From the NCBI GenBank assembly GCA_016294165.1, contig JAEDCM010000005.1:68-64067 (forward strand): DNA of 64,000 nt, written 5' to 3'. Numbering within the stretch: the first letter of the stretch is position 1; every line of letters begins with the position of its first letter. The notes under the pieces were generated by a model. The model was given only the letters and a program-made list of their open reading frames with translations. It was not told the DNA's origin and ran no database searches. A program made the position numbers and the translations under genes. Origin of the DNA: Anaeroplasmataceae bacterium (lineage in GTDB: Bacteria > Bacillota_I > Bacilli_A > Acholeplasmatales > JAEDCM01). This document shows, piece by piece, positions 1 through 64,000 of the stretch.

Positions 1-1
1 A

Positions 2-20
2 AATCCACCAATGGTGGATT
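2..20 (-). terminator. Hairpin of a probable rbfA terminator, cut by the window edge
   Basis: Inverted repeat AATCCACC-AAT-GGTGGATT overlaps the rbfA stop codon. The T-tract expected downstream on the minus strand would lie outside the window. Confidence 0.3.
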
Positions 21-354
21 ATTTGATTTCTTTTAAAATACTTTCAATGCGATTACCATATTCTAAGGCCTCATCATATTTAAATACAAACTCAGGAACT
101 CTACGCATTTTTACACGCTTAGCCACCTCACACTTTAAATAACCTTTGGCATTGTTTAAAGCCTTTAAAGTGACCTTAGCACGTTCCTTATCACCCAAAA
201 CTGTAAAGTAGATATTTGCAATACCTAAATCAGTTGTTAATCTTACTTCAGTAATATTGATATATCCAATTTTAAGATCTCTTGTATCATTTAATAAAAT
301 AGTTGATAACTCACGTTGCATTTGTGAAGCTAATCTATCAGTATTAAGTGACAT
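19..354 (-). CDS. rbfA: Ribosome-binding factor A
   Basis: 111-aa ORF with RbfA-type sequence (LKIGYINITEVRLTTDLGIANIYF, RRVPEFVFKYDEALEYGNRIE). It follows infB by 1 nt, the conserved nusA-infB-rbfA order. Confidence 0.9.
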   Translation of the reverse strand: MSLNTDRLASQMQRELSTILLNDTRDLKIGYINITEVRLTTDLGIANIYFTVLGDKERAKVTLKALNNAKGYLKCEVAKRVKMRRVPEFVFKYDEALEYGNRIESILKEIK

Positions 355-355
355 A

Positions 356-2164
356 CTATCTCTCCTTTTCCTTCATGATAGAAGTTTCAAATACATCTAA
401 CTCCTTGATATCATTAAAGTTTTCAATTGTAATACCACATTCATATCCGGCTTTAACTTCCTTTGCATCATCCTTAAAACGCTTTAATGAAGCCATTTTA
501 CCTTCATAAATAACTATTCCATCACGAATAATACGAACTAATGAATTTCTTTCAATATGCCCATCAGTTACATAACATCCGGCAACTGTACCAACCTTAG
601 AAATCTTAAATACATTACGTACCTCAGCGCTACCTGTAACAATCTCTTCATAAACTGGATCAAGCATACCCTTCATCGCAGCTTCAATTTCCTCAAGAAC
701 CTTATAAATGATATTGTATAATCTGATTTCAACACCATGATTTAAAGCACTTTCACGAACTGACGCTGATGGACGAACATTAAATCCTATGATTATGGCA
801 TCACTTGCATTAGCTAAAGTAACATCCGTATCCGTAATAGCTCCTACGCTACCTCTAATAACATTAACTTTAATATCCTCAACGTTTAATTTTTCTAGTG
901 ATGCTTTTAAGGCCTCAACTGAACCTTGAGTATCACCTTTAATTATTAATTTAATTTCTCTCGTGTCTCCATCCTTGAATAGTCCTTCAAGAGTTGTGAC
1001 CTTTTGTGGCTTATTAAGCGCTTCTTTCTCACGATAAGCGCGCTCTTCAGCAACCTTTCGTGCTTCCTTAATATCAAAGACAGCCATAAATTTATCTCCA
1101 GCTTGTGGTACCTCTTCTAAACCTGTAATCTCCACAGCCATTGATGGACCTGCTTCATCATATTTTTTAAATGTATCATCAACCATTGTTTTAATTTTAC
1201 CAAAGGTATTTCCAATGATGATATTATCTCCAACCTTTAATGTACCATTAGCTACAATAACAGTTGCGGTAGGCCCTGTATTTTTATCAAGACGAGCCTC
1301 AATAACCGTACCTGTACCTAAACGATTTGGATTGGCCTTTAATTCTTCTACATCAGCTGTCAATTGAATCATTTCTAATAATTCATCAACACCAGTACCC
1401 TTCAATGCTGAGATTGGAACAAAAATCGTTTTTCCACCCCATGCCTCTGGAAGTAGGCCATAATTTGATAACTCTTGCATTACGCGATCAGGATTAGCAG
1501 TTGGCTTATCCATTTTATTAACAGCAACGATAATTGGACATCCAGCCGCCTTGGCATGAGCAATCGCCTCTTCAGTTTGTGGCATAACTCCATCATCAGC
1601 TGCAACAACTAATACAGTGATATCAGTAACCTTAGCTCCACGCGCACGCATTTCGGTAAATGCTGCATGACCTGGAGTATCAATAAATGTTATATATTCG
1701 CCATTTTTCTTTACCTGATAAGCTCCAATATGTTGAGTAATTCCACCAGCTTCTCCTGAAGCAACTCGCGTATGTCTAATTGTATCAAGTAATGTTGTTT
1801 TACCATGGTCAACATGTCCCATGATTGTAACAACTGGTGGACGCTTAACTAAGTTTTCTTCCTCATCATCATTAACAAACTCATCAAAACGAGTAATATC
1901 TGTTACAACCTCATCAACTAATTCAATTTCATAATCAAAAGCAATTTCCTCTAAAGTATCTCTACTTACTACTTGGTTCATGTTAGCCATTACTCCAAGT
2001 TTCATAAGCTTTTTGATAATTTCTGCAACAGGAATCTCAATAGCCTTTGCAAATTCAGAAATTGTCATATCCTTTGTGTAAACAGCTGTACCTTTTTTTA
2101 TGGTTTGTTGTTTTTTAGGAACGTTACTGATTCGTTCCTCCTTTTTCTTCATCTTTTTTGCCAT
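356..2164 (-). CDS. infB: Translation initiation factor IF-2 (short form)
   Basis: GTPase motifs [13 protein letters not shown] and NKMD, followed by IF-2 C-terminal domains. The ORF opens at GTG 2173, but ATG 2164 ([10 protein letters not shown]) follows an AAGGA Shine-Dalgarno, so the start is uncertain by 9 nt. Confidence 0.93.
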
Positions 2165-2465
2165 AGCAATCACATCCTTTTTTCATAATACTAATAGCAA
2201 ATCCATTATCTAATATACCAACAACCATTCGGTTATCCTTCCCAATAGCCGCTGATAATTCGTATGATGTATATGTAGTACATACATCGACATTATAATA
2301 TTTTGCTTTATCTGTTACTCTTTTGAAGGTATTTTTACCAGCATCACTTGCTAGAAAAACAAGATAAACCCTTTTATTTCTTATGGCATCAACTACAAAG
2401 CTTTCGCCTGTAACAATCTTACGAGCCCTTGTGGCTAATCCAAGCATACTTAACACATTATCCAT
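2124..2465 (-). CDS. ylxQ: L7Ae/L30e-family RNA-binding protein YlxQ
   Basis: 113-aa ORF with L7Ae-like sequence ([39 protein letters not shown]). It sits between ylxR and infB as in Bacillus. Its 3' end overlaps the infB start by about 41 nt. Confidence 0.8.
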
Positions 2466-2721
2466 TAATAAGTCCTAGCAATTCTTCAAAAATTTCATCA
2501 GGAATACTAACCTCTAATTTACGATCAAGAGCCTTAGTTTTTTTAGCTTTAAGAATAACTTCCTTATCTAAAGTAAGGTATGCACCACGTCCAGGCGCCT
2601 TACCAACTAAATCAACACTAACAATACCTTCTTTATTACGAACAATACGCACTAATTCTTTTTTTGGTCGTTGAACATTAGTAACTGCACATGTTCTCAT
2701 TGGTATTTTTTTTACCTTCAT
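2458..2721 (-). CDS. rnpM: YlxR/RnpM-family RNA-binding protein (DUF448)
   Basis: 87 aa with MRTCAVT ... GRGAYL, typical of YlxR. It lies directly downstream of nusA and overlaps ylxQ by 8 nt. Confidence 0.85.
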   Translation of the reverse strand: MKVKKIPMRTCAVTNVQRPKKELVRIVRNKEGIVSVDLVGKAPGRGAYLTLDKEVILKAKKTKALDRKLEVSIPDEIFEELLGLING

Positions 2722-2736
2722 ATTCCTTCACCTCAA

Positions 2737-3813
2737 TTAAAATGAAAGTCCTTCTTTTCTAGCATCTGAAGAAGATTTGATATCGATTTTCCATCCACAT
2801 GATTGAACAGCTAATCGAACATTTTGTCCTTGACGCCCAATCGCTAAGCTTAATTGATCATCTGGAACAATAACTAAAGATGTTTTATTTTTAACATCAA
2901 CATCGATTACCGCTTCGACATCAGCTGGTTGTAATGAGTTAGCAATTAATTCCTCAGGTGTAGAACTATAGCGATATAAATCAATTTTTTCACCATTTAA
3001 AGCATTAACGATTTCTTTAATTCTTGTTCCACCTTCACCAACACATGATCCGATAGCATCAACGTTAGCATCATTTGAATAAATTGCAATTTTTGTACGA
3101 TCGCCAGCATCTCTTGCAATACCTTTAATCTCAATAATTCCTTCAGCAATCTCAGGAATATAAGCCTCCATTAGTCTTGTAACTAGGTTCTTATCTGATC
3201 TAGAAACAAAAATTTTTGGACCTTTAGTTCCAGCTTCAACAGAAGCTAAATATACCTTAATTCGGCTTCCAACAACTAAATCATCATTAGCTAGAATCTC
3301 TCTTTGTGGTAGTAATGTTGTTGTGTTCATTCCTAAAGATAATGTTGCACCCTTTTCATTAATAGAGATAACTTCAGCTGTAATCATTTCATTTTCATAT
3401 TTTTTGAAATATTCATAAACATTTTCTTTTTCAACACTCTTTAATGATTGATTGAAAACTTGTTTTCCAGTTGATGTCGCAAAACGCCCAAAATCCTTAG
3501 TATTAACAACTTGCTCAACTAGGTCTCCTAATTTATATTTATTAGAAATTTTCTTAGCATCTGCTAATAAGATTTCTGAATATTCATGTTCTTTAGTCAT
3601 TGGATCACTATATTCAGAAACAACTAAGTGTTGTGAATATAATAAAATCTCATGCTTTTCAGGTCTGAATTCCACTCTAGCACTTACATTTGGGCACGCC
3701 TTTTGAAATGCTTTAATCATACCTTTTGCTGCTGCATCTAATGCTTGCTCTTGAGTTATTTTCTTTTCCTCTGCAATAACTTCAATTTGTTTAAAAAATT
3801 CCTTACTAATCAT
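2737..3813 (-). CDS. nusA: Transcription termination/antitermination factor NusA
   Basis: 358 aa with an N-terminal domain, an S1 domain and two KH domains (GIARDAGDRTKIAIYS, LAIGRQGQNVRLA). It lies between rimP and ylxR. Confidence 0.95.
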   Translation of the reverse strand: MISKEFFKQIEVIAEEKKITQEQALDAAAKGMIKAFQKACPNVSARVEFRPEKHEILLYSQHLVVSEYSDPMTKEHEYSEILLADAKKISNKYKLGDLVEQVVNTKDFGRFATSTGKQVFNQSLKSVEKENVYEYFKKYENEMITAEVISINEKGATLSLGMNTTTLLPQREILANDDLVVGSRIKVYLASVEAGTKGPKIFVSRSDKNLVTRLMEAYIPEIAEGIIEIKGIARDAGDRTKIAIYSNDANVDAIGSCVGEGGTRIKEIVNALNGEKIDLYRYSSTPEELIANSLQPADVEAVIDVDVKNKTSLVIVPDDQLSLAIGRQGQNVRLAVQSCGWKIDIKSSSDARKEGLSF

Positions 3814-3821
3814 ATTTCCTC

Positions 3822-4253
3822 CTAGAATTTAACGCTTAAACGGATTAAGCTAATATCTCCTTTTTTAATTTCATATTTTCTAATTCTACCTTTTTCATTA
3901 ACAGAAACAACAATTGTTTCATCTCTATTTTCTAATAAATACCCTAGGTATTCCTTATTAGCTTTTACAAAAACATATGAATCAATGTAATCATCTAGCT
4001 CATCAAATGATATTTCGTGCTCAGCGCCTCTTGAGCAAACCTCAAGCATATATTCCGTTGATGAAATATCATCATCGATTCTTTCGCTGATAAATTCATT
4101 TACCTCTGCTAGCTCTTCAACATCAATTCCTCCTGGCTTATCAACCGCAATTCGTAGTATCTTCATACCAAATTCATTAACGAAGTGTAGCTCATATAAT
4201 TTTAAACCACGACTTTCTAAAAAAGGCATTAGGATTTCTTTTATTTTTTCCAT
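3822..4253 (-). CDS. rimP: Ribosome maturation factor RimP
   Basis: RimP-like sequence (LESRGLKLYELHFVNEFGMKILRIAVDKPGGIDVEEL) upstream of nusA. ATG 4253 follows AAGGAG by 7 nt. The longer ORF-track start at 4304 would include a terminator-like hairpin. Confidence 0.85.
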   Translation of the reverse strand: MEKIKEILMPFLESRGLKLYELHFVNEFGMKILRIAVDKPGGIDVEELAEVNEFISERIDDDISSTEYMLEVCSRGAEHEISFDELDDYIDSYVFVKANKEYLGYLLENRDETIVVSVNEKGRIRKYEIKKGDISLIRLSVKF

Positions 4254-4275
4254 ATTGATGCTCCTTTTCGTATAA

Positions 4276-4308
4276 TAATTAAAATGAGTGAGAACTTTGC
4301 TCACTCAT
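4276..4308 (-). terminator. Leader hairpin plus short T-tract upstream of rimP-nusA-infB (candidate attenuator)
   Basis: On the minus strand, ATGAGTGAG-CAAAGTT-CTCACTCAT is followed by TTTTAATT. It sits between a good sigma-A-type promoter and the rimP Shine-Dalgarno. Confidence 0.45.
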
Positions 4309-4329
4309 CATCATCCATATACTAACAAT

Positions 4330-4358
4330 ATTATACATTATAATAATACAAATGTAAA
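4330..4358 (-). promoter_or_regulatory. Sigma-A-type promoter of the rimP-nusA-infB-rbfA operon
   Basis: Minus strand reads TTTACA-17 nt-TATAAT, just after the stop of the upstream HAD gene. Confidence 0.5.
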
Positions 4359-4361
4359 TAG

Positions 4362-5144
4362 TTAATTTTTATTTAACAAATAATCAATTGCTTTAGCTAT
4401 TCCATCATTTTTAATATCATCAGTTATAAAGCTACTTACGCTCTTAGCCAATGGGCTTGCATTACCCATCGCAATTGATAAATTTACATATTTTAACATC
4501 TCATAATCATTATTCCCATCGCCAATCGCGATAGTGTTTTCCCATTTACAATCTAAAATTTCTAGAGCTTTAATGATTCCCGTCTTTTTGCTTTGGTTTT
4601 GGCAAATAATATCCGCTCCAGCTTCACCCCATTTAAAGAACGCAAAGCATGGGAATTTCTCAATCATTTCATCAATTTCTTCATTTGATCCAAAAACCCA
4701 CGATTGATAAACATCTTCTTTGTAAATAAAATCCAAATCTGGATCTCCTAAAGTTATACAATATCTGTCAAAGCACTCTTGGACATAATCATTTATTAAT
4801 GTTACAGCCTCATTTTCAAACCCAACAAAACCCTGTGGAATATTTTTTTCTAATAAATACGTTTTCAATTCCTCAAGGTTATTTACATTCATAGGATTTT
4901 TATATATAATTTTTTCGTCATACATTATTACTTGACCATTAATTAGAATCTTTAAACGAAATAAATCTTTTATTTCATCTATTACGTTTATGGTTTTATA
5001 GGTGCGCCCCGTCGCTAAGGCAAGGATATAATCTTCATTTTTGCTTAATTCTTTAATTGCTGCAATTGCACTTTTAGGAATTTCAAGATGATCATTATCA
5101 AATAGCGTGCCATCTACATCAAAAAAAATGATTTTTTTATTCAT
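4362..5144 (-). CDS. Cof-type HAD-IIB family hydrolase/phosphatase
   Basis: 260 aa with an N-terminal FFDVDGTLFD (DxDGT) motif and a C-terminal GDGNNDYEM motif. Confidence 0.85.
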   Translation of the reverse strand: MNKKIIFFDVDGTLFDNDHLEIPKSAIAAIKELSKNEDYILALATGRTYKTINVIDEIKDLFRLKILINGQVIMYDEKIIYKNPMNVNNLEELKTYLLEKNIPQGFVGFENEAVTLINDYVQECFDRYCITLGDPDLDFIYKEDVYQSWVFGSNEEIDEMIEKFPCFAFFKWGEAGADIICQNQSKKTGIIKALEILDCKWENTIAIGDGNNDYEMLKYVNLSIAMGNASPLAKSVSSFITDDIKNDGIAKAIDYLLNKN

Positions 5145-5272
5145 TAGTTATCACCAGAATGATTTTAACATAAAAATAGTTTTTTTTGCAAATAAGATAG
5201 AATTTTTTAATAAAATAGGTTAAAATAGATTTAGATTATAACGATTCTAAAAATTAAAGAAAGGAGATTATT

Positions 5273-6946
5273 ATGCCTAATAAATTATTACAACCAAATG
5301 AAATTGGTATTTTTGCTTTGGGTGGATTAGGAGAAGTTGGAAAAAACATGTACATAATTGAATATGCTGATCAAATATTCATTATCGATTCAGGTATGCT
5401 TTTTCCAGATGAACACCTTTTAGGTATTGATTACGTTATTCCTGATTATCAATATTTAATTGACAATCAAGAAAAAATCGTTGGATTATTCATTACCCAT
5501 GGCCATGAGGACCATATTGGTGGAATTCCGTTCCTACTAAAAAAAGTAAAGATTCCTAAAATATATGCCGCAGGAGTAGCGGTTGATTTAATCGAAAATA
5601 AATTACAAGAACACAATTGTGGTAGCACAACAATTGTAGAATTTAAGAGCCATTATAAATTCCAATTTAAAAACGTTGAATTATCATTCATCAGACTTAA
5701 CCACTCAATTCCGGACAGCTTTGCATTTGTCTTTAAAACACCAGAAGGAAATATTGTCCATACTGGAGATTTCAAATTTGACTTCACACCAGTTGGACCA
5801 AGTGCCGAATATGATAAGCTAGCCCAAATTGGTTCAGAAGGTGTATTGTGCTTGTTAGCTGATAGCACTAATGCTCTTCTAGAAGGCTATACAATAAGCG
5901 AAAGCAAGGTTTATAATACAATGCGTGATTTATTTGATCACATTGAAGGGCGTATTTTAGTTGCGACCTTTGCTTCTAATATTTATCGTGTTCAACAGAT
6001 TGTTGATGCATCAATGCTATACAACCGTAAAGTCGCAGTGTTTGGCCGTTCTATGGAAAAAACAATTGAGATTGGGCAACAGGTTGGATACATTAAGGCT
6101 AAAAAAGGAACGTTCATCACTCCAGAAGAGATTCCCAATTATCCAGCTAATGAAATCACTATTTTATGTACTGGTTCACAAGGTGAACCATTAGCCGCAT
6201 TAAGTCGTATTGCTAATGGAACCCATCGTCAAATTAAACAAATTCCTGGTGATACAGTTATCTTCTCTAGCTCACCAATTCCAGGAAACAGCGAATTTGT
6301 AAATCGTACAATCAACCTATTATTTAAAAACGGAGCTAATGTTATTGTCAATTCTCCTCTTACTGATACTCATACATCAGGACATGCGGCCCAAGGTGAA
6401 TTAAAGTTGATGCAGGCATTAACTCGCCCAAAATATTTTATGCCAATTCATGGTGAACATCGTATGTTAGTAAGTCATGCTAATCTAGCTGTTGAATGTG
6501 GAGTTAAGGAAGCTAATACTTTTGTTTTAGATAACGGAAATGTTTTAGCCCTTACTAAGGATAGTGCGCGTATTGCTGGTAATGTTCCAGCCGGTGATGT
6601 TTACGTTGATGGAACTAATATCGGTGATATCGGCGGAATAACTATTAAAGAAAGACGCTTGTTAAGTGAAGAGGGTCTTCTAACTGTTATCGCTACTGTT
6701 AATACAAAAACAAACACTCTTGTTTTAGATCCAACTATCATTTCTCGCGGGTTTGTTTATATGAAAAATAGTGAAGATTTAACTAATAAAATTACAAATT
6801 TGACAAAAGAAATTGTCAATGTAGAATTAGAAAAGAATACTCCAATTACAGCTATTAAGCAAATAATTTTAGATAATGTTAATAAGCTAATAATTGAAGC
6901 AACCGATCGTAAACCATTAGTCTTCCCAATAATCATGGAAATCTAA
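5273..6946 (+). CDS. rnj: Ribonuclease J
   Basis: 557 aa with the metallo-beta-lactamase motif HGHEDHIGG, beta-CASP region and C-terminal domain. A strong Shine-Dalgarno AAAGGAG lies 7 nt before the ATG. Confidence 0.95.
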   Translation: MPNKLLQPNEIGIFALGGLGEVGKNMYIIEYADQIFIIDSGMLFPDEHLLGIDYVIPDYQYLIDNQEKIVGLFITHGHEDHIGGIPFLLKKVKIPKIYAAGVAVDLIENKLQEHNCGSTTIVEFKSHYKFQFKNVELSFIRLNHSIPDSFAFVFKTPEGNIVHTGDFKFDFTPVGPSAEYDKLAQIGSEGVLCLLADSTNALLEGYTISESKVYNTMRDLFDHIEGRILVATFASNIYRVQQIVDASMLYNRKVAVFGRSMEKTIEIGQQVGYIKAKKGTFITPEEIPNYPANEITILCTGSQGEPLAALSRIANGTHRQIKQIPGDTVIFSSSPIPGNSEFVNRTINLLFKNGANVIVNSPLTDTHTSGHAAQGELKLMQALTRPKYFMPIHGEHRMLVSHANLAVECGVKEANTFVLDNGNVLALTKDSARIAGNVPAGDVYVDGTNIGDIGGITIKERRLLSEEGLLTVIATVNTKTNTLVLDPTIISRGFVYMKNSEDLTNKITNLTKEIVNVELEKNTPITAIKQIILDNVNKLIIEATDRKPLVFPIIMEI

Positions 6947-7468
6947 TTCATCCTGTGACAGAATATTAAGGCCTCTGAAGGCCTTTTTTTCTTTTATAAA
7001 ATGCGTACATCCAAGAATCAATAAATCCACCTTAGGTATTTTTATATCTAGGCTAAATTTTGATTCTTCGATTTCCTTTATTTCCTTTGAAGCATCATAA
7101 GCCCATATTATATTCAATCTTTTTTGATAATAATTTGATTGTATCGTATATTTTGATGCCATTAGACCAATATTTTGATATTTTTTAGCATATTCAATTG
7201 TTTTATCAGTAATCCTTATCACCTTTGCATTTTGATAATCCTTAAGTGCGATACTTAAGGTATTGCAGGCAATTAATATATAGTCACATTTATCTAAATA
7301 ATCAATTAACTCAACTCCTCGATTATATAAGATTTTATGTTCCTTTTCTCCATATGGGAAAAAAGCTTTATCAAGCAAGACTGTATAATAAAAAAAGGGA
7401 AAACGTTTCTTGAAACTTAAATAAAAGCTTCTTCCACCTTCCCCTGAGTCAATAATACCGATGTTCAT
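6917..7468 (-). CDS. murI: Glutamate racemase-like protein (Asp/Glu racemase family), unusually short; possibly truncated
   Basis: MNIGIIDSGEGG, PYGEK, IACNT (first catalytic Cys motif) and LILGCTHF (second catalytic Cys motif). It is only about 183 aa against roughly 265 aa for typical MurI. ATG 7468 follows AAGGAG. The 3' end overlaps rnj by 30 nt. Confidence 0.55.
   Translation of the reverse strand: MNIGIIDSGEGGRSFYLSFKKRFPFFYYTVLLDKAFFPYGEKEHKILYNRGVELIDYLDKCDYILIACNTLSIALKDYQNAKVIRITDKTIEYAKKYQNIGLMASKYTIQSNYYQKRLNIIWAYDASKEIKEIEESKFSLDIKIPKVDLLILGCTHFIKEKKAFRGLNILSQDELDFHDYWED
6966..6992 (+). terminator. Rho-independent terminator of rnj
   Basis: AAGGCC-TCTGAA-GGCCTT followed by TTTTTTC on the plus strand, about 20 nt after the rnj stop. 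It lies inside the 3' coding part of the convergent murI-like ORF. Confidence 0.7.
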
Positions 7469-7472
7469 CAAA

Positions 7473-8336
7473 TCACTCCTTAGGAAAAATGAAACGTTTT
7501 TCTCCACTGACGATTTTTTTGAATTCAAAAAATACTTCTTTTGTTACAAAGGCATCAGTAAATGCATCATGCTTTTGTTCAAAATCATTTCCGGTATAAA
7601 TACGATAGGCATTGAATAATCCTAAATCATTTTTTAAATTAAAATAGTTCTTTTGAAGTTGTAATATATTAACTGTCGTCATTTTTAAAGGAAGAACGTT
7701 ATTATATTTATATGAATCCTTTAACGCTAATATATCATTTTTACCCCAAACAATCACAACTGGATGATATTTTTTTAAATATTCATCAAATTCATTATAA
7801 AACTCTTGATATGTTAATCCATTATCAAAAACGGTCTCATCAATTTTTAAAAATTCCTTAGTTCTTCTACTAAGTCTTTCAGTCAAAGTAGGTCTAATGT
7901 AATTGCTTTCCTTCGCAAGAGTATTTCCATACTTATCAGTAATCAAAAATCCTGCTTGAATAATTTCAGATTTAAAATTTGCTGGATTGTGTCCTGGCAT
8001 GGTCATCTCTAAGTCTAGAAACATGATATTTTCGAATCCTTTAAAAAGCTCTTTTATTCCTGATTTTATAATCTTAAGGTCATAAAAGAACTCTTCTCTA
8101 AAACGTAATTTACGCATGATAAAAATGAAATGCTCAACGGTATGTGCTTCCTTCTTATCAACGATTCTTACCTTATCACTATATTCGAAGGAAATCAAAG
8201 AACCCTTGAAAAGATATCTTTGAAATTTCTTTATTAAACTGTGTTGTAAATAAAAAAAGTATAGTCTTTTTCGATGTAAAATTGAAAAATATCTTTTTTC
8301 AAGATTTACGCTGTGAATTACTCCTGTTTTTCTCAT
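7473..8336 (-). CDS. DEDDh 3'-5' exonuclease (KapD/ERI-1-like) with an extra N-terminal domain of about 105 aa
   Basis: The C-terminal 180 aa carry exonuclease motifs: FLDLEMT (Exo I), VIVWGKNDILAL (Exo II) and HDAFTDAF (Exo III, H-x4-D). I do not recognise the N-terminal region. Confidence 0.7.
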   Translation of the reverse strand: MRKTGVIHSVNLEKRYFSILHRKRLYFFYLQHSLIKKFQRYLFKGSLISFEYSDKVRIVDKKEAHTVEHFIFIMRKLRFREEFFYDLKIIKSGIKELFKGFENIMFLDLEMTMPGHNPANFKSEIIQAGFLITDKYGNTLAKESNYIRPTLTERLSRRTKEFLKIDETVFDNGLTYQEFYNEFDEYLKKYHPVVIVWGKNDILALKDSYKYNNVLPLKMTTVNILQLQKNYFNLKNDLGLFNAYRIYTGNDFEQKHDAFTDAFVTKEVFFEFKKIVSGEKRFIFPKE

Positions 8337-8393
8337 TTTCTCACCTTTAATAATTCTATCATACTTATTTTATTTTTTAAAGACTTTAATGCA

Positions 8394-8431
8394 TAATAAA
8401 ATAGGATACTTGAAACCAAGCATCCTATTTA
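8394..8431 (-). terminator. Rho-independent terminator ending the ABC/surface-protein operon
   Basis: Minus strand reads AATAGGATGCTTG-GTTT-CAAGTATCCTATT followed by TTATTATG, a few nt after the lipoprotein stop. Confidence 0.6.
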
Positions 8432-8436
8432 TACGA

Positions 8437-9072
8437 TTAATTCATTAATTCTGATGGATCTAAAAACTCATTTTCAGAATACAAAATTACCACATCAATA
8501 TCAACCATATAATCATTTAATTTAAAAGAAATATGATAATTTAATAATTTTTTTCCATCAATTTCAACTGAGATAGAAACATTTTCAGCCGCAATATTTG
8601 TGTTAAAGAAGCCATTTTCATCCTTTAGCATTCCATTAAAATTTGTTTTTGAAACAGTTAATAATTCAAAATCGCTATATGATAAATTGTAGTTTCGAGA
8701 AATATTTGAATCAATACTTCCAGTGGTCCAAACTAAATCATTTCCCTCAATTACCCCAACCTCATTTGTGGTTTTATTATAATAACGATCAGTATTAGTA
8801 ATTTCAAACATTTCTTCACTTGGAAATTCTGCTAGTGTTTTTTTCATCACAGATTCCTTTAAATATCCATTAAATGAGTGTACTGTAGTCTTTTCTTCAC
8901 CAACAACGATTCCATTCTGTTTCATCGTAATACTTGATTCGTAACCATAATCAGTAACAGAATTATAAAATACATCGCGAATTTTATCAAAATTTTCTTT
9001 CTTGACATTTTTTGCAGAACCACATCCAACAAGAGGAAGGATTATTAACAATAATACTAGTAGCTTTTTCAT
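8437..9072 (-). CDS. Lipoprotein of unknown function
   Basis: 211 aa with signal peptide plus lipobox MKKLLVLLLIILPLVGC. The start shares TAATG with the stop of the giant upstream gene. Confidence 0.75.
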   Translation of the reverse strand: MKKLLVLLLIILPLVGCGSAKNVKKENFDKIRDVFYNSVTDYGYESSITMKQNGIVVGEEKTTVHSFNGYLKESVMKKTLAEFPSEEMFEITNTDRYYNKTTNEVGVIEGNDLVWTTGSIDSNISRNYNLSYSDFELLTVSKTNFNGMLKDENGFFNTNIAAENVSISVEIDGKKLLNYHISFKLNDYMVDIDVVILYSENEFLDPSELMN

Positions 9073-12000
9073 TATTCCGCCTCCTTCTTCTTTTTGAAAA
9101 TTACAAATCCCGGAATTAACGGAATGCCAATCATGATTCCAGCCATCGCAATTTTTCTTACTGTATTAGATGCCGTATCATTTGCTTCTTTTACATTTGT
9201 AAATGCATCATTTACATTTGTGACATATTGATTATATTTTGAAATTAAATCATTGTAATCGTCATTATTTAAAGCAGATCGATCAGATTGATTTGTACGA
9301 CTAATCATTTCTTTAATTTCTTTTAAAGTTTCAAATAAATCTAATCCTTCAACACCATTTGAATTGTTAATCTTTTCATTTACAACATCGACACTTAAAT
9401 ATGTCTTAACATTAAAGCTTAAAGTGTTTGATTCATTATAGTTACTATCCTCTAAAACCTTACAATAAACTGTGTATGTTTGTTCATCATCTAGTTTATT
9501 AGTTTCGCTTACAAAACTAATATTATCAATACTAATAACACAATCACCAACACTATAGAATTTATTATTTCTAACCTCAACAAAGTCAAATGAGAATCCA
9601 TCAATTACTCTATTTGCTTTATTAATGTTAAATGTAACGCTCTTAGTTCCTTGGGCATAAACTGAATCAATTGTAATAATTGCTGTATAATTTCCAGCCT
9701 CTGTTGGAGGAATAATTGAATCATATTCTACACCACCGAAAGTTTCTCCAACATAGTTAACAGTATAATCTAATGTTAAGCTATCATTAATCGTTACAGT
9801 TGGATATTGAATAACTCCATTGTATGTAAATTCAACATTAGAAACAACTATATTATTCTCAGAAACATTCTTCTTAGTAACGCTTAAATTACCATTTACA
9901 ATTTCTTTTATTTCATAATTTGCAGATGATGTAAATGTTGCAGTTATCGCATTTTCATAATCTCCGATGGCAATATAACTACCATCAAGCTTTACTCCAA
10001 TCAAATTAACATCTGTATAATTTACAACATTAGAGTCATTATTTTTTATACCCTCAACTTTAAATGTAATATTATTATTAAATGCTTCCTGATATTCTAA
10101 TTTAGCACTATCAATTAAAATTTGAAGACTAGCTTTTGTAATTGTATATTTAGCATTATTTAATGTGATATTATAATTATCATTTGATGCTGTAATTGTA
10201 ATATCATATTCTCCTACATTTGAAGTGCTTGTAGCTGTTGTAGCTAAATTGATATTTAAATTATCACTACCAATAATACTTCCTGATGTAGTATAATCTA
10301 AATCTACAATAGTATCTCCATATACTGAAGTTTTGTCATTTGCACTAATTGTAATTGCACGTTTTGTAATTGTATATGTAGCATTATTTAATGTAATATC
10401 ATAATTATCATTTGATGCACTAATTGTAATAGGATATGTTCCTACATTTGATGTGCTTGTAGCTTCTGTAGCTAAATTGATATTTAAATCATCATTATTA
10501 AAAATGCTTCCTGATGTAATGTCATAACTTAATGTCGCAATTAAATCTCCATATACTGAAGTTTGATTTTTTGCTGTTAAAGTAATTGCAGCTTTATTCA
10601 TAACAATTTCTTTTGTCGCATTACTTGAAATTACATAGTTTCCATCAGTTATGCTCGCAACAAATTCATAAGTACCAGCATTTTTAAATTCACTAATATT
10701 TAATGTTACTTTTATATCTAAACCGTTTATATCTTTATATTTAGCAGTAACACTTAAAATTTGATTTGTTCCATTATATGTATAAGATTCACTTGCATCC
10801 CATACAATTTCTACACCTTTTTGTTTAATTGTGTATGTAGCATTATTTAATGTGATTGCATAATTATTATTTGATGCACTAATTGTAATAGCATATTCTC
10901 CTACACTTGATGTGCTTAAAGCTTCTGTAGATAAATTGATATTTAAATCATCATTATTAAAAATGCTTCCTGATGTAATATCATAATTTAATGTCGCAAT
11001 TAAATCTCCATATACTGAAGTTTGATTTTTTGCTGTTAAAGTAATTGCAGCTTTATTCATAACAATTTCTTTTGTCGCATTACTTGAAATTACATAGTTT
11101 CCATCAGTTATGCTCGCAACAAATTCATAAGTACCAGCATTTTTAAATTCACTAATATTTAATGTTGCTTCTTTATCTAAACCGTTAATATCTGTATATT
11201 TAGCAGAAACACTTAAAATTTGATTTGTTCCATTATATGTATAAGATTCACTTGTATTCCATACAATTTCTACACCTTTTTGTGTAATTTCATATCTAGC
11301 ATCTTCTAATTTTATTGCATAATTTTCATTTGATGCTGTAATTGTAATATCATATGTTCCTACATTTGAAGTGCTTGTAGCTTCTGTGGATAATTTGATA
11401 TTTAAATTATCACTACCAACAATACTTCCTGATGTAATATTATAATCTAAATCTAAAATTGTATCTCCATATACTGAAGTTTTACCATTTGCTGTTAAAG
11501 TGATTGCACGTTTTGAAACACTAAGATCAAATGTGCTTTCTTTTTCAAAATAATCAGGAGTTTCTGCAGAAATAACTGTTAAAACAAAATCTCCAGATTT
11601 AATGATTGTTAATATATTTCCTGAAATACTAACAACATCATTATTAACTGAATATGTAAATGAAGCCCCTGAATTATTACTGAAATATTCATTTAAATCA
11701 ATACTTGCCCCACCATACTCTAATGAAATATTTCCATCATAAGTTATTGAAGTATCATTTTTGCTTAGTAGAGTAACAGTTTTAAAAGAAACACTTGATG
11801 CATTGTAATATTCGTTTTCTGGGTAATAAACATAAACAGTATATTCTCCACCAACGTCTAAACCTGTAAATGTATTATTATCTTGATAAGTTACTCCATC
11901 CAAACTATATTTAGCATTAATTATATTAATTTGAATAGTTGTAACTCCTAGAATAACCGCATTATCAGCTTCTAAATCTGGTGCTGAAAGTGTTCCTTTA

Positions 12001-15000
12001 TTTATTGTATAAACTGTTGTACTTAACGTAATATTATAGTTTGTATTATTGCTTAAAATTGATAAAACATTTTCACCGATAACTAATTCAGTTGAACTAC
12101 TAATATTAAATACAATATTTAAATCATCACTATTAACAATGTTTCCAGATGTAACATCGTAATTTAAGTTAAATTCTTCACCATAATTTGATACTGGATT
12201 AGTTAAGCTAATTGTAATTGCACGTTTTGTAATTGTATATGTAGCATTATTTAATGTGACATCATAATTAGCATTTGATGCACTAATTGTAATATCATAT
12301 ATTCCTACATTTGAAGTGCTTGTAGCTGTTGTAGCTAAATTGATATTTAAATCATCACTATTAACAATACTTCCTGATGTAATATTATAATCTAAATCTA
12401 CAATTGTATCTCCATATACTGAAGTTTTACCATTTGCACTAATTGTAATTGCACGTTTTGTAATTGTATATTTAGCATTATTTAATGTGACTGCATAATT
12501 ATCATTTGATGCACTAATTGTAATATCATATTCTCCTACATTTGATGTGCTTGTAGCTGTTGTAGCTAAATTAATATTTAAATTATCACTACCAACAATA
12601 CTTCCTGATGTAATATCATAACTTAATGTCGCAATTAAATCTCCATATACTGAAGTTTTATCATTTGCACTAATTGTGATTGCACGTTTTGCTACATCAA
12701 AGCTACATGTTGGGGAGTTTAGCCATACAATATCATTAATATTAAAATTAGAAACGGTCGCAGTATATGTGCCTGCATTGATAATATCTGTTATGACATT
12801 ACTTGAACTATCCTTATATGTAATATCATATGTTTCTCCGCCAAGATATGCACTGAAATCCTCTTCTGTAATCTTTTGTCCATCATACACAGGATTATTA
12901 TTAATAAATTCAATTTCTTTTACCGAAAGAATATGTTTAATTTTATAATTATAATTCGATTTATTTAATAACAATATTGATTTAACCTCATCATCAATAA
13001 CTTGATTATAATATAACGATTTAGTTGTTCCTACATCAATACTATTAGCATTATCAGCACCAATTTGTTCAACGTAATCACCATTTTCATCAAGTGAAAT
13101 AGCTACACCATCTAAAACAAAATTAGTATTATTAGCATAAGTTGAATCAAAATCTAAGGTTAAGTAATTCTTATTACCAGTTAAAACTGATGAAACAGAT
13201 TTTGATGTTCCAATATATCCATAAAGCAATCCAACTTTTGTGTTACCACTGACATTTCCATAATTATTGCTTGATGTTAAAGTAATCGCCCCTTCATAGC
13301 TGTTTTTATTTGAATTTCCACCATAAAAACTTCCTACATTAGTTTTCCCACTAATATTACCATAATTATTACATGAACTTATTGTAATAACCCCATCTGA
13401 ATACTGTTTTACCGCCTCAGAATTAAAAACATTATATACATCTGTGCCTGATGTTAAATTTTTCGGATGCTGAGATATTGAAAGAAGTCCCGATACATAT
13501 GCTTCACCACTAACGTTTGCATAATTGTTGCAGTTATTAATATTAATCTTAACATAACGATAAGGATTAACTGTTGCATATGCAGTAGTTATAAGCACTG
13601 ATTTACTCATTGCCTGACCATCAGGAGTATATGCATCAAACATCGCAACTAATCCTGCAACTCGATCTTTTCCTTTAATATTTCCACTAATATTAATTCC
13701 TTGGATTAATACCTCTTCAAAACTACTTGGTGTATTAATTTGATATGAACCACCTATTTTAAGTTTTTCTCTTGTAAATTGTGCTGCATCACTCGCACAA
13801 GCAATAAATCCAACTAAACGACCTTTTTCAAAGTTCCAATTGACATTAATATTTGAACCTTCTCCAACATAATTTCCTCGAATTGGCTTTAATTCTGTAA
13901 ATCCAAAACCAGTAAAATTAGGTCTTGTTGTCATATCATAATTTGTTGCTGACATATAAACATTTGTATTTAATACATCAACACCAGTCTTATAAAAATA
14001 ACTAGAATTAGTAAATCCACCATTTACCATTTGACTAATGAAATCTAACTCTTCTTCATTACTAGCTGTAACATAAGAAGCAGTAACACCATTATAAGTT
14101 TTATTTGTTCCACTTGTAAATTTTGTTAAAAGGTCTGAACTATATGTATATTCATCTGTTAAATTATCAAAATCAATTGAAGCCGATGCTCTATATAGAG
14201 AATTAGCCTTATCATATGAATGCCATACATAATATCTATTATTTGGACATTTAATCAAAAATGATGCTCCTGTATAATTATGAACAACATCTCCAGTCAT
14301 TGATGAAATATCCGTAATACCATCCACAACTTTAACTTTATAAACAACCTTTACACCAGTCTTTCCAGTAACATCATCAGTATATGCTTCTGAGTTTACT
14401 AGTGAATAATGGTTGCTCTCACAGTTACCAACATTAACAACTGGATTAGAAGTTGCCCCATAAAATATCAAAGTGTAATACGTATAACATTCGGTATATT
14501 CTGCCATTGATCCACATGAAATAGATATGCTAGTACCAATATTTGCTACCGTATCCTTTTGAAAATATCCAAAAAATGCTCCTACATAAGGATAATTATT
14601 ATCATAATTTCCAGTTATTTGTACATTTCCATAATTTGCACAATTTGAATATGTAAAATCAGTTGCATCATTATCAGTACTAGAAGTTTGCCCTTTAGCA
14701 GGCCATCCAACAACGCCACCCGCAAGACATACTGATTTAACAGTACCATAATTAATACAATTAGATAAACTTCCAGTATTAGCGTAGCCAACAATTCCAC
14801 CTGCATTACTTGAAGAACAAGTAATATTAGCATAATTTATGCAGTTAGACATTGATCCATTTAAAAATTTACCCGCAATTCCACCAATGTAAGATCCACC
14901 ATTAATTTCACCTTTAATTATTACATTAGAAATCGTTGCCCCATCACAGCTGACAAATAAACCAGCAGTTGCTTTACTTAATGTAATTGTTTTATTACCT

Positions 15001-15293
15001 CCATCAAACGTTCCTGCAAAATTTTTAATACCTGACCATGAGCTTACTACGATATCTGAAGTAACCAAATAAGAAGCCGTTGCGGATGTCTGGCCATTAA
15101 CAGTCCCTCCACTATTAATAGCTGTTAAAACATTAGTCAAGTCATCACTTGTATTAATTGTGATTTGTCCCGTTGTTTCAGCACCACTAGTTGTAACATC
15201 TGTTGCCTTGATTTTTGTAATACTATTCTTCAAAAAACAGATTGATAAAACAATCAAAACTAAAAGATAAGGAATCTTTCTTATTTTTTTCAT
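9072..15293 (-). CDS. Giant cell-surface protein (2073 aa): signal peptide, GLUG-like repeats, at least 7 MBG (YGX-type) repeats, C-terminal membrane anchor
   Basis: N-terminal signal peptide MKKIRKIPYLLVLIVLSICFL. There are two blocks of N-Y-(A/G)-N-(I/V)-x-G ... GG(I/V)(A/V)G repeats (GLUG-like). It carries repeated units of about 77 aa, KRAITISANxKTSVYGD...NVGxYDITISASNxNY...YTIT. The C terminus has a hydrophobic tail IAMAGIMIGIPLIPGFVIF followed by KKKKEAE and no LPXTG. Confidence 0.9.
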   Translation of the reverse strand: MKKIRKIPYLLVLIVLSICFLKNSITKIKATDVTTSGAETTGQITINTSDDLTNVLTAINSGGTVNGQTSATASYLVTSDIVVSSWSGIKNFAGTFDGGNKTITLSKATAGLFVSCDGATISNVIIKGEINGGSYIGGIAGKFLNGSMSNCINYANITCSSSNAGGIVGYANTGSLSNCINYGTVKSVCLAGGVVGWPAKGQTSSTDNDATDFTYSNCANYGNVQITGNYDNNYPYVGAFFGYFQKDTVANIGTSISISCGSMAEYTECYTYYTLIFYGATSNPVVNVGNCESNHYSLVNSEAYTDDVTGKTGVKVVYKVKVVDGITDISSMTGDVVHNYTGASFLIKCPNNRYYVWHSYDKANSLYRASASIDFDNLTDEYTYSSDLLTKFTSGTNKTYNGVTASYVTASNEEELDFISQMVNGGFTNSSYFYKTGVDVLNTNVYMSATNYDMTTRPNFTGFGFTELKPIRGNYVGEGSNINVNWNFEKGRLVGFIACASDAAQFTREKLKIGGSYQINTPSSFEEVLIQGINISGNIKGKDRVAGLVAMFDAYTPDGQAMSKSVLITTAYATVNPYRYVKININNCNNYANVSGEAYVSGLLSISQHPKNLTSGTDVYNVFNSEAVKQYSDGVITISSCNNYGNISGKTNVGSFYGGNSNKNSYEGAITLTSSNNYGNVSGNTKVGLLYGYIGTSKSVSSVLTGNKNYLTLDFDSTYANNTNFVLDGVAISLDENGDYVEQIGADNANSIDVGTTKSLYYNQVIDDEVKSILLLNKSNYNYKIKHILSVKEIEFINNNPVYDGQKITEEDFSAYLGGETYDITYKDSSSNVITDIINAGTYTATVSNFNINDIVWLNSPTCSFDVAKRAITISANDKTSVYGDLIATLSYDITSGSIVGSDNLNINLATTATSTSNVGEYDITISASNDNYAVTLNNAKYTITKRAITISANGKTSVYGDTIVDLDYNITSGSIVNSDDLNINLATTATSTSNVGIYDITISASNANYDVTLNNATYTITKRAITISLTNPVSNYGEEFNLNYDVTSGNIVNSDDLNIVFNISSSTELVIGENVLSILSNNTNYNITLSTTVYTINKGTLSAPDLEADNAVILGVTTIQINIINAKYSLDGVTYQDNNTFTGLDVGGEYTVYVYYPENEYYNASSVSFKTVTLLSKNDTSITYDGNISLEYGGASIDLNEYFSNNSGASFTYSVNNDVVSISGNILTIIKSGDFVLTVISAETPDYFEKESTFDLSVSKRAITLTANGKTSVYGDTILDLDYNITSGSIVGSDNLNIKLSTEATSTSNVGTYDITITASNENYAIKLEDARYEITQKGVEIVWNTSESYTYNGTNQILSVSAKYTDINGLDKEATLNISEFKNAGTYEFVASITDGNYVISSNATKEIVMNKAAITLTAKNQTSVYGDLIATLNYDITSGSIFNNDDLNINLSTEALSTSSVGEYAITISASNNNYAITLNNATYTIKQKGVEIVWDASESYTYNGTNQILSVTAKYKDINGLDIKVTLNISEFKNAGTYEFVASITDGNYVISSNATKEIVMNKAAITLTAKNQTSVYGDLIATLSYDITSGSIFNNDDLNINLATEATSTSNVGTYPITISASNDNYDITLNNATYTITKRAITISANDKTSVYGDTIVDLDYTTSGSIIGSDNLNINLATTATSTSNVGEYDITITASNDNYNITLNNAKYTITKASLQILIDSAKLEYQEAFNNNITFKVEGIKNNDSNVVNYTDVNLIGVKLDGSYIAIGDYENAITATFTSSANYEIKEIVNGNLSVTKKNVSENNIVVSNVEFTYNGVIQYPTVTINDSLTLDYTVNYVGETFGGVEYDSIIPPTEAGNYTAIITIDSVYAQGTKSVTFNINKANRVIDGFSFDFVEVRNNKFYSVGDCVISIDNISFVSETNKLDDEQTYTVYCKVLEDSNYNESNTLSFNVKTYLSVDVVNEKINNSNGVEGLDLFETLKEIKEMISRTNQSDRSALNNDDYNDLISKYNQYVTNVNDAFTNVKEANDTASNTVRKIAMAGIMIGIPLIPGFVIFKKKKEAE
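10135..12695. repeat. Intragenic array of MBG-type coding repeats (unit about 231-234 bp, interspersed with other Ig-like modules)
   Basis: Seven copies of the KRAIT/KAAIT...SVYGD...YTIT module are readable in the translated giant ORF. Nucleotide identity between some copies is high. Confidence 0.8.
10478..11395. repeat. Tandem duplication, 2 x 459 bp, nearly identical over about 350 bp per copy
   Basis: The string tcattattaaaaatgcttcctgatgtaat...ccatacaatttctacaccttttt occurs at 10492 and again at 10951 (offset 459). It encodes the 153-aa module KGVEIVW...YTYNGTNQILSV...EFKNAGTYEFVASITDGNYVISSNATKEIVMNKAAITLTAKNQTSVYGD. Confidence 0.85.
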
Positions 15294-15308
15294 TTTTTAA
15301 ATCTCCCC

Positions 15309-18248
15309 TCACTCTTTATTGTCATATATCCAATCATAAATCATTCCACTCAGCAAATCATTAGATTGATCTAAAGGTTTAAATGTTGAACGATTATCAA
15401 ATAGATAAAATCTAAACTTTTCACTACCTGCTGCAGCCTCTAGAATTGCTGCATCTTCACTTTCTCTTAAAGCAATTTGATAGTATTTTAATTCTTCACT
15501 TGCATAATCATCAAAATTAATGTATGAATAATTCTTTCCACCACCAAAGATTGAAATAGCGTTATGAACGTAATCCTTACCATTATACACACTAACGATA
15601 TTTTCATACTTGTCCGGATTACTTATTCTAACATCCTTGATTACCTTACTAATATTAAATCTAATATTAAATATACTGTCGCTATCTTCTGGTAATAGGT
15701 TTTCTATCAATGTTGAGCTATCTAAAGCATCAATATCAATCCAATTATAAAATTTAACTTGCCCCTCAAGATTCAATTTTACTCCATAACTTGTTTTTGC
15801 TAAATTAAACCAATATTTTAACATGTCTGGCCCATAACTATAATATGCACCATCAAGCATTGGCCCTGAAAAGTGTGAATCTAATCCAATTGCAAAGATT
15901 CCACATGTCCTAAAAATACAATTCTTAATTGTTAAGAAGGTATTAATATAATCATTATCATATTGTGTTTTATCAGAAATACTATCGGCACTATTGATTG
16001 TCCAAATATTTCCTAGATATCCATCCAAATATGGCGATGGATTAGAATTATTCTCAGCATCATAATTTCCTTCAACAACCTTATTACTTCCAGCACGAAT
16101 AATAAATTCACGAGCATAAGATAATATTGAAGCCTTTACTGAAACATTAATCTTTTCATCTGGATCTTCTGTTCCAAATATACGTAACACATTGCGACCA
16201 TTCATCAAACGAGAATTAATAATATCAACATTATTACCCAAAACCTCAACAGTTGTTCCAACATAATTTAAATGATTTAAATCCTCAACATTATCGCATG
16301 ATTTCAAGATTACATTATCAATGCAAACATTATCTCTAATCGCAAAGGAAATATTGTCTTGTCCCTTAACTGATACCATTGCCGATCCATCTTCAGTTAA
16401 CGCAACAAAATTTAAAGGACCTCTAAATAAGGCACTAGACTTTAGACTTTCAGTTTCATCTAAACCATAGGCGATATTATGAGCATTGATCATAAATCCA
16501 TTTCCATAAACATTTTTTGTAAAATCAACTAAGATCTTAACCTTAGCACTTTCTCTAGCCTCAACTTGCTCTCTTAACGTTAACTCTTGGTTAATATCCA
16601 TTCCTTTCTTTAAACGATAAATATTCTCATAGAATGTACTATCATAGGTAGTAACCATTTCTTTATATATTTTACCATTATAGTTAATTCCAAAATCAGT
16701 TATATCACTTTGGACAACTATCTCATAGCTATTATTTGTCGCATTCATTAAATCACTATAACAATTAACATTTACACCATTTTTAATACATCTAACCTTC
16801 ATCGTTGATTTTGAGTAATAACTACCATTAACCATAAATCCAATAGTTAAATCAACGTATCCATCTTCACAAATGACAAGCTTACCATCTACAAATGAAG
16901 CTATATTATCATTGCTAGATGTCCACTTAAAATATGCATTTTTCACTGAATCACTAACATCGCTCTTTGTACTATATTTTAAAGCGAATGATGTATTAGT
17001 AAACACACCATTTGTAACATCATATTTTCCAATAGCTAGTTCTTCTTTTATTCCATAAGAATTAGTTAGATTATCAATAGTAATAGTGTTAGGATATACA
17101 ATTACATCAATTGTAATTGCCTCCACTGTAAAATTGCTAGCACTAATTGTTAAAGATGTATAACCATAATCTAATCCAATGATTGTCAATTGATCATTAG
17201 CTGATTTTAAAACATTAATTATCGAATCATCATATTCAAGATTATAATCTAAAACAGCATCCTCCGGACTATAATCAAAATTAACTGTGGAATTACCACC
17301 CTTAATCATTGTGACAGAATCCGTATCAGCACTAAAATCAAAAATTTTGCTTGTCTTAGTAATTAAAACCTCTTTTGTAATAATCTCGCTTCCAACTGTT
17401 ACCTTTATAATAACTGATGTTTCTATTTCATCAAGACTACTATCTAAATTAACACGACAACTATAAACATCCCCAACACTCTCAAACACTAAATTCTTTA
17501 CCTTATCATCATAAACAAATTCAATATCATATTCAGATACCACATCGATTGTTGCAGTAAAGCGAACAGTATCAGTAATAGAATATAGATGATCACTGCT
17601 AACGCTAATTGCTCCATTAGACTTAACACTAACCGATAATTCACTGTAGATTTCACTATTTTGATTAGATGTAACTCTAATTATTGATGTTCCCTTTGAT
17701 AAAGCTTTTGCCACACCTTTACTAGAAATACTAATAACATCTGGATTACTGCTTGTGTAGCTAACTGACTTATCTAGCGCATCACTAGGAGTAATAACCG
17801 AACTAAATCGAATTTGATCGCCAATATAAACATTATTTAAATCAGCATCTGCAAAAAGCTTAATGCCACTTACTAATGTTGATGAAACATATACAATCAC
17901 ACTATCCGTATAACCACCATCAACACTTTGAATAGTAACCTTAGCAACCCCATCCGACTTTGGAATAATCCTTCCATTATCAACATCAAGATTAGCTAGT
18001 TTCTCATCACCAACCTGGCTAACACTAAATGAAACATCCTTCTTTTGTGCATTAATAGGATAAATCGCATAATCAATCTGATGAGTCTCATTATCATCAA
18101 GATTTAAATACACTACTTTATCATTTAATATTTCGATTTTGCTGACCGCAACCTCAACGATATTAGAAACTGTTTTAGTAGCGCTAAAAAGTATTAATAT
18201 AGTTAGGATTGGTATAGTTAATATTAAAGCAATTAACTTTTTGGCCAT
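15309..18248 (-). CDS. Membrane-anchored or secreted protein with Big_2 Ig-like domains and a C-terminal beta-helix-like region
   Basis: N-terminal hydrophobic segment MAKKLIALILTIPILTILILF. Big_2-like segments are present (VAKVTIQSVDGGYTDSVIVYV, SVSYTSSNPDVISISSKGVAKALSKGTSIIRVTS). The C-terminal roughly 480 aa are rich in short N/G/V/I repeats typical of right-handed beta-helices. ATG 18248 follows GGGGTGA. Confidence 0.8.
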   Translation of the reverse strand: MAKKLIALILTIPILTILILFSATKTVSNIVEVAVSKIEILNDKVVYLNLDDNETHQIDYAIYPINAQKKDVSFSVSQVGDEKLANLDVDNGRIIPKSDGVAKVTIQSVDGGYTDSVIVYVSSTLVSGIKLFADADLNNVYIGDQIRFSSVITPSDALDKSVSYTSSNPDVISISSKGVAKALSKGTSIIRVTSNQNSEIYSELSVSVKSNGAISVSSDHLYSITDTVRFTATIDVVSEYDIEFVYDDKVKNLVFESVGDVYSCRVNLDSSLDEIETSVIIKVTVGSEIITKEVLITKTSKIFDFSADTDSVTMIKGGNSTVNFDYSPEDAVLDYNLEYDDSIINVLKSANDQLTIIGLDYGYTSLTISASNFTVEAITIDVIVYPNTITIDNLTNSYGIKEELAIGKYDVTNGVFTNTSFALKYSTKSDVSDSVKNAYFKWTSSNDNIASFVDGKLVICEDGYVDLTIGFMVNGSYYSKSTMKVRCIKNGVNVNCYSDLMNATNNSYEIVVQSDITDFGINYNGKIYKEMVTTYDSTFYENIYRLKKGMDINQELTLREQVEARESAKVKILVDFTKNVYGNGFMINAHNIAYGLDETESLKSSALFRGPLNFVALTEDGSAMVSVKGQDNISFAIRDNVCIDNVILKSCDNVEDLNHLNYVGTTVEVLGNNVDIINSRLMNGRNVLRIFGTEDPDEKINVSVKASILSYAREFIIRAGSNKVVEGNYDAENNSNPSPYLDGYLGNIWTINSADSISDKTQYDNDYINTFLTIKNCIFRTCGIFAIGLDSHFSGPMLDGAYYSYGPDMLKYWFNLAKTSYGVKLNLEGQVKFYNWIDIDALDSSTLIENLLPEDSDSIFNIRFNISKVIKDVRISNPDKYENIVSVYNGKDYVHNAISIFGGGKNYSYINFDDYASEELKYYQIALRESEDAAILEAAAGSEKFRFYLFDNRSTFKPLDQSNDLLSGMIYDWIYDNKE

Positions 18249-18260
18249 ACAAATCACCCC

Positions 18261-19883
18261 TTATATTTTATTATAATAATAGTTTACTTTTCTAAAGTAA
18301 AATAAAATACTAAATACCATATACAAACAGATCAATCCAAATGGAAGTGAATATCTTAAAAGCCTTGATATATCCCCTTTTCTAAACAAAATATTCAAAT
18401 AAATTGATAATAGAGAAATACCAATTGAAATAATTAATCCAATCACAATAAACCTTACAGTAGCTCGAGAAGATACATCTTCAGATTGTGTTAGATTTGG
18501 CCGCATCAAATCTAATTTAGTTGAAAACAAAATTGAAGCTAACATAAAGAATACTGAATACGTGAATAACAATAAAATTTTAATAAATCTTAAACCTAAA
18601 AAGGACTTTATAATTACTAAAGATAAACAAATTGATATAAAATTAATCATAAAACAAATCACAATCTTTGATGCAACAAACTGATGAATATTGCAAGGCA
18701 ATGATTTAATATTTAAAAATCCTTTACCCTCACGACTAATGTTTGTTGTAGATGTCGTATTAAGCAATACAACAAACACTAAAATCGCAAACAACGATAT
18801 TTCAAATCCTAAATCCATACCAACTGTACTTCTAACTACCTTATCAAACATTGTCACGCAACAATAAATAACTAGGGGCAAAGCAAGTGATAATGAAAAA
18901 AACTGAAACGTATAATTCGGAGTTCGATAAATTTGAATGAACTCTCTTTCAATCATTGCGGTAAACGGCTTTCTTTCTCTTATTTTTGAATTGATCTTAG
19001 CAATTTTATTTTGCTTAGATGAATACATCAATTTAAAGAATGCTTTTTTCATTATTAAAACTGAAACAGCTACAGAAATAACGCATAAGACAACAACCAT
19101 TATTAAATTCAAAATGAAATTCTTTTGCATCATAATACGTGCAAATAAATTAGCTGGATAAAATATACGATATAATAATCCCATTGTTTTTAAAGTTGCA
19201 TAATTAACAATATATCTAATATTACCAGTTTCTAATAAACGTCTAAAAACATTCAAAAACATTGAATAAACATAAAATGCCCCTGAAATCAATGCTGTAA
19301 AGATAATTCCTGTTAATAAATAACGATGCTTTAATGCATTTATTAAAAATCTAAACGGAAATATTAATATTGAAGCAAACAAAAATATTACACCAGCCAT
19401 CAATATAGAAATTAAAATGGTTAAAAAAACAAAGGTAATTTTGGCTTTTATGATCAAAAACAAAATAAGATTGACCGGAACAATCAAAAGAGCAATCGAT
19501 AGCACTTGAGTAATAAATAATGCCACAATTTTTGAAACGAATATGCTCTCAGGTCTAATCGGAAGTGACAATAGAATATCATTCTTCTTAAATAAAACCT
19601 TATCCAGCCTCAACATTGTAAAGAATACTCCAATCACTAAAATAAAAGCATAATATATCGTGAGTACTTCCATTGATCTTAAAGCAATATTATATTCTCC
19701 ATTAACTTTTACATGAACATAAGTATCAGTAAGTTTATAAAGAATGAAAAAGAAAACTGTTGCCACAAAAATAGTAATTAATGTGGAAAAAATGAAATTA
19801 AATAAATCAAATTCATTAGTCTTTTTTAAACGATAAGTGTTCTTAATCTCATGTTTAACTAACAAACCATCAATCCATAACAT
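18261..19883 (-). CDS. Polytopic membrane protein, probable permease partner of the upstream ABC ATPase
   Basis: 540 aa with about 12 hydrophobic segments. It overlaps the ABC ATPase gene by 14 nt. Confidence 0.7.
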   Translation of the reverse strand: MLWIDGLLVKHEIKNTYRLKKTNEFDLFNFIFSTLITIFVATVFFFILYKLTDTYVHVKVNGEYNIALRSMEVLTIYYAFILVIGVFFTMLRLDKVLFKKNDILLSLPIRPESIFVSKIVALFITQVLSIALLIVPVNLILFLIIKAKITFVFLTILISILMAGVIFLFASILIFPFRFLINALKHRYLLTGIIFTALISGAFYVYSMFLNVFRRLLETGNIRYIVNYATLKTMGLLYRIFYPANLFARIMMQKNFILNLIMVVVLCVISVAVSVLIMKKAFFKLMYSSKQNKIAKINSKIRERKPFTAMIEREFIQIYRTPNYTFQFFSLSLALPLVIYCCVTMFDKVVRSTVGMDLGFEISLFAILVFVVLLNTTSTTNISREGKGFLNIKSLPCNIHQFVASKIVICFMINFISICLSLVIIKSFLGLRFIKILLLFTYSVFFMLASILFSTKLDLMRPNLTQSEDVSSRATVRFIVIGLIISIGISLLSIYLNILFRKGDISRLLRYSLPFGLICLYMVFSILFYFRKVNYYYNKI

Positions 19884-20592
19884 TTTGAATGAAATACTCC
19901 TCTAACGATTTATTTCCAGTTCTCAATTCATTTAAATCAATTTCCTTTACAACCTTACCATTATTAATGATATATACTCTATCACATATCTTCTCAACCA
20001 CATCTAAATTGTGTGATGAGAATATTACTGTTTTATTTTTTGACTTTACATCAACCATTAATCTTTTAACAACGCTAACTGTTTGTGGATCTAATCCTGT
20101 TAAAGGCTCATCTAAAACAAACAAGTTTGGCTCATGAACCAAGGCCGCAATAATCGCTATTTTTTGTTTCATTCCATGAGAATATGTGCTGATTTGATTA
20201 TTAATTTTTTCATTAAGCTTAATCATTCCATTTAAAAAATCAATATTTTTTTGTCGTTTTTCAAGTGGAACCTTAAAAATATTCGCAATAAAATTTATGT
20301 ATTCTAATCCTGTCATTTTTTCAAACAAGTTTGCCACATCAGGCACATATCCAATTTCCTTTTTGACATCAATCGGACTAATACTCATATCATGACCACA
20401 AACATGAATCTCTCCTGAATCAAAAGGATGAATACCAGTGAATGATTTAATAAGTGTTGATTTACCTGCTCCATTTTTACCAACCAAACCAACAATTTCT
20501 CCTTCTTCTGCATAAATACTGATATCATCTATCGCTAAAGGGAGATTAGGCTGATATCTTTTTGATAAATTATTAATAAGTAGCGTCTTCAT
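19870..20592 (-). CDS. ABC transporter ATP-binding protein (ABC-2/DrrA-like)
   Basis: Walker A GKNGAGKST, signature YSHGMKQK, Walker B LFVLDEP and H-loop SSHNL. ATG 20592 (or 20598) follows AGGTGA. The promoter at 20611..20639 excludes the longer ORF-track start at 20670. Confidence 0.9.
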   Translation of the reverse strand: MKTLLINNLSKRYQPNLPLAIDDISIYAEEGEIVGLVGKNGAGKSTLIKSFTGIHPFDSGEIHVCGHDMSISPIDVKKEIGYVPDVANLFEKMTGLEYINFIANIFKVPLEKRQKNIDFLNGMIKLNEKINNQISTYSHGMKQKIAIIAALVHEPNLFVLDEPLTGLDPQTVSVVKRLMVDVKSKNKTVIFSSHNLDVVEKICDRVYIINNGKVVKEIDLNELRTGNKSLEEYFIQNVMD

Positions 20593-20610
20593 TCCCATCA
20601 CCTTTATCAC

Positions 20611-20639
20611 ATTATAACATAAAAATGTATATTTTACAA
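20611..20639 (-). promoter_or_regulatory. Sigma-A-type promoter of the ABC/surface-protein operon
   Basis: Minus strand reads TTGTAA-17 nt-TATAAT with an extended -10 (TGT before TATAAT). The leader is very short. Confidence 0.5.
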
Positions 20640-20689
20640 ATATATAATTTTTAACGCCAAAATTCGACATGAAAAATAAATTATTTTGC

Positions 20690-20722
20690 TTTTTTGAAAA
20701 GAAAAAAGCACCATTGGTGCTT
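20690..20722 (-). terminator. Rho-independent terminator of degV
   Basis: Minus strand reads AAGCACC-AAT-GGTGCTT followed by TTTTTCTTTTC. The hairpin overlaps the degV stop. Confidence 0.6.
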
Positions 20723-21605
20723 ATTTAGCTCTCCTATCTCCAACAAAGAAAACCGCAACTGTCCCTGGCCCACAATGTGAACCAATAATATTTCCGATAT
20801 TGCACATTCTTATCTCTTTAACCTTCAAAAAAGTTTGAGCGACCTTTTCTTTAAGCATTAATGCATCTTCTAAGCATGCAGAATGGGCAATAAAACATTT
20901 ACCAGCATAATTCTCATGATCAACCGCATGAGCAATCATTTCTTCAACTGTCTTGTTAATCGCTTTTTTCTTTCCATGAGCCTTACTGTATGAAATTAAA
21001 TGTCCTGGCTCATCAGTACGCATGATTGGACAAATTCCCAAAACAGTCGCAATCATCGCAGTAGCTCCACTTACTCTTCCACTTCTCTTAAAATAAGTGA
21101 CATCACTTGAGAAAAATTGATGATGAATATTATAGCGAATATCAAGAACAAATTGTTCGATTTCCTCCATTGTTTTATTTTCATCTCTTAAATCTAAGCA
21201 TAAATCGACTAATAATCCATAACCTGCACTTGCACAAACAGAGTCTAAAACAATAAGCTTACGATCAGGATATTTTTCTAAAAGCTCCTTTTGGGCCTCG
21301 TAAGCATTATTTACAGATGGAGTTAATCCTGAACCAAATGCAATGTGAATAACATCACCTTTTTTTAATAATTCTTCAAAATAATCAACATAATGAAATT
21401 TATTAACCTGTGATGTACGAGAAATTTTGCCACCTTTAAGGTCATTATAAAACTTTTCTAGTGCACCCTCAGTTCTACCCATATCATCATGATAAACATT
21501 GTCATCAATTGTATATGAATACTCTAAAACACTAGCGTTTCTCTTTACACAATACTCATAAGGTAAATCAATTGTCGATTCACATGAAAAAATAAAATCT
21601 TTCAT
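20721..21605 (-). CDS. DegV-family fatty-acid-binding protein
   Basis: 294 aa with DegV-like sequence (FSCESTIDLP, ISRTSQVN, IHIAFGSGLTPS, GPGTVAVFF). Confidence 0.88.
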   Translation of the reverse strand: MKDFIFSCESTIDLPYEYCVKRNASVLEYSYTIDDNVYHDDMGRTEGALEKFYNDLKGGKISRTSQVNKFHYVDYFEELLKKGDVIHIAFGSGLTPSVNNAYEAQKELLEKYPDRKLIVLDSVCASAGYGLLVDLCLDLRDENKTMEEIEQFVLDIRYNIHHQFFSSDVTYFKRSGRVSGATAMIATVLGICPIMRTDEPGHLISYSKAHGKKKAINKTVEEMIAHAVDHENYAGKCFIAHSACLEDALMLKEKVAQTFLKVKEIRMCNIGNIIGSHCGPGTVAVFFVGDRRAK

Positions 21606-21638
21606 CTAAAAACACTCCTTACTAATCTTATACAATTT

Positions 21639-21668
21639 CATTCTAATAAATATCACTATTTTTGCCAA
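21639..21668 (-). promoter_or_regulatory. Candidate promoter of degV
   Basis: Minus strand reads TTGGCA-18 nt-TAGAAT. Confidence 0.4.
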
Positions 21669-21742
21669 CCTACTTATAATTTTATCAACTCTACAGAAAG
21701 TAGAGAATAAAAAAACAATGCATTAAAGCCATTTTTTAAATG

Positions 21743-21771
21743 TTGAAAATCTTTATATAATTATGTATAAT
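21743..21771 (+). promoter_or_regulatory. Candidate promoter of the XRE/membrane regulator gene
   Basis: Plus strand reads TTGAAA-17 nt-TATAAT, about 30 nt upstream of ATG 21803. Confidence 0.5.
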
Positions 21772-21802
21772 TATTATATAAAAGATGAAGGTTGGTGAGA
21801 AA

Positions 21803-22375
21803 ATGGAAGATCTCAAAGCTATTATTGCCAAAAATATACTAATGCTTAGGTCAAAAAACAATATGACCCAACAAACACTTGCACAAAAACTTAACTATTC
21901 GGATAAAGCAGTTTCTAAATGGGAACGTGGCGAATCCTTACCAGATATAGTTGTTTTGAAATCTATCGCGGATTTGTTTGGTGTAGAAATTGAATTTCTA
22001 CTTGTTGAACATAATAAGATTAAATCGAGCAATACCAAAAATCATACAATAATTACATTAATGAGCATTCTCATCGTCTTCTTTATATCAACCGTAGTTT
22101 ATATTTTTCTTGAAGTGTTGTCAAAATCGACAATTAATCACTATTTGGCTTTCATCTATGCCATTCCCGAATCAATGATTGTGTGGTTAGTCTTTAATTC
22201 TATTTGGTTTAATCGCAGGCGAAATTATCTAATAATATCTTTTCTAATTTGGAGCATATTACTATTAATCTTTCTCCAATTACTACCTTACACTGGACCG
22301 ATTTGGCAATTGTTTCTAATTGGAATCCCTGGTGAAATTGCCATCATTTTATGGTCATTATTCAAATATAAATAA
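21803..22375 (+). CDS. XRE-family HTH regulator fused to a C-terminal 4-TM membrane domain
   Basis: HTH_3 motif (MTQQTLAQKLNYSDKAVSKWERGESLPD) followed by four hydrophobic segments. ATG 21803 follows GGTGAG. The ORF-track start at 21785 is less likely. Confidence 0.8.
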   Translation: MEDLKAIIAKNILMLRSKNNMTQQTLAQKLNYSDKAVSKWERGESLPDIVVLKSIADLFGVEIEFLLVEHNKIKSSNTKNHTIITLMSILIVFFISTVVYIFLEVLSKSTINHYLAFIYAIPESMIVWLVFNSIWFNRRRNYLIISFLIWSILLLIFLQLLPYTGPIWQLFLIGIPGEIAIILWSLFKYK

Positions 22376-22376
22376 T

Positions 22377-22433
22377 TTAAAAGTACCAGTTAAAATTGTT
22401 ATATAATCGTAACAATTAACTGGTACTTTTTTT
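22377..22433. terminator. Long bidirectional terminator hairpin between the XRE gene and addA
   Basis: AAAAGTACCAGTTAAAATTGTTA-loop-TAACAATTAACTGGTACTTTTT forms a stem of about 21 bp with a 2-nt bulge. It is flanked by A-runs and T-runs on both sides. Confidence 0.65.
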
Positions 22434-25400
22434 ATATCTGCTTGTAATCCTTCAATAAAATTGAATACAAATAACAATTTACATTTTTACCAAATACATT
22501 TACAATATGATTTTTATATTCATTTAACTGCTTAACATATGCCTCATCATCAATATTTTTTGTCTTATAATCAATGATATCAATGTGATCATCATAAATA
22601 AGCATTAAATCGATAATTCCCTTAACAAGGCTATTTTCATCAAAAAACTCATACTCTTTATAGATATCAGCATTCATAATATTTTTCATTAATGGGCTTC
22701 CTAAAAAGCTCTTTACTAAATCTTTATAAAAATTATTTTTTATACTACTATAATCTGGATTTTTAAAATCAATAACCTCTAATAATAAATGGAGCTCATT
22801 ACCAAAATCAATACCTGCTCTTGAGGCATTTAAATCAATACCCTTGCTGGCTCTTAAATGCTTTATTTCTTTTGATTCAATGGCAATTTCATTGATAATT
22901 AGTTTTCTTTCTAAAACCTCTTCATCAGAAATTTGAAGCTTATTTTCTAAGGATAAATCATAGGAATACTTATCATATTTATCATATACAATATCGATAA
23001 ATTCCTTAAAATTTGTTTTACTAGATAAATCATGCGAACTTCCGCAATCAATGACTATATTTGGGTCATCAATATCTAACTCATAATTTAAGCATAATAA
23101 CATTTCTTGATACTCCGAAAAATTGATTTTCTGATCATCATATAGTTTAGTAATATCATCAATAATTACCTTACTCATAATTTTTTCATCACCAAGGGCA
23201 TTTTTAAAGCTATATTTTTGAACATAGGGAATATCGAAATTCATAAACTCTCCATCAAACAAACAATCATATGCTTTTTTGGCATAACCACTTAATTCAA
23301 TACCCGAAACATCGATAAACATTTTAAAGCACTCTTTACTAATCTTCTTATTTAAAATGTGCTTATGTAATTCATTAAATCTATCCGCAAACGGATATTT
23401 TCCATGATAAATATAATACATTAATAACGCTTTATCCATCTCTATTTTATTAATTCTATTATAAAATTCATCTAATGAAATATTCTCATTGCTCTTTATA
23501 CTACGACAATAATCCTTAGTTTTAGATGTATCAATAGTGAAAATATCTTCTTTAAAGGAAACCCCTAAAATTTCTAAGAAACGTTCAGCTTCATTTTTTG
23601 ATATTTTTTCATTAGAAATCAACTCTATTAAATGATCTAAAGCCTTACCATTTACAATAATTGGATTAATTTTAAAGTTGCATAATGAAGAATAATGATC
23701 AATAAAATGACTTTCTTTATATTCCTTAAGATTTCTATCCTTATATTTTTTTAAATACGATGGTTTAATAGTTTTACCAAAAATAAACAATATTTCAATA
23801 AGTTCATTAAGTGAGAGTATATTATCCATATAATCATTGTAAAGGTTCCTTAATGCTACAGGTAAATATGTATTATCAATATAAGCATTATAATCTAAAT
23901 GAACCTGATAATTCATTATTTCTTCTTCACTAAATTCTCTTATCTCATCGATACTTAATCGATAGAATTTCGATGATAGATTAATATCATAATCGCTAAT
24001 AAGCATTCTAAATACTTCTTTATTAAACTCATTATTTTTGAATGAATTAATTATCGTGCTTATATCATAACCATAATATTTATTATAAGTTTTATAATTC
24101 TCAACCAAAAAATATTCGCTCACATCTGTTGGATACAAGAAAATCATCTTCTCTCGAGCTCTAGTTAGCGCAACATAAAACAATCTGATTTTTTCTGATG
24201 TATCCTCTAATACTTCATGATCCTCATTTATCATTTTAATAACATTTAAATACTCATTATGAAGAACAAGCCCATAATCGCATAAACTCATTTTTGCTTT
24301 TATTTCTTCGCGATTAAAATTCGCAGTTAAACCAGAATAATAAACTATATTAAACTCCAATCCCTTAGATTTATGAATCGTCATTATTTGCACATTATCA
24401 AGTTCTGATCCGACACTTGGTAAAGTTAGCTTAATATTATATTCATTAACATAGCTCATAAAAATTATTAAATCATCAATTGTATAATCTAATCCAACCA
24501 TTTGCTTAATCATACTTAAAAATTGATCAATATATTGTTCATTTTTTATGACATTTCCCAATCTAATAATGCGATAATAAAAATTTAGAGAAAATAAGAT
24601 CTCCTCAAATAAATCTGATATTGACAAATGGCTATTTTTATTAATAATATCTTTAATATCCTTTATAATCGGATCATTATAAAAAGCCTTATTACAACAT
24701 ATTTCATATATTTTATCGTCACCATATTCATATATAAATGAACGAGCAATAGAAACAAATGTATGAATAAAACCCGTGCTATTAAAATCATCATCAAAAA
24801 TATATTTAATAAGCTTAAGCAGATTTGTAAGAATTGTAACACAATCATTACTTGTTATATTCTCATCTTTCACCATATATAAAGGAATCTGATATTCATT
24901 AAAAATTTTAACGTATTTTTCAAATTCAACTCCACGATCCATCAATATACAAAAATCAGAAAATTTACAATCTCTGAGACCTTGTTTCCCATCAAATACT
25001 TGATATCTAGAATTCATCTTATTAATAATATCTTGGGCAATTAACCTAGCTTCAACATCCACAGAATTCTTATGATTACGTGGATCATAAATTAAAAATT
25101 CAGCATTATTATTATAAGAGTTTTTAGCATAACTCTTATTTCCAAACTCAATAATATGGTCCTTAGCATAATTTGCTCCACCACAATCATCATTCATGAT
25201 TTGCTTAAACAAATAATTGATATCATCTAATACCTCTTTACGCGAACGGAAATTTTTGTTTAAATCAATAACTCGACCACCATTATGTTCTTTATACTTG
25301 TTATATTTATTAGTAAATATTTCACTTTTAGCATCTCTAAAGCGATAAATTGATTGCTTAACATCACCAACCATATAAACGTTATTATTTTCAATTTCAT

Positions 25401-26544
25401 TGATAAAGTTTTCTTGGATTAATGACGTATCCTGATATTCATCAATCATAATCATCTTTAAACTATTCTTTATGCTCTCTTTAATCTCTTGATTTTCTTT
25501 AACTAATTTTAAAGCCATTTTAGCAATATCATTGAATTCAAAAACTTGATATTTTTCTTTAAATTCTAAAATTCTTTGGTCCAATTTCCTAACAATCTCA
25601 ATCAGCTTGTTTGCGATACTAATATCATTTTGATAGTTTTCTATAAAAGCATCTTTTGATGGTGGGAGATTACTTGCAAAATCAAGCAAATCACTAAACT
25701 TTTTTTCAAACTCATCGATTGAATCATCCTTAGCATTTTTTGGCTTTTTAGGAATCTCTATATCAAATTTTAAAAATTTTAAATAATCATCATATTCTTT
25801 AGCATCATAAAGCTTTTCTAATTGTAAACGTACTAAATCGCCATATGATCTTTTATCCTTTGTGCTTATAGGAATATTAGGTAATTTATTTAATAATGGT
25901 AATAATTCACGCAACTTTTCTTTTAACTTATTAGAAACATATTCCACTAATTCATATATATATTCTAAATTATAATAGCGATTAACAAAATTATCTAAAT
26001 AATCATCATCACTTTTGCTTTTTTTGTCATATAACATCAAAAGCAAACTTAAAATATCTGAATCATCCTTAAAACAAAATCTTTTAATCATGCGATTAAA
26101 ATCATCGTCTTCTCCTTGATAATATTCCTCTAGAATGTCATTTAACATCGTACGCTTTCTAACCGAAATGATACTACCATCCACAATTGAGATATCGTTA
26201 CTAACATTTAATAGCACATGATACTTTTTAACTAGCTTTAAAGCATAGGAATCAAAGGTTGAAATATCTGCTAAATCGACATCCTTAGAAGCATCTAATC
26301 CTTGTTTCTCTAATTCCTTTCTAATACGCTCCTTCATCTCACCAGCTGCTAAATTGGTAAATGTCAAAATTAAGAATTCATTAAGGTGATATCCCTCATT
26401 TTTTATAAAATGCACAACCCTTTGGGTCAATACCTGCGTCTTACCACTACCAGCACCAGCGGACACAATGATATTTTCCCCTTTAGCAATAATAGCCTCC
26501 TGTTGGGGCTTAGTATAATCCTCAAATCTCATCCGTATCCACAT
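22432..26544 (-). CDS. addA: ATP-dependent helicase/nuclease AddA (UvrD-type helicase plus RecB-type nuclease)
   Basis: Walker A GAGSGKT, DEYQDTS and motif VI VALTRAREKM. The C-terminal nuclease motif is GIIDLMLIYDDHIDIIDYKT. At 1370 aa it is long, with about 440 aa between motif VI and the nuclease domain. Confidence 0.9.
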   Translation of the reverse strand: MWIRMRFEDYTKPQQEAIIAKGENIIVSAGAGSGKTQVLTQRVVHFIKNEGYHLNEFLILTFTNLAAGEMKERIRKELEKQGLDASKDVDLADISTFDSYALKLVKKYHVLLNVSNDISIVDGSIISVRKRTMLNDILEEYYQGEDDDFNRMIKRFCFKDDSDILSLLLMLYDKKSKSDDDYLDNFVNRYYNLEYIYELVEYVSNKLKEKLRELLPLLNKLPNIPISTKDKRSYGDLVRLQLEKLYDAKEYDDYLKFLKFDIEIPKKPKNAKDDSIDEFEKKFSDLLDFASNLPPSKDAFIENYQNDISIANKLIEIVRKLDQRILEFKEKYQVFEFNDIAKMALKLVKENQEIKESIKNSLKMIMIDEYQDTSLIQENFINEIENNNVYMVGDVKQSIYRFRDAKSEIFTNKYNKYKEHNGGRVIDLNKNFRSRKEVLDDINYLFKQIMNDDCGGANYAKDHIIEFGNKSYAKNSYNNNAEFLIYDPRNHKNSVDVEARLIAQDIINKMNSRYQVFDGKQGLRDCKFSDFCILMDRGVEFEKYVKIFNEYQIPLYMVKDENITSNDCVTILTNLLKLIKYIFDDDFNSTGFIHTFVSIARSFIYEYGDDKIYEICCNKAFYNDPIIKDIKDIINKNSHLSISDLFEEILFSLNFYYRIIRLGNVIKNEQYIDQFLSMIKQMVGLDYTIDDLIIFMSYVNEYNIKLTLPSVGSELDNVQIMTIHKSKGLEFNIVYYSGLTANFNREEIKAKMSLCDYGLVLHNEYLNVIKMINEDHEVLEDTSEKIRLFYVALTRAREKMIFLYPTDVSEYFLVENYKTYNKYYGYDISTIINSFKNNEFNKEVFRMLISDYDINLSSKFYRLSIDEIREFSEEEIMNYQVHLDYNAYIDNTYLPVALRNLYNDYMDNILSLNELIEILFIFGKTIKPSYLKKYKDRNLKEYKESHFIDHYSSLCNFKINPIIVNGKALDHLIELISNEKISKNEAERFLEILGVSFKEDIFTIDTSKTKDYCRSIKSNENISLDEFYNRINKIEMDKALLMYYIYHGKYPFADRFNELHKHILNKKISKECFKMFIDVSGIELSGYAKKAYDCLFDGEFMNFDIPYVQKYSFKNALGDEKIMSKVIIDDITKLYDDQKINFSEYQEMLLCLNYELDIDDPNIVIDCGSSHDLSSKTNFKEFIDIVYDKYDKYSYDLSLENKLQISDEEVLERKLIINEIAIESKEIKHLRASKGIDLNASRAGIDFGNELHLLLEVIDFKNPDYSSIKNNFYKDLVKSFLGSPLMKNIMNADIYKEYEFFDENSLVKGIIDLMLIYDDHIDIIDYKTKNIDDEAYVKQLNEYKNHIVNVFGKNVNCYLYSILLKDYKQI

Positions 26545-28813
26545 CCTTTACTGAAACCCTATTGATGTCATCATTAGTCATAAAGCATATATCTTTAAAA
26601 TCACAATATGCACAATTCTTATTACTATCAATTTTAATAGGCTTAATATCAAATTCATTATTTCTAATTCTTTTTATTGCAATTTTTATTTGTTCATCTG
26701 CAATATCAACTAACCCATCTAATTCCTTCTTATCAATTCCTGATCTTGCATCTAAGCAACCATCCTTTTTTAATTTAGCTTTAGCAATAAAGCGTGATTT
26801 TGTAATCATTTTATCATCACTTATGCTTCCAAGTTCCTGATCAAGGCGCTTAATAATCTCTGAATCATTAACAAATAATCCATTTAATTGATATAAATCA
26901 TCTAATTCTTTATCCTCTTTTGTTAAAACGTTTTGAATGAAAATACCAATATTTTCATAATCAGGAAATTTATTTTTTAACAATAGTGAATAAATTGGTA
27001 ATTGCATATTTAAGCCATATTTTGTATATTCCTTGCTAAATTTTAAATCATAAGTCTTACAATCAATAACCGCTAGATTTTTTTTCTCATCATCAAAAAT
27101 TATTTTATCAATTCGACCATCAAGTTTTGTTTTATCATCAATATCAATAATAATCTTTTCTTCTGTTAATACTCTTTTAAATAAAGAATTGCTCATCATC
27201 ATTTGATTCTTTTTAATCACATTATTTACCTGTGGCAAAAGCATTCTAACAAAAAATCTCTCTTTAGCTGTTGTAAAGTTTTCATTAATCATATCACTAT
27301 AATCAAGAAGGTTGATTTCCTTTTCTACGGAATCCTCAAGTATCTTGTGAAATAGGGTTCCTAATCTTGCACTAAAGCTTGGAATATATTCATTAACGTT
27401 TAAAACATATTTAACAAAATATTTAAATGGACAATTATTATAATCTTCAATCTTGGTGCTTGATAATTTCATAGAATTATCATTTATACCATTTAATCCT
27501 TTGAAGCTATGATTATACTTCATAAACCCAATTTCATCATCACTATAAGAATTCATATAAGGACTCTTTAGACCATACATCATATTTAAATCCTTATGCT
27601 CCGCAACTTCTAGATGTGCACAATTAAAAGAGTATCGCACATCCTCTAATTCTCCTTTTATTTCCACCATTCTTAATTCCTTTGTTAAAATTGATGGATA
27701 ATAAATCGTTTTACCTTCTTTATACTTAAAGGATATAACTAGATTTTTCGTGTTACTAATAAAATCAATCAATTGATCCTTATTAATCATATTTTCAATC
27801 GCTGATGTATTGTGATTTAAAATCATCTTTTCCTCATCAGTTAAAAAATCAATATCCTTTTTTATAACCGGATAGGCGCCAATCGAAAAACCAAGCATAA
27901 AAGCATATTCATCATCAGAAACTGCACTTCTACAAATACGAATTTGCTTATCATACTCTACAGGCTTAGCATACTTATTTTTAGCAATTGAAATAACCGC
28001 ATCAATCAAACAATCTTTATTCAAACTTAATTCATTGATTATATTTAAATCGTTATTTAAAACGCTAAAAATATCAAAATCCTTATCCTTTGATATTTGA
28101 TCATAAGCTTCCTTTAAGCTTAAATCCTTTAAGTATCCTAAGAATCTTTTAAATACCGGCAAATCATAGATAACCCTTTTGTTTTTTTCTTCAATATGAA
28201 TATTATGATATCTAGCATACTTCTTTAAAATAAGATCATATTCACTTGGATAATCATAAATAAAAATTTTATTCAAATCCACACCACTATTAACTAAACT
28301 CATAATCTTAATAAATAAAGCACTAACCTCTTCACTTATCGTTTTATATGAATAATAATCATGATGATATCCTAAGCGATCATTCTTTATAAAATCATAA
28401 TCTGCCTCTAAAATATTAAGAGCATTTTTTAATTCTCTATCCTGCTCATGATAACGATAAACTAACACCTTTTTATTTTTAAAAATTAACTTAAACAACG
28501 GATTAAGTTTTAATAAATCATTTTTTAAAAGGGATTGATAAATATCATATAATAAATCCAATTTTGCATTATGCTTTTTAATCCCATAAAGGTTATTAAG
28601 AATCTCCTTAGAGTTTGAAAAGCTATAATTAAAATTACTTTTAACATGCATAATTGCCTTTAAATCAAAATCAAAAAAAGCATTTTTCATAATATCATTT
28701 TTACTCATATACTTCACATGAGCAAGTGGGTTGATAATATTCATTAATCCATACTTTTCACTCTCTGGACAAACAACTATGAAATTTTCCTTTAAATTAT
28801 TTAATCTTTCCAT
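26522..28813 (-). CDS. addB: Helicase-nuclease subunit AddB/RexB (short form, no Walker A)
   Basis: PD-(D/E)xK motif GRIDKIIFDDEKKNLAVIDCKT, with Fe-S cluster cysteines CPFKYF and CAYCDFKDIC. It lies upstream of and overlaps addA. ATG 28813 follows AGGTGA. It is only about 763 aa. Confidence 0.85.
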   Translation of the reverse strand: MERLNNLKENFIVVCPESEKYGLMNIINPLAHVKYMSKNDIMKNAFFDFDLKAIMHVKSNFNYSFSNSKEILNNLYGIKKHNAKLDLLYDIYQSLLKNDLLKLNPLFKLIFKNKKVLVYRYHEQDRELKNALNILEADYDFIKNDRLGYHHDYYSYKTISEEVSALFIKIMSLVNSGVDLNKIFIYDYPSEYDLILKKYARYHNIHIEEKNKRVIYDLPVFKRFLGYLKDLSLKEAYDQISKDKDFDIFSVLNNDLNIINELSLNKDCLIDAVISIAKNKYAKPVEYDKQIRICRSAVSDDEYAFMLGFSIGAYPVIKKDIDFLTDEEKMILNHNTSAIENMINKDQLIDFISNTKNLVISFKYKEGKTIYYPSILTKELRMVEIKGELEDVRYSFNCAHLEVAEHKDLNMMYGLKSPYMNSYSDDEIGFMKYNHSFKGLNGINDNSMKLSSTKIEDYNNCPFKYFVKYVLNVNEYIPSFSARLGTLFHKILEDSVEKEINLLDYSDMINENFTTAKERFFVRMLLPQVNNVIKKNQMMMSNSLFKRVLTEEKIIIDIDDKTKLDGRIDKIIFDDEKKNLAVIDCKTYDLKFSKEYTKYGLNMQLPIYSLLLKNKFPDYENIGIFIQNVLTKEDKELDDLYQLNGLFVNDSEIIKRLDQELGSISDDKMITKSRFIAKAKLKKDGCLDARSGIDKKELDGLVDIADEQIKIAIKRIRNNEFDIKPIKIDSNKNCAYCDFKDICFMTNDDINRVSVKDVDTDEI

Positions 28814-28826
28814 CCCAATCACCTTT

Positions 28827-28845
28827 AGTATGATTATATCATACT
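28827..28845 (-). promoter_or_regulatory. Perfect palindrome containing an extended -10 box upstream of addB
   Basis: Minus strand reads AGTATGAT-ATA-ATCATACT, with 8-bp arms. The embedded TGATATAAT is an extended -10 about 20 nt before the addB Shine-Dalgarno. Confidence 0.35.
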
Positions 28846-28877
28846 ATTTTTAAAATGTTTCTTGGAAATCACTTTTT

Positions 28878-28911
28878 AATAAAAAAGACCTACAATTATT
28901 ATTGTAAGTCC
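28878..28911 (-). terminator. Rho-independent terminator of gerE
   Basis: Minus strand reads GGACTTACAAT-AATAA-TTGTAGGTC followed by TTTTTTATT. Confidence 0.6.
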
Positions 28912-28918
28912 AACATTT

Positions 28919-29143
28919 CTATAACTCTAATTCCTCTAATTTAAACAATTCAACGATTGCTTGTGTTCTACCGCTAACTCCCAACTTTTGAATAACATTT
29001 GAAATATGATTTCTAACCGTCTTTTCACTTATGTTTAATGTTTCAGCGATAGTCCTTGTCGTGTTATTTTGAATCAACAGTTTAAATATTTCTAATTCTC
29101 TAGGAGTTAATAAGCTCAATCTTTTAATGAAAATCCCTCCCAA
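28919..29143 (-). CDS. gerE: GerE (LuxR-type HTH, late mother-cell sporulation regulator)
   Basis: The 74-aa ORF aligns along its length with my recollection of B. subtilis GerE (LLTPRELEIF, ISEKTVRNHISNVIQKLGVSGRTQAIVEL, C-terminal ELEL). The start codon is uncertain: either TTG 29143 with no Shine-Dalgarno, or ATT 29128 six nt after GGGAGGG. Confidence 0.85.
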   Translation of the reverse strand: MGGIFIKRLSLLTPRELEIFKLLIQNNTTRTIAETLNISEKTVRNHISNVIQKLGVSGRTQAIVELFKLEELEL

Positions 29144-29177
29144 AATTATTTTATGTTATTCTAATATAAATGTGTTT

Positions 29178-29768
29178 TTATTGCCAGTAATTTTTGTTAA
29201 ATGCATCGCATATACAATAATAAATGGGAATAGTAATAAATATTAACCATAATGGATGCCAAATACCATACTCAATTGAGAAAAATAAATAAAGCGCTAA
29301 AACAAAAATTGGGTAGGCAAATAATGATCCATTTTTCTTAGTTATCGCATCGATAAGAGTAATTAAAATGGGAATTAATAAAAATATAATCCATCCTGGG
29401 TGCCAGTAATCAAATACAATTCCTAAAAATAAATAAATTGTGACAATGCTTAAAACAATAGGACCAGCTAAACGATCTGATAATTTTACCGAAAATCCTG
29501 TTTTTTTATCCATTTGATCAATATTATCTTCATTAATTTGATTTTCTTTAATATCTTCTATACTTTCTTCAGTAAATAATAAAGAGTCTAATGAAACATT
29601 ATACAATTTAGCTAAACAAATTAAATTATCAGTATCCGGAGATGATTCAGCACGTTCCCACTTCGATACCGCTTGCCTTGATATTCCTAATTTATTTGCA
29701 AGTTCTTCTTGGGAATAGCCATTCTTTTTTCTTAATTCTTGTAGGCGATTTGCAATTTCTATATTCAT
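29178..29768 (-). CDS. XRE-family HTH regulator fused to a C-terminal 4-TM membrane domain (paralogue of 21803..22375)
   Basis: YSQEELANKLGISRQAVSKWERAESSPD followed by four hydrophobic segments. ATG 29768 follows AAGGAGTGG. Confidence 0.8.
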   Translation of the reverse strand: MNIEIANRLQELRKKNGYSQEELANKLGISRQAVSKWERAESSPDTDNLICLAKLYNVSLDSLLFTEESIEDIKENQINEDNIDQMDKKTGFSVKLSDRLAGPIVLSIVTIYLFLGIVFDYWHPGWIIFLLIPILITLIDAITKKNGSLFAYPIFVLALYLFFSIEYGIWHPLWLIFITIPIYYCICDAFNKNYWQ

Positions 29769-29837
29769 AAATTTCCACTCCTTTTTTTTCAAGATTATTT
29801 TATTAAAAAAAGATTTTTTCATCTACCAACTTTAGTT

Positions 29838-30713
29838 TTAATTTAAGCAACTATTGGTTGCGGAAATATTTTTTATAATATATTCAATTAATTTTTCCTC
29901 TTCATCACTTAATGTATTATTTGATTTATAAATTAAAGAAATTGGCCTTGTTATGCTAATATCTTTTAATTTAATTATCTTCAAATCCAAACTATCATTA
30001 TAAATAATTGCTGGTATGGCCGCTATTCCATATCCATTTTTAGCAAATTCAATTAAAGAAGTATTAGAAATCGATTCAATATAAGGATTGATCTTAATAT
30101 TGTATAAACCCAAAGTATTTTCAAAAGCGTTTCTCACACCAGTATTCTTATTTCTTAAAAGCATTGGATATCTAATTAAATCATCTATTTTTATTTCATC
30201 AGGAACGTTATAAGTTTTACTTGCTACTAAGATTATTTCATCACTAATAAGGCTAATTACATTTAATCTTGGGTCAATATTTGGCGTTTCTACAATCCCA
30301 AAATCAACATCAAGGGATAATACCTTATCTATTATATCATCAGATGTTGAAACATTAAACATGATATAGTTCTTATTCTCATAATCATTAAACAAATTAG
30401 GAACTATTTTTTCACCCACAGAAATCGATACACCTATTTTTACATTCTTATTCTTTGATCCTTTAATCGCAACCTCTTCAAAATCATTATAACTATTTAA
30501 TGTGCTATTAGCATATTGTAATAAGGTTTTACCATCATCAGTTATCCTAATTCTTTGTTTTTCCCTTTTAAAAAGCTTAATATTATATTTTTCTTCTAAC
30601 TCTCTTATTGCTAAACTTACCGCTGGTTGAGTCATATATAATTCTTTTGATGCTCGCGTAATATTCTCATGCTTCGCAACACAAACAAAGATCTTCAAAT
30701 GCTTTAGTGTCAT
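29838..30713 (-). CDS. LysR-family transcriptional regulator
   Basis: N-terminal HTH (LKIFVCVAKHENITRASKELYMTQPAVSLAIRELE) plus a substrate-binding domain. It is divergent from the chrA pair. Confidence 0.9.
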   Translation of the reverse strand: MTLKHLKIFVCVAKHENITRASKELYMTQPAVSLAIRELEEKYNIKLFKREKQRIRITDDGKTLLQYANSTLNSYNDFEEVAIKGSKNKNVKIGVSISVGEKIVPNLFNDYENKNYIMFNVSTSDDIIDKVLSLDVDFGIVETPNIDPRLNVISLISDEIILVASKTYNVPDEIKIDDLIRYPMLLRNKNTGVRNAFENTLGLYNIKINPYIESISNTSLIEFAKNGYGIAAIPAIIYNDSLDLKIIKLKDISITRPISLIYKSNNTLSDEEEKLIEYIIKNISATNSCLN

Positions 30714-30724
30714 TAAATCACCTC

Positions 30725-30740
30725 ATATTAAATTTAATAT
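30725..30740. promoter_or_regulatory. Perfect 16-bp AT palindrome in the lysR/chrA divergent region (candidate LysR-type site)
   Basis: ATATTAAATTTAATAT lies 12 nt upstream of the lysR start codon. It is very AT-rich, so the chance of random occurrence is not negligible. Confidence 0.3.
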
Positions 30741-30810
30741 AAACTTAATTAAATTATATTATTTTTAATATTATTTATCAAGATATATAATAGCAATTGA
30801 GGTGAAAGAT

Positions 30811-31365
30811 ATGTTTAAACTATTCTTTATTTTCTTTAAACTTGGATTGTTTACCTTTGGGGGAGGATACGCTATGATTCCCTTAATAAAGGAGACAATA
30901 GTAAACAAAAACAAATGGATGACTGAGGATGAAATGCTTGAGGTAATCGCAATAGCTGAATCTACTCCAGGACCAATCGCCATTAATATGGCAACCTATA
31001 TTGGATACAAACAAAAAAAGCTTTTAGGAGGCCTTATTTCAACCTTAGGAGTAATTCTTCCATCAATAATTATTATCTTTTCGATTTCTTTATTCTTAGA
31101 TGAATTTATGCAAAATCAGTATATTCAATATGCCTTTACAGGAATCAAATGTGCTGTTTCATTTTTAATATTAAAAGCCGGTTTTAGTATGTTTATAAAA
31201 GCCAAAAGGGATTTGTTTTTTAATATCATTTTTATTTTGATATTATCTACTATAATCATTTTAGAAATAAATAGCAAATCCTTCTCCTCTATCTATTTAA
31301 TATTAATTGGGGGAATAATTGGAATAATATTTAACAATATAAAAAAAGCAAAGGAGAATAATTGA
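30811..31365 (+). CDS. Short-chain chromate-ion-transporter (CHR) family protein, first half of a pair
   Basis: MFKLFFIFFKLGLFTFGGGYAMIPLI and ESTPGPIAINMATYIGY. ATG 30811 lies 6 nt after GAGGTG. It parallels the start of the second gene. Confidence 0.85.
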   Translation: MFKLFFIFFKLGLFTFGGGYAMIPLIKETIVNKNKWMTEDEMLEVIAIAESTPGPIAINMATYIGYKQKKLLGGLISTLGVILPSIIIIFSISLFLDEFMQNQYIQYAFTGIKCAVSFLILKAGFSMFIKAKRDLFFNIIFILILSTIIILEINSKSFSSIYLILIGGIIGIIFNNIKKAKENN

Positions 31366-31366
31366 T

Positions 31367-31933
31367 ATGATTTATTTTAAGTTATTCTTTGAATTCTTTA
31401 AAATTGGCTTATTTACCTTTGGTGGTGGGTATGCTATGATTCCCCTAGTCAAAGATGTTGTATTAAAATATGGATGGCTAAATGAAGACATGTTTTATGA
31501 TTTTATTGGTGTGTGTGAATCAACCCCTGGGCCCATCGCAGTAAATATGGCAACCTATATTGGATCCGTTCAAGGAGGTCTATTTGGAAGCATTATTGCT
31601 ACATTAGGTGTTGTATTACCTTCATTTATAATAATTATTTTAATCGTAACTATTATGAAAAAGCTAATTCAAAATAAACATTTCACCTACTTTATGAAAG
31701 GAATTAAGCCGGTAATTATTGCCCTAATTCTTTCAACAGGTATTTTACTATTTTTAAAATGTATCAATCATAACAGCTTAAATAACATCAATTTTGATAT
31801 TGATAGCATAATTATATTTCTTTTTATATCATTATCATATTTTTTATCTCAAAAACTATTCAATAAAAAAATGAACTCAATATTACTAATTGCAATAAGT
31901 GGAATATTAGGAATAATTGTATGTATTATATGA
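31367..31933 (+). CDS. Short-chain CHR family protein, second half of a pair
   Basis: FKLFFEFFKIGLFTFGGGYAMIPLV and ESTPGPIAVNMATYIGS. The start is 1 nt after the stop of the first gene. Confidence 0.85.
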   Translation: MIYFKLFFEFFKIGLFTFGGGYAMIPLVKDVVLKYGWLNEDMFYDFIGVCESTPGPIAVNMATYIGSVQGGLFGSIIATLGVVLPSFIIIILIVTIMKKLIQNKHFTYFMKGIKPVIIALILSTGILLFLKCINHNSLNNINFDIDSIIIFLFISLSYFLSQKLFNKKMNSILLIAISGILGIIVCII

Positions 31934-31962
31934 AAAAAGTGGATGAATATCCACTTTTATTG
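31932..31962. terminator. Bidirectional terminator between chrA and uvrC
   Basis: AAAAGTGGAT-GAAT-ATCCACTTTT, flanked by an A-run on one side and a T-run on the other. Confidence 0.6.
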
Positions 31963-33711
31963 TTTTAATTTATTCATTACCTCTTCATAAATACTTTCTA
32001 AACCTAGCTTTTTAAAATCCTCGAGGCTAGCATTTGAAATATTAACTATCGTCTTAAACTCCTTTAGTAGTTTTTCCTTTCTCTTAGGCCCTAATCCTCT
32101 AATATTATCTAATTTCGATGCCATCATACCCTTACTACGAACACTCTTGTGGAAGGTAATCGCAAAACGGTGAACCTCTTCTTGAATATTAAATAATAAT
32201 TGATATAGATTTCTTCTACTCTTAATTTCATACTCTTGATTATTATAAATAATTGCCTCTGTTTTATGATTATTATCCTTCCTTAAACCAATAACATTAA
32301 TGCTTAAATTCAAAGAATTAATAATTTCTAAAACGGCATTTAAATGTCCTAATCCGCCATCCATAATGATTAAATCTGGCATTTGTCCATCTTCCATTAA
32401 AAGTCGAAAATATCTACGATATATTATTTCCTTTGTTGTGGCATAATCATCCATACCAGAAACAGTCTTAACCTTATATTTACGATAATCCTTTGGTGAC
32501 TTCTCTCCATCGATATAACAAACCATCGCACTTACTGGATTAGTCCCCATAATATTTGAATTATCAAAGGCTTCAATTCTTCGCGGATACTTAATTCCTA
32601 ATAGGTCCTTTAATTCATTTAAAGCATCAACCTTAACACTCTTTTTATTCATCAATAATTCACGAGAATTATCTAAAGCCTCCTTAGCATTATTAACGGC
32701 CATTAAGACTAAATTTTTCTTCTCGCCAATTTTTGGGGTCACAATATTTACCTTTAAAAACTCTTCCATAATAGAATCATCCTCATCATAAGGAATTAAA
32801 ATTTCCTTGGGCTTTGGATTAACCTCATAAAAATTTATTAAATACTCATTAAACGTTTCTAATGGCGTTGAAATAATATTTAATATGATTCGGTGGTTTC
32901 CAACGATTTTTCCACCACGCATAAATAAAACATAGATGCTTAAATCTAAATCATCACAGCTATATCCAAAAATATCACGATCAACATTATCATTTAAAAT
33001 GATTTTTTGTTTTTCAACCGTTGTATTAATACTATTAATTAAATCTAGGCATTCCTTAGCTTCCTCAAATCTTAGACTTTCACTATATTCATTCATCTTA
33101 ACCTTTAAAGCGTTTAAGGCCTCAGAAGTATCGCCCTTTAGAAATCTTGTAATTTTTTTAAGATAATCGCTATATTCCTCGGTTTTCACATCATTAATAC
33201 AAGGAGCTAAGCATTGATTTAAATGATAATATAAACACTCTTTTTTGGGGATATTATTACATTTACGAAGTGGATATAACTTATTTAATAAATCAATTGT
33301 ATTACGTGCATCCTTAACATTAGGGTAAGGGCCAAACATATTACCCTTGATTTTATTATTACGCACAACTAATAATCGCGGATGTTTGTCATGCGTCAAC
33401 AAAATATACGGATAGCTCTTATCATCCGTTAATTTTATATTATATTTTGGATCATACTTTTTAATTAAATTAATTTCTAAAACTAAAGACTCTAATTCAT
33501 TAGAGGTAATAATATATTCAAAATCATCAATCTCACTAACAAGCAAGGTCGTCTTAGCATTATGACTGCCTGTAAAATAGCTTTTAACACGATTCTTTAA
33601 AATCTTAGCTTTACCAACATAAATAATTACTCCATCACTATTTTTCATCAAATAGCATCCTGGCTTTTCAGGAAGCAATTTTAATTTTTCTTTAATGTTA
33701 TTTTCTTTCAT
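31957..33711 (-). CDS. uvrC: Excinuclease ABC subunit C
   Basis: GIY-YIG motifs (GCYLMKN, IIYVGKAKILKNRVKSYF), a UvrBC-interaction region, an endonuclease V-like domain and a C-terminal HhH. ATG 33711 (MKENNIKEKLKLLPEKPGCY) fits the family N terminus better than 33762. Confidence 0.93.
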   Translation of the reverse strand: MKENNIKEKLKLLPEKPGCYLMKNSDGVIIYVGKAKILKNRVKSYFTGSHNAKTTLLVSEIDDFEYIITSNELESLVLEINLIKKYDPKYNIKLTDDKSYPYILLTHDKHPRLLVVRNNKIKGNMFGPYPNVKDARNTIDLLNKLYPLRKCNNIPKKECLYYHLNQCLAPCINDVKTEEYSDYLKKITRFLKGDTSEALNALKVKMNEYSESLRFEEAKECLDLINSINTTVEKQKIILNDNVDRDIFGYSCDDLDLSIYVLFMRGGKIVGNHRIILNIISTPLETFNEYLINFYEVNPKPKEILIPYDEDDSIMEEFLKVNIVTPKIGEKKNLVLMAVNNAKEALDNSRELLMNKKSVKVDALNELKDLLGIKYPRRIEAFDNSNIMGTNPVSAMVCYIDGEKSPKDYRKYKVKTVSGMDDYATTKEIIYRRYFRLLMEDGQMPDLIIMDGGLGHLNAVLEIINSLNLSINVIGLRKDNNHKTEAIIYNNQEYEIKSRRNLYQLLFNIQEEVHRFAITFHKSVRSKGMMASKLDNIRGLGPKRKEKLLKEFKTIVNISNASLEDFKKLGLESIYEEVMNKLKQ

Positions 33712-34693
33712 AAGAAATATATCCTTTATTATTGATAACCTCACATTTTGCGAAGCTTCCATTTAAAATAGGGATGGTTGGGGCTAAATGTCCAATATCA
33801 AAATTATAAATAATCCCAACGTTCAAATCCTCTAAAGCCATTTTTATAGCAGTCAAATAATCGATATCAAACATTTTATCGGTAAAAAAACTACGTCCGA
33901 AAATAAAACCACTAGCTGTATCAAACCAACCTTGTTTTCTAAGCAAAAAAAGTTCACGATATATCGCAACTGGATTTAACTCACACGCCTCAAAATACCA
34001 TAGTATTTTTTTATCCTTAGTATAATTTTTAACATTATCAAATTTCGTTCCCCTGATTAATGCTAAAACATCAAGACAGCCACCTAATAAAGTACCTGTT
34101 GCAAAGTTATTATTGATATACCCAACAACAACCTCCTCAGTCTTATTAAAACCAGCTAAATAATCATCCTTTTTCAAATCATTAACCTCATATTTATCAT
34201 AGCTATTAAAGCTATATTTCAACCCTTTTATTAAATCTAATTGATCAATTAATGACTCATCAAGCACACGCATTCCAAAAGGAGGAAAGCATTGGCCATA
34301 GATTGTTGAAACATCATTTAATGTTGTAAGCAGGAAGGTTAAGCATGTATTATCAGAATAACCAATAAAGTATTTATGCACATCCTTTAGTTTTTCAAAA
34401 TCAAGATGATAGAGCATATCAATCATAATTTCTCCACCAGCCACACTAAAGACAACATCAACATCTGGATTCAAATAAATGTCCATAAATTCTTTTGCGC
34501 GTGTTTTGGCATCATTAGATGCCGCACGATATAAATTATAGACACTTGGTGCTTCAATAATTTTATATCCTAAATCAAGGAATCTTTTTTTTGCGGCATT
34601 ATACCTTGATAAGTATGGTTCAATTTTAATACCAAATGATGGTGCAACTAACCCAATTGTTCCACCTTCCTTTAAAGGCTTTGGATAAAACAT
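33698..34693 (-). CDS. LD-carboxypeptidase (peptidase S66 family)
   Basis: 331 aa with GTIGLVAPS, the nucleophile motif GYSDNT and a C-terminal FDIGHLAP. Confidence 0.85.
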   Translation of the reverse strand: MFYPKPLKEGGTIGLVAPSFGIKIEPYLSRYNAAKKRFLDLGYKIIEAPSVYNLYRAASNDAKTRAKEFMDIYLNPDVDVVFSVAGGEIMIDMLYHLDFEKLKDVHKYFIGYSDNTCLTFLLTTLNDVSTIYGQCFPPFGMRVLDESLIDQLDLIKGLKYSFNSYDKYEVNDLKKDDYLAGFNKTEEVVVGYINNNFATGTLLGGCLDVLALIRGTKFDNVKNYTKDKKILWYFEACELNPVAIYRELFLLRKQGWFDTASGFIFGRSFFTDKMFDIDYLTAIKMALEDLNVGIIYNFDIGHLAPTIPILNGSFAKCEVINNKGYISYERK

Positions 34694-34710
34694 AAATCTT
34701 CACCTCCACT

Positions 34711-34735
34711 TAAAAAAGGATTTTAAAAATCCTTA
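34711..34735 (-). terminator. Weak AT-rich terminator after ffh
   Basis: Minus strand reads AAGGAT-loop-ATCCTT followed by TTTTTT. The hairpin overlaps the ffh stop. Confidence 0.4.
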
Positions 34736-36136
34736 TTTAATTCTAAAATTACCTTTTCCTTTTCCTTTACCCTTTGATTGAGTAGGAGCGTAATTTTGCA
34801 TATTTCTTGTCATATTTTGCATCTCATATTCACTCATGGTGCTCATCTTTTTCATCATTTGCGCTTGTTGTTCTAAGGATTGACGAAGTCTATTTACCTC
34901 GGCAACGCTACGCCCACTACCCTTAGCAATTCTCTCACGGCGCTTAGATGACTTATTAATTAAATCCGGATTCCTACGTTCCTCTTCCGTCATTGATCCA
35001 ATAATTACCTCAATGTATTGAAGCTGCTTATCATCAATATTCTTAGCCGCTTCACGCATCTTTCCTAAACCAGGAATCATACCAAGAATCTTACCGATTG
35101 AACCCATTCTTTTAATCATCTTAAATTGCTTTAATAAATCATTATAGTTAAAGGTGTTATTAATCATTTTTTCCATCATGTTCATTGCTTCATCTTCATC
35201 AATAGCTTCTGTTGCCTTTTCAATTAATGAAACAACATCACCCATTCCAAGGATACGACCAGCCATACGATCTGGATGAAATACCTCTAAGGCATCAAGC
35301 TTTTCACCAGTACCCATAAACTTAATTGGAAGTTCAGTTATCCTTCTGATTGATAACGCCGCTCCACCACGAGTATCACCATCTAATTTTGTCAAGATAA
35401 CACCTGTTGCCCCAATTTTATCATTAAATGTTTTTGCGACATTTACTGCATCCTGTCCAGTCATCGCATCGACAACTAATAAAACCTCATCTGGTTTTGA
35501 AACACGCTTAACCTCAACTAATTCATCCATCATTGTCTCATCAATATGTAAACGACCAGCAGTATCAATAATAACAACATCATAGCCATTAGCCTTGGCA
35601 TAATCTAATCCATCACTAACAATGTCCCATGCTTTTTTCGCTGTTCCTTCTTGAAAAACCTCAATATTTAAAGATTTTCCTATGGTAACTAATTGATCAA
35701 TAGCCGCAGGACGATAGATATCGGCCGCAATTAGCATTGGCTTTTTCTTTTCATTTTTTCTTAAATATAAAGCTAACTTACCAATAGCGGTAGTCTTACC
35801 AGCACCTTGTAAACCGATTGTCATAATGACACTCATTCCATTTACCTTAAGAGCTAATCCACTAGCCTCATCACCCATTACACGCTTTAATTCGTCGTGA
35901 ACAACCTTAACAACCTGTTGTCCTGGATTTAATCCTGAAAGAATCTTCTCTCCTAAGGCTTGTTCCTTAACTGATTGCGTAAATTCCTTAACTACCTTAT
36001 AGTTAACATCGGCTTCAAGTAATGAAAGACGAACCTCACGCATCATTTCATCAATATCTTTTTCATTTAATTTTCCGCGACCAGTTACTCTTCTAAGAGC
36101 CATTTGTAAACGATCACTTAAATTCTCAAATGCCAT
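34733..36136 (-). CDS. ffh: Signal recognition particle protein Ffh
   Basis: NG domain (GLQGAGKTT, DTAGR, TKLDG), a Met-rich M domain and a basic GK-repeat tail. Confidence 0.95.
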   Translation of the reverse strand: MAFENLSDRLQMALRRVTGRGKLNEKDIDEMMREVRLSLLEADVNYKVVKEFTQSVKEQALGEKILSGLNPGQQVVKVVHDELKRVMGDEASGLALKVNGMSVIMTIGLQGAGKTTAIGKLALYLRKNEKKKPMLIAADIYRPAAIDQLVTIGKSLNIEVFQEGTAKKAWDIVSDGLDYAKANGYDVVIIDTAGRLHIDETMMDELVEVKRVSKPDEVLLVVDAMTGQDAVNVAKTFNDKIGATGVILTKLDGDTRGGAALSIRRITELPIKFMGTGEKLDALEVFHPDRMAGRILGMGDVVSLIEKATEAIDEDEAMNMMEKMINNTFNYNDLLKQFKMIKRMGSIGKILGMIPGLGKMREAAKNIDDKQLQYIEVIIGSMTEEERRNPDLINKSSKRRERIAKGSGRSVAEVNRLRQSLEQQAQMMKKMSTMSEYEMQNMTRNMQNYAPTQSKGKGKGKGNFRIK

Positions 36137-36148
36137 ATAATCACCCTT

Positions 36149-36460
36149 TTAATCGATCTTTTTTAATTCTTCTAATAATCTTAAAGAAAAACTTTCTTCC
36201 ATTTTATCATATATTTCATTGCGTTTCTTTTTATTCTCTAATAAATGTAGTTTACTCTCATAATCCTCTAATATTTTTTCTACCTTCTTCAAGGTATCAA
36301 AAATTGCATTTCTTGATAGCTCAAACGTTAAAGCAATCTCTTGCAATGAATAATCTAAAAAATAATACATTTTGAAATATTCGGCTTGTTTTTCAGTCAA
36401 TAATGCCTCATAACAATCAAATAGCTCATTTAATCTTTCATGTTTTAATAAACTATCCAT
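36149..36460 (-). CDS. ylxM: YlxM (UPF0122) putative HTH protein of the ftsY-ylxM-ffh operon
   Basis: 103 aa with LLTEKQAEYFKMYYFLDYSLQEIA, a sigma-70 region-4-like HTH. It occupies the conserved position between ftsY and ffh. Confidence 0.85.
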   Translation of the reverse strand: MDSLLKHERLNELFDCYEALLTEKQAEYFKMYYFLDYSLQEIALTFELSRNAIFDTLKKVEKILEDYESKLHLLENKKKRNEIYDKMEESFSLRLLEELKKID

Positions 36461-36462
36461 AA

Positions 36463-37431
36463 CTATTCCTCATCAAAGAAATCAGCGAATAATCCGTAGA
36501 TGTATTGTTCAATATCAAATACCTCGATATCGTCAACCTTTTCACCTAAGCAAACGAATTTAATTGGAATTCCTAACTCATTTCTAATAGCTAAAACAAT
36601 TCCACCCTTAGCAGTACCATCAAGCTTTGATAAAACAATTCCACTAACATCAGTAGTCTCCATAAAAATCTTCGCCTGGCTCATTCCATTTTGACCAGTT
36701 GTCGCATCAATAACCAATAAGGTTTCATGTGGAGCATTAGGCACCTCACGAGAAATAACTCGCTTAATCTTCTCTAATTCCTTCATCAAATTTACTTTAT
36801 TTTGTAATCGACCTGCAGTATCACAAATTAGAACATCATATTTTTCCTTTTTTGCCTTTTGAATAGCATCAAAAATAACGCTTGAAGGATCGCTTCCAGC
36901 CTCTTTGGTAACGACATCACATTTAATTCTTTCGCCCCAAACACATAATTGCTCAATAGCTCCAGCCCTAAAGGTATCACCAGCAGCTAATAAAACCTTT
37001 TTTCCTTCTTTTTTTAGTTTATTTGCAAGCTTTGCAATAGTTGTTGTCTTTCCAACTCCATTAACGCCTACAAATAAGTAAACGTTTAACCCCTCAACCT
37101 CATTAAGGTTAGCATCTACTACCTCACCCTTTAAATATATTTCAAACATCTTATCAACAATAATTTGTTGTAACAAGCTTGGATCAGTAATACCTTGAAT
37201 CTTAACCTCATCCTTTATATCGTCCATAAAGCTGACAACAGTATCAACACCAATATCAGCCATAATAAACATTTCCTCTAAATCATCAAATAATTCATCA
37301 TCAATTATTGATTTTGATGATAATAATTTCTTTAAATTTCCTAAAACCCCAGTTCTAGTTTTATTCATTCCAATTTTATATTTGTTTGATTCCTTCTTTT
37401 TAGAACCAAATAATTTCGAAAACAATCCCAT
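36463..37431 (-). CDS. ftsY: Signal recognition particle receptor FtsY (short N terminus)
   Basis: NG domain motifs GVNGVGKTT, DTAGR and SKLDG. 322 aa. Confidence 0.95.
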   Translation of the reverse strand: MGLFSKLFGSKKKESNKYKIGMNKTRTGVLGNLKKLLSSKSIIDDELFDDLEEMFIMADIGVDTVVSFMDDIKDEVKIQGITDPSLLQQIIVDKMFEIYLKGEVVDANLNEVEGLNVYLFVGVNGVGKTTTIAKLANKLKKEGKKVLLAAGDTFRAGAIEQLCVWGERIKCDVVTKEAGSDPSSVIFDAIQKAKKEKYDVLICDTAGRLQNKVNLMKELEKIKRVISREVPNAPHETLLVIDATTGQNGMSQAKIFMETTDVSGIVLSKLDGTAKGGIVLAIRNELGIPIKFVCLGEKVDDIEVFDIEQYIYGLFADFFDEE

Positions 37432-37453
37432 CTTATCAATCCTTCCAGATTTA

Positions 37454-37483
37454 ATTATAACATTTAATTTAATATTTTCCTAA
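37454..37483 (-). promoter_or_regulatory. Candidate promoter of ftsY-ylxM-ffh
   Basis: Minus strand reads TTAGGA-18 nt-TATAAT with an extended -10 (TGT). It lies between the sRNA terminator and the ftsY Shine-Dalgarno GGAAGGA. Confidence 0.45.
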
Positions 37484-37500
37484 TAAAATTTTATCATATT

Positions 37501-37635
37501 AAAAAAAATATCCCTTAAAAAGGGATTAAGCCAAGCTTGGGGGGCTTGGCTCATTTAAAGGGGATTTGTGAATAATGAATTCACTGGTATGCTCTCGCAT
37601 ACACAATAGGGGATAAGTAGTACTTTCTCAAGTAC
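37501..37635 (-). ncRNA. Candidate small RNA of about 135 nt with three unpaired CCCC motifs (RsaE/RoxS-like architecture)
   Basis: The unit has its own promoter (37642..37670) and a strong terminator (ATCCCTT-TTTA-AGGGAT plus T8). Two hairpins are capped by GAGA (GNRA) tetraloops on the minus strand. CCCC runs occur in single-stranded contexts (UUAUCCCCUAUU, AAAUCCCCUUUAAA, and a hairpin loop of CCCCC flanked by GCCAAGC/GCUUGGC). There is no ORF. Confidence 0.45.
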
Positions 37636-37641
37636 AACTAG

Positions 37642-37670
37642 ATATTAACATATAATTATTTCTTTGTGAA
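37642..37670 (-). promoter_or_regulatory. Candidate promoter of the C-rich sRNA
   Basis: Minus strand reads TTCACA-17 nt-TAATAT with TGT immediately upstream of the -10 (extended -10). Confidence 0.45.
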
Positions 37671-37705
37671 CTATACTGCGACAATTTTTGCGTTTTTTTT
37701 ACAAA

Positions 37706-39736
37706 TTATTTGTTATTGCAATTTTCATTTGAACATATAATTCCATTTTCACCAAAAACCATCAAGCTACCACATTTTTCACAGTAATCACCTGTCGGCT
37801 TTAATGATACGATGTTCTTACATTTTGGATAGTTATCACAAGCATAGAAAGGCTTCCCTTTACTTTTACCTTTGCTGGCAATTCTTTCTACCATATGTCC
37901 TTTTTTACAAATTGGACAAAGTACTCCAGTACTAACAACCTCTTTCTTAGGTACTTCCTCTTTTTTAATATATTTACACTTTGGATATCCACTACAAGCA
38001 TCAAATTCTCCGAATCTTCCTTTTCTTTTAACTAAAGGTTTACCACAAATTGGACATATCTCACCAGTCTCATGACTAACCTGCTTCATGTTAGCATTAG
38101 CATTATCAAGCATCGGAATAAAATCATTATAAAACTCTTTTACAACATCAATACCTAAAGATGAATTTGACGCTACCTTATCTAGCTTTTCTTCTAAGCT
38201 AGCAGTATATTTTACATTAATAATATCTTTAAAAAACTCATCAAGCTTATCAACCGTAATAATTCCTTGCTCAGTAGGTATAAATTTCTTATCCACAACT
38301 GATATGTAGTCGCGATCCTTTAAAGTTTTAATTGTTTGCGCATATGTTGAAGGCCTACCAATACCTAATTCCTCCATGTCCTTAATAATCTGCGCTTCAC
38401 TATATCTTGAAGGTGGAGTTGTAAAATGTTGAGCATCAATAATCTCTTTAGCCTCTAAAGAATCACCAACCTTCAAATTAGGCAGTAATTGATCCTTAGA
38501 ATCTTTGATAAATTTTGTAAACCCATCAAATACCATTACACTTCCATTAGCCTTAAACTCATATCCATTATTTAAAATGCTAACCTTTGTAGTTTGATAT
38601 TTGGCTGGAGCCATTAAAGAAGCCATCGCACGATTATAAATCAAATTGTAAAGCTTATATTCATCATTTGTTAAGTGAGCCTTAATCATCTCTGGCGTAC
38701 GATGAGGGCTTGTAGGTCTAATAGCCTCATGAGCATCCTGCGAATTAACACTCTTCTTGTGTTTTTTACTACCAATATATTCCTTACCAAAAGTATTTTC
38801 AATAACACTCTTAGCATCATTAATAAATAAATCACTTAATCGATCGCTATCTGTACGCATATAGGTAATCAAACCGACAAATTCATCACCAATTTTTTTA
38901 CCTTCATAAAGACCTTGAGCTAAACGCATTGTCTTGCTTGAATCAAAGTTTAATTTTGTGGACGCCTCTTGTTGAAGGGTTGAAGTAATATAAGCCGGTT
39001 TTGATTCCTTACTTGTTGTCTTACTATCAACATCACCAACGATAAATTTATCACCTAAATTATTTAATACTTCCTTAACATCATCAATATTATTCAGTTT
39101 AATTTTTTTGCCATTATGTTTTTCTAAATCCGCAGTGAATTTATGGAAATCGGCCTTAATAGTCCAATATTCCTCAGGTTTAAACTTCACAATTTCCTTC
39201 TCTAAATCCACAATCATCTTTAATGCAACACTTTGCACACGACCAGCAGATTTACTTTTGATTTTTGATTGTAAAAGCTTTGACAACTTAAATCCAATTA
39301 TACGGTCTAAAATACGCCTTGTTTCTTGGCTTGAAACTAAATTCATATCTATTTGCCTAGGATGCTTAAAAGCCTCTAAAATCGCTGGTTTTGTAATCTC
39401 ATTAAAGACTACACGATTTGATTGTTTTAAGTCTAAATTAAGGATTTGTGCAAGATGCCAACTGATAGCCTCTCCCTCTCTATCGGGGTCGGTAGCCAGA
39501 AAAACGCAAGCATTTTTACACTCGCGTTGAAGTTCCTTTATCAAAGCTTCCTTTTCCTTAATATTCTCATAAGTTGGACGGAAGTTATCTTCAACATCAA
39601 TTCCTAATCCACCACGTCCAGAAATAGCTAAATCACGGACATGACCCTTTGAAGATAGAACCTTGTAATCTTTCCCCATGTATCCTTCAATAGTCTTAGA
39701 CTTTGATGGTGATTCGACGATTATTATATTTTTCAT
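37706..39736 (-). CDS. topA: DNA topoisomerase I
   Basis: TOPRIM (IIVESPSKSKTI, DPDREGE), active-site region (TYMRTDS) and three C-terminal C4 zinc fingers. 676 aa. Confidence 0.95.
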   Translation of the reverse strand: MKNIIIVESPSKSKTIEGYMGKDYKVLSSKGHVRDLAISGRGGLGIDVEDNFRPTYENIKEKEALIKELQRECKNACVFLATDPDREGEAISWHLAQILNLDLKQSNRVVFNEITKPAILEAFKHPRQIDMNLVSSQETRRILDRIIGFKLSKLLQSKIKSKSAGRVQSVALKMIVDLEKEIVKFKPEEYWTIKADFHKFTADLEKHNGKKIKLNNIDDVKEVLNNLGDKFIVGDVDSKTTSKESKPAYITSTLQQEASTKLNFDSSKTMRLAQGLYEGKKIGDEFVGLITYMRTDSDRLSDLFINDAKSVIENTFGKEYIGSKKHKKSVNSQDAHEAIRPTSPHRTPEMIKAHLTNDEYKLYNLIYNRAMASLMAPAKYQTTKVSILNNGYEFKANGSVMVFDGFTKFIKDSKDQLLPNLKVGDSLEAKEIIDAQHFTTPPSRYSEAQIIKDMEELGIGRPSTYAQTIKTLKDRDYISVVDKKFIPTEQGIITVDKLDEFFKDIINVKYTASLEEKLDKVASNSSLGIDVVKEFYNDFIPMLDNANANMKQVSHETGEICPICGKPLVKRKGRFGEFDACSGYPKCKYIKKEEVPKKEVVSTGVLCPICKKGHMVERIASKGKSKGKPFYACDNYPKCKNIVSLKPTGDYCEKCGSLMVFGENGIICSNENCNNK

Positions 39737-39756
39737 TTACATCACCCTTTTTATAT

Positions 39757-39785
39757 TATATACTATTGCCTTTCCGATTTGTCAA
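39757..39785 (-). promoter_or_regulatory. Sigma-A-type promoter of topA
   Basis: Minus strand reads TTGACA-17 nt-TATATA, about 20 nt upstream of the Shine-Dalgarno AAGGGTGA. Confidence 0.55.
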
Positions 39786-39794
39786 CCCTCTAAA

Positions 39795-39834
39795 TAATAC
39801 AAATAAGAGGAAAAATTTTACTATTTTCCTCTTA
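39795..39834 (-). terminator. Terminator of the MATE gene
   Basis: Minus strand reads AAGAGGAAAA-9 nt loop-TTTTCCTCTT followed by ATTTGTATTATTT. Confidence 0.45.
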
Positions 39835-39853
39835 AAAACTTTGTTTTTAAATA

Positions 39854-41263
39854 TTATAAACTTTCTTTCGCCCATTTTCCCGATTTAAAGCGCCACATAT
39901 TTAAGGTCATTCTAATAAGTTGATCTAAAACCATTCCAAACCAAGCTCCAAACAATCCGAAACCAAAACCATAACATAATAAAAAAGAAAACAATGGTCT
40001 AACAACTGTCACACTTATAAAAGAAGTCATAGCCGTAAACTTAGTATCTCCACTACCTCTTAGTACCCCAGTTAGTACCCATTGAATGTTTTGAGGTATT
40101 AGCATGATTGACGCAACAATCATTAATTTACTAGCGTATTCATATGCATTAGGCTCTAATTCTACATCGATATATAGTCCAACTAACCATTCGCGAAAAA
40201 TAACCACAAAAGTAAATAAAACTAAAGCTGTCGAAACGGATATAACCTGAATAACCCGACAATATACCTTTGCTAGATCCTTCCTTTTTTCTCCTAAGCG
40301 ATGCCCGACAACTGCTGCTGCACCAATCGCAAAACCATCCGCAAGCGTAAACATCAAAGAGTTAATTGATAGACACACTTGATGAATTCCTTGCTTTTCC
40401 GTTCCCAAAGAAGCAATCATTATTGCAAAAATCAAAAATCCCGCACGCATTAATAATTGTTCGGCTAAAGCTGATAATCCAACATTTTTGAGTGGTAGTA
40501 AAACCTCCTTATCAAATTTAAAGAAACCTTTAAAAGTAAAACATAAATATCCATTAGAATGATAAATTGAACAAATACTGATGATAAAGGCTACATAATG
40601 GCCAATAACAGTTGCCAATGCTGCTCCTTCAACTCCTAATGCGGGAATCCCAAACTTTCCATTTATCAATATATAATTAAGACCTACATTGACAATTGAC
40701 GCCGTAATATTAGTTATCATTGATATTTTAGTTTTTCCAACACCACGATGAGCGGCTGTAATTGATAATTTTAAACCATTAAAAACCAAACCAACACTGA
40801 CGATTCGAAAATAAGCAACTGCATTATCAATCGTATCACTTCTTGCCCCACAAAAAAATAAAATGGGTCTAGCAAAGGTTATACAAATAAATGTCAATAT
40901 TGCAATCAAAAACAAATCCAATAAAATTACCTGCTTCAAGGCCCGATTTGCTAGATTTTGATTATTAGCTCCCTTGGCCCTACTGACAACCGCTGTAAGC
41001 CCAATATTTAAAGCCACAAAAAAACAAATAGTAATATATACTGGCTGATTTGTTAAAGAAACCGATGCAATAGCATCCAATCCTAATCCACCAACCATCA
41101 TTGTATCCATCATTGAAATAAGTCCAACAAAAAACGTTTCAATCATAGCTGGAAGAATTATTTTCATTGATTTTGAGGCAACTTCCTTAAATTTAGGAAT
41201 TACCCCAAGCTTTTCTTCTTCAGTTATCATCCTATTTGTGTTAAATAAACTAATCATTTCCAT
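39854..41263 (-). CDS. MATE-family efflux transporter
   Basis: 469 aa with 12 hydrophobic segments and MATE-like N-terminal sequence (SMKIILPAMIETFFVGLISMMDTMMVG). Confidence 0.88.
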   Translation of the reverse strand: MEMISLFNTNRMITEEEKLGVIPKFKEVASKSMKIILPAMIETFFVGLISMMDTMMVGGLGLDAIASVSLTNQPVYITICFFVALNIGLTAVVSRAKGANNQNLANRALKQVILLDLFLIAILTFICITFARPILFFCGARSDTIDNAVAYFRIVSVGLVFNGLKLSITAAHRGVGKTKISMITNITASIVNVGLNYILINGKFGIPALGVEGAALATVIGHYVAFIISICSIYHSNGYLCFTFKGFFKFDKEVLLPLKNVGLSALAEQLLMRAGFLIFAIMIASLGTEKQGIHQVCLSINSLMFTLADGFAIGAAAVVGHRLGEKRKDLAKVYCRVIQVISVSTALVLFTFVVIFREWLVGLYIDVELEPNAYEYASKLMIVASIMLIPQNIQWVLTGVLRGSGDTKFTAMTSFISVTVVRPLFSFLLCYGFGFGLFGAWFGMVLDQLIRMTLNMWRFKSGKWAKESL

Positions 41264-41325
41264 TACCTCAAATATATTTTAACTCTAAAAAAACAATAAA
41301 ACAATAAATAAAAAAAGACAATTTG

Positions 41326-41357
41326 TCATAAAATAAAAAGCGATAATCATCGCTTTT
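41326..41357 (-). terminator. Rho-independent terminator of rnhB
   Basis: Minus strand reads AAAGCGAT-GATT-ATCGCTTT followed by TTATTTTAT. Confidence 0.6.
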
Positions 41358-41985
41358 ATAAATCTAATTCTAATTGGATTACTAATTGTTCTCTTACCGG
41401 ACCATAAGTCTTACGATGACAATCTAAAACTCCATATTTTTTTATTGCCTCAATATGCGCCTTAGTCGGATAACCCTTATGCTTCTTAAATCCATATTCT
41501 GGATACTTTGAATCTAATTTCTCCATATAATGATCTCTTGCGACCTTAGCTAAAATACTTGCTGCCGCAATAGATGCACTTTTCGCATCACCTTTAATAA
41601 TTGGCAACACCTCAACATCCAATGAATTAATCGGCATCGCATCACTTAAAACATAATCCGCTTTAACCTTTAAACCACTAATAGCTTTTATCATTGCTAG
41701 TCTTGAAGCCTCATAAATGTTAATCTCATCGATTTTTTTCTCATCCACAAAGACAATACTATAAGCAACAGCCTTTTCTTTAATTATATAGCTTAGCTCC
41801 TCACGCTTTTTTTCACTAAGCTTTTTAGAATCATTTATTCCTTCAATAATTAAACCCTTAGGTAAAATAACAGCTGCTGCTACCACTGGCCCAGCTAAAG
41901 GCCCTCTACCGGCCTCATCAGTTCCCGCAATGTTATTATAACCTTTAAGATATAATTCATTTTCATATTGATACAAGTTCATCAT
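41356..41985 (-). CDS. rnhB: Ribonuclease HII
   Basis: GTDEAGRGPLAGPVV, DSKKLS and SIAAASILAKV. The start is ambiguous (TTG 41994, ATG 41985 or ATG 41982) and overlaps the rbgA 3' end. Confidence 0.9.
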   Translation of the reverse strand: MMNLYQYENELYLKGYNNIAGTDEAGRGPLAGPVVAAAVILPKGLIIEGINDSKKLSEKKREELSYIIKEKAVAYSIVFVDEKKIDEINIYEASRLAMIKAISGLKVKADYVLSDAMPINSLDVEVLPIIKGDAKSASIAAASILAKVARDHYMEKLDSKYPEYGFKKHKGYPTKAHIEAIKKYGVLDCHRKTYGPVREQLVIQLELDL

Positions 41986-42817
41986 AACGATCAAATGTTA
42001 TCCTTCCTAAAAGTTCATTTCTTAAATCATGTAAAAACAAACGATTAACCTTTTCATAATCAATCTCATTATTTTTTATACATCCTCTTAATTTAGCAAT
42101 GTCATAATACGCTTGATTAAAATCAATATATTCACTAAATTTATATCTTTCATAAAAAGCTCTTGAATAATACTTACTTAAAAACTCAAATCCATATATA
42201 CATACATCATCAATTGGTAATATATCATCCTTAATTGCCCCGGACAATGCTAAAGACATCCCAATCTTCTCATCATCAAATTTCGGCCATAAAACACCCG
42301 GGGTATCTAAAAGATCAATATCATTAGAAATTTTTACCCATTGTAAAGATTTTGTTACCCCTGGCTTGTCCCCAACATTTGTGGCTTTTTTCTTAACAAT
42401 CTTATTAATGATTGTTGACTTCCCAACATTTGGTATTCCAATAATCATCGCACGCAAATTTATATTAATCCCGCGAGCCTTATTTTTTTCAATCACTGGT
42501 GCTAAAATTTCTTTTGTAACACCAACAATCTTATTCATATTATATCCAGTTATTGCATCAACATCTAACGTATAATATCCCTTATCATTATAATATTTAG
42601 TCCATTTTTTTGTTTCATTTTCATCCGCTAGCTTAGCTTTATTAAACAAAACTAAAACTGGTTTGTTTTTAATAACATCAAACAGCATTGGATTAAAACT
42701 CGAATATGGAAGCCTTGCATCAACAACAACATAAACAATATTCACAAGCTTTAAATTTTCTGTAATCTCTCGTTTTGTCTTTTGCATATGGCCCGGAAAC
42801 CATTGAATATTTGCCAT
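41963..42817 (-). CDS. rbgA: Ribosome biogenesis GTPase A (YlqF)
   Basis: Circularly permuted GTPase: MANIQWFPGHM, NKAKLAD then GIPNVGKST and DTPG. Confidence 0.9.
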   Translation of the reverse strand: MANIQWFPGHMQKTKREITENLKLVNIVYVVVDARLPYSSFNPMLFDVIKNKPVLVLFNKAKLADENETKKWTKYYNDKGYYTLDVDAITGYNMNKIVGVTKEILAPVIEKNKARGININLRAMIIGIPNVGKSTIINKIVKKKATNVGDKPGVTKSLQWVKISNDIDLLDTPGVLWPKFDDEKIGMSLALSGAIKDDILPIDDVCIYGFEFLSKYYSRAFYERYKFSEYIDFNQAYYDIAKLRGCIKNNEIDYEKVNRLFLHDLRNELLGRITFDRYDELVSI

Positions 42818-43587
42818 TAGTTAACTCCTCCAATTTTCTTAAATGGGAACACTCTATACAAGACCTTTCCAACAATATCATCCTTTTTAATTGGACCAAT
42901 ATATCTACTATCTAAGCTATAAAAGTAGTTATCCCCAACTATAAAATACTGATCACTTTTTAAAATATAACTTTTGCCATTATAATGAAGATTATCATCA
43001 ATTTTATTGCCATTTACCGTTAAAACTCCACCATTTGATGAAACATAATCACCAGGCATAGCAATTATTCTTTTTACAATCGCCTCAGTTTCTTTATTAT
43101 AAGTAGTTAATATAGGATATTCGTCTTCAGATACATAAACGATAACAATATCATTTCTTCTTGGTTTATAACAAAAATTCCTTACAATTAAATAATCATT
43201 ATTAGAAAGCGTAGGATTCATACTATTTCCATCAACAACTACAACACCTAAAAAATAAACCGCCAATAAATAAATTAGACAAAATATCTTCATAAAAAAA
43301 CTATAAACATCAATAGCATAAACTGCTTTATCATTTAAATTCTTATTAAACACAAAACATAATATTAAAAGTCCCACGGAAAAAATAAAATAAAATGTTA
43401 TAAAATATTTTCCAAAAGGAATAACATCACCATACAATTTACTTGCTGGGCTATTAATTATAACCCCAAAAAGCCAAGCTATAAGACTTACCACAAAAGA
43501 AATAATTGAAGTCGTTTTCATAAACTTTTCTATACTTTTTTCTTTCTCTTGTTCATCTTCAATTTCCAAAATCTTAGCAAGCCTCAT
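42817..43587 (-). CDS. lepB: Signal peptidase I with an extended multi-TM N-terminal region
   Basis: S26 motifs DGNSMNPTL, VKRIIAMPGD and GDNYFYSLDSRYIGPI. About 110 aa carrying three hydrophobic segments precede the catalytic domain. Confidence 0.85.
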   Translation of the reverse strand: MRLAKILEIEDEQEKEKSIEKFMKTTSIISFVVSLIAWLFGVIINSPASKLYGDVIPFGKYFITFYFIFSVGLLILCFVFNKNLNDKAVYAIDVYSFFMKIFCLIYLLAVYFLGVVVVDGNSMNPTLSNNDYLIVRNFCYKPRRNDIVIVYVSEDEYPILTTYNKETEAIVKRIIAMPGDYVSSNGGVLTVNGNKIDDNLHYNGKSYILKSDQYFIVGDNYFYSLDSRYIGPIKKDDIVGKVLYRVFPFKKIGGVN

Positions 43588-43599
43588 AAGTAACCTCCA

Positions 43600-45750
43600 T
43601 TAAGAATTTAACATCTCTTCTAACTCTTGATTATTAACTAATATTTCACGTTTACCACCATGACCATTAGATATAATTCCTTGGTCAATAAGCATTTCAA
43701 ATAACTTTTGTGCACGATTAAATCCCACATTGAATTCCTTTTGAATGCGATTGATTGATGGATTTTCATTATTAACAACAAATCGGGCAACATCCGGGAA
43801 TAATTCATCATCAACTTCTCTTTTTGATAATTGAACTGATAAATTTTCATGAGTAAATAAATATTCAGGAGCTGACTCAGCACGAATAAAATCGCATATT
43901 GCATCAATTTCACCATCGGATACATAAGCCCCTTGAACACGAATTGTGCTATCATTTAAGCGGATAAACATATCTCCACGGCCTAATAAATTTTCTGCTC
44001 CCGCATTGTCTAAAATCGTAATTGAATCAGTATATGATGAAACCTTAAAGGCAATACGTGAAGGAATATTGGCCTTAATTGTTCCTTTAACTACATCAGT
44101 TGTTGGACGTTGTGTTGCAACCAATAAATGAATACCAGCTGCTCTTGATTTAGCGGTTAAACGCTTAATAGCATCTTCAACATCTTGACTGGCTGCCATC
44201 ATTAAATCAGCTAACTCATCAATAACAATTACAATGTAAGGCATTTTTTTCATACCCTCCATTGATTTAATAGCCTCATTATAACCAACAATATTACGAG
44301 CACGCACCTCCGCAAATTGTCGGTATCTCTTTTCCATCTCATCAACAGCCCACTTTAATCCTAAAGCAGCCATTTTTGGATCATTAATAACTGGCGTAAT
44401 CAAATGTGGTAAATCATTATAACAAGATAATTCAATGACCTTAGGGTCAATCATCATCAATTTAAGATCATCAGGCGAGTTCTTTAACAACAAACTCACG
44501 ATAATTGTGTTAATGCAGACACTCTTACCACTACCAGTTTGACCAGCAACCAATCCATGTGGCATCTTCGCAATATCGGTATAAATAGTTTTACCAGAAA
44601 TATCTAACCCAATACCAACATTAAGCGGCTCAGAATTTCTAAATTCGTCCGTATCACAAACATTACCAAAGGCAACATCACTACACATTACATTTGGAAC
44701 CTCAATACCAACCGTTGATTTACCGGGGATTGGTGCTTCAATACGAATTGTTTTTGCGGATAAGTTCATTTTAAAATTATCTTCAATTGCTGTAACCTTT
44801 TTAACATTTACTCCAGGGCTAAGTTTAACCTCGTATCTTGTGATTGATGGCCCTTTAGAATAATCAACTACTCCACCATCTACATCAAATTGGCGTAGGG
44901 TATTATTAATGATTTCAATTTGTTGATCAATCCATTCAGGCTTTGAGAAGCGATCAAAATCCTTTTTCTTAAGCAAACTGATTGGTGGAAGCTTGTATTG
45001 TGGTTTATTTCTAATAATTGTTGTTGGTTCATCAACAATTGGCTTCACAATAGGCTTTTCAATAGGTTTTGTAGGCTTAATATCCTTAAATGGATCAGGT
45101 TCCTCTTTAAAATCATCAATATTACCAAACACAAACTCTGTTTCAATTTCATCATCAACACCAATAGTAACCGTATCTTGTCCAAAAATATTAGACCCAA
45201 CCTCTATTTTTTCATCATCAAATGATATATCTAGTGGTGTATCAAAAACTGTACTTGGCTTTTCTTCAATAGTAATCTCGTCGTCATCAAATAAAACGAA
45301 ATCATCACTTACAACCTCATCAGTCACCACAACAGATTCCTTTACCATTTGTCCATTTCCTAAATTAAAGGGGATATCAACAGCAGGCGCTTTTGGCTTC
45401 TCATCAACCTTTAGCGTTCTTTCTTTAATATAAACATCACTTCCAAAAATTTCAGCACGTGTCTTATTACTAACAGACATTGACTTAAATTCATCATAAT
45501 TTTTCGGAAGCTTTTTATCCTTTTCGTCTCTGAAGGCATCATACTCGCGAATTGTATCACCTAATCCATGGGAATCAGGCACAATTACATCATCCTTAAC
45601 ACTAAGCCCAAAGATTGGCGATGCAAATTCTGAACTCTTATAGGAAGATTTCGGTTTCTTCAATCCTTCAACCTCTTTTTCAATCTGTAAAATCACTAGA
45701 GGTTCTTTTATCTCTTCTTTTTCTTCTTTTACTTTTTTCTTAAAAAACAT
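43600..45750 (-). CDS. ftsK: FtsK/SpoIIIE-family DNA translocase lacking any N-terminal transmembrane domain (SftA-like)
   Basis: Motor domain with Walker A GQTGSGKS and Walker B VIVIDELADL, plus a gamma winged-helix (NPSINRIQKEFNVGFNRAQKLFEMLIDQGII). The N-terminal roughly 300 aa are charged and acidic with no hydrophobic segment. Confidence 0.9.
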   Translation of the reverse strand: MFFKKKVKEEKEEIKEPLVILQIEKEVEGLKKPKSSYKSSEFASPIFGLSVKDDVIVPDSHGLGDTIREYDAFRDEKDKKLPKNYDEFKSMSVSNKTRAEIFGSDVYIKERTLKVDEKPKAPAVDIPFNLGNGQMVKESVVVTDEVVSDDFVLFDDDEITIEEKPSTVFDTPLDISFDDEKIEVGSNIFGQDTVTIGVDDEIETEFVFGNIDDFKEEPDPFKDIKPTKPIEKPIVKPIVDEPTTIIRNKPQYKLPPISLLKKKDFDRFSKPEWIDQQIEIINNTLRQFDVDGGVVDYSKGPSITRYEVKLSPGVNVKKVTAIEDNFKMNLSAKTIRIEAPIPGKSTVGIEVPNVMCSDVAFGNVCDTDEFRNSEPLNVGIGLDISGKTIYTDIAKMPHGLVAGQTGSGKSVCINTIIVSLLLKNSPDDLKLMMIDPKVIELSCYNDLPHLITPVINDPKMAALGLKWAVDEMEKRYRQFAEVRARNIVGYNEAIKSMEGMKKMPYIVIVIDELADLMMAASQDVEDAIKRLTAKSRAAGIHLLVATQRPTTDVVKGTIKANIPSRIAFKVSSYTDSITILDNAGAENLLGRGDMFIRLNDSTIRVQGAYVSDGEIDAICDFIRAESAPEYLFTHENLSVQLSKREVDDELFPDVARFVVNNENPSINRIQKEFNVGFNRAQKLFEMLIDQGIISNGHGGKREILVNNQELEEMLNS

Positions 45751-46541
45751 TATGCCACCTCCCCTACTTCTATAGTTCCATCCTTGTCTAATTCTTCTTT
45801 TAATTCTTTAAAATAATTCTCAACACCAGTATCAATTTCCATTTCCTCTTTAAAAAGGCTCTTACTGTAAACCTTATATGTTTCTTCACCAACGATACCA
45901 ATAACCATTGTACAAATCTTTCTTATAACGATATTTGTTGATTTATCCACAACAACTCTCTTAACCCAATATACTGGATTAACAATATTCAAAACTCCCA
46001 TCACTGCTTTTATCTTTTGCTTGATTTTGTATTTTTTGCTTGTTTGCACAATTGCTGTTTCATCAATTTCCTTTTTTACAGTTGACCATTTAATAATTTG
46101 CGATATCTTTATTTTCCTAAACAAGCGTAAACCTCGATGGCTCAATAACTCATCAACACGCTTAGTAATATATGTCGCAAGCATAATTGCTTCATCAATA
46201 CTTATCTCATATAAAGGATATTTAGAATCAGGAAAAAACTTTTCCGCAATCTTAATAGACATTTCTTTGGAAATATTGGTTGTTCGTACGATATTATCAC
46301 CAATTCCTTTAAGTTTTTCCTCTTGAAATCCCTCTTGATAGGACTTAACTAATAGTTCAATTTCTTTAGCATCTATATCATAATTTTGAACATTAACTAA
46401 ATATTTATTCTTTTTTAATGTTTTTAAAACACTATAGATATACATTAAAAATGCGATTGATAATCCAAAAAAGATTCCAAATAAAAAGCTGAAAAGTGAA
46501 CCTAAATTTATGAAATCGCCAAAATTAATTGAATAAATCAT
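45750..46541 (-). CDS. Single-pass membrane protein of unknown function, translationally coupled to the FtsK-like gene
   Basis: 263 aa with one N-terminal TM (LGSLFSFLFGIFFGLSIAFLMYIY) and then a helical cytoplasmic part. Its stop shares TAATG with the ftsK-like start. Confidence 0.6.
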   Translation of the reverse strand: MIYSINFGDFINLGSLFSFLFGIFFGLSIAFLMYIYSVLKTLKKNKYLVNVQNYDIDAKEIELLVKSYQEGFQEEKLKGIGDNIVRTTNISKEMSIKIAEKFFPDSKYPLYEISIDEAIMLATYITKRVDELLSHRGLRLFRKIKISQIIKWSTVKKEIDETAIVQTSKKYKIKQKIKAVMGVLNIVNPVYWVKRVVVDKSTNIVIRKICTMVIGIVGEETYKVYSKSLFKEEMEIDTGVENYFKELKEELDKDGTIEVGEVA

Positions 46542-46662
46542 AGATAATACCTCCTATCTTTATATATTATACAATAATATATCTTTTTTTTCTACAAGTG
46601 TTTTAAAATAATATTTCTTGAATAAAACAATATCTTATGTAATAATATCATTTGGTGATAAT

Positions 46663-47469
46663 ATGAAATATTTACTTGTTTTTGATTTAGACGATACCCT
46701 TCTAAATGGTGAAGAAAAAATAACTGAAAGAACAACCGAATATATTAAAAATCTTGATGATCGTTTTATTGTTGTTTTAGCTTCAGGACGACCATTTTCA
46801 GGTATGGAAAAGTATTATAATCAATTAGAATTAAAAACACCGCTTATTACTAATAATGGTTCACTAATATTTAGCCCTCATGATAAGTCATTTAAAACAC
46901 ATGAGCAATCCATCGATATAAATACTTTTAAAGAATTATTTAAAAAAATAAAACCTTACATCAAGCATGGTCTATTTAACAACAATTACGATTCCTATGT
47001 TTACAACCGAACTAAAAAAATTGAACGCTTCTTGCATGCAAGAAATGAAGATGATATTCATGAAGGAAATCTTGATGAAATATGTGATATTTCGCCTCGT
47101 GGTGCTCTTTTCGTTGTTAATATAGATTATGAAGATGAATATGTAAAAATTGTTAATTCCTATTCAAATTTAAGCACTCGCTGTTGGGGAAAAGATCAAA
47201 AGAATTCCATCCATGAGTTATATATTTCTAATATAAACAAAGCTCGTGGAATTAGATATGTAATGGATTATTACAATATTAAAAATGACCATTTAATATG
47301 CTTTGGAGACGGCATTAATGACTTTGAAATGTTAGATATGGCCTACATTGGAGTTGCTATGAAAAACGGTTCTGATGAACTAAAAAGCAAAGCAAAATAT
47401 ATAACTGATTACACAAACAACGAAGATGGAGTAATCAAATTTTTAGAAAAAATCATTAAAAAACTTTAA
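46663..47469 (+). CDS. Cof-type HAD-IIB family hydrolase
   Basis: MKYLLVFDLDDTL (DxDDT) and GDGINDFEM. ATG 46663 is preferred over the TTG at 46618. Confidence 0.85.
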   Translation: MKYLLVFDLDDTLLNGEEKITERTTEYIKNLDDRFIVVLASGRPFSGMEKYYNQLELKTPLITNNGSLIFSPHDKSFKTHEQSIDINTFKELFKKIKPYIKHGLFNNNYDSYVYNRTKKIERFLHARNEDDIHEGNLDEICDISPRGALFVVNIDYEDEYVKIVNSYSNLSTRCWGKDQKNSIHELYISNINKARGIRYVMDYYNIKNDHLICFGDGINDFEMLDMAYIGVAMKNGSDELKSKAKYITDYTNNEDGVIKFLEKIIKKL

Positions 47470-47505
47470 AAATAATCCCCGAAATTTTTCGGGGATTTCC
47501 TTTAT
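47470..47505. terminator. Bidirectional terminator between the HAD gene and the P-II-like genes
   Basis: AATCCCCGAAA-TTT-TTCGGGGATT, a GC-rich stem flanked by A-rich and T-rich runs. Confidence 0.65.
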
Positions 47506-47816
47506 TATTTTGAATTTGTAAGTCCAACAACATCATCAACGGGAACTGAAAATGCAATACCCTGACCAGCCGTATTTAGTCCAACATTTTTATATAAAGC
47601 ATGCAAAATATCATCCTTAATATTCTCTTCAACTAAAATCATCACAATTTCCTTTTCAGGTGTTATTGCAATATTAAATAATTTTTCTGCTTCTTCTTTA
47701 GCAGTACCTCTGGCATTTAAAACTGTACCCCCACGAGCTCCACACTCCTTAGCAACACTCATAACATTGTAGGAATATCCCGCATTAACAATACACATTA
47801 TTAATTCATATTTCAT
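47505..47816 (-). CDS. P-II (GlnB-fold)-like small regulatory protein
   Basis: About 103 aa with a beta-alpha-beta pattern (YELIMCIVNAGYSYNVMSVAKECGARGGTVLNARG ... GIAFSVPVDDVVG). It is the last gene of the DUF1538 operon. ATG 47816 follows AGGTG. Confidence 0.65.
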   Translation of the reverse strand: MKYELIMCIVNAGYSYNVMSVAKECGARGGTVLNARGTAKEEAEKLFNIAITPEKEIVMILVEENIKDDILHALYKNVGLNTAGQGIAFSVPVDDVVGLTNSK

Positions 47817-47817
47817 A

Positions 47818-48207
47818 TTATTCAACACCTTCCCTTGCATTTACTAAGAATTTATAAACCATTACCCCAATTATTGAATCAACTGGAATCGTAAAGGCTA
47901 TTCCCTTACCATGCTTAGTTTTGAAATACTTTTCTTCATAACTATTTAATATCTCTTTAACCATTGACTCTTGAACGATAGATAATATAACCGATTTTTC
48001 ATTACTGTTTAATCCCAAATAGTTTAATAAATCAGTTGGGGCCGTCCCATTTCCATAGACAACCATCTGCATATTCACATCAAAGCCTTCTAAAACTGAT
48101 AAGTAAAAATCAGTTTTAACTCTTTCCACGACGGAAATCAAAATCTTAATTTTTTTAGGAGCTGTTAATACAGGCTTTTCTTGGTTTTCTTTACTTTTTC
48201 TAGCCAT
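47818..48207 (-). CDS. Second P-II-like small protein (paralogue of 47505..47816)
   Basis: 129 aa with the same C-terminal signature (GKGIAFTIPVDSIIGV) and a similar core (KILISVVERVKTDFYLSVLEGFDVNMQMVVYGNG). Confidence 0.6.
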   Translation of the reverse strand: MARKSKENQEKPVLTAPKKIKILISVVERVKTDFYLSVLEGFDVNMQMVVYGNGTAPTDLLNYLGLNSNEKSVILSIVQESMVKEILNSYEEKYFKTKHGKGIAFTIPVDSIIGVMVYKFLVNAREGVE

Positions 48208-48218
48208 TTATAATCCCC

Positions 48219-49763
48219 CTATTCATTAAAATATATGATTTGCTCATCAGATGCATCAAATATTTTCTTCATTCTAATATTACGTTTAACACGTTCAGCC
48301 ATTACTGCTTTAAATCCTAGTAATTGAATTGTAATTAACGGTGTCATCGCAACCATAGCAACAATACCAAACGCATTCTCTAATATCATATCTGGATGTA
48401 TTATATAACAAATACCAATTGAGAATGGCAAAATAAAACTTGATGTAAGCGGACCCGAAGCAACTCCACCAGAGTCAAAGGCAATTGCCGTATACATCTT
48501 TGGCACAAAAAATGATAATCCTAAAGAAATAAAATATCCTGGAATCACATAATACAAAATCGAAAAATCAAAAATAATGCGAATCATTGATAAACCAATT
48601 GAAACTCCAACTCCAATTGATAAAGCTAAAAGCATTGATCTTTTTGAAACTCCACCAGTTGTAATTTCTGATACCTGTCTAGTTAAAACATGAACTGCTG
48701 GTTCTGCTAATACGACCACTAATCCAAGAATAAATCCAAATAAAGTAACAATAGCTGAGTTTTCCTTGGCAATTTGCGTTCCTAATTCAAATCCAATTGG
48801 TAAAAAACCGATTGATGCGGCGGATAAAAATAAAACTAAACCAACATAAGTATATAAAATACCCATAAAAATTTGAATAAGCTTTTCCTTTGGAAGCTTA
48901 ATATAAATTTGTTGAATAATGATAAAGAAACCAACAATCATCGATAATGCTACTAAAACCTCAACTGCGATATCTAATAGTTGATGACCAAAATAATTAA
49001 TCAAACTACCAAATGTATTCGGGATACCATAATCAACGGGATCAGGAATAATTGTAAAACTTGAGCTATCAATAAACATTCCAATCATTAATACTACTAA
49101 AATTGGTCCAATTGAGCATAATGCAATAAGGCCAAATGAATTTTCTCGATGATTTCTTCCACCAATAGTTTTGGCGATACCAACACCTAATGCCATGATA
49201 AATGGGACAGTGATAGGGCCAGTTGTTACTCCACCAGAATCAAGTGACAAAGCTAAAAACTTTCCATTACCATTGGTAATTACTAAACTAGCAAAGGCAA
49301 ACAATAGCATATAAAAGAAAAATAATATCATCGATAAATCCTTCTTAAAAATAATCTTAATTACTGATAAAACTAAAAATAAACCAACACCTAAACCAAT
49401 AAAAAGAATCAAGATAACCGGTTTTATAACATCTTTAACCTGATTAGCTAGAACTGATAAATCTGGTTCAGCAATTGTTATTAAAACACCCATTATAAAG
49501 CACACAAAGATGATCAATAAAATCTTTCTTGTTTTTGTCAAGGATGATCCTATTTGCTCACCCATTGGTGTCATCGCAATATCCGCTCCTAGATTAAATA
49601 ACCCAATACCTAATATCAAGAGAAATGCTGATGCGATAAACACAAATAAATCAAATGCACTCAATGAGAAAAAAGGAGTAAAATATAAAATTAAAACAAT
49701 TAAAGTAACAGGTAATACTGAAATAAGCGCCTCTTTAATCTTATACCATAGTTGTTTAAGCAT
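48219..49763 (-). CDS. Polytopic membrane protein with internal duplication (2 x DUF1538-like)
   Basis: About 514 aa. The two halves share AEPDLSVLANQV / AEPAVHVLTRQV and SLDSGGVTTGPITVPF / AFDSGGVASGPLTSSF. ATG 49763 lies 6 nt after GAAGGGAGGG. Confidence 0.75.
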   Translation of the reverse strand: MLKQLWYKIKEALISVLPVTLIVLILYFTPFFSLSAFDLFVFIASAFLLILGIGLFNLGADIAMTPMGEQIGSSLTKTRKILLIIFVCFIMGVLITIAEPDLSVLANQVKDVIKPVILILFIGLGVGLFLVLSVIKIIFKKDLSMILFFFYMLLFAFASLVITNGNGKFLALSLDSGGVTTGPITVPFIMALGVGIAKTIGGRNHRENSFGLIALCSIGPILVVLMIGMFIDSSSFTIIPDPVDYGIPNTFGSLINYFGHQLLDIAVEVLVALSMIVGFFIIIQQIYIKLPKEKLIQIFMGILYTYVGLVLFLSAASIGFLPIGFELGTQIAKENSAIVTLFGFILGLVVVLAEPAVHVLTRQVSEITTGGVSKRSMLLALSIGVGVSIGLSMIRIIFDFSILYYVIPGYFISLGLSFFVPKMYTAIAFDSGGVASGPLTSSFILPFSIGICYIIHPDMILENAFGIVAMVAMTPLITIQLLGFKAVMAERVKRNIRMKKIFDASDEQIIYFNE

Positions 49764-49784
49764 AAATAACCCTCCCTTCAATGT

Positions 49785-49813
49785 ATTATAAATGAAAATT
49801 CATTTATAATCAA
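49785..49813 (-). promoter_or_regulatory. Promoter of the DUF1538 operon overlapped by a 26-bp palindrome
   Basis: Minus strand reads TTGATT-17 nt-TATAAT. The spacer and -10 form ATTATAAATGAA-NN-TTCATTTATAAT (12-bp perfect arms, 49785..49810). Confidence 0.45.
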
Positions 49814-49816
49814 CAC

Positions 49817-49853
49817 ATTAAATAAAAAATGAAGTCTAAAAAAAACTCCATTT
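49817..49853 (-). terminator. Terminator ending the rdgB...rluD transcription unit
   Basis: Minus strand reads AAATGGAGT-9 nt loop-ACTTCATTT (one G-U pair) followed by TTTATTTAAT. Confidence 0.4.
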
Positions 49854-49865
49854 TTCTAATTTAGA

Positions 49866-49964
49866 TTACAATTTTTTCTTTGCATTCTCTTCAACATCCG
49901 ATTTGCGTATTAAATCACTATTGCGCATATCATCACTTGGCTTCTTTTTTGGACTTCTTTTCAT
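49866..49964 (-). CDS. Candidate 32-aa basic/acidic small protein
   Basis: The ATG lies 5 nt after a GGTGA Shine-Dalgarno (ACGGTGATAAATATG). Product is MKRSPKKKPSDDMRNSDLIRKSDVEENAKKKL. It lies between the rluD stop and the terminator and is not in the ORF track because of its length. Confidence 0.3.
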   Translation of the reverse strand: MKRSPKKKPSDDMRNSDLIRKSDVEENAKKKL

Positions 49965-50006
49965 ATTTATCACCGTTAATATTTTTTGAAAATAATAGAT
50001 GATTTA

Positions 50007-50864
50007 TTAATTGAAATTTTTGTCAATTATTGTTTGAAAATCCTCCATAATATTTGAAGCAAATCGCATAATAGAACCATTTAATGGATGTTTGAATTCT
50101 AAAATATGGCAATCCAACATCACTCTTTTTTCCTTGCTTTTACCATATATATTATCACCTAATAAAGGGTGATTAATGCTTGATAAATGCAATCTAATTT
50201 GATGGGTTCTTCCTGTTTTAATCATGACCTCCACCAAGGCAATTTTATCATTCTGTTTTAGAACATGATAGCTAGTGTAGGCTTCCTTACCATTTTTAGA
50301 AATCACCATTTTATTATTAACATGACGATCTGTTCCAATTTTGGAATCGATAAAACCATTTAATTCTTTAAACCTATTGTATACTAGTGCCCAATAAATC
50401 TTTTTAATATCATGCATTCTAAATAAATAATCAAAATAGCTCGCCCATAAAAAATTTTTAGGAAAAATCATTAATCCACTAGTATCAGTATCTAACCTTG
50501 AAGGGTATCTAACCACACAATTAACATTATTTTTCTTAAAATATGCGCTAACCTGATTTGCCAGGCTATTAGACTCACCATGAATAATATATGCTGGTTT
50601 TTTATTTACCACTAAAAAGTTTTTATCCTCATATATAACTTCTAAATCACTATTAAACCCCTCTAAATTATTCTCCTCAAAGGTATTGATAGTAACTTCC
50701 TCTCCCGCATCCAATTGCTTATCAAAATTATATGTTTTACCATTTACTGTAATAGATTTATTCATATATAGCTCATGGATTTTAGTCTTTGATAAATAAA
50801 ACCTATTCAAAAGCTGTCTAATTGTCATCTGCTCATTTAATTTGATTACTACGCTTTCTTCCAT
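50007..50864 (-). CDS. rluD: RluA/RluD-family 23S rRNA pseudouridine synthase with an N-terminal S4-like domain
   Basis: Catalytic motif RLDTDTSGLMIF and GRTHQIRLHL. ATG 50864 lies 5 nt after AAAGGTGTGG. Confidence 0.85.
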   Translation of the reverse strand: MEESVVIKLNEQMTIRQLLNRFYLSKTKIHELYMNKSITVNGKTYNFDKQLDAGEEVTINTFEENNLEGFNSDLEVIYEDKNFLVVNKKPAYIIHGESNSLANQVSAYFKKNNVNCVVRYPSRLDTDTSGLMIFPKNFLWASYFDYLFRMHDIKKIYWALVYNRFKELNGFIDSKIGTDRHVNNKMVISKNGKEAYTSYHVLKQNDKIALVEVMIKTGRTHQIRLHLSSINHPLLGDNIYGKSKEKRVMLDCHILEFKHPLNGSIMRFASNIMEDFQTIIDKNFN

Positions 50865-51603
50865 TAAAACCACACCTTTTGCATAGCTCCTCACTACACT
50901 TCTTTTTCTTAAAGCCTTCGATTAGATTAATATATCTTTGGCTACGAAACACATCATCTAAATTTAGATCAAAAATATTACCTAAATTAATTATTCCTTC
51001 ACTATCTAAACAGCACGGAACAATTGTCCCATTCGATAATATACCTATTTGCATACTACCACCTAGGCAGCTTCTATTTTCATTATAAATTTTATTGTCC
51101 ATACTTGGCCAAACAAACTCATCATCATAGTTTAAAAATGTTTTATCATCAAATATCACATCATTCAATGCTTCTAAAACCTCACTATTTTTTACCCATT
51201 GCCTCAATGATAAATTAAAACTTTTATTCGGATAATTAATTAATCTAATCAAATCACTAAGATATTCTTTTTTATTTGAAACAAAAGGATATGCATGTAA
51301 GCTTACATTAATTTGACGAATGGCTGGATGGTTTAAAAGTTCAAAATCAATCATTGTACCATTAGTTGTAATATTTACAAGCATTTCATTATTATAAGCA
51401 ATATCTAAAAGATCTCTTAAATTAGGATGAATAAAAGGCTCCCCTTTTACATGCAAATATATGTGCTTAGTATATCCTTTTATTTTATTAATAATTGCAT
51501 CAAACTCATTAACACTTAAAAATCTTTTCCTAATACTATCCTTCTTACAAAATGAGCATTCCAAATTACAAACATTAGATATTTCAATATATATTCTTTT
51601 CAT
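50833..51603 (-). CDS. Small radical-SAM enzyme with a C-terminal Cys-rich (SPASM/twitch-like) extension
   Basis: CNLECSFC (CxxxCxxC) at residues 12-19. C-terminal cysteines: CLGG...VPCCLD...C..ELCKRC. 256 aa. Confidence 0.85.
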   Translation of the reverse strand: MKRIYIEISNVCNLECSFCKKDSIRKRFLSVNEFDAIINKIKGYTKHIYLHVKGEPFIHPNLRDLLDIAYNNEMLVNITTNGTMIDFELLNHPAIRQINVSLHAYPFVSNKKEYLSDLIRLINYPNKSFNLSLRQWVKNSEVLEALNDVIFDDKTFLNYDDEFVWPSMDNKIYNENRSCLGGSMQIGILSNGTIVPCCLDSEGIINLGNIFDLNLDDVFRSQRYINLIEGFKKKKCSEELCKRCGFNGRKRSNQIK

Positions 51604-52708
51604 AATTAATACTGCTTCCTAATGCATAAATTCTCAAAGAATTCTCTTTATTTTTTATAAACATGTCACATATTTTAGTTACAACCTTATTTTTCTTGCC
51701 TTTTGTTTGAATTTTTCTAATCAAATAATCAAATAAAGGATATTTATTATCATTTAAATAAATAGCGTCCTTGAAATTATTTTGCTTAACAAAAGCTTTA
51801 AACACTTGAATACTATTAGGAATCTTATATTTAAAATTTAAATTTGTAAATGAAATATCATTCTTCTCTTGATCAACAATTAAGCTCATATCAAAAATCT
51901 TTTCAATCTGCATATTAATCATATAGGCAATTACATCACTATGAGCATCTTGGTCCCATTTAAACAATTCCTCAATTATATTAATACGCCAAATATATCG
52001 ATCTGATGTATAATCCTCTAATTTATATAGGCTAATATAGTTTTTCCTAATATTATCTAATAATTCAAAATTTCTAATTCCTTTTTTATATTCTTTAAAC
52101 AAACGATAGCACATCTCACTTAAATATGAATTAGCATTTGGATTCTCTAAAAACATTCGATTATATATTTCTTTTAATAATTTATCCGATTCTAAATAAT
52201 AATTGTTAATTACTCTTTTTAAATCAACATCGTAATTGATTTCCTCAACATCATTACTAGAAGGAATAGAAATTTTATATACCAAATTATAATAGCTTGT
52301 TTTTTGTTTATTTAAGTCGCAATAGCCAATTTTATCCTCATCATAGGTGCGCTTAGTTGGATGACCAACTACATCGTTACGAATGTATTTTATTTCTCTT
52401 AAATTGGGATTCATATTAACGTTAACGCTCCACTTACGATTTGTAATTCCATATGATAAAGAATATAAGGCATCAATTCCAACAAATAGTGATTGAAGCA
52501 TCGCAAAAATATTAAAAACCGCAATACTATTATCTTTACTTTCATTTTTTAAATACACATCAATATTATCATTAACTAAAGCTAAGGCTTCTAATGATGA
52601 GCAAGTAATATGATAACTAACCTTATTACTTAACAATGATTTCAAAAGGCGTTTATCATTAAACGCATCGCCAAACTTTCTAATAAGGGTATTATTGTTT
52701 TCAATCAT
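51584..52708 (-). CDS. Orphan 374-aa helical protein with a HEPN-type R-N-x4-H motif
   Basis: A strong Shine-Dalgarno GGAGGGG lies 5 nt before the ATG, and the start shares ATGA with the upstream stop. The motif IRNDVVGHP at aa 109-117 follows about 100 aa of helix-prone sequence. I recognise no other family signature. Confidence 0.6.
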   Translation of the reverse strand: MIENNNTLIRKFGDAFNDKRLLKSLLSNKVSYHITCSSLEALALVNDNIDVYLKNESKDNSIAVFNIFAMLQSLFVGIDALYSLSYGITNRKWSVNVNMNPNLREIKYIRNDVVGHPTKRTYDEDKIGYCDLNKQKTSYYNLVYKISIPSSNDVEEINYDVDLKRVINNYYLESDKLLKEIYNRMFLENPNANSYLSEMCYRLFKEYKKGIRNFELLDNIRKNYISLYKLEDYTSDRYIWRINIIEELFKWDQDAHSDVIAYMINMQIEKIFDMSLIVDQEKNDISFTNLNFKYKIPNSIQVFKAFVKQNNFKDAIYLNDNKYPLFDYLIRKIQTKGKKNKVVTKICDMFIKNKENSLRIYALGSSINYEKNIY

Positions 52709-55700
52709 TTTGACCCCTCCAATTTTTTAATAATATCGGATAGATAGATGTATTTTCCATAGCTAATGTATTTAACACCTAAACTCTTTAAAATAGCTAT
52801 TTCCTCTTTATTTAAAACATTAGTAATTAATAAATTAGCGTTAAGATTTTCACACATTGAAACTAGGCCACGAGTAAAATTCATTCCTTCAGTAGTTTCC
52901 AAATAATTATTTAAATATGTGACCTTAAAGTATTCAATATTGAACAATAGAGCATCCGTAAAATCGCTTGACATCAAGCTTACACCTAATTTATTAAGCA
53001 TTTTAGCCTCTAGAGAAATATCTTCTTTATTACCCACTAAATCTATTGTCAATAACCCCTTTGGTAAGGCTGACTTATTAACGCGGTGAATAATATCAAT
53101 AAATCCTTTGGATTTGATTGTGCTATAACTTATCGCGACCTTTATTCTAAAATAACGATCATATTTTTCATAGATAGACATGACCTCTTGTAAGGCTTTC
53201 TTCAAAATATACTTTTCATATTTTTCCGTTAATCCGCGAAGTTTAATTACTTCCTTTATTTTACTTTCTTCAGTAATAAAATCATAAATATGACCTTCTA
53301 CATCATAAAATGATACAGTTTTACTTTCTTGATTAACAACCTGCTTATATTTTATTCCTATACGATTTAAATCAATACACTCATTAATATGCTTAACTAA
53401 ATCAATATTCCTAAATTCCTCAACATAATCCTTTTTAGAGAAGCATGTAATTTTATTATCCTTAGAAGATTGATTTAGCGCAAATGATGCATAGCTTAAA
53501 AGCTTGTCCGGCATTTTTTCAATTGTTTGAACTGGATATCTTAAAAATCCAATTTTAAATCTAACATCAACACGGGCCTTACGTCTACTGACATTCTCTT
53601 CTAAATAGCTAATCAAACCCTTTGAAATTCTTTCGACGCTTCTTATATCATTTACATCCTCTAGGATGATTAAGAAATCATCCGCACTGATGCGATAATG
53701 TTTAAATGTTTGTTCCTTAAAGAATTCTTTAATGCATCTTGAGATATTTCTTAACAATTCATTTCCAAAGCTTATCTGATAACAATCATTAATCTCTTTA
53801 AAGGAAATAATATCCACCATAATCATGGAGAATCTCTTATTAGATCGGATTAACTTCATTATATCTTTGTAATACGCATATATATTATGAGCTTTGGTTA
53901 AACTATCATAATAAATTCGCATATCATCCTCAGCTATTTTTTTAACAGCCAATGTTATATCCTCAAGAATACTAATACGAACCTTTAAATCTCCTTTAAA
54001 AGTATATTTAGACTTTTCTAAAACATCAAACCCTTTTAACTTATAGTTGACCTCTTCATTATTGCTATTTAAGAATTCCTTATAAGTAACATAACTCTCA
54101 CTATTGACATAACTTAAGAATTCTCCTTGGCTTAGCTTACTACTAATTTTGAAATATTTACTAGCCTTTTCATTTAAAAAAACATGATCATCAATACTAT
54201 ACTTTATCATGGCATCACATAGCATAAAGGCATCCTTATAAGCTATATATTCACTAATTGAATCATTTAATATTTGATATGTCAAATAACGATCTGTAAT
54301 TAAATTGCTTAAATATTTTAATATTTCATAATTAAACCCTTCAATTATTTCGTTTTCTAAAGATAAAAAACTAATTACTCCAATAATCTCATTTTTAGAA
54401 AAAATTGGGAAAGCAATAGCCGTGTTAAATGCTAAAAGTTCATAATCACGATTATAAACGATATCTCTGATTCCAAACAAATCTTCCTTCAAAGTAAAGA
54501 CCTTTTCCTTATTATCGGATAAAACTTGGTAGAAAATAGAATTAGAAATGTCAAAATACTCCTTGTCATATAGTCGCTCTTTCTTATAATGATATCCCTT
54601 ATATCCATCTAAGAAGACCATCTCCATTTCATCAAACACATGATATTTTGATGTTTCAATCAATAATGGTAATAAAACATCTCTAAATCTAATCTTTGAA
54701 GTTATGGTTAATGCTTGTTCCTGAATGTTCATAATATTGGTCAAAATATTATAAACCAATTCGTCATCATTTTTATATGTCAAAACAACTGATTTATCAG
54801 ATATTTCCTTTTTCTTTTTAATAATTTTCCTTGCCTTTTTAGTTGGGAAAACCAACTCATCAAGCCTTTTTTGGTATATTTCTAATGAAAAACGATTCTC
54901 TAATTTTTGATATAAATCAATACATGCTAAAAAGAATTCTCTTTTGACATTTGGACTTAATTTTAGTATATGTTCTTCATATTCAGCCTCATTAACCATT
55001 GCCTTACGATAATCTTCTTTTTTAATTAACAAATTGATATCTAGCGTGAAAATTAATCCCAAAGTTTCATCATCAATTTGATCGCGATTTTCTAATCCTA
55101 ATAAATTTATTTCATAAGCCTTAAGATGAGACCCTATTTTATAATTATTATAGGCCTCTAAATAATTACAAACATAGTACTCCTTCATATCATTAATATT
55201 TAAACACAAATCCTTAAGCATCATAATATATCTAATCGCAAAATCAAATTTGTTTTCCATATTATAAATACTAATTATATCTTTACTTAATTTAATACGC
55301 ACATCATCTGGCAAATCGTCATTTAAGGTATTAATCATTAATGATAATGCATCGTCAAATTCTTCATTTTCCATATAAATGTTAACTAGTTTTAGTGATG
55401 CAATATACTTTCTTTTTGAATCAAGATTTTTTTCTAATCTTAAGATATATTTTTTAGCGTCTTCAAAATTTAATGTTTTAATATATACATCCACAATAAC
55501 GATTAAAGTTTCAACATATAAATCTTGACTAACAGTCATAACATTTTCTTTTAAAAGCTTAAATAAAATTGAAATTGCCTCTTCTTCATTATCCAACTCA
55601 CATTGATGCTTAGCTAAAATAATAGAGGCTTTAAAATAATCATACCCTGAAGCTTGCGCAATAAAAGATTCTATCTTTTTAATAGAATCTTTACTAACTA

Positions 55701-55728
55701 TTAAAGATTGTAAATCCTTAAGCTTCAA
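52705..55728 (-). CDS. TPR-like / GAF-like sensor protein with degenerate GGDEF and degenerate EAL domains
   Basis: 1007 aa. The GGDEF-domain core reads YYDSLTKAHN...MVDIISFKEINDCY...HYRISADDFLII, with SADDF replacing GGDEF. The EAL-like region reads IKYKQVV...FYDVEGHIY, ...LMSSDF, FKVTYL and lacks the EAL, E-x-T-E and DDFG signatures. TTG start 55728 lies 8 nt after AAGGAGA. Confidence 0.8.
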   Translation of the reverse strand: MKLKDLQSLIVSKDSIKKIESFIAQASGYDYFKASIILAKHQCELDNEEEAISILFKLLKENVMTVSQDLYVETLIVIVDVYIKTLNFEDAKKYILRLEKNLDSKRKYIASLKLVNIYMENEEFDDALSLMINTLNDDLPDDVRIKLSKDIISIYNMENKFDFAIRYIMMLKDLCLNINDMKEYYVCNYLEAYNNYKIGSHLKAYEINLLGLENRDQIDDETLGLIFTLDINLLIKKEDYRKAMVNEAEYEEHILKLSPNVKREFFLACIDLYQKLENRFSLEIYQKRLDELVFPTKKARKIIKKKKEISDKSVVLTYKNDDELVYNILTNIMNIQEQALTITSKIRFRDVLLPLLIETSKYHVFDEMEMVFLDGYKGYHYKKERLYDKEYFDISNSIFYQVLSDNKEKVFTLKEDLFGIRDIVYNRDYELLAFNTAIAFPIFSKNEIIGVISFLSLENEIIEGFNYEILKYLSNLITDRYLTYQILNDSISEYIAYKDAFMLCDAMIKYSIDDHVFLNEKASKYFKISSKLSQGEFLSYVNSESYVTYKEFLNSNNEEVNYKLKGFDVLEKSKYTFKGDLKVRISILEDITLAVKKIAEDDMRIYYDSLTKAHNIYAYYKDIMKLIRSNKRFSMIMVDIISFKEINDCYQISFGNELLRNISRCIKEFFKEQTFKHYRISADDFLIILEDVNDIRSVERISKGLISYLEENVSRRKARVDVRFKIGFLRYPVQTIEKMPDKLLSYASFALNQSSKDNKITCFSKKDYVEEFRNIDLVKHINECIDLNRIGIKYKQVVNQESKTVSFYDVEGHIYDFITEESKIKEVIKLRGLTEKYEKYILKKALQEVMSIYEKYDRYFRIKVAISYSTIKSKGFIDIIHRVNKSALPKGLLTIDLVGNKEDISLEAKMLNKLGVSLMSSDFTDALLFNIEYFKVTYLNNYLETTEGMNFTRGLVSMCENLNANLLITNVLNKEEIAILKSLGVKYISYGKYIYLSDIIKKLEGSK

Positions 55729-55732
55729 AATA

Positions 55733-56320
55733 TCATTCTCCTTTTATTTTATCTATATCATTTAAAATCATCCTAAGAGCTTTTGCTCGATGAGATATTT
55801 CATTTTTAATTTCCTTGCTGATTTGTCCAAATGATTCATTAAATCCTAATGGATAAAATAACGGATCATAACCAAAACCATTATTTCCAACCAGTTCTTC
55901 TCCAATATTTCCTTCACAAATTCCTTGATAATGCAAATATGTATCATCCGGATAGTATATAATTATACTACACTCATAATACGCATATCGATCGCTTACA
56001 CCCTTTAATTTTTCTAGTAAGAGAGCATTATTATCATCATCGTCATGGGTTGGTGAAAAGCGTGCTGAATAAACTCCCGGAGCATAATTAAGTGCCCTTA
56101 CACATAATCCTGAATCATCAGATATTGTTATCTTACCAGTTTCCTTACAAATAGTTTTTGCCTTTATAAGGGCATTTTCTTTGAAAGTTGTTCCATCTTC
56201 AATAATCTCTTTATTATAATTTATATCCTTAAGAGAAAATACATTAAATCCAAATGGTTCTAATATATCCTTAAATTCTCTGATCTTTCCTTTATTATTG
56301 CTTGCCAAAATTATATCCAT
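55733..56320 (-). CDS. rdgB: Non-canonical purine NTP pyrophosphatase RdgB/HAM1
   Basis: MDIILASNNKGKIREF, DDSGL, GFGYDPLF and SHRAKAL. 195 aa. Confidence 0.9.
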   Translation of the reverse strand: MDIILASNNKGKIREFKDILEPFGFNVFSLKDINYNKEIIEDGTTFKENALIKAKTICKETGKITISDDSGLCVRALNYAPGVYSARFSPTHDDDDNNALLLEKLKGVSDRYAYYECSIIIYYPDDTYLHYQGICEGNIGEELVGNNGFGYDPLFYPLGFNESFGQISKEIKNEISHRAKALRMILNDIDKIKGE

Positions 56321-56348
56321 AAAAATCAGCTCCTTATATTATATTTTA

Positions 56349-57059
56349 TCATACTTTTAATAATTGCGACATATAAATAGTATAATAAATTGTTTGTTCT
56401 AAAAGTTCTCTTTCTTCACTATTAACGATAACTATTTCATCATTAATAATCTCTAATTCATTTGTTTTATAACTTATATCAAAAGAAATATCGCTTAACT
56501 TACTAACTAAGAATTCCTGGTAATCTAAATCAGTATAATAGCTCAAAGGATATATTAAAGAATTATCTAAAAAATAAAAGATAGTACATAAGTTTTCACC
56601 CTTACCACTGTGATAGTTGACCACCAAATCATCAATTATATACTCATCATTAGACGTTTTAATAACTAAACTATCATACCCTAAAAATAGATAACTAAAG
56701 TATAATTGACGATATAATAGATACTTATTTTTACACCTATTAAAATCATCACTTACATTTAGAATTAATCTACCATCATCAATCTGATAGGATTTTAAAA
56801 CAGTTGAATAGATCATATGATTATAATAGCCAACCTCAAGCATTGCATTATTGATGGTTAAGTAACAAAAGACATCTATCACTAAATCTTCTGATAAGGA
56901 AGGTTCTTTAATTCCATATATTTTTTTATCATTTTCTAAAAAGATAAATATTTCATCACAATTATCCAATAAATAATACTTAGGCTTATCCTTATTTTGA
57001 TAATAAAAAACAAAAGATAAAACTAATATAAAATAAATACAATATTTAATAATTATCAC
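56349..57059 (-). CDS. Membrane-anchored protein, possibly GerM-like (GerMN-type repeats)
   Basis: It has an N-terminal TM. Segments such as STVLKSYQIDDGRLILNVSDDF and YKTNELEIINDEIVIVNSEE resemble the GerMN pattern (inference). It sits upstream of rdgB, as gerM does in Bacillus (gerM-rph-rdgB). There is no ATG before residue 73, so the start is GTG 57059 or a nearby non-ATG codon. Confidence 0.5.
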   Translation of the reverse strand: MIIIKYCIYFILVLSFVFYYQNKDKPKYYLLDNCDEIFIFLENDKKIYGIKEPSLSEDLVIDVFCYLTINNAMLEVGYYNHMIYSTVLKSYQIDDGRLILNVSDDFNRCKNKYLLYRQLYFSYLFLGYDSLVIKTSNDEYIIDDLVVNYHSGKGENLCTIFYFLDNSLIYPLSYYTDLDYQEFLVSKLSDISFDISYKTNELEIINDEIVIVNSEERELLEQTIYYTIYMSQLLKV

Positions 57060-57120
57060 CTAAAGAATATTATGCTTAAAATAATTATTTTATGATATAA
57101 TAGGTAATAGGTGATTAGAA

Positions 57121-57825
57121 ATGGATAAAGAGCAGTTTTTAAAAGAAGAAGCTTATAAAAAAGTAATATATATTTACATAATAATTTTTATGGTTATTAG
57201 TGTGTTTTTACAGATGATTATCAGTATTCCCCTTAAAACAACATTACCATTTGCCCCACTTTATCAATATTTAGTTCTTCAATTTTCCACAATACATAAT
57301 CTTATAATTTACTTATGTTTAACAACACTTATTGTATACACGCTATACAGTATTCTAAAAGAAGATTTTAAAAATATTAAAAGCTATAAAAAAACAATTT
57401 TAATCGGATTAGGAACATTTTTCGCAATTCTTATTGGAAATATAATCAGTAGTATCATTAATGCTTTACTAGGAATTGAAGGAGTATCTGTTGGTCAAAA
57501 CTCCATTGAAATAATGGTCGCAAATTATACTATACCAACATTGATCGCTGTAGGAATTTGCGGACCCATTGTAGAGGAATTAGTATTTAGAAAAAGTATT
57601 TTTGGCATTATCAAAAATCAAAATCACGCTTTAATCGTTTCCGCATTCATCTTTGGATTTATGCATGTCTTAGGAGCTGGTGATTTTATAAATGTTATTC
57701 CTTACATTATTTCTGGATTAATTTTGGGTATGGTATATATAGCATCTAACAAAAACATCTATGCATTGATTTTAGGACATATGGCAGTAAACATCATTGC
57801 AGTTCTATCAATTATATCAATATAA
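57121..57825 (+). CDS. CPBP-family intramembrane glutamic endopeptidase (CAAX protease-like)
   Basis: Motifs GPIVEELVFRKSIFG, FGFMHV and GHMAVN. 234 aa, polytopic. Confidence 0.85.
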   Translation: MDKEQFLKEEAYKKVIYIYIIIFMVISVFLQMIISIPLKTTLPFAPLYQYLVLQFSTIHNLIIYLCLTTLIVYTLYSILKEDFKNIKSYKKTILIGLGTFFAILIGNIISSIINALLGIEGVSVGQNSIEIMVANYTIPTLIAVGICGPIVEELVFRKSIFGIIKNQNHALIVSAFIFGFMHVLGAGDFINVIPYIISGLILGMVYIASNKNIYALILGHMAVNIIAVLSIISI

Positions 57826-57850
57826 AAGGGCTTATTTAAGCCCTTTTTAA
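57822..57850. terminator. Bidirectional terminator between the CPBP and ankyrin genes
   Basis: AAAGGGCTTA-TT-TAAGCCCTTT flanked by an A-run and a T-run. It overlaps the last codons of the ankyrin gene. Confidence 0.55.
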
Positions 57851-58798
57851 CATTTTTATAATATTTTCATTTTTACCTTCAATAGCCAAATCCATCGCCG
57901 TTTTTCCAAATAAATCTTTTTTATTTGGCTTGAATCCTGAAGATAGACAACGCATAACCATTTGTTCATTATCCGTTAATATTGCATCATGTAACGGATA
58001 TTTTTTCTTTTTATCCATATACCAATGATTATATAGCAAGCTATCTAAATATTCATAGCTATCCAATCGTTCTTCTTTGGCAATATCTAACAAATTCTCA
58101 TCTAGCATATTCTTTATTTCAAAGGTTGCTCCTGCTTTAATCAAAAGATAAATTACGTTCATGCTAGAATATCTTACTGCATTAAATAATGGTGTTTCTT
58201 TACGATTATTTCTTGTATGAACACTCAATCCCCGATCTAAAAGCATCTTTACAATCTCCGTATTGTTTTGCTTACAAGCATAATGTAATAAACTATTTCC
58301 AGCGCCATCAATTGCTTTAACAGTATTACCAAAACGATCAAGAATATATTTTACAACTTCTGGATTACCACTTCTAATGGCATAATGGTTAACCCCTTGA
58401 AGATTATTATTAGTTTGCTCGACATTTGATTTTTGATCAATCAATAGCTTAATTGCTGAGATATTTCCATTTAAAGCTGCTAAATGTAAGGGGATTTCTC
58501 CAAGATTATTACGAGCATTAACATTTGCTCCATATCTAAATAAAAGTTTTATATAATTTTCCTTTCCCATTTTAGCTGCTAAAAAAAGTGGAGTTTCTCC
58601 ATATTTGTTAGCTTTATTAGCATCAGCTTTATTTTCTAATAAAACACGCATACATTCGAAGGCATCAAACTTTATCGCATAATGAAGTAATGTATCTGAT
58701 TCGCTATCAGTCATATTAACATCAATCATTTTTGCAAGTGTTATTAAACGTTCAACATCATTAATTTTAATTGTTAAAAAATAATCATCACCAAACAT
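57836..58798 (-). CDS. Ankyrin-repeat protein (about 7-8 ANK repeats), no signal peptide
   Basis: Repeated 33-aa units with the ANK signature (G-x-TPLH-x-A, e.g. SDTLLHYAIKFDAFECMRVLLENKADANKANKYGETPLFLAAKMG, LGEIPLHLAALNGNISAIKLLI, GNSLLHYACKQNNTEIVKMLLDRG). Confidence 0.85.
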   Translation of the reverse strand: MFGDDYFLTIKINDVERLITLAKMIDVNMTDSESDTLLHYAIKFDAFECMRVLLENKADANKANKYGETPLFLAAKMGKENYIKLLFRYGANVNARNNLGEIPLHLAALNGNISAIKLLIDQKSNVEQTNNNLQGVNHYAIRSGNPEVVKYILDRFGNTVKAIDGAGNSLLHYACKQNNTEIVKMLLDRGLSVHTRNNRKETPLFNAVRYSSMNVIYLLIKAGATFEIKNMLDENLLDIAKEERLDSYEYLDSLLYNHWYMDKKKKYPLHDAILTDNEQMVMRCLSSGFKPNKKDLFGKTAMDLAIEGKNENIIKMLKRA

Positions 58799-58810
58799 TA
58801 CCTCACCACC

Positions 58811-58844
58811 TTAAAAGAAAATTGCCTACATGCGTAGGCAATTA
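58811..58844 (-). terminator. Rho-independent terminator of hup
   Basis: Minus strand reads AATTGCCTAC-GCAT-GTAGGCAATT followed by TTCTTTTAA. Confidence 0.6.
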
Positions 58845-58854
58845 CTAAAATTAA

Positions 58855-59127
58855 TTATTTTACTGCATCTTTTAATAATTTACCAGATTTAAAAGCTGGA
58901 GATTTTTGAGATGGAATAGTAATTAATTCTCCGTTACGAGGGTTACGTCCAGTTCTTTCAGCACGAACTCTTACTTCAAAAGTACCAAATCCTGATAAAA
59001 CTACCTTTTCATCATTTGCTAAAGTATTAACAATTGCATCCATAAATTCATTAATTACTTCGTCAACAACTTTCTTTGTAGAACCTGTTTTTTCAGCAAC
59101 AATTGAAACCAATTCAACTTTGTTCAT
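58855..59127 (-). CDS. hup: Nucleoid protein HU
   Basis: MNKVELVSIVAEKTG...GFGTFEVRVRAERTGRNPRNGELITIP. ATG 59127 lies 8 nt after AGGAGG. Confidence 0.92.
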   Translation of the reverse strand: MNKVELVSIVAEKTGSTKKVVDEVINEFMDAIVNTLANDEKVVLSGFGTFEVRVRAERTGRNPRNGELITIPSQKSPAFKSGKLLKDAVK

Positions 59128-59158
59128 TTGCATTTCCTCCTATTTTTATTCTAAAAAC

Positions 59159-59187
59159 ATTATAGCATTTATGTTTTTTATATGCAA
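59159..59187 (-). promoter_or_regulatory. Sigma-A-type promoter of hup
   Basis: Minus strand reads TTGCAT-17 nt-TATAAT. Confidence 0.5.
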
Positions 59188-59243
59188 TAATTTATTGTAA
59201 AAAAGTGTGAAAACGCTTATAAAAACTACATTTTAAACAATTA

Positions 59244-60698
59244 TTAAAGAATAATAGCAATCATTCCACCTTGACTATTATTGACAATTTTTCCCAAGGT
59301 TACCCCTAATTTTTCTCTGGCCTTTGCAGGGTATGAATTAATTTTATATTTTATTCCATCATTTAAACAATCGCTTATCTTTCTTCCAAAAATTTCTAAA
59401 TCCCAAATATCCTTCTCATTTTTTAAGGTTTCAATAAAGCTTTGTGTTTGTTCCATGCTTCCAATGATTGGTTCAAAAACACTTGAAACATCAATTTTGA
59501 TCATATGAATGCATGGGGCTGTTGCTTTGATTTTAACTCCATATCTACTTCCCTCTTTAATCATCTCTGGTGCTTCTAAGATTAAGTCTTCTTTAGTAGG
59601 ATATGTAATTCCATATCCACTGCTATTAGCCTCTAAAATCGCTTGTTTATAGGCTTTATAGCCTTCATAAGCCTCTTTATATTTCTCAATCATTGTTATA
59701 AACTCGCCTTTTGTTTTTACATCACCTAATAAATCATTTAGAATGTCATCATAGACGCTATTATCAATTTCAATACACATTGTTGCTAAACCAATTGATG
59801 GATCAATCTCTTCAATTACAACCTTATTTACATGATCATACTCCGATAGTCTATTCTTAATTAAATCAATATCTTTAAATTTTTTATATTGTGTAACTGT
59901 ATCCTTAATCATTTGATTAAAATATATCTTATATTTATTATTATCACTTAAACCTTCAATATATGATGGTATTTTAATATTTAATTCTAAAATGTCAAAC
60001 TCATTTAACGCTAAAAGTAAGATATTATCAATGTCGTTTTCTGTCATATCTAAAGCTGAAATGGCAATTGTTGAAACATTATACTTTTGCATTAAATCAT
60101 CACACATTTTCTTTGCCTCACTACCATTTGGTCTTGTTGAATTAACAACAATTACGAATGGTTTATCTAATTTTTTTAATTCTTCAACCATTTCATCTAA
60201 TACACTTAAATAATCTTCCTTTGTAAAATCGCCAATTGACCCATCTGAAGTCATTAAAATACCTAATGTTGAATGATTTGTGATAACCTTTTTTGTCCCG
60301 ATTAAAGCCGCTTCTTTAAACGGAATTGGTTCACTAAACCATGGTGTTTTAACATATCGTGGTCCTTCATCTGTATAATATCCTAAAGCACTCGGAATAA
60401 CATAACCTACACTATCTACAAGTCTTACATTCAAGTTCATTCCATCAACTGTAATACTAATTTCATTTGATGGTATAAATTTTGGCTCAACTGTCATAAT
60501 CGATTTACCATCAGAGCTTTGTGGAAGCTCATCAATAATCTTATCCTTTAAAATACTATTATTAATATGTGGTAATACCTTAAGTTCCATAAATCTCTTT
60601 ATAAATAGTGACTTACCACATCTAACACTTCCAACTACACCCACATAAAAATTATTATTTATTCGGTTTAAAAGTTTTAATAAGCTTTCATCATTCAT
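59244..60698 (-). CDS. spoIVA: Stage IV sporulation protein A (spore-coat morphogenetic ATPase)
   Basis: N-terminal Walker A in the SpoIVA context (FYVGVVGSVRCGKSLFIKRFMELKVLP) and a length of about 484 aa. The C terminus GGMIAIIL resembles the SpoIVA tail. ATG 60698 lies 6 nt after GAGG. Confidence 0.9.
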   Translation of the reverse strand: MNDESLLKLLNRINNNFYVGVVGSVRCGKSLFIKRFMELKVLPHINNSILKDKIIDELPQSSDGKSIMTVEPKFIPSNEISITVDGMNLNVRLVDSVGYVIPSALGYYTDEGPRYVKTPWFSEPIPFKEAALIGTKKVITNHSTLGILMTSDGSIGDFTKEDYLSVLDEMVEELKKLDKPFVIVVNSTRPNGSEAKKMCDDLMQKYNVSTIAISALDMTENDIDNILLLALNEFDILELNIKIPSYIEGLSDNNKYKIYFNQMIKDTVTQYKKFKDIDLIKNRLSEYDHVNKVVIEEIDPSIGLATMCIEIDNSVYDDILNDLLGDVKTKGEFITMIEKYKEAYEGYKAYKQAILEANSSGYGITYPTKEDLILEAPEMIKEGSRYGVKIKATAPCIHMIKIDVSSVFEPIIGSMEQTQSFIETLKNEKDIWDLEIFGRKISDCLNDGIKYKINSYPAKAREKLGVTLGKIVNNSQGGMIAIIL

Positions 60699-60727
60699 AA
60701 CTATCCTCACTCTTTCTATTTCATTTA

Positions 60728-60756
60728 ATCCTATGCACTGAGTATTCAAAATATAC
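60728..60756 (-). promoter_or_regulatory. Sigma-E-like promoter upstream of spoIVA
   Basis: Minus strand reads GTATATT-14 nt-CATAGGAT. As I recall it, the Bacillus sigma-E consensus is roughly ATATT-N14-CATACA-T. It lies about 30 nt upstream of the start codon. Confidence 0.4.
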
Positions 60757-60763
60757 TTATAAA

Positions 60764-60796
60764 TGATAAAAAAATAGAGTCAAAAATTTGACTCTT
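60764..60796 (-). terminator. Rho-independent terminator of the polY-yolD-HD operon
   Basis: Minus strand reads AGAGTCAAA-TT-TTTGACTCT followed by ATTTTTTTAT. Confidence 0.6.
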
Positions 60797-60797
60797 A

Positions 60798-61277
60798 CTA
60801 TATCTCATTATTTATGCTCTCTGATAATCTTTTTACAAGATCTATAATTTCATCATCTAGATCTGTATAGTAATTCAAAGTTTCAACAATATAGCGCTTC
60901 TTAAACTTTTCATCACAAACGACTGCACATTTTAAATTGTGAATTCTATCCGCGGCCTTAATCACCCTTGCGATAGGATGATTTTTGATCTTTGAAACAT
61001 ATTCATCCATAATATATCCATCATATTTTGTCAAGATTTTTACAGCCTCTAATACCTCTAATCCACCAATGTTTAAAATCTCCTCTTCTTTAGCATCAGT
61101 ATCTTCTAGTAAATCATGAAATAAGCCTGTGATAATATATTCTTCATCATAACCTTTATTCTTTAGCCACTCAGCAACCGCAACAGGATGAGTAATATAA
61201 GGTAGACCACCAGTTCGAAACTGTCCCTCATGTTTTTTGGTCGCAAATTCCAAAGCCTGATTATACTTACTTTCCAT
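60798..61277 (-). CDS. HD-domain protein related to the RelA/SpoT hydrolase domain (small alarmone hydrolase-like)
   Basis: ALEFATKKHEGQFRTGGLPYITHPVAVA and GLFHDLLEDT. 159 aa. Confidence 0.75.
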   Translation of the reverse strand: MESKYNQALEFATKKHEGQFRTGGLPYITHPVAVAEWLKNKGYDEEYIITGLFHDLLEDTDAKEEEILNIGGLEVLEAVKILTKYDGYIMDEYVSKIKNHPIARVIKAADRIHNLKCAVVCDEKFKKRYIVETLNYYTDLDDEIIDLVKRLSESINNEI

Positions 61278-61320
61278 ATCCTACCTCTACTTTCTTTTAA
61301 ATCTTATCCAATAAATGACT

Positions 61321-61710
61321 CTATAGATTAATTTCAATGATATCATCAATTGGTATCCGCTTTTTATTAAACGTTATAATAACCCTCTCAACAATATCAA
61401 TTTTTCTAATCCTATCACTATAACTAATGTATTCTCCGCCTTCTTTTTTCTTATCCTTCACAAAATATGTAAGGGTTACAACATCTTGATTTAAAACAAT
61501 ATTTTGCATTTTAAAATCCAATATTGTCTTTTGATCCTCACTTAGTTCAATTTTTTGACTTGTTAAACGAGCTGATTCAATTATCTCATCCTTATAACCG
61601 GTTAGCGCATCAAATGGTGCAAATTGAGCTGCACGATCATATAAACTCATTCTTTTTCTTGTTTTTGAGCCCTCATATTTTATATATCTAATATCATCAT
61701 ATTTTCCCAT
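61321..61710 (-). CDS. YolD-like protein (accessory to a Y-family polymerase)
   Basis: RAAQFAPFDALTGYKDEI is typical of the YolD family. Its start shares TAATG with the polymerase stop. Confidence 0.8.
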   Translation of the reverse strand: MGKYDDIRYIKYEGSKTRKRMSLYDRAAQFAPFDALTGYKDEIIESARLTSQKIELSEDQKTILDFKMQNIVLNQDVVTLTYFVKDKKKEGGEYISYSDRIRKIDIVERVIITFNKKRIPIDDIIEINL

Positions 61711-63161
61711 TATGCCTTATGCCCTCCAATTTGCTTATTTCTTTCAATGGTTGTGGCTCCTTCCTCAAGATTCATCCCTTTGATGACCGCATTTTTCCCA
61801 TATTTATTTTTAACCTTAATAATTGTTTCTTGAATCTTACGCTCTTTATCCAATTCGATTTTTTCATTCTCTCGTTTTTTTAAATTATCATCATAATCAG
61901 TAAATAAATCTAATTGTTCAATTCTATTTACAACAAAATCCTCAGTTACTACATCACAGGCACTAATACTAACCCTCTTAACTAGTAACCTTTTATTTGT
62001 AATACGATGATAAAGACGAACAATGGCATTTATCAATAATTTAGTTGAAGAGGTATAATCATCAAGTTTGATTGACCCATGAGCATGCTTAGGTATTTTT
62101 CTACCATAATGGTCAATCATAAACTCGCCATCATAATCATCGGGAATTTCCATATCATAACCAATGGTTAAAACTAGTTGATTAGTTTTTAACCCTTTAG
62201 CAACCAAATCTAAAGATAACAGCTCCGTCATTTCCTTTACAACTAATAAAGCTTTATTATAAGTATATCCACAATGAATTACTTGTCCCGTTCCAATTGA
62301 TTTTGCGGATGGCTTATAAGATTTAATATCGCTCATGCGTGTAGGTTCTTTCCCCCAAGCATGATCAATTAATAATTCGGCATTAATTCCAAATAGTTTA
62401 TACAATAAATCCTCATTATTAATTGAGCATCTAGCAATATCTCCCATTGTATGTATTCCATTAGCCTCAAGCTTTTTTTGATATCCACGACCAACCCTCC
62501 AAAAGTCAGTTAAAGGCTGATGATCCCATAATAAATCTTTAAACGTCTCCTCCGTAAGCTCCGCAATACGCACACCATCATTATCAGGAGTAATTTTTTT
62601 CGCAATAATATCCATCGCAACTTTTGCTAGAAAGAGATTATCACCAATTCCTGCTGTAGCCGTTATTCCAGTTTTTGATAAAACATCCCTAATCATTTTT
62701 AAAGCTAACTCATGAGCAGTCATCCCATACGTCTTCAAATAATTCGTTACATCCATAAAAACCTCATCAATTGAGTAGACATGGATATCCTCTGGTGATA
62801 CATATTGTAAATATATTTTATAAATATCCCTACTAATTTCAATGTATTTTGCCATCTGTGGTGGAGCCACAATATAATCAATTCCTAATTTAGGATTTTT
62901 CTTTAAATCATTTAAGTTATAAGACTTATCTTTAAGTCTATTTTTATTAATTTCATTAATCTTGGAAACCACCTCAAATAAACGAGGCCTACCAGGAATT
63001 CCAAAACTCTTCAAAGAGGGAGAAACGGCTAAACATATCGTTTTTTCGGTTCTTGAATTGTCTGCCACAACTAAATTTGTATTTAATGGATCTAATCCAC
63101 GATGCACACACTCAACCGATGCATAAAATGATTTTAAATCAATCGCAATATATACGCTCAT
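61710..63161 (-). CDS. Y-family (UmuC/UvrX/ImpB-type) translesion DNA polymerase
   Basis: IAIDLKSFYASVEC, SIDEVFMDVT and the ATAGIGDNLFLAKVA motifs. 483 aa. Confidence 0.9.
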   Translation of the reverse strand: MSVYIAIDLKSFYASVECVHRGLDPLNTNLVVADNSRTEKTICLAVSPSLKSFGIPGRPRLFEVVSKINEINKNRLKDKSYNLNDLKKNPKLGIDYIVAPPQMAKYIEISRDIYKIYLQYVSPEDIHVYSIDEVFMDVTNYLKTYGMTAHELALKMIRDVLSKTGITATAGIGDNLFLAKVAMDIIAKKITPDNDGVRIAELTEETFKDLLWDHQPLTDFWRVGRGYQKKLEANGIHTMGDIARCSINNEDLLYKLFGINAELLIDHAWGKEPTRMSDIKSYKPSAKSIGTGQVIHCGYTYNKALLVVKEMTELLSLDLVAKGLKTNQLVLTIGYDMEIPDDYDGEFMIDHYGRKIPKHAHGSIKLDDYTSSTKLLINAIVRLYHRITNKRLLVKRVSISACDVVTEDFVVNRIEQLDLFTDYDDNLKKRENEKIELDKERKIQETIIKVKNKYGKNAVIKGMNLEEGATTIERNKQIGGHKA

Positions 63162-63218
63162 AATATCCCTCCTTTCTATTTATTATAACAATTAACATTA
63201 TATTTAAAAGTCTTGACA

Positions 63219-63249
63219 ATAAAAAAACCTACTTATGTAAGTAGGTTTC
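63219..63249 (-). terminator. Rho-independent terminator of purC
   Basis: Minus strand reads AAACCTACTTA-CA-TAAGTAGGTTT followed by TTTTATTG. Confidence 0.65.
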
Positions 63250-63254
63250 ATAAA

Positions 63255-63938
63255 TTAACGATTATTGATTAATTTTGTTAATTCAACAGGATCAACGATT
63301 TTACCATCCTTATAAACACGCATATTTCCTGATGCAATTTCATCAATAAGGATAACTTCATCATTATTGTATCCAAATTCAAACTTGATATCCCATAAAT
63401 CAAGTCCAATTGATTTTAAATCATCCGCAACAATCTTAGTAATTTTTAAAGTTTGTTCCTTCATACTGTCAAACATTTCCTTTGACATAATATTTAAAGC
63501 CGCTAATCCTTCAGATGTTACAAGAGGATCACCTAAAGCATCATTCTTGAATGTACATTCAACATATCCACCCTCTAAAGCTGTTCCATCCTTGATGTAT
63601 TCACCATATCTACGAACAAAACTTCCTGTCGCAACTAAACGGCAAATAACCTCTAATCCATGTCCAAATACTTTAGCTGGTAAAACTTCCATTGTTGCCT
63701 CATCAACATTTGCAGAAACATAGTGAGTTTTGATCCCAGCTTTTTTAAGCAATTCAAAATAATGAATTGAAGTAATTAAATTAGCCTTACCGATACCTTC
63801 AATTGTTAAACCAACAGAATTCTCTCCTGGATCAAATACACCGTCTTTACCAGTGCAATCATCTTTAAATTTTAGTAAAACATTACCATTTTCTAAACTA
63901 AAAACATCTTTTGTCTTTCCTACATAAATCTTTTTCAT
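63255..63938 (-). CDS. purC: Phosphoribosylaminoimidazole-succinocarboxamide (SAICAR) synthase
   Basis: [21 protein letters not shown] and [12 protein letters not shown]. 227 aa. Confidence 0.93.
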
Positions 63939-64000
63939 ATACTTTTCTCCTTCTAAATGCTCTATTAAATTTTATCACAAGGACTCTAAAATTACAATTC

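Follow-up and report, generated by a model that had tools for sequence, protein, structure and literature searches.

Downstream of rdgB, a contig of an Anaeroplasmataceae bacterium (order Acholeplasmatales) carries a degenerate GGDEF/EAL protein, a protein with a HEPN-type motif, a small radical-SAM enzyme and a pseudouridine synthase, encoded in tightly packed and partly overlapping genes. The initial annotation of this DNA read them as one translationally coupled module in which a degenerate cyclic-dinucleotide-type sensor is coupled to a HEPN-like protein and RNA- or peptide-modifying enzymes. The locus therefore raises two questions: which of these genes belong together, and what a GGDEF/EAL protein with replaced catalytic signatures could be doing beside a HEPN-like protein. 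We addressed them in a 64,000-nt stretch of contig JAEDCM010000005.1 (assembly GCA_016294165.1), hereafter the window, and in related genomes.

Organization of the Locus

All genes discussed here lie on the minus strand. The upstream operon neighbor is rdgB (55733..56320), whose product is an XTP/dITP diphosphatase (PF01725, E 8e-63; TIGR00042, 186 bits against a cutoff of 145). It is followed by the gene of the 1007-aa protein (52705..55728), an ORF with Pfam GGDEF and EAL matches whose family is called fam1000 below; by the ORF of the 374-aa HEPN-like protein (51584..52708), for which an AlphaFold model was obtained; by the gene of a 256-aa radical-SAM/SPASM (twitch-like) enzyme (50833..51603); and by the gene of an RluA-family (RluD-like) pseudouridine synthase (50007..50864), here termed rluD. 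The RluD-like product reaches 104 bits with PF00849 (cutoff 26.8) and 188 bits with TIGR00005 (E 2e-55), the latter just below the cutoff of 192.7.

Gene order, overlaps and Shine–Dalgarno sites were all recovered as first described. The 1007-aa gene begins with a TTG codon 4 nt past the rdgB stop (TGA), with AAAGGAGAA upstream of the TTG. It shares the tetranucleotide ATGA with the 374-aa gene, preceded by GGAGGGG, and the last 20 nt of the 374-aa gene also belong to the radical-SAM gene. The overlap between the radical-SAM gene and rluD amounts to 32 nt if rluD starts at the ATG at 50864, and to 62 nt with the GTG at 50894. A terminator had been placed at 49817..49853, and an AT-rich hairpin with a 14-bp stem followed by U6 (−17 kcal/mol, RNAfold) is indeed present at about 49817..49856 on the minus strand, likely ending the operon; it was not among the results of a G+C-biased (G+C-dependent) terminator scan. 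A 32-aa ORF after rluD has a homologue in none of the fetched loci. An Rfam scan of the whole window returned no RNA family at gathering score, c-di-GMP riboswitches included.

A Conserved Pair and Its Passing Neighbors

Synteny was surveyed in 81 species-level Acholeplasmatales genomes, one of which supplied two loci of the 374-aa family (L021 and L032). The family splits into two clades. In the clade of the window (clade F), one branch of these wall-less bacteria of gut and rumen, a protein of about 1000 aa is encoded immediately upstream of the 374-aa homologue in 24 of 24 genomes, a count that refers to adjacency only, with ORF ends within 200 nt; in four cases (L001, L005, L099 and the window) the genes as called were confirmed to overlap or abut. 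Proteins of the clade are about 30% identical to each other, and the pairing holds throughout; the cultured species Haploplasma modicum ATCC 29102 (L071) is among its carriers. Mariniplasma anaerobium, also cultured, has at least the fam1000 protein. In clade B, fam1000 stands upstream of the 374-aa homologue in 0 of 57 cases, and the homologue lies directly upstream of bipA in 39 of 57.

The pairing first noticed in the window between the 1007-aa and 374-aa genes is thus borne out across related genomes, but the four-gene module had to be rejected. The radical-SAM gene occurs in 0 of 80 related loci; L098 and L099 lack it, and so does even the closest relative (66% identity). An rluD gene follows the 374-aa homologue only in the nearest sub-clade of the window (L001/L013, L012, L098 and L099), so that rluD cannot be counted as a member either. 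In many clade-F loci, rdgB is located about 1.2–1.3 kb upstream of fam1000 and becomes adjacent only in the same sub-clade; it is a loose neighbor of the pair and nothing more. What is conserved is a two-gene cassette formed by the 1007-aa and 374-aa genes. The contexts of the 374-aa gene in Acholeplasmatales (rdgB, rluD and bipA) are fixed, housekeeping in nature and congruent with the protein tree, and the gene appears to be vertically inherited in this order.

The 256-aa enzyme itself was correctly recognized from its CNLECSFC segment and C-terminal cysteines: the segment forms a C12-x3-C16-x2-C19 cluster, the C-terminal end carries a SPASM Cys motif, and both Radical_SAM (E 3e-9) and SPASM (E 6e-12) exceed the Pfam gathering scores. 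None of the NCBIfam equivalogs scores up to its cutoff. Among PDB sequences, one of the nearest is BtrN (E 5e-5, in the C-terminal region), which is of similar size (about 250–270 aa) and likewise combines CX3CX2C with a C-terminal auxiliary-cluster Cys motif; the similarity is local only. As had been remarked, no precursor peptide is found beside the gene, nor is there a RiPP biosynthetic cluster nearby. The enzyme belongs to a large family that stands alone, among unrelated gene neighbors, in many Bacillota, and a RiPP role was rejected since its relatives share no conserved neighbor or precursor gene. The radical-SAM gene is a lineage-specific insertion from this family, outside the conserved pair.

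The 374-aa Protein and Its Predicted Fold

The first reading could assign the 374-aa protein to no family, and the searches agree with it. Neither the protein, nor 30 close and 48 distant members, nor the HMM consensuses gave anything significant with Pfam, NCBIfam, PADLOC or PHROGs; the protein had no match among PDB sequences, and the family profile retrieved nothing relevant from the PDB. Pfam HEPN_AbiU2 appeared at noise level only (E 0.027–0.26), in 3 of the 48 distant members and in the consensus sequences. The family comprises 48 close homologues and 1381 cluster representatives at 50% identity.

Conservation was counted in 243 members, the remote subfamily of about 315 aa included. Four residues, Q72, R110, G115 and H116, are invariant (each 243/243), and D79 (241/243) and N111 (238/243) nearly so. 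They fall into two short segments of the minus strand, one from Q72 to D79 (QSLFVGID, 52472..52495) within a predicted helix, and the other the HEPN-type Rx5H motif R110-N-D-V-V-G-H116 (52361..52381); the arginine and histidine singled out initially are therefore conserved throughout the homologues counted.

The AlphaFold model of the protein (pLDDT 88, pTM 0.86) combines a HEPN-like N-terminal domain (aa ~29–185) with a helical C-terminal domain that is clade-specific and carries a conserved RFxWR motif. Long helices are predicted at residues 29–54, 60–89, 101–115 and 163–185. The Rx5H motif (110–116) sits at the C-terminal end of the third, the acidic D79 lies in the second, and a beta-meander (119–162) is inserted between the third and fourth. 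HEPN domains are defined by an Rx4-6H motif whose arginine is directly followed by a polar residue (N, D or H), and by a conserved acidic residue in helix 2 near that motif (PMC3710099). The family shows such a motif, with asparagine after R110, and such an acidic residue, D79 in helix 60–89, whose closeness to R110 is read from the helix register. With helices 2 and 3 antiparallel, D79 should face the Rx5H motif, and from the same model a four-helix packing with a D79–R110 contact may be expected. Significant profile or structural similarity to a recognized HEPN family was not found: Foldseek searches with the full-length model against PDB and BFVD, and with a separately predicted N-terminal domain (aa 1–190) against PDB, gave nothing at E<0.001, and the top 50 matches contained no HEPN structure. 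The insert is also atypical, since HEPN domains usually have theirs between helices 2 and 3. The HEPN reading of this protein consequently stands as far as the placement of the motif in a confident model goes, but not as membership of any known HEPN family.

Another reading, unlikely in our view, sees no enzyme in the 374-aa protein. It would then be an adaptor or regulator of a new helical fold, using its invariant Q/D/R/N/H cluster to bind a ligand or a partner such as the YKKERLY domain of the 1007-aa protein. The missing structural and profile matches and the unusual insert topology would fit this reading, as would the existence of HEPN-type domains that serve in binding instead of catalysis (PMC3710099). 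An invariant R-N-x4-H together with an acidic residue, kept in 243 sequences and two subfamilies, is nevertheless the pattern of a catalytic site, and the polar residue after the arginine and the position of the motif follow the rule for RNase-type HEPN domains (PMC3710099). We accordingly retain the putative RNase as the preferred reading of the 374-aa protein.

If it is an RNase, a role in defense has to be considered, which the initial annotation had listed among the possible functions. Most bacterial HEPN RNases are toxins or defense effectors, and the stand-alone, Abi-type families AbiU2 and LA2681 share operons with TPR or Sel1 proteins (PMC3710099). The pair could by analogy be a toxin–antitoxin or abortive-infection system, with a HEPN-like toxin RNase restrained by a TPR/degenerate GGDEF/degenerate EAL protein that senses infection or stress. 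Features in common with HEPN RNases, AbiU2 and LA2681 in particular, are the conserved acidic residue of helix 2, a core predicted to be all-helical, a partner gene encoding TPRs and distant relatives in accessory DNA: one relative of about 315 aa is encoded on pMAQU01, a Marinobacter plasmid, with transposases and a SIR2 gene in its vicinity, and others adjoin integrase fragments. The ATGA overlap, which couples the two genes tightly, is likewise what such a system might display. However, the 374-aa protein differs from these HEPN proteins in its extra C-terminal helical domain, and its gene occupies fixed housekeeping contexts that follow the protein tree rather than a mobile defense island. 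Clade B keeps the HEPN-like gene without any partner, PADLOC matches neither protein nor the family members, and tblastn found no match in phage genomes. Defense is thus an improbable function for the gene in this clade, and the signs of accessory DNA are confined to the remote subfamily. A regulated RNase remains the reading we carry forward.

The 1007-aa Protein Has Lost Its GGDEF and EAL Signatures

The 1007-aa protein opens with a TPR-like N-terminus, after which come a middle domain and a PAS-like segment. Its remaining parts are a degenerate GGDEF domain (aa 606–756; 53461..53913, minus strand; Pfam E 3e-16) and a degenerate EAL domain, which starts near aa 791, ahead of its Pfam match (aa 822–988; 52765..53265, minus strand; E 8e-11). 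The helical repeats proposed for the N-terminus are recognized as TPR in orthologues, but in the window protein they give only a sub-threshold Pfam match (TPR_19, E 0.008). The middle region previously described as GAF-like (aa 325–480) has no Pfam match, and a family profile of aa 300–605 retrieved nothing from the PDB. This domain contains the most conserved motif of fam1000, Y381-K-K-E-R-L-Y387 (54568..54588, minus strand), conserved at 90% or above in 28 orthologues.

Catalytic motifs were compared in an alignment with canonical GGDEF-EAL proteins, because a single-sequence PDB search with the EAL region yielded only spurious Rheb matches. In the GGDEF domain, SADDF (53674-53688) replaces GG[DE]EF, the D344-equivalent residue is N, and KEQT is found five residues ahead of the GGDEF motif, where an RxxD I-site would lie; none of the 28 orthologues has an RxxD there. 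In the EAL domain, YKQ stands for YQP and DVE..H for EAL..R, SSDF lies inside a 7-residue deletion where DDFGxGYSS is expected, and the NxS, ExTE, KxD, EGVE and QG motifs are likewise gone. The GG[DE]EF, EAL, DDFG and EGVE motifs are kept in 0 of 28 orthologues, and every metal- and substrate-binding motif of the EAL domain has been replaced or deleted, both in the window protein and in all 28 orthologues; three control sequences (P0180–P0182) retain the complete set in the same alignment. The motif positions vary freely among the orthologues. In the divergent orthologues L016, L040 and L060, TPRs are kept and GGDEF and EAL are no longer detectable.

Judged by these alignments, both domains are catalytically dead, in agreement with the degeneracy noted at the outset and now extended to all 28 orthologues. 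The initial prediction of a non-catalytic receptor or scaffold is upheld as to the loss of catalysis, but a classical c-di-GMP receptor is disfavored. Sensing of cyclic dinucleotides is unlikely because the RxxD I-site is missing and the nucleotide- and metal-binding loops of the EAL domain are deleted. The 1007-aa protein is most likely a scaffold, neither a c-di-GMP enzyme nor a classical c-di-GMP receptor.

Such reuse of non-catalytic GGDEF and/or EAL domains as signaling scaffolds has parallels in LapD, FimX, YdiV/RflP and BluF. LapD and FimX are c-di-GMP receptors, while YdiV/RflP and BluF contain protein-binding EAL domains. LapD and FimX keep the EAL residues that bind c-di-GMP; the 1007-aa protein has no DDFGxGYSS loop left and its orthologues differ at the motif positions, which places it closer in principle to YdiV and BluF, where only protein binding is involved. 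Degenerate GGDEF/EAL proteins that act by macromolecular contacts rather than by c-di-GMP turnover include CsrD as well as YdiV (RflP). In E. coli, CsrD reportedly directs two small RNAs, CsrB and CsrC, to decay by RNase E, and to our knowledge it is the sole, and loose, precedent tying a degenerate GGDEF/EAL protein to RNA turnover. Both domains are degenerate in CsrD as in the 1007-aa protein, for which macromolecular contacts and a link to RNA turnover, instead of c-di-GMP metabolism, can by analogy be proposed. The two proteins are related in sequence only through the shared domains. CsrD is anchored in the membrane and occurs in Gammaproteobacteria, and its gene does not lie beside that of the nuclease it cooperates with, RNase E. 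The 1007-aa protein is located in the cytoplasm, its N-terminal parts are TPR and PAS-like, and its gene is presumably coupled in translation to that of a putative RNase.

That the 1007-aa protein is still a second-messenger receptor, binding c-di-GMP or another ligand through its middle or degenerate domains and relaying the signal to the 374-aa protein, as in the signal-gated system first suggested, is very doubtful: degenerate EAL receptors such as LapD are known, the basic YKKERLY motif is invariant in the middle domain, the EAL motif set is intact in a GGDEF/EAL protein encoded close to one 374-aa homologue (L007), and acholeplasmas have c-di-GMP signaling, with 14 GGDEF/EAL proteins in A. 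laidlawii (PMC2408644), but the lost I-site and binding loop tell against it, the unconserved motif positions argue against a retained nucleotide pocket in the GGDEF/EAL domains, and the most divergent orthologues have kept the pairing without recognizable GGDEF or EAL. The scaffold remains the preferred reading of this protein.

A Working Model for the Pair

The explanation that we favor, while giving it slightly less than an even chance, is that a fossil GGDEF/EAL-TPR partner controls an RNase of a new, HEPN-like family, with the rest of the operon outside the cassette. The 374-aa protein would be the founder of an undescribed family with a HEPN-like helical bundle as its N-terminal domain, in which helix 3 contributes R110, N111 and H116 from its end, and helix 2 contributes D79 and Q72, to a putative metal-independent endoribonuclease or RNA-binding site. 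HEPN RNases characteristically need no metal and leave 2',3'-cyclic phosphates on the RNA they cut. Its RNA target would probably be ribosome-linked, as is weakly suggested by the position of the gene next to bipA in the sister clade and next to rluD in the sub-clade of the window. The 1007-aa protein may be regarded as a fossil c-di-GMP protein that lost every catalytic and nucleotide-binding motif and was presumably retained as a scaffold with TPR and PAS parts, which would bind its HEPN-like partner and gate it. Through the ATGA overlap, both genes would be translated in a coupled fashion and in matching amounts, and rdgB, the radical-SAM/SPASM gene and rluD would be co-transcribed passengers. 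RNase activity, a physical interaction between both proteins and an RNA target are what we infer; the decayed motifs, the invariant residues, the synteny throughout the clade and the non-conservation of the radical-SAM gene are what the sequences show.

A broader version of this model can be formulated for the whole order. The links to bipA and rluD suggest a ribosome-associated, non-toxin role of the 374-aa family; the family could thus be an order-wide, apparently vertical HEPN-type endoribonuclease acting on ribosome-associated RNA, for which one family-level clade recruited a fully degenerate GGDEF-EAL/TPR regulatory subunit. We consider this version possible, if on the unlikely side.

Conclusions

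For annotation, the radical-SAM gene should be interpreted apart from its neighbors. If the HEPN assignment is right, an uncharacterized family with 1381 cluster representatives, for which Pfam, NCBIfam, PADLOC and PHROGs have no model, would be added to the HEPN RNases. Its role would be an unusual one for HEPN proteins in bacteria, as the 374-aa gene behaves like a conserved gene of the chromosome, whereas nearly all bacterial HEPN proteins known so far are toxins or defense effectors. Its partner is a protein in which both c-di-GMP enzyme domains have decayed fully, and which has yet been kept in more than 20 species-level lineages, likely because of its partnership with one neighboring gene. 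The cultured carriers Haploplasma modicum ATCC 29102 and Mariniplasma anaerobium put the system within experimental reach. Should the proposal prove true, these bacteria would possess a housekeeping HEPN RNase whose gatekeeper is a fossil second-messenger protein.

Conserved and Local Elements of the Locus

On the minus strand, the series begins with an orphan gene encoding 236 aa (56349-57059), located 28 nt upstream of rdgB (55733-56320), which lies directly upstream of the 1007-aa gene (52705-55728, TTG start). The 374-aa gene (51584-52708), a radical-SAM/SPASM gene encoding 256 aa (50833-51603), and an RluA-family pseudouridine synthase gene, rluD (50007-50864), follow in this order. The junctions reported in the initial annotation were borne out: 4 nt separate the rdgB TGA from the TTG start, and AAAGGAGAA lies 5′ of that start; an ATGA preceded by GGAGGGG is common to the 1007-aa and 374-aa genes; and the 374-aa/radical-SAM and radical-SAM/rluD overlaps measure 20 and 32 nt, respectively. 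Between the rluD stop and a terminator hairpin lies a lysine-rich 32-aa ORF (MKRSPKKKPSDDMRNSDLIRKSDVEENAKKKL; 49866-49964, minus), with no homologue in any of the loci fetched from other genomes. The hairpin itself, 3′ of this ORF (about 49817-49856, minus, −17 kcal/mol), is AT-rich, is followed by a U-run, and does not appear in the output of a G+C-dependent terminator scan. The 236-aa orphan has no match in Pfam, NCBIfam, or PADLOC; since a 201-aa homologue (35% identical) occupies the same place in the related locus L099 (1730-2335), it is part of the operon in the window’s sub-clade. The G+C content of the gene region is about 27%, as in the remaining window, and no Rfam family reached the gathering score across window positions 1-64000. 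GC skew is negative throughout these positions, consistent with the majority of genes lying on the minus strand.

For synteny, a scan with one genome per species yielded 80 loci from Acholeplasmataceae, Anaeroplasmataceae, related Bacilli MAGs, and Haploplasma modicum ATCC 29102, and every ORF in them was searched with HMMs and the window proteins. A neighbour-joining tree of the 81 members of the 374-aa family (hereafter HEPN-like proteins), rooted at the midpoint, separated two clades, F and B. In clade F, which includes the window, a gene of the ~1000-aa family represented by the 1007-aa protein stands immediately upstream of the HEPN-like gene in 24/24 cases, and the two overlap or abut in those loci whose called-gene coordinates were checked. 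Haploplasma modicum, which is available in culture, is among the carriers of this pair. In clade B this partner is upstream in 0/57, and the HEPN-like gene lies directly upstream of bipA/typA in 39/57. Many clade-F loci carry rdgB upstream of the pair, usually with two other genes between, and rluD is found 3′ of the HEPN-like gene only in the window’s nearest relatives (L001/L013, L012, L098, and L099), directly after it in L098 (the closest relative, 66% identity) and L099 (51%).

Synteny thus upholds the 1007-aa/374-aa pair and dissolves the four-gene RNA-modification system that had been proposed, as the radical-SAM gene occurs in 0 of the 80 loci and rluD is local. Given this absence and the position of rluD in L098 and L099, the radical-SAM gene of the window is a lineage-specific insertion. 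The family to which it belongs is large (>7000 matches at E ≤ 1e-10) and stands alone in Clostridia and Bacilli among unrelated neighbours; the 256-aa protein reaches the cutoff of no NCBIfam equivalog, and its best PDB sequence matches include BtrN.

Some loci merit separate mention. In clade-B, Anaeroplasmataceae-type genomes (L022-L091), the HEPN-like gene and bipA/typA form a conserved pair different from the window’s (e.g., L023, 8001-8900 and 9035-10888). In L090 (4866-7915), the ~1000-aa partner is broken into three consecutive ORFs above an intact HEPN-like gene, which could reflect a pseudogene or an assembly frameshift. The HEPN-like gene of L098 (1565-2652) was called as a 45-aa and a 317-aa ORF, suggesting a frameshift or an alternative start.

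The 374-aa Family and Its Invariant Site

The 374-aa protein has no match in Pfam, NCBIfam, PADLOC, or PDB sequences, and no model matching its family was found in Pfam, NCBIfam, PADLOC, or PHROGs. Its 48 close homologues, none of them named, come for the most part from Acholeplasmatales MAGs, and a profile search of the family gathered 1381 cluster representatives. Residue counts over 243 sequences revealed an almost unvarying site: Q72, R110, G115, and H116 are present in 243/243, P117 in 242, D79 in 241, and N111 in 238. Confident AlphaFold models of the full-length protein (pLDDT 88, pTM 0.86) and of aa 1-190 (pLDDT 88) predict a helix at 29-54, a second at 60-89 bearing Q72 and D79, and, past a short loop that is conserved, a third at 101-115 with RNDVVG at its end and H116 and P117 just beyond. 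Next come four beta strands forming a meander (119-162), a further helix (163-185), and a C-terminal domain, likewise helical, in which an RFxWR motif is conserved.

The HEPN definition includes an Rx4-6H motif in which R is followed by a polar residue, as well as an acidic residue in helix 2 near the motif (PMC3710099). RNDVVGH (52361-52381) fits the former, with N after R, and D79 in predicted helix 60-89 the latter; given an antiparallel helix-2/helix-3 hairpin, the helix register would place D79 facing R110 and N111, and Q72 facing H116. In motif and predicted topology the protein thus resembles HEPN, whereas structural and profile searches did not support the assignment. Foldseek returned nothing at E<0.001 for the full-length and aa 1-190 models against PDB or the full-length model against BFVD, HEPN structures were absent from the top matches, and Pfam HEPN_AbiU2 appeared over the motif region only at E 0.027-0.26, in 3/48 distant members and consensus sequences. 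Moreover, the large insert separates helices 3 and 4, whereas typical HEPN domains have theirs between helices 2 and 3. The protein is for these reasons labelled HEPN-like, a candidate member of the superfamily. In HEPN RNases, the sites are usually composites formed by the two subunits of a dimer. A non-enzymatic adaptor with a new fold is rather unlikely.

Wider Genomic Contexts

In L007 (450-8314), a homologue ~33% identical is clustered with four other genes, whose products are a hybrid histidine kinase, a separate TPR protein, a GGDEF/EAL protein whose EAL motif set is intact, and a metallo-beta-lactamase-fold protein with a weak match to Anti-Pycsar Apyc1; this cluster may resemble an ancestral, still-signalling form of the module. 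The 1381 cluster representatives take in a remote ~315-aa subfamily, which has the first ~277 positions in common with the 374-aa family (hhalign probability 99.9). One member, annotated as a hypothetical protein on plasmid pMAQU01 of Marinobacter nauticus VT8 (L092, 6995-7945), has IS elements or transposases and genes of the SIR2 and PAPS-reductase families around it, in what looks like a defence island. Others adjoin integrase fragments in Dadabacteria or, in a metagenomic contig, are flanked by dnaK and dnaJ. Given these contexts, some members of the superfamily may be mobile and Abi-like; by contrast, the Acholeplasmatales branch behaves as a fixed chromosomal gene, and it is improbable that the window’s pair is a toxin-antitoxin or Abi-type module.

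Decay of the GGDEF and EAL Domains

Pfam places GGDEF at aa 606-756 (E 3e-16) and EAL at aa 822-988 (E 8e-11) of the 1007-aa protein, with a sub-threshold TPR match. The protein and its orthologues were aligned with three canonical GGDEF-EAL controls, all of which retained every motif. In the window protein, GGDEF has become SADDF (53674-53688, minus), the RxxD I-site KEQT, YQP YKQ, and EAL..R DVE..H; the DDFGxGYSS loop has a seven-residue deletion, and NxS, ExTE, KxD, EGVE, and QG are lost. GG[DE]EF, EAL, DDFG, and EGVE are retained in 0/28 orthologues, and the motif positions vary even among these 28. The replacement of both catalytic signatures, as first proposed, thus holds for the window protein and for 28/28 orthologues. 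The most divergent orthologues (L016, L040, and L060) keep TPR, with a weak PAS match in one, and neither GGDEF nor EAL is detectable in them.

Conservation across the family peaks at YKKERLY (Y381-387; 54568-54588, minus), far above any GGDEF or EAL position; this motif lies in the unassigned middle domain, earlier given the tentative label GAF-like, which has no PDB match, and it could be the site through which the scaffold really acts. Judged by its sequence, the protein is therefore neither a cyclase nor a phosphodiesterase, and a classical c-di-GMP receptor is very unlikely. Acholeplasmas do possess c-di-GMP proteins (14 in A. laidlawii; PMC2408644). A genuine nucleotide-gated receptor is quite improbable.

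Proposed Mechanism and Significance

The best reading, held tentatively and at somewhat less than even chances, is that the 374-aa gene encodes a divergent HEPN-type RNase or RNA-binding protein whose putative activity would, in clade F, be gated by the product of the gene just upstream. This gating partner, the 1007-aa protein, would be a fossil GGDEF-EAL/TPR scaffold, with translation of the two genes probably coupled. CsrD, a degenerate GGDEF-EAL protein, reportedly targets small RNAs for RNase E degradation, and this tie to RNA decay is offered as a precedent for the scaffold. HEPN families sharing operons with TPR or Sel1 proteins provide another (PMC3710099). Adjacency to bipA and rluD is the only pointer to a ribosomal RNA link. 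No description of such a pair came from a full-text literature search that combined HEPN with GGDEF and EAL.

Both kinds of protein are already known; what appears new is the combination of a putative HEPN-like RNase with a degenerate GGDEF/EAL scaffold. The conserved 1007-aa/374-aa pair and the invariant site stand on firm ground and lend themselves to testing.
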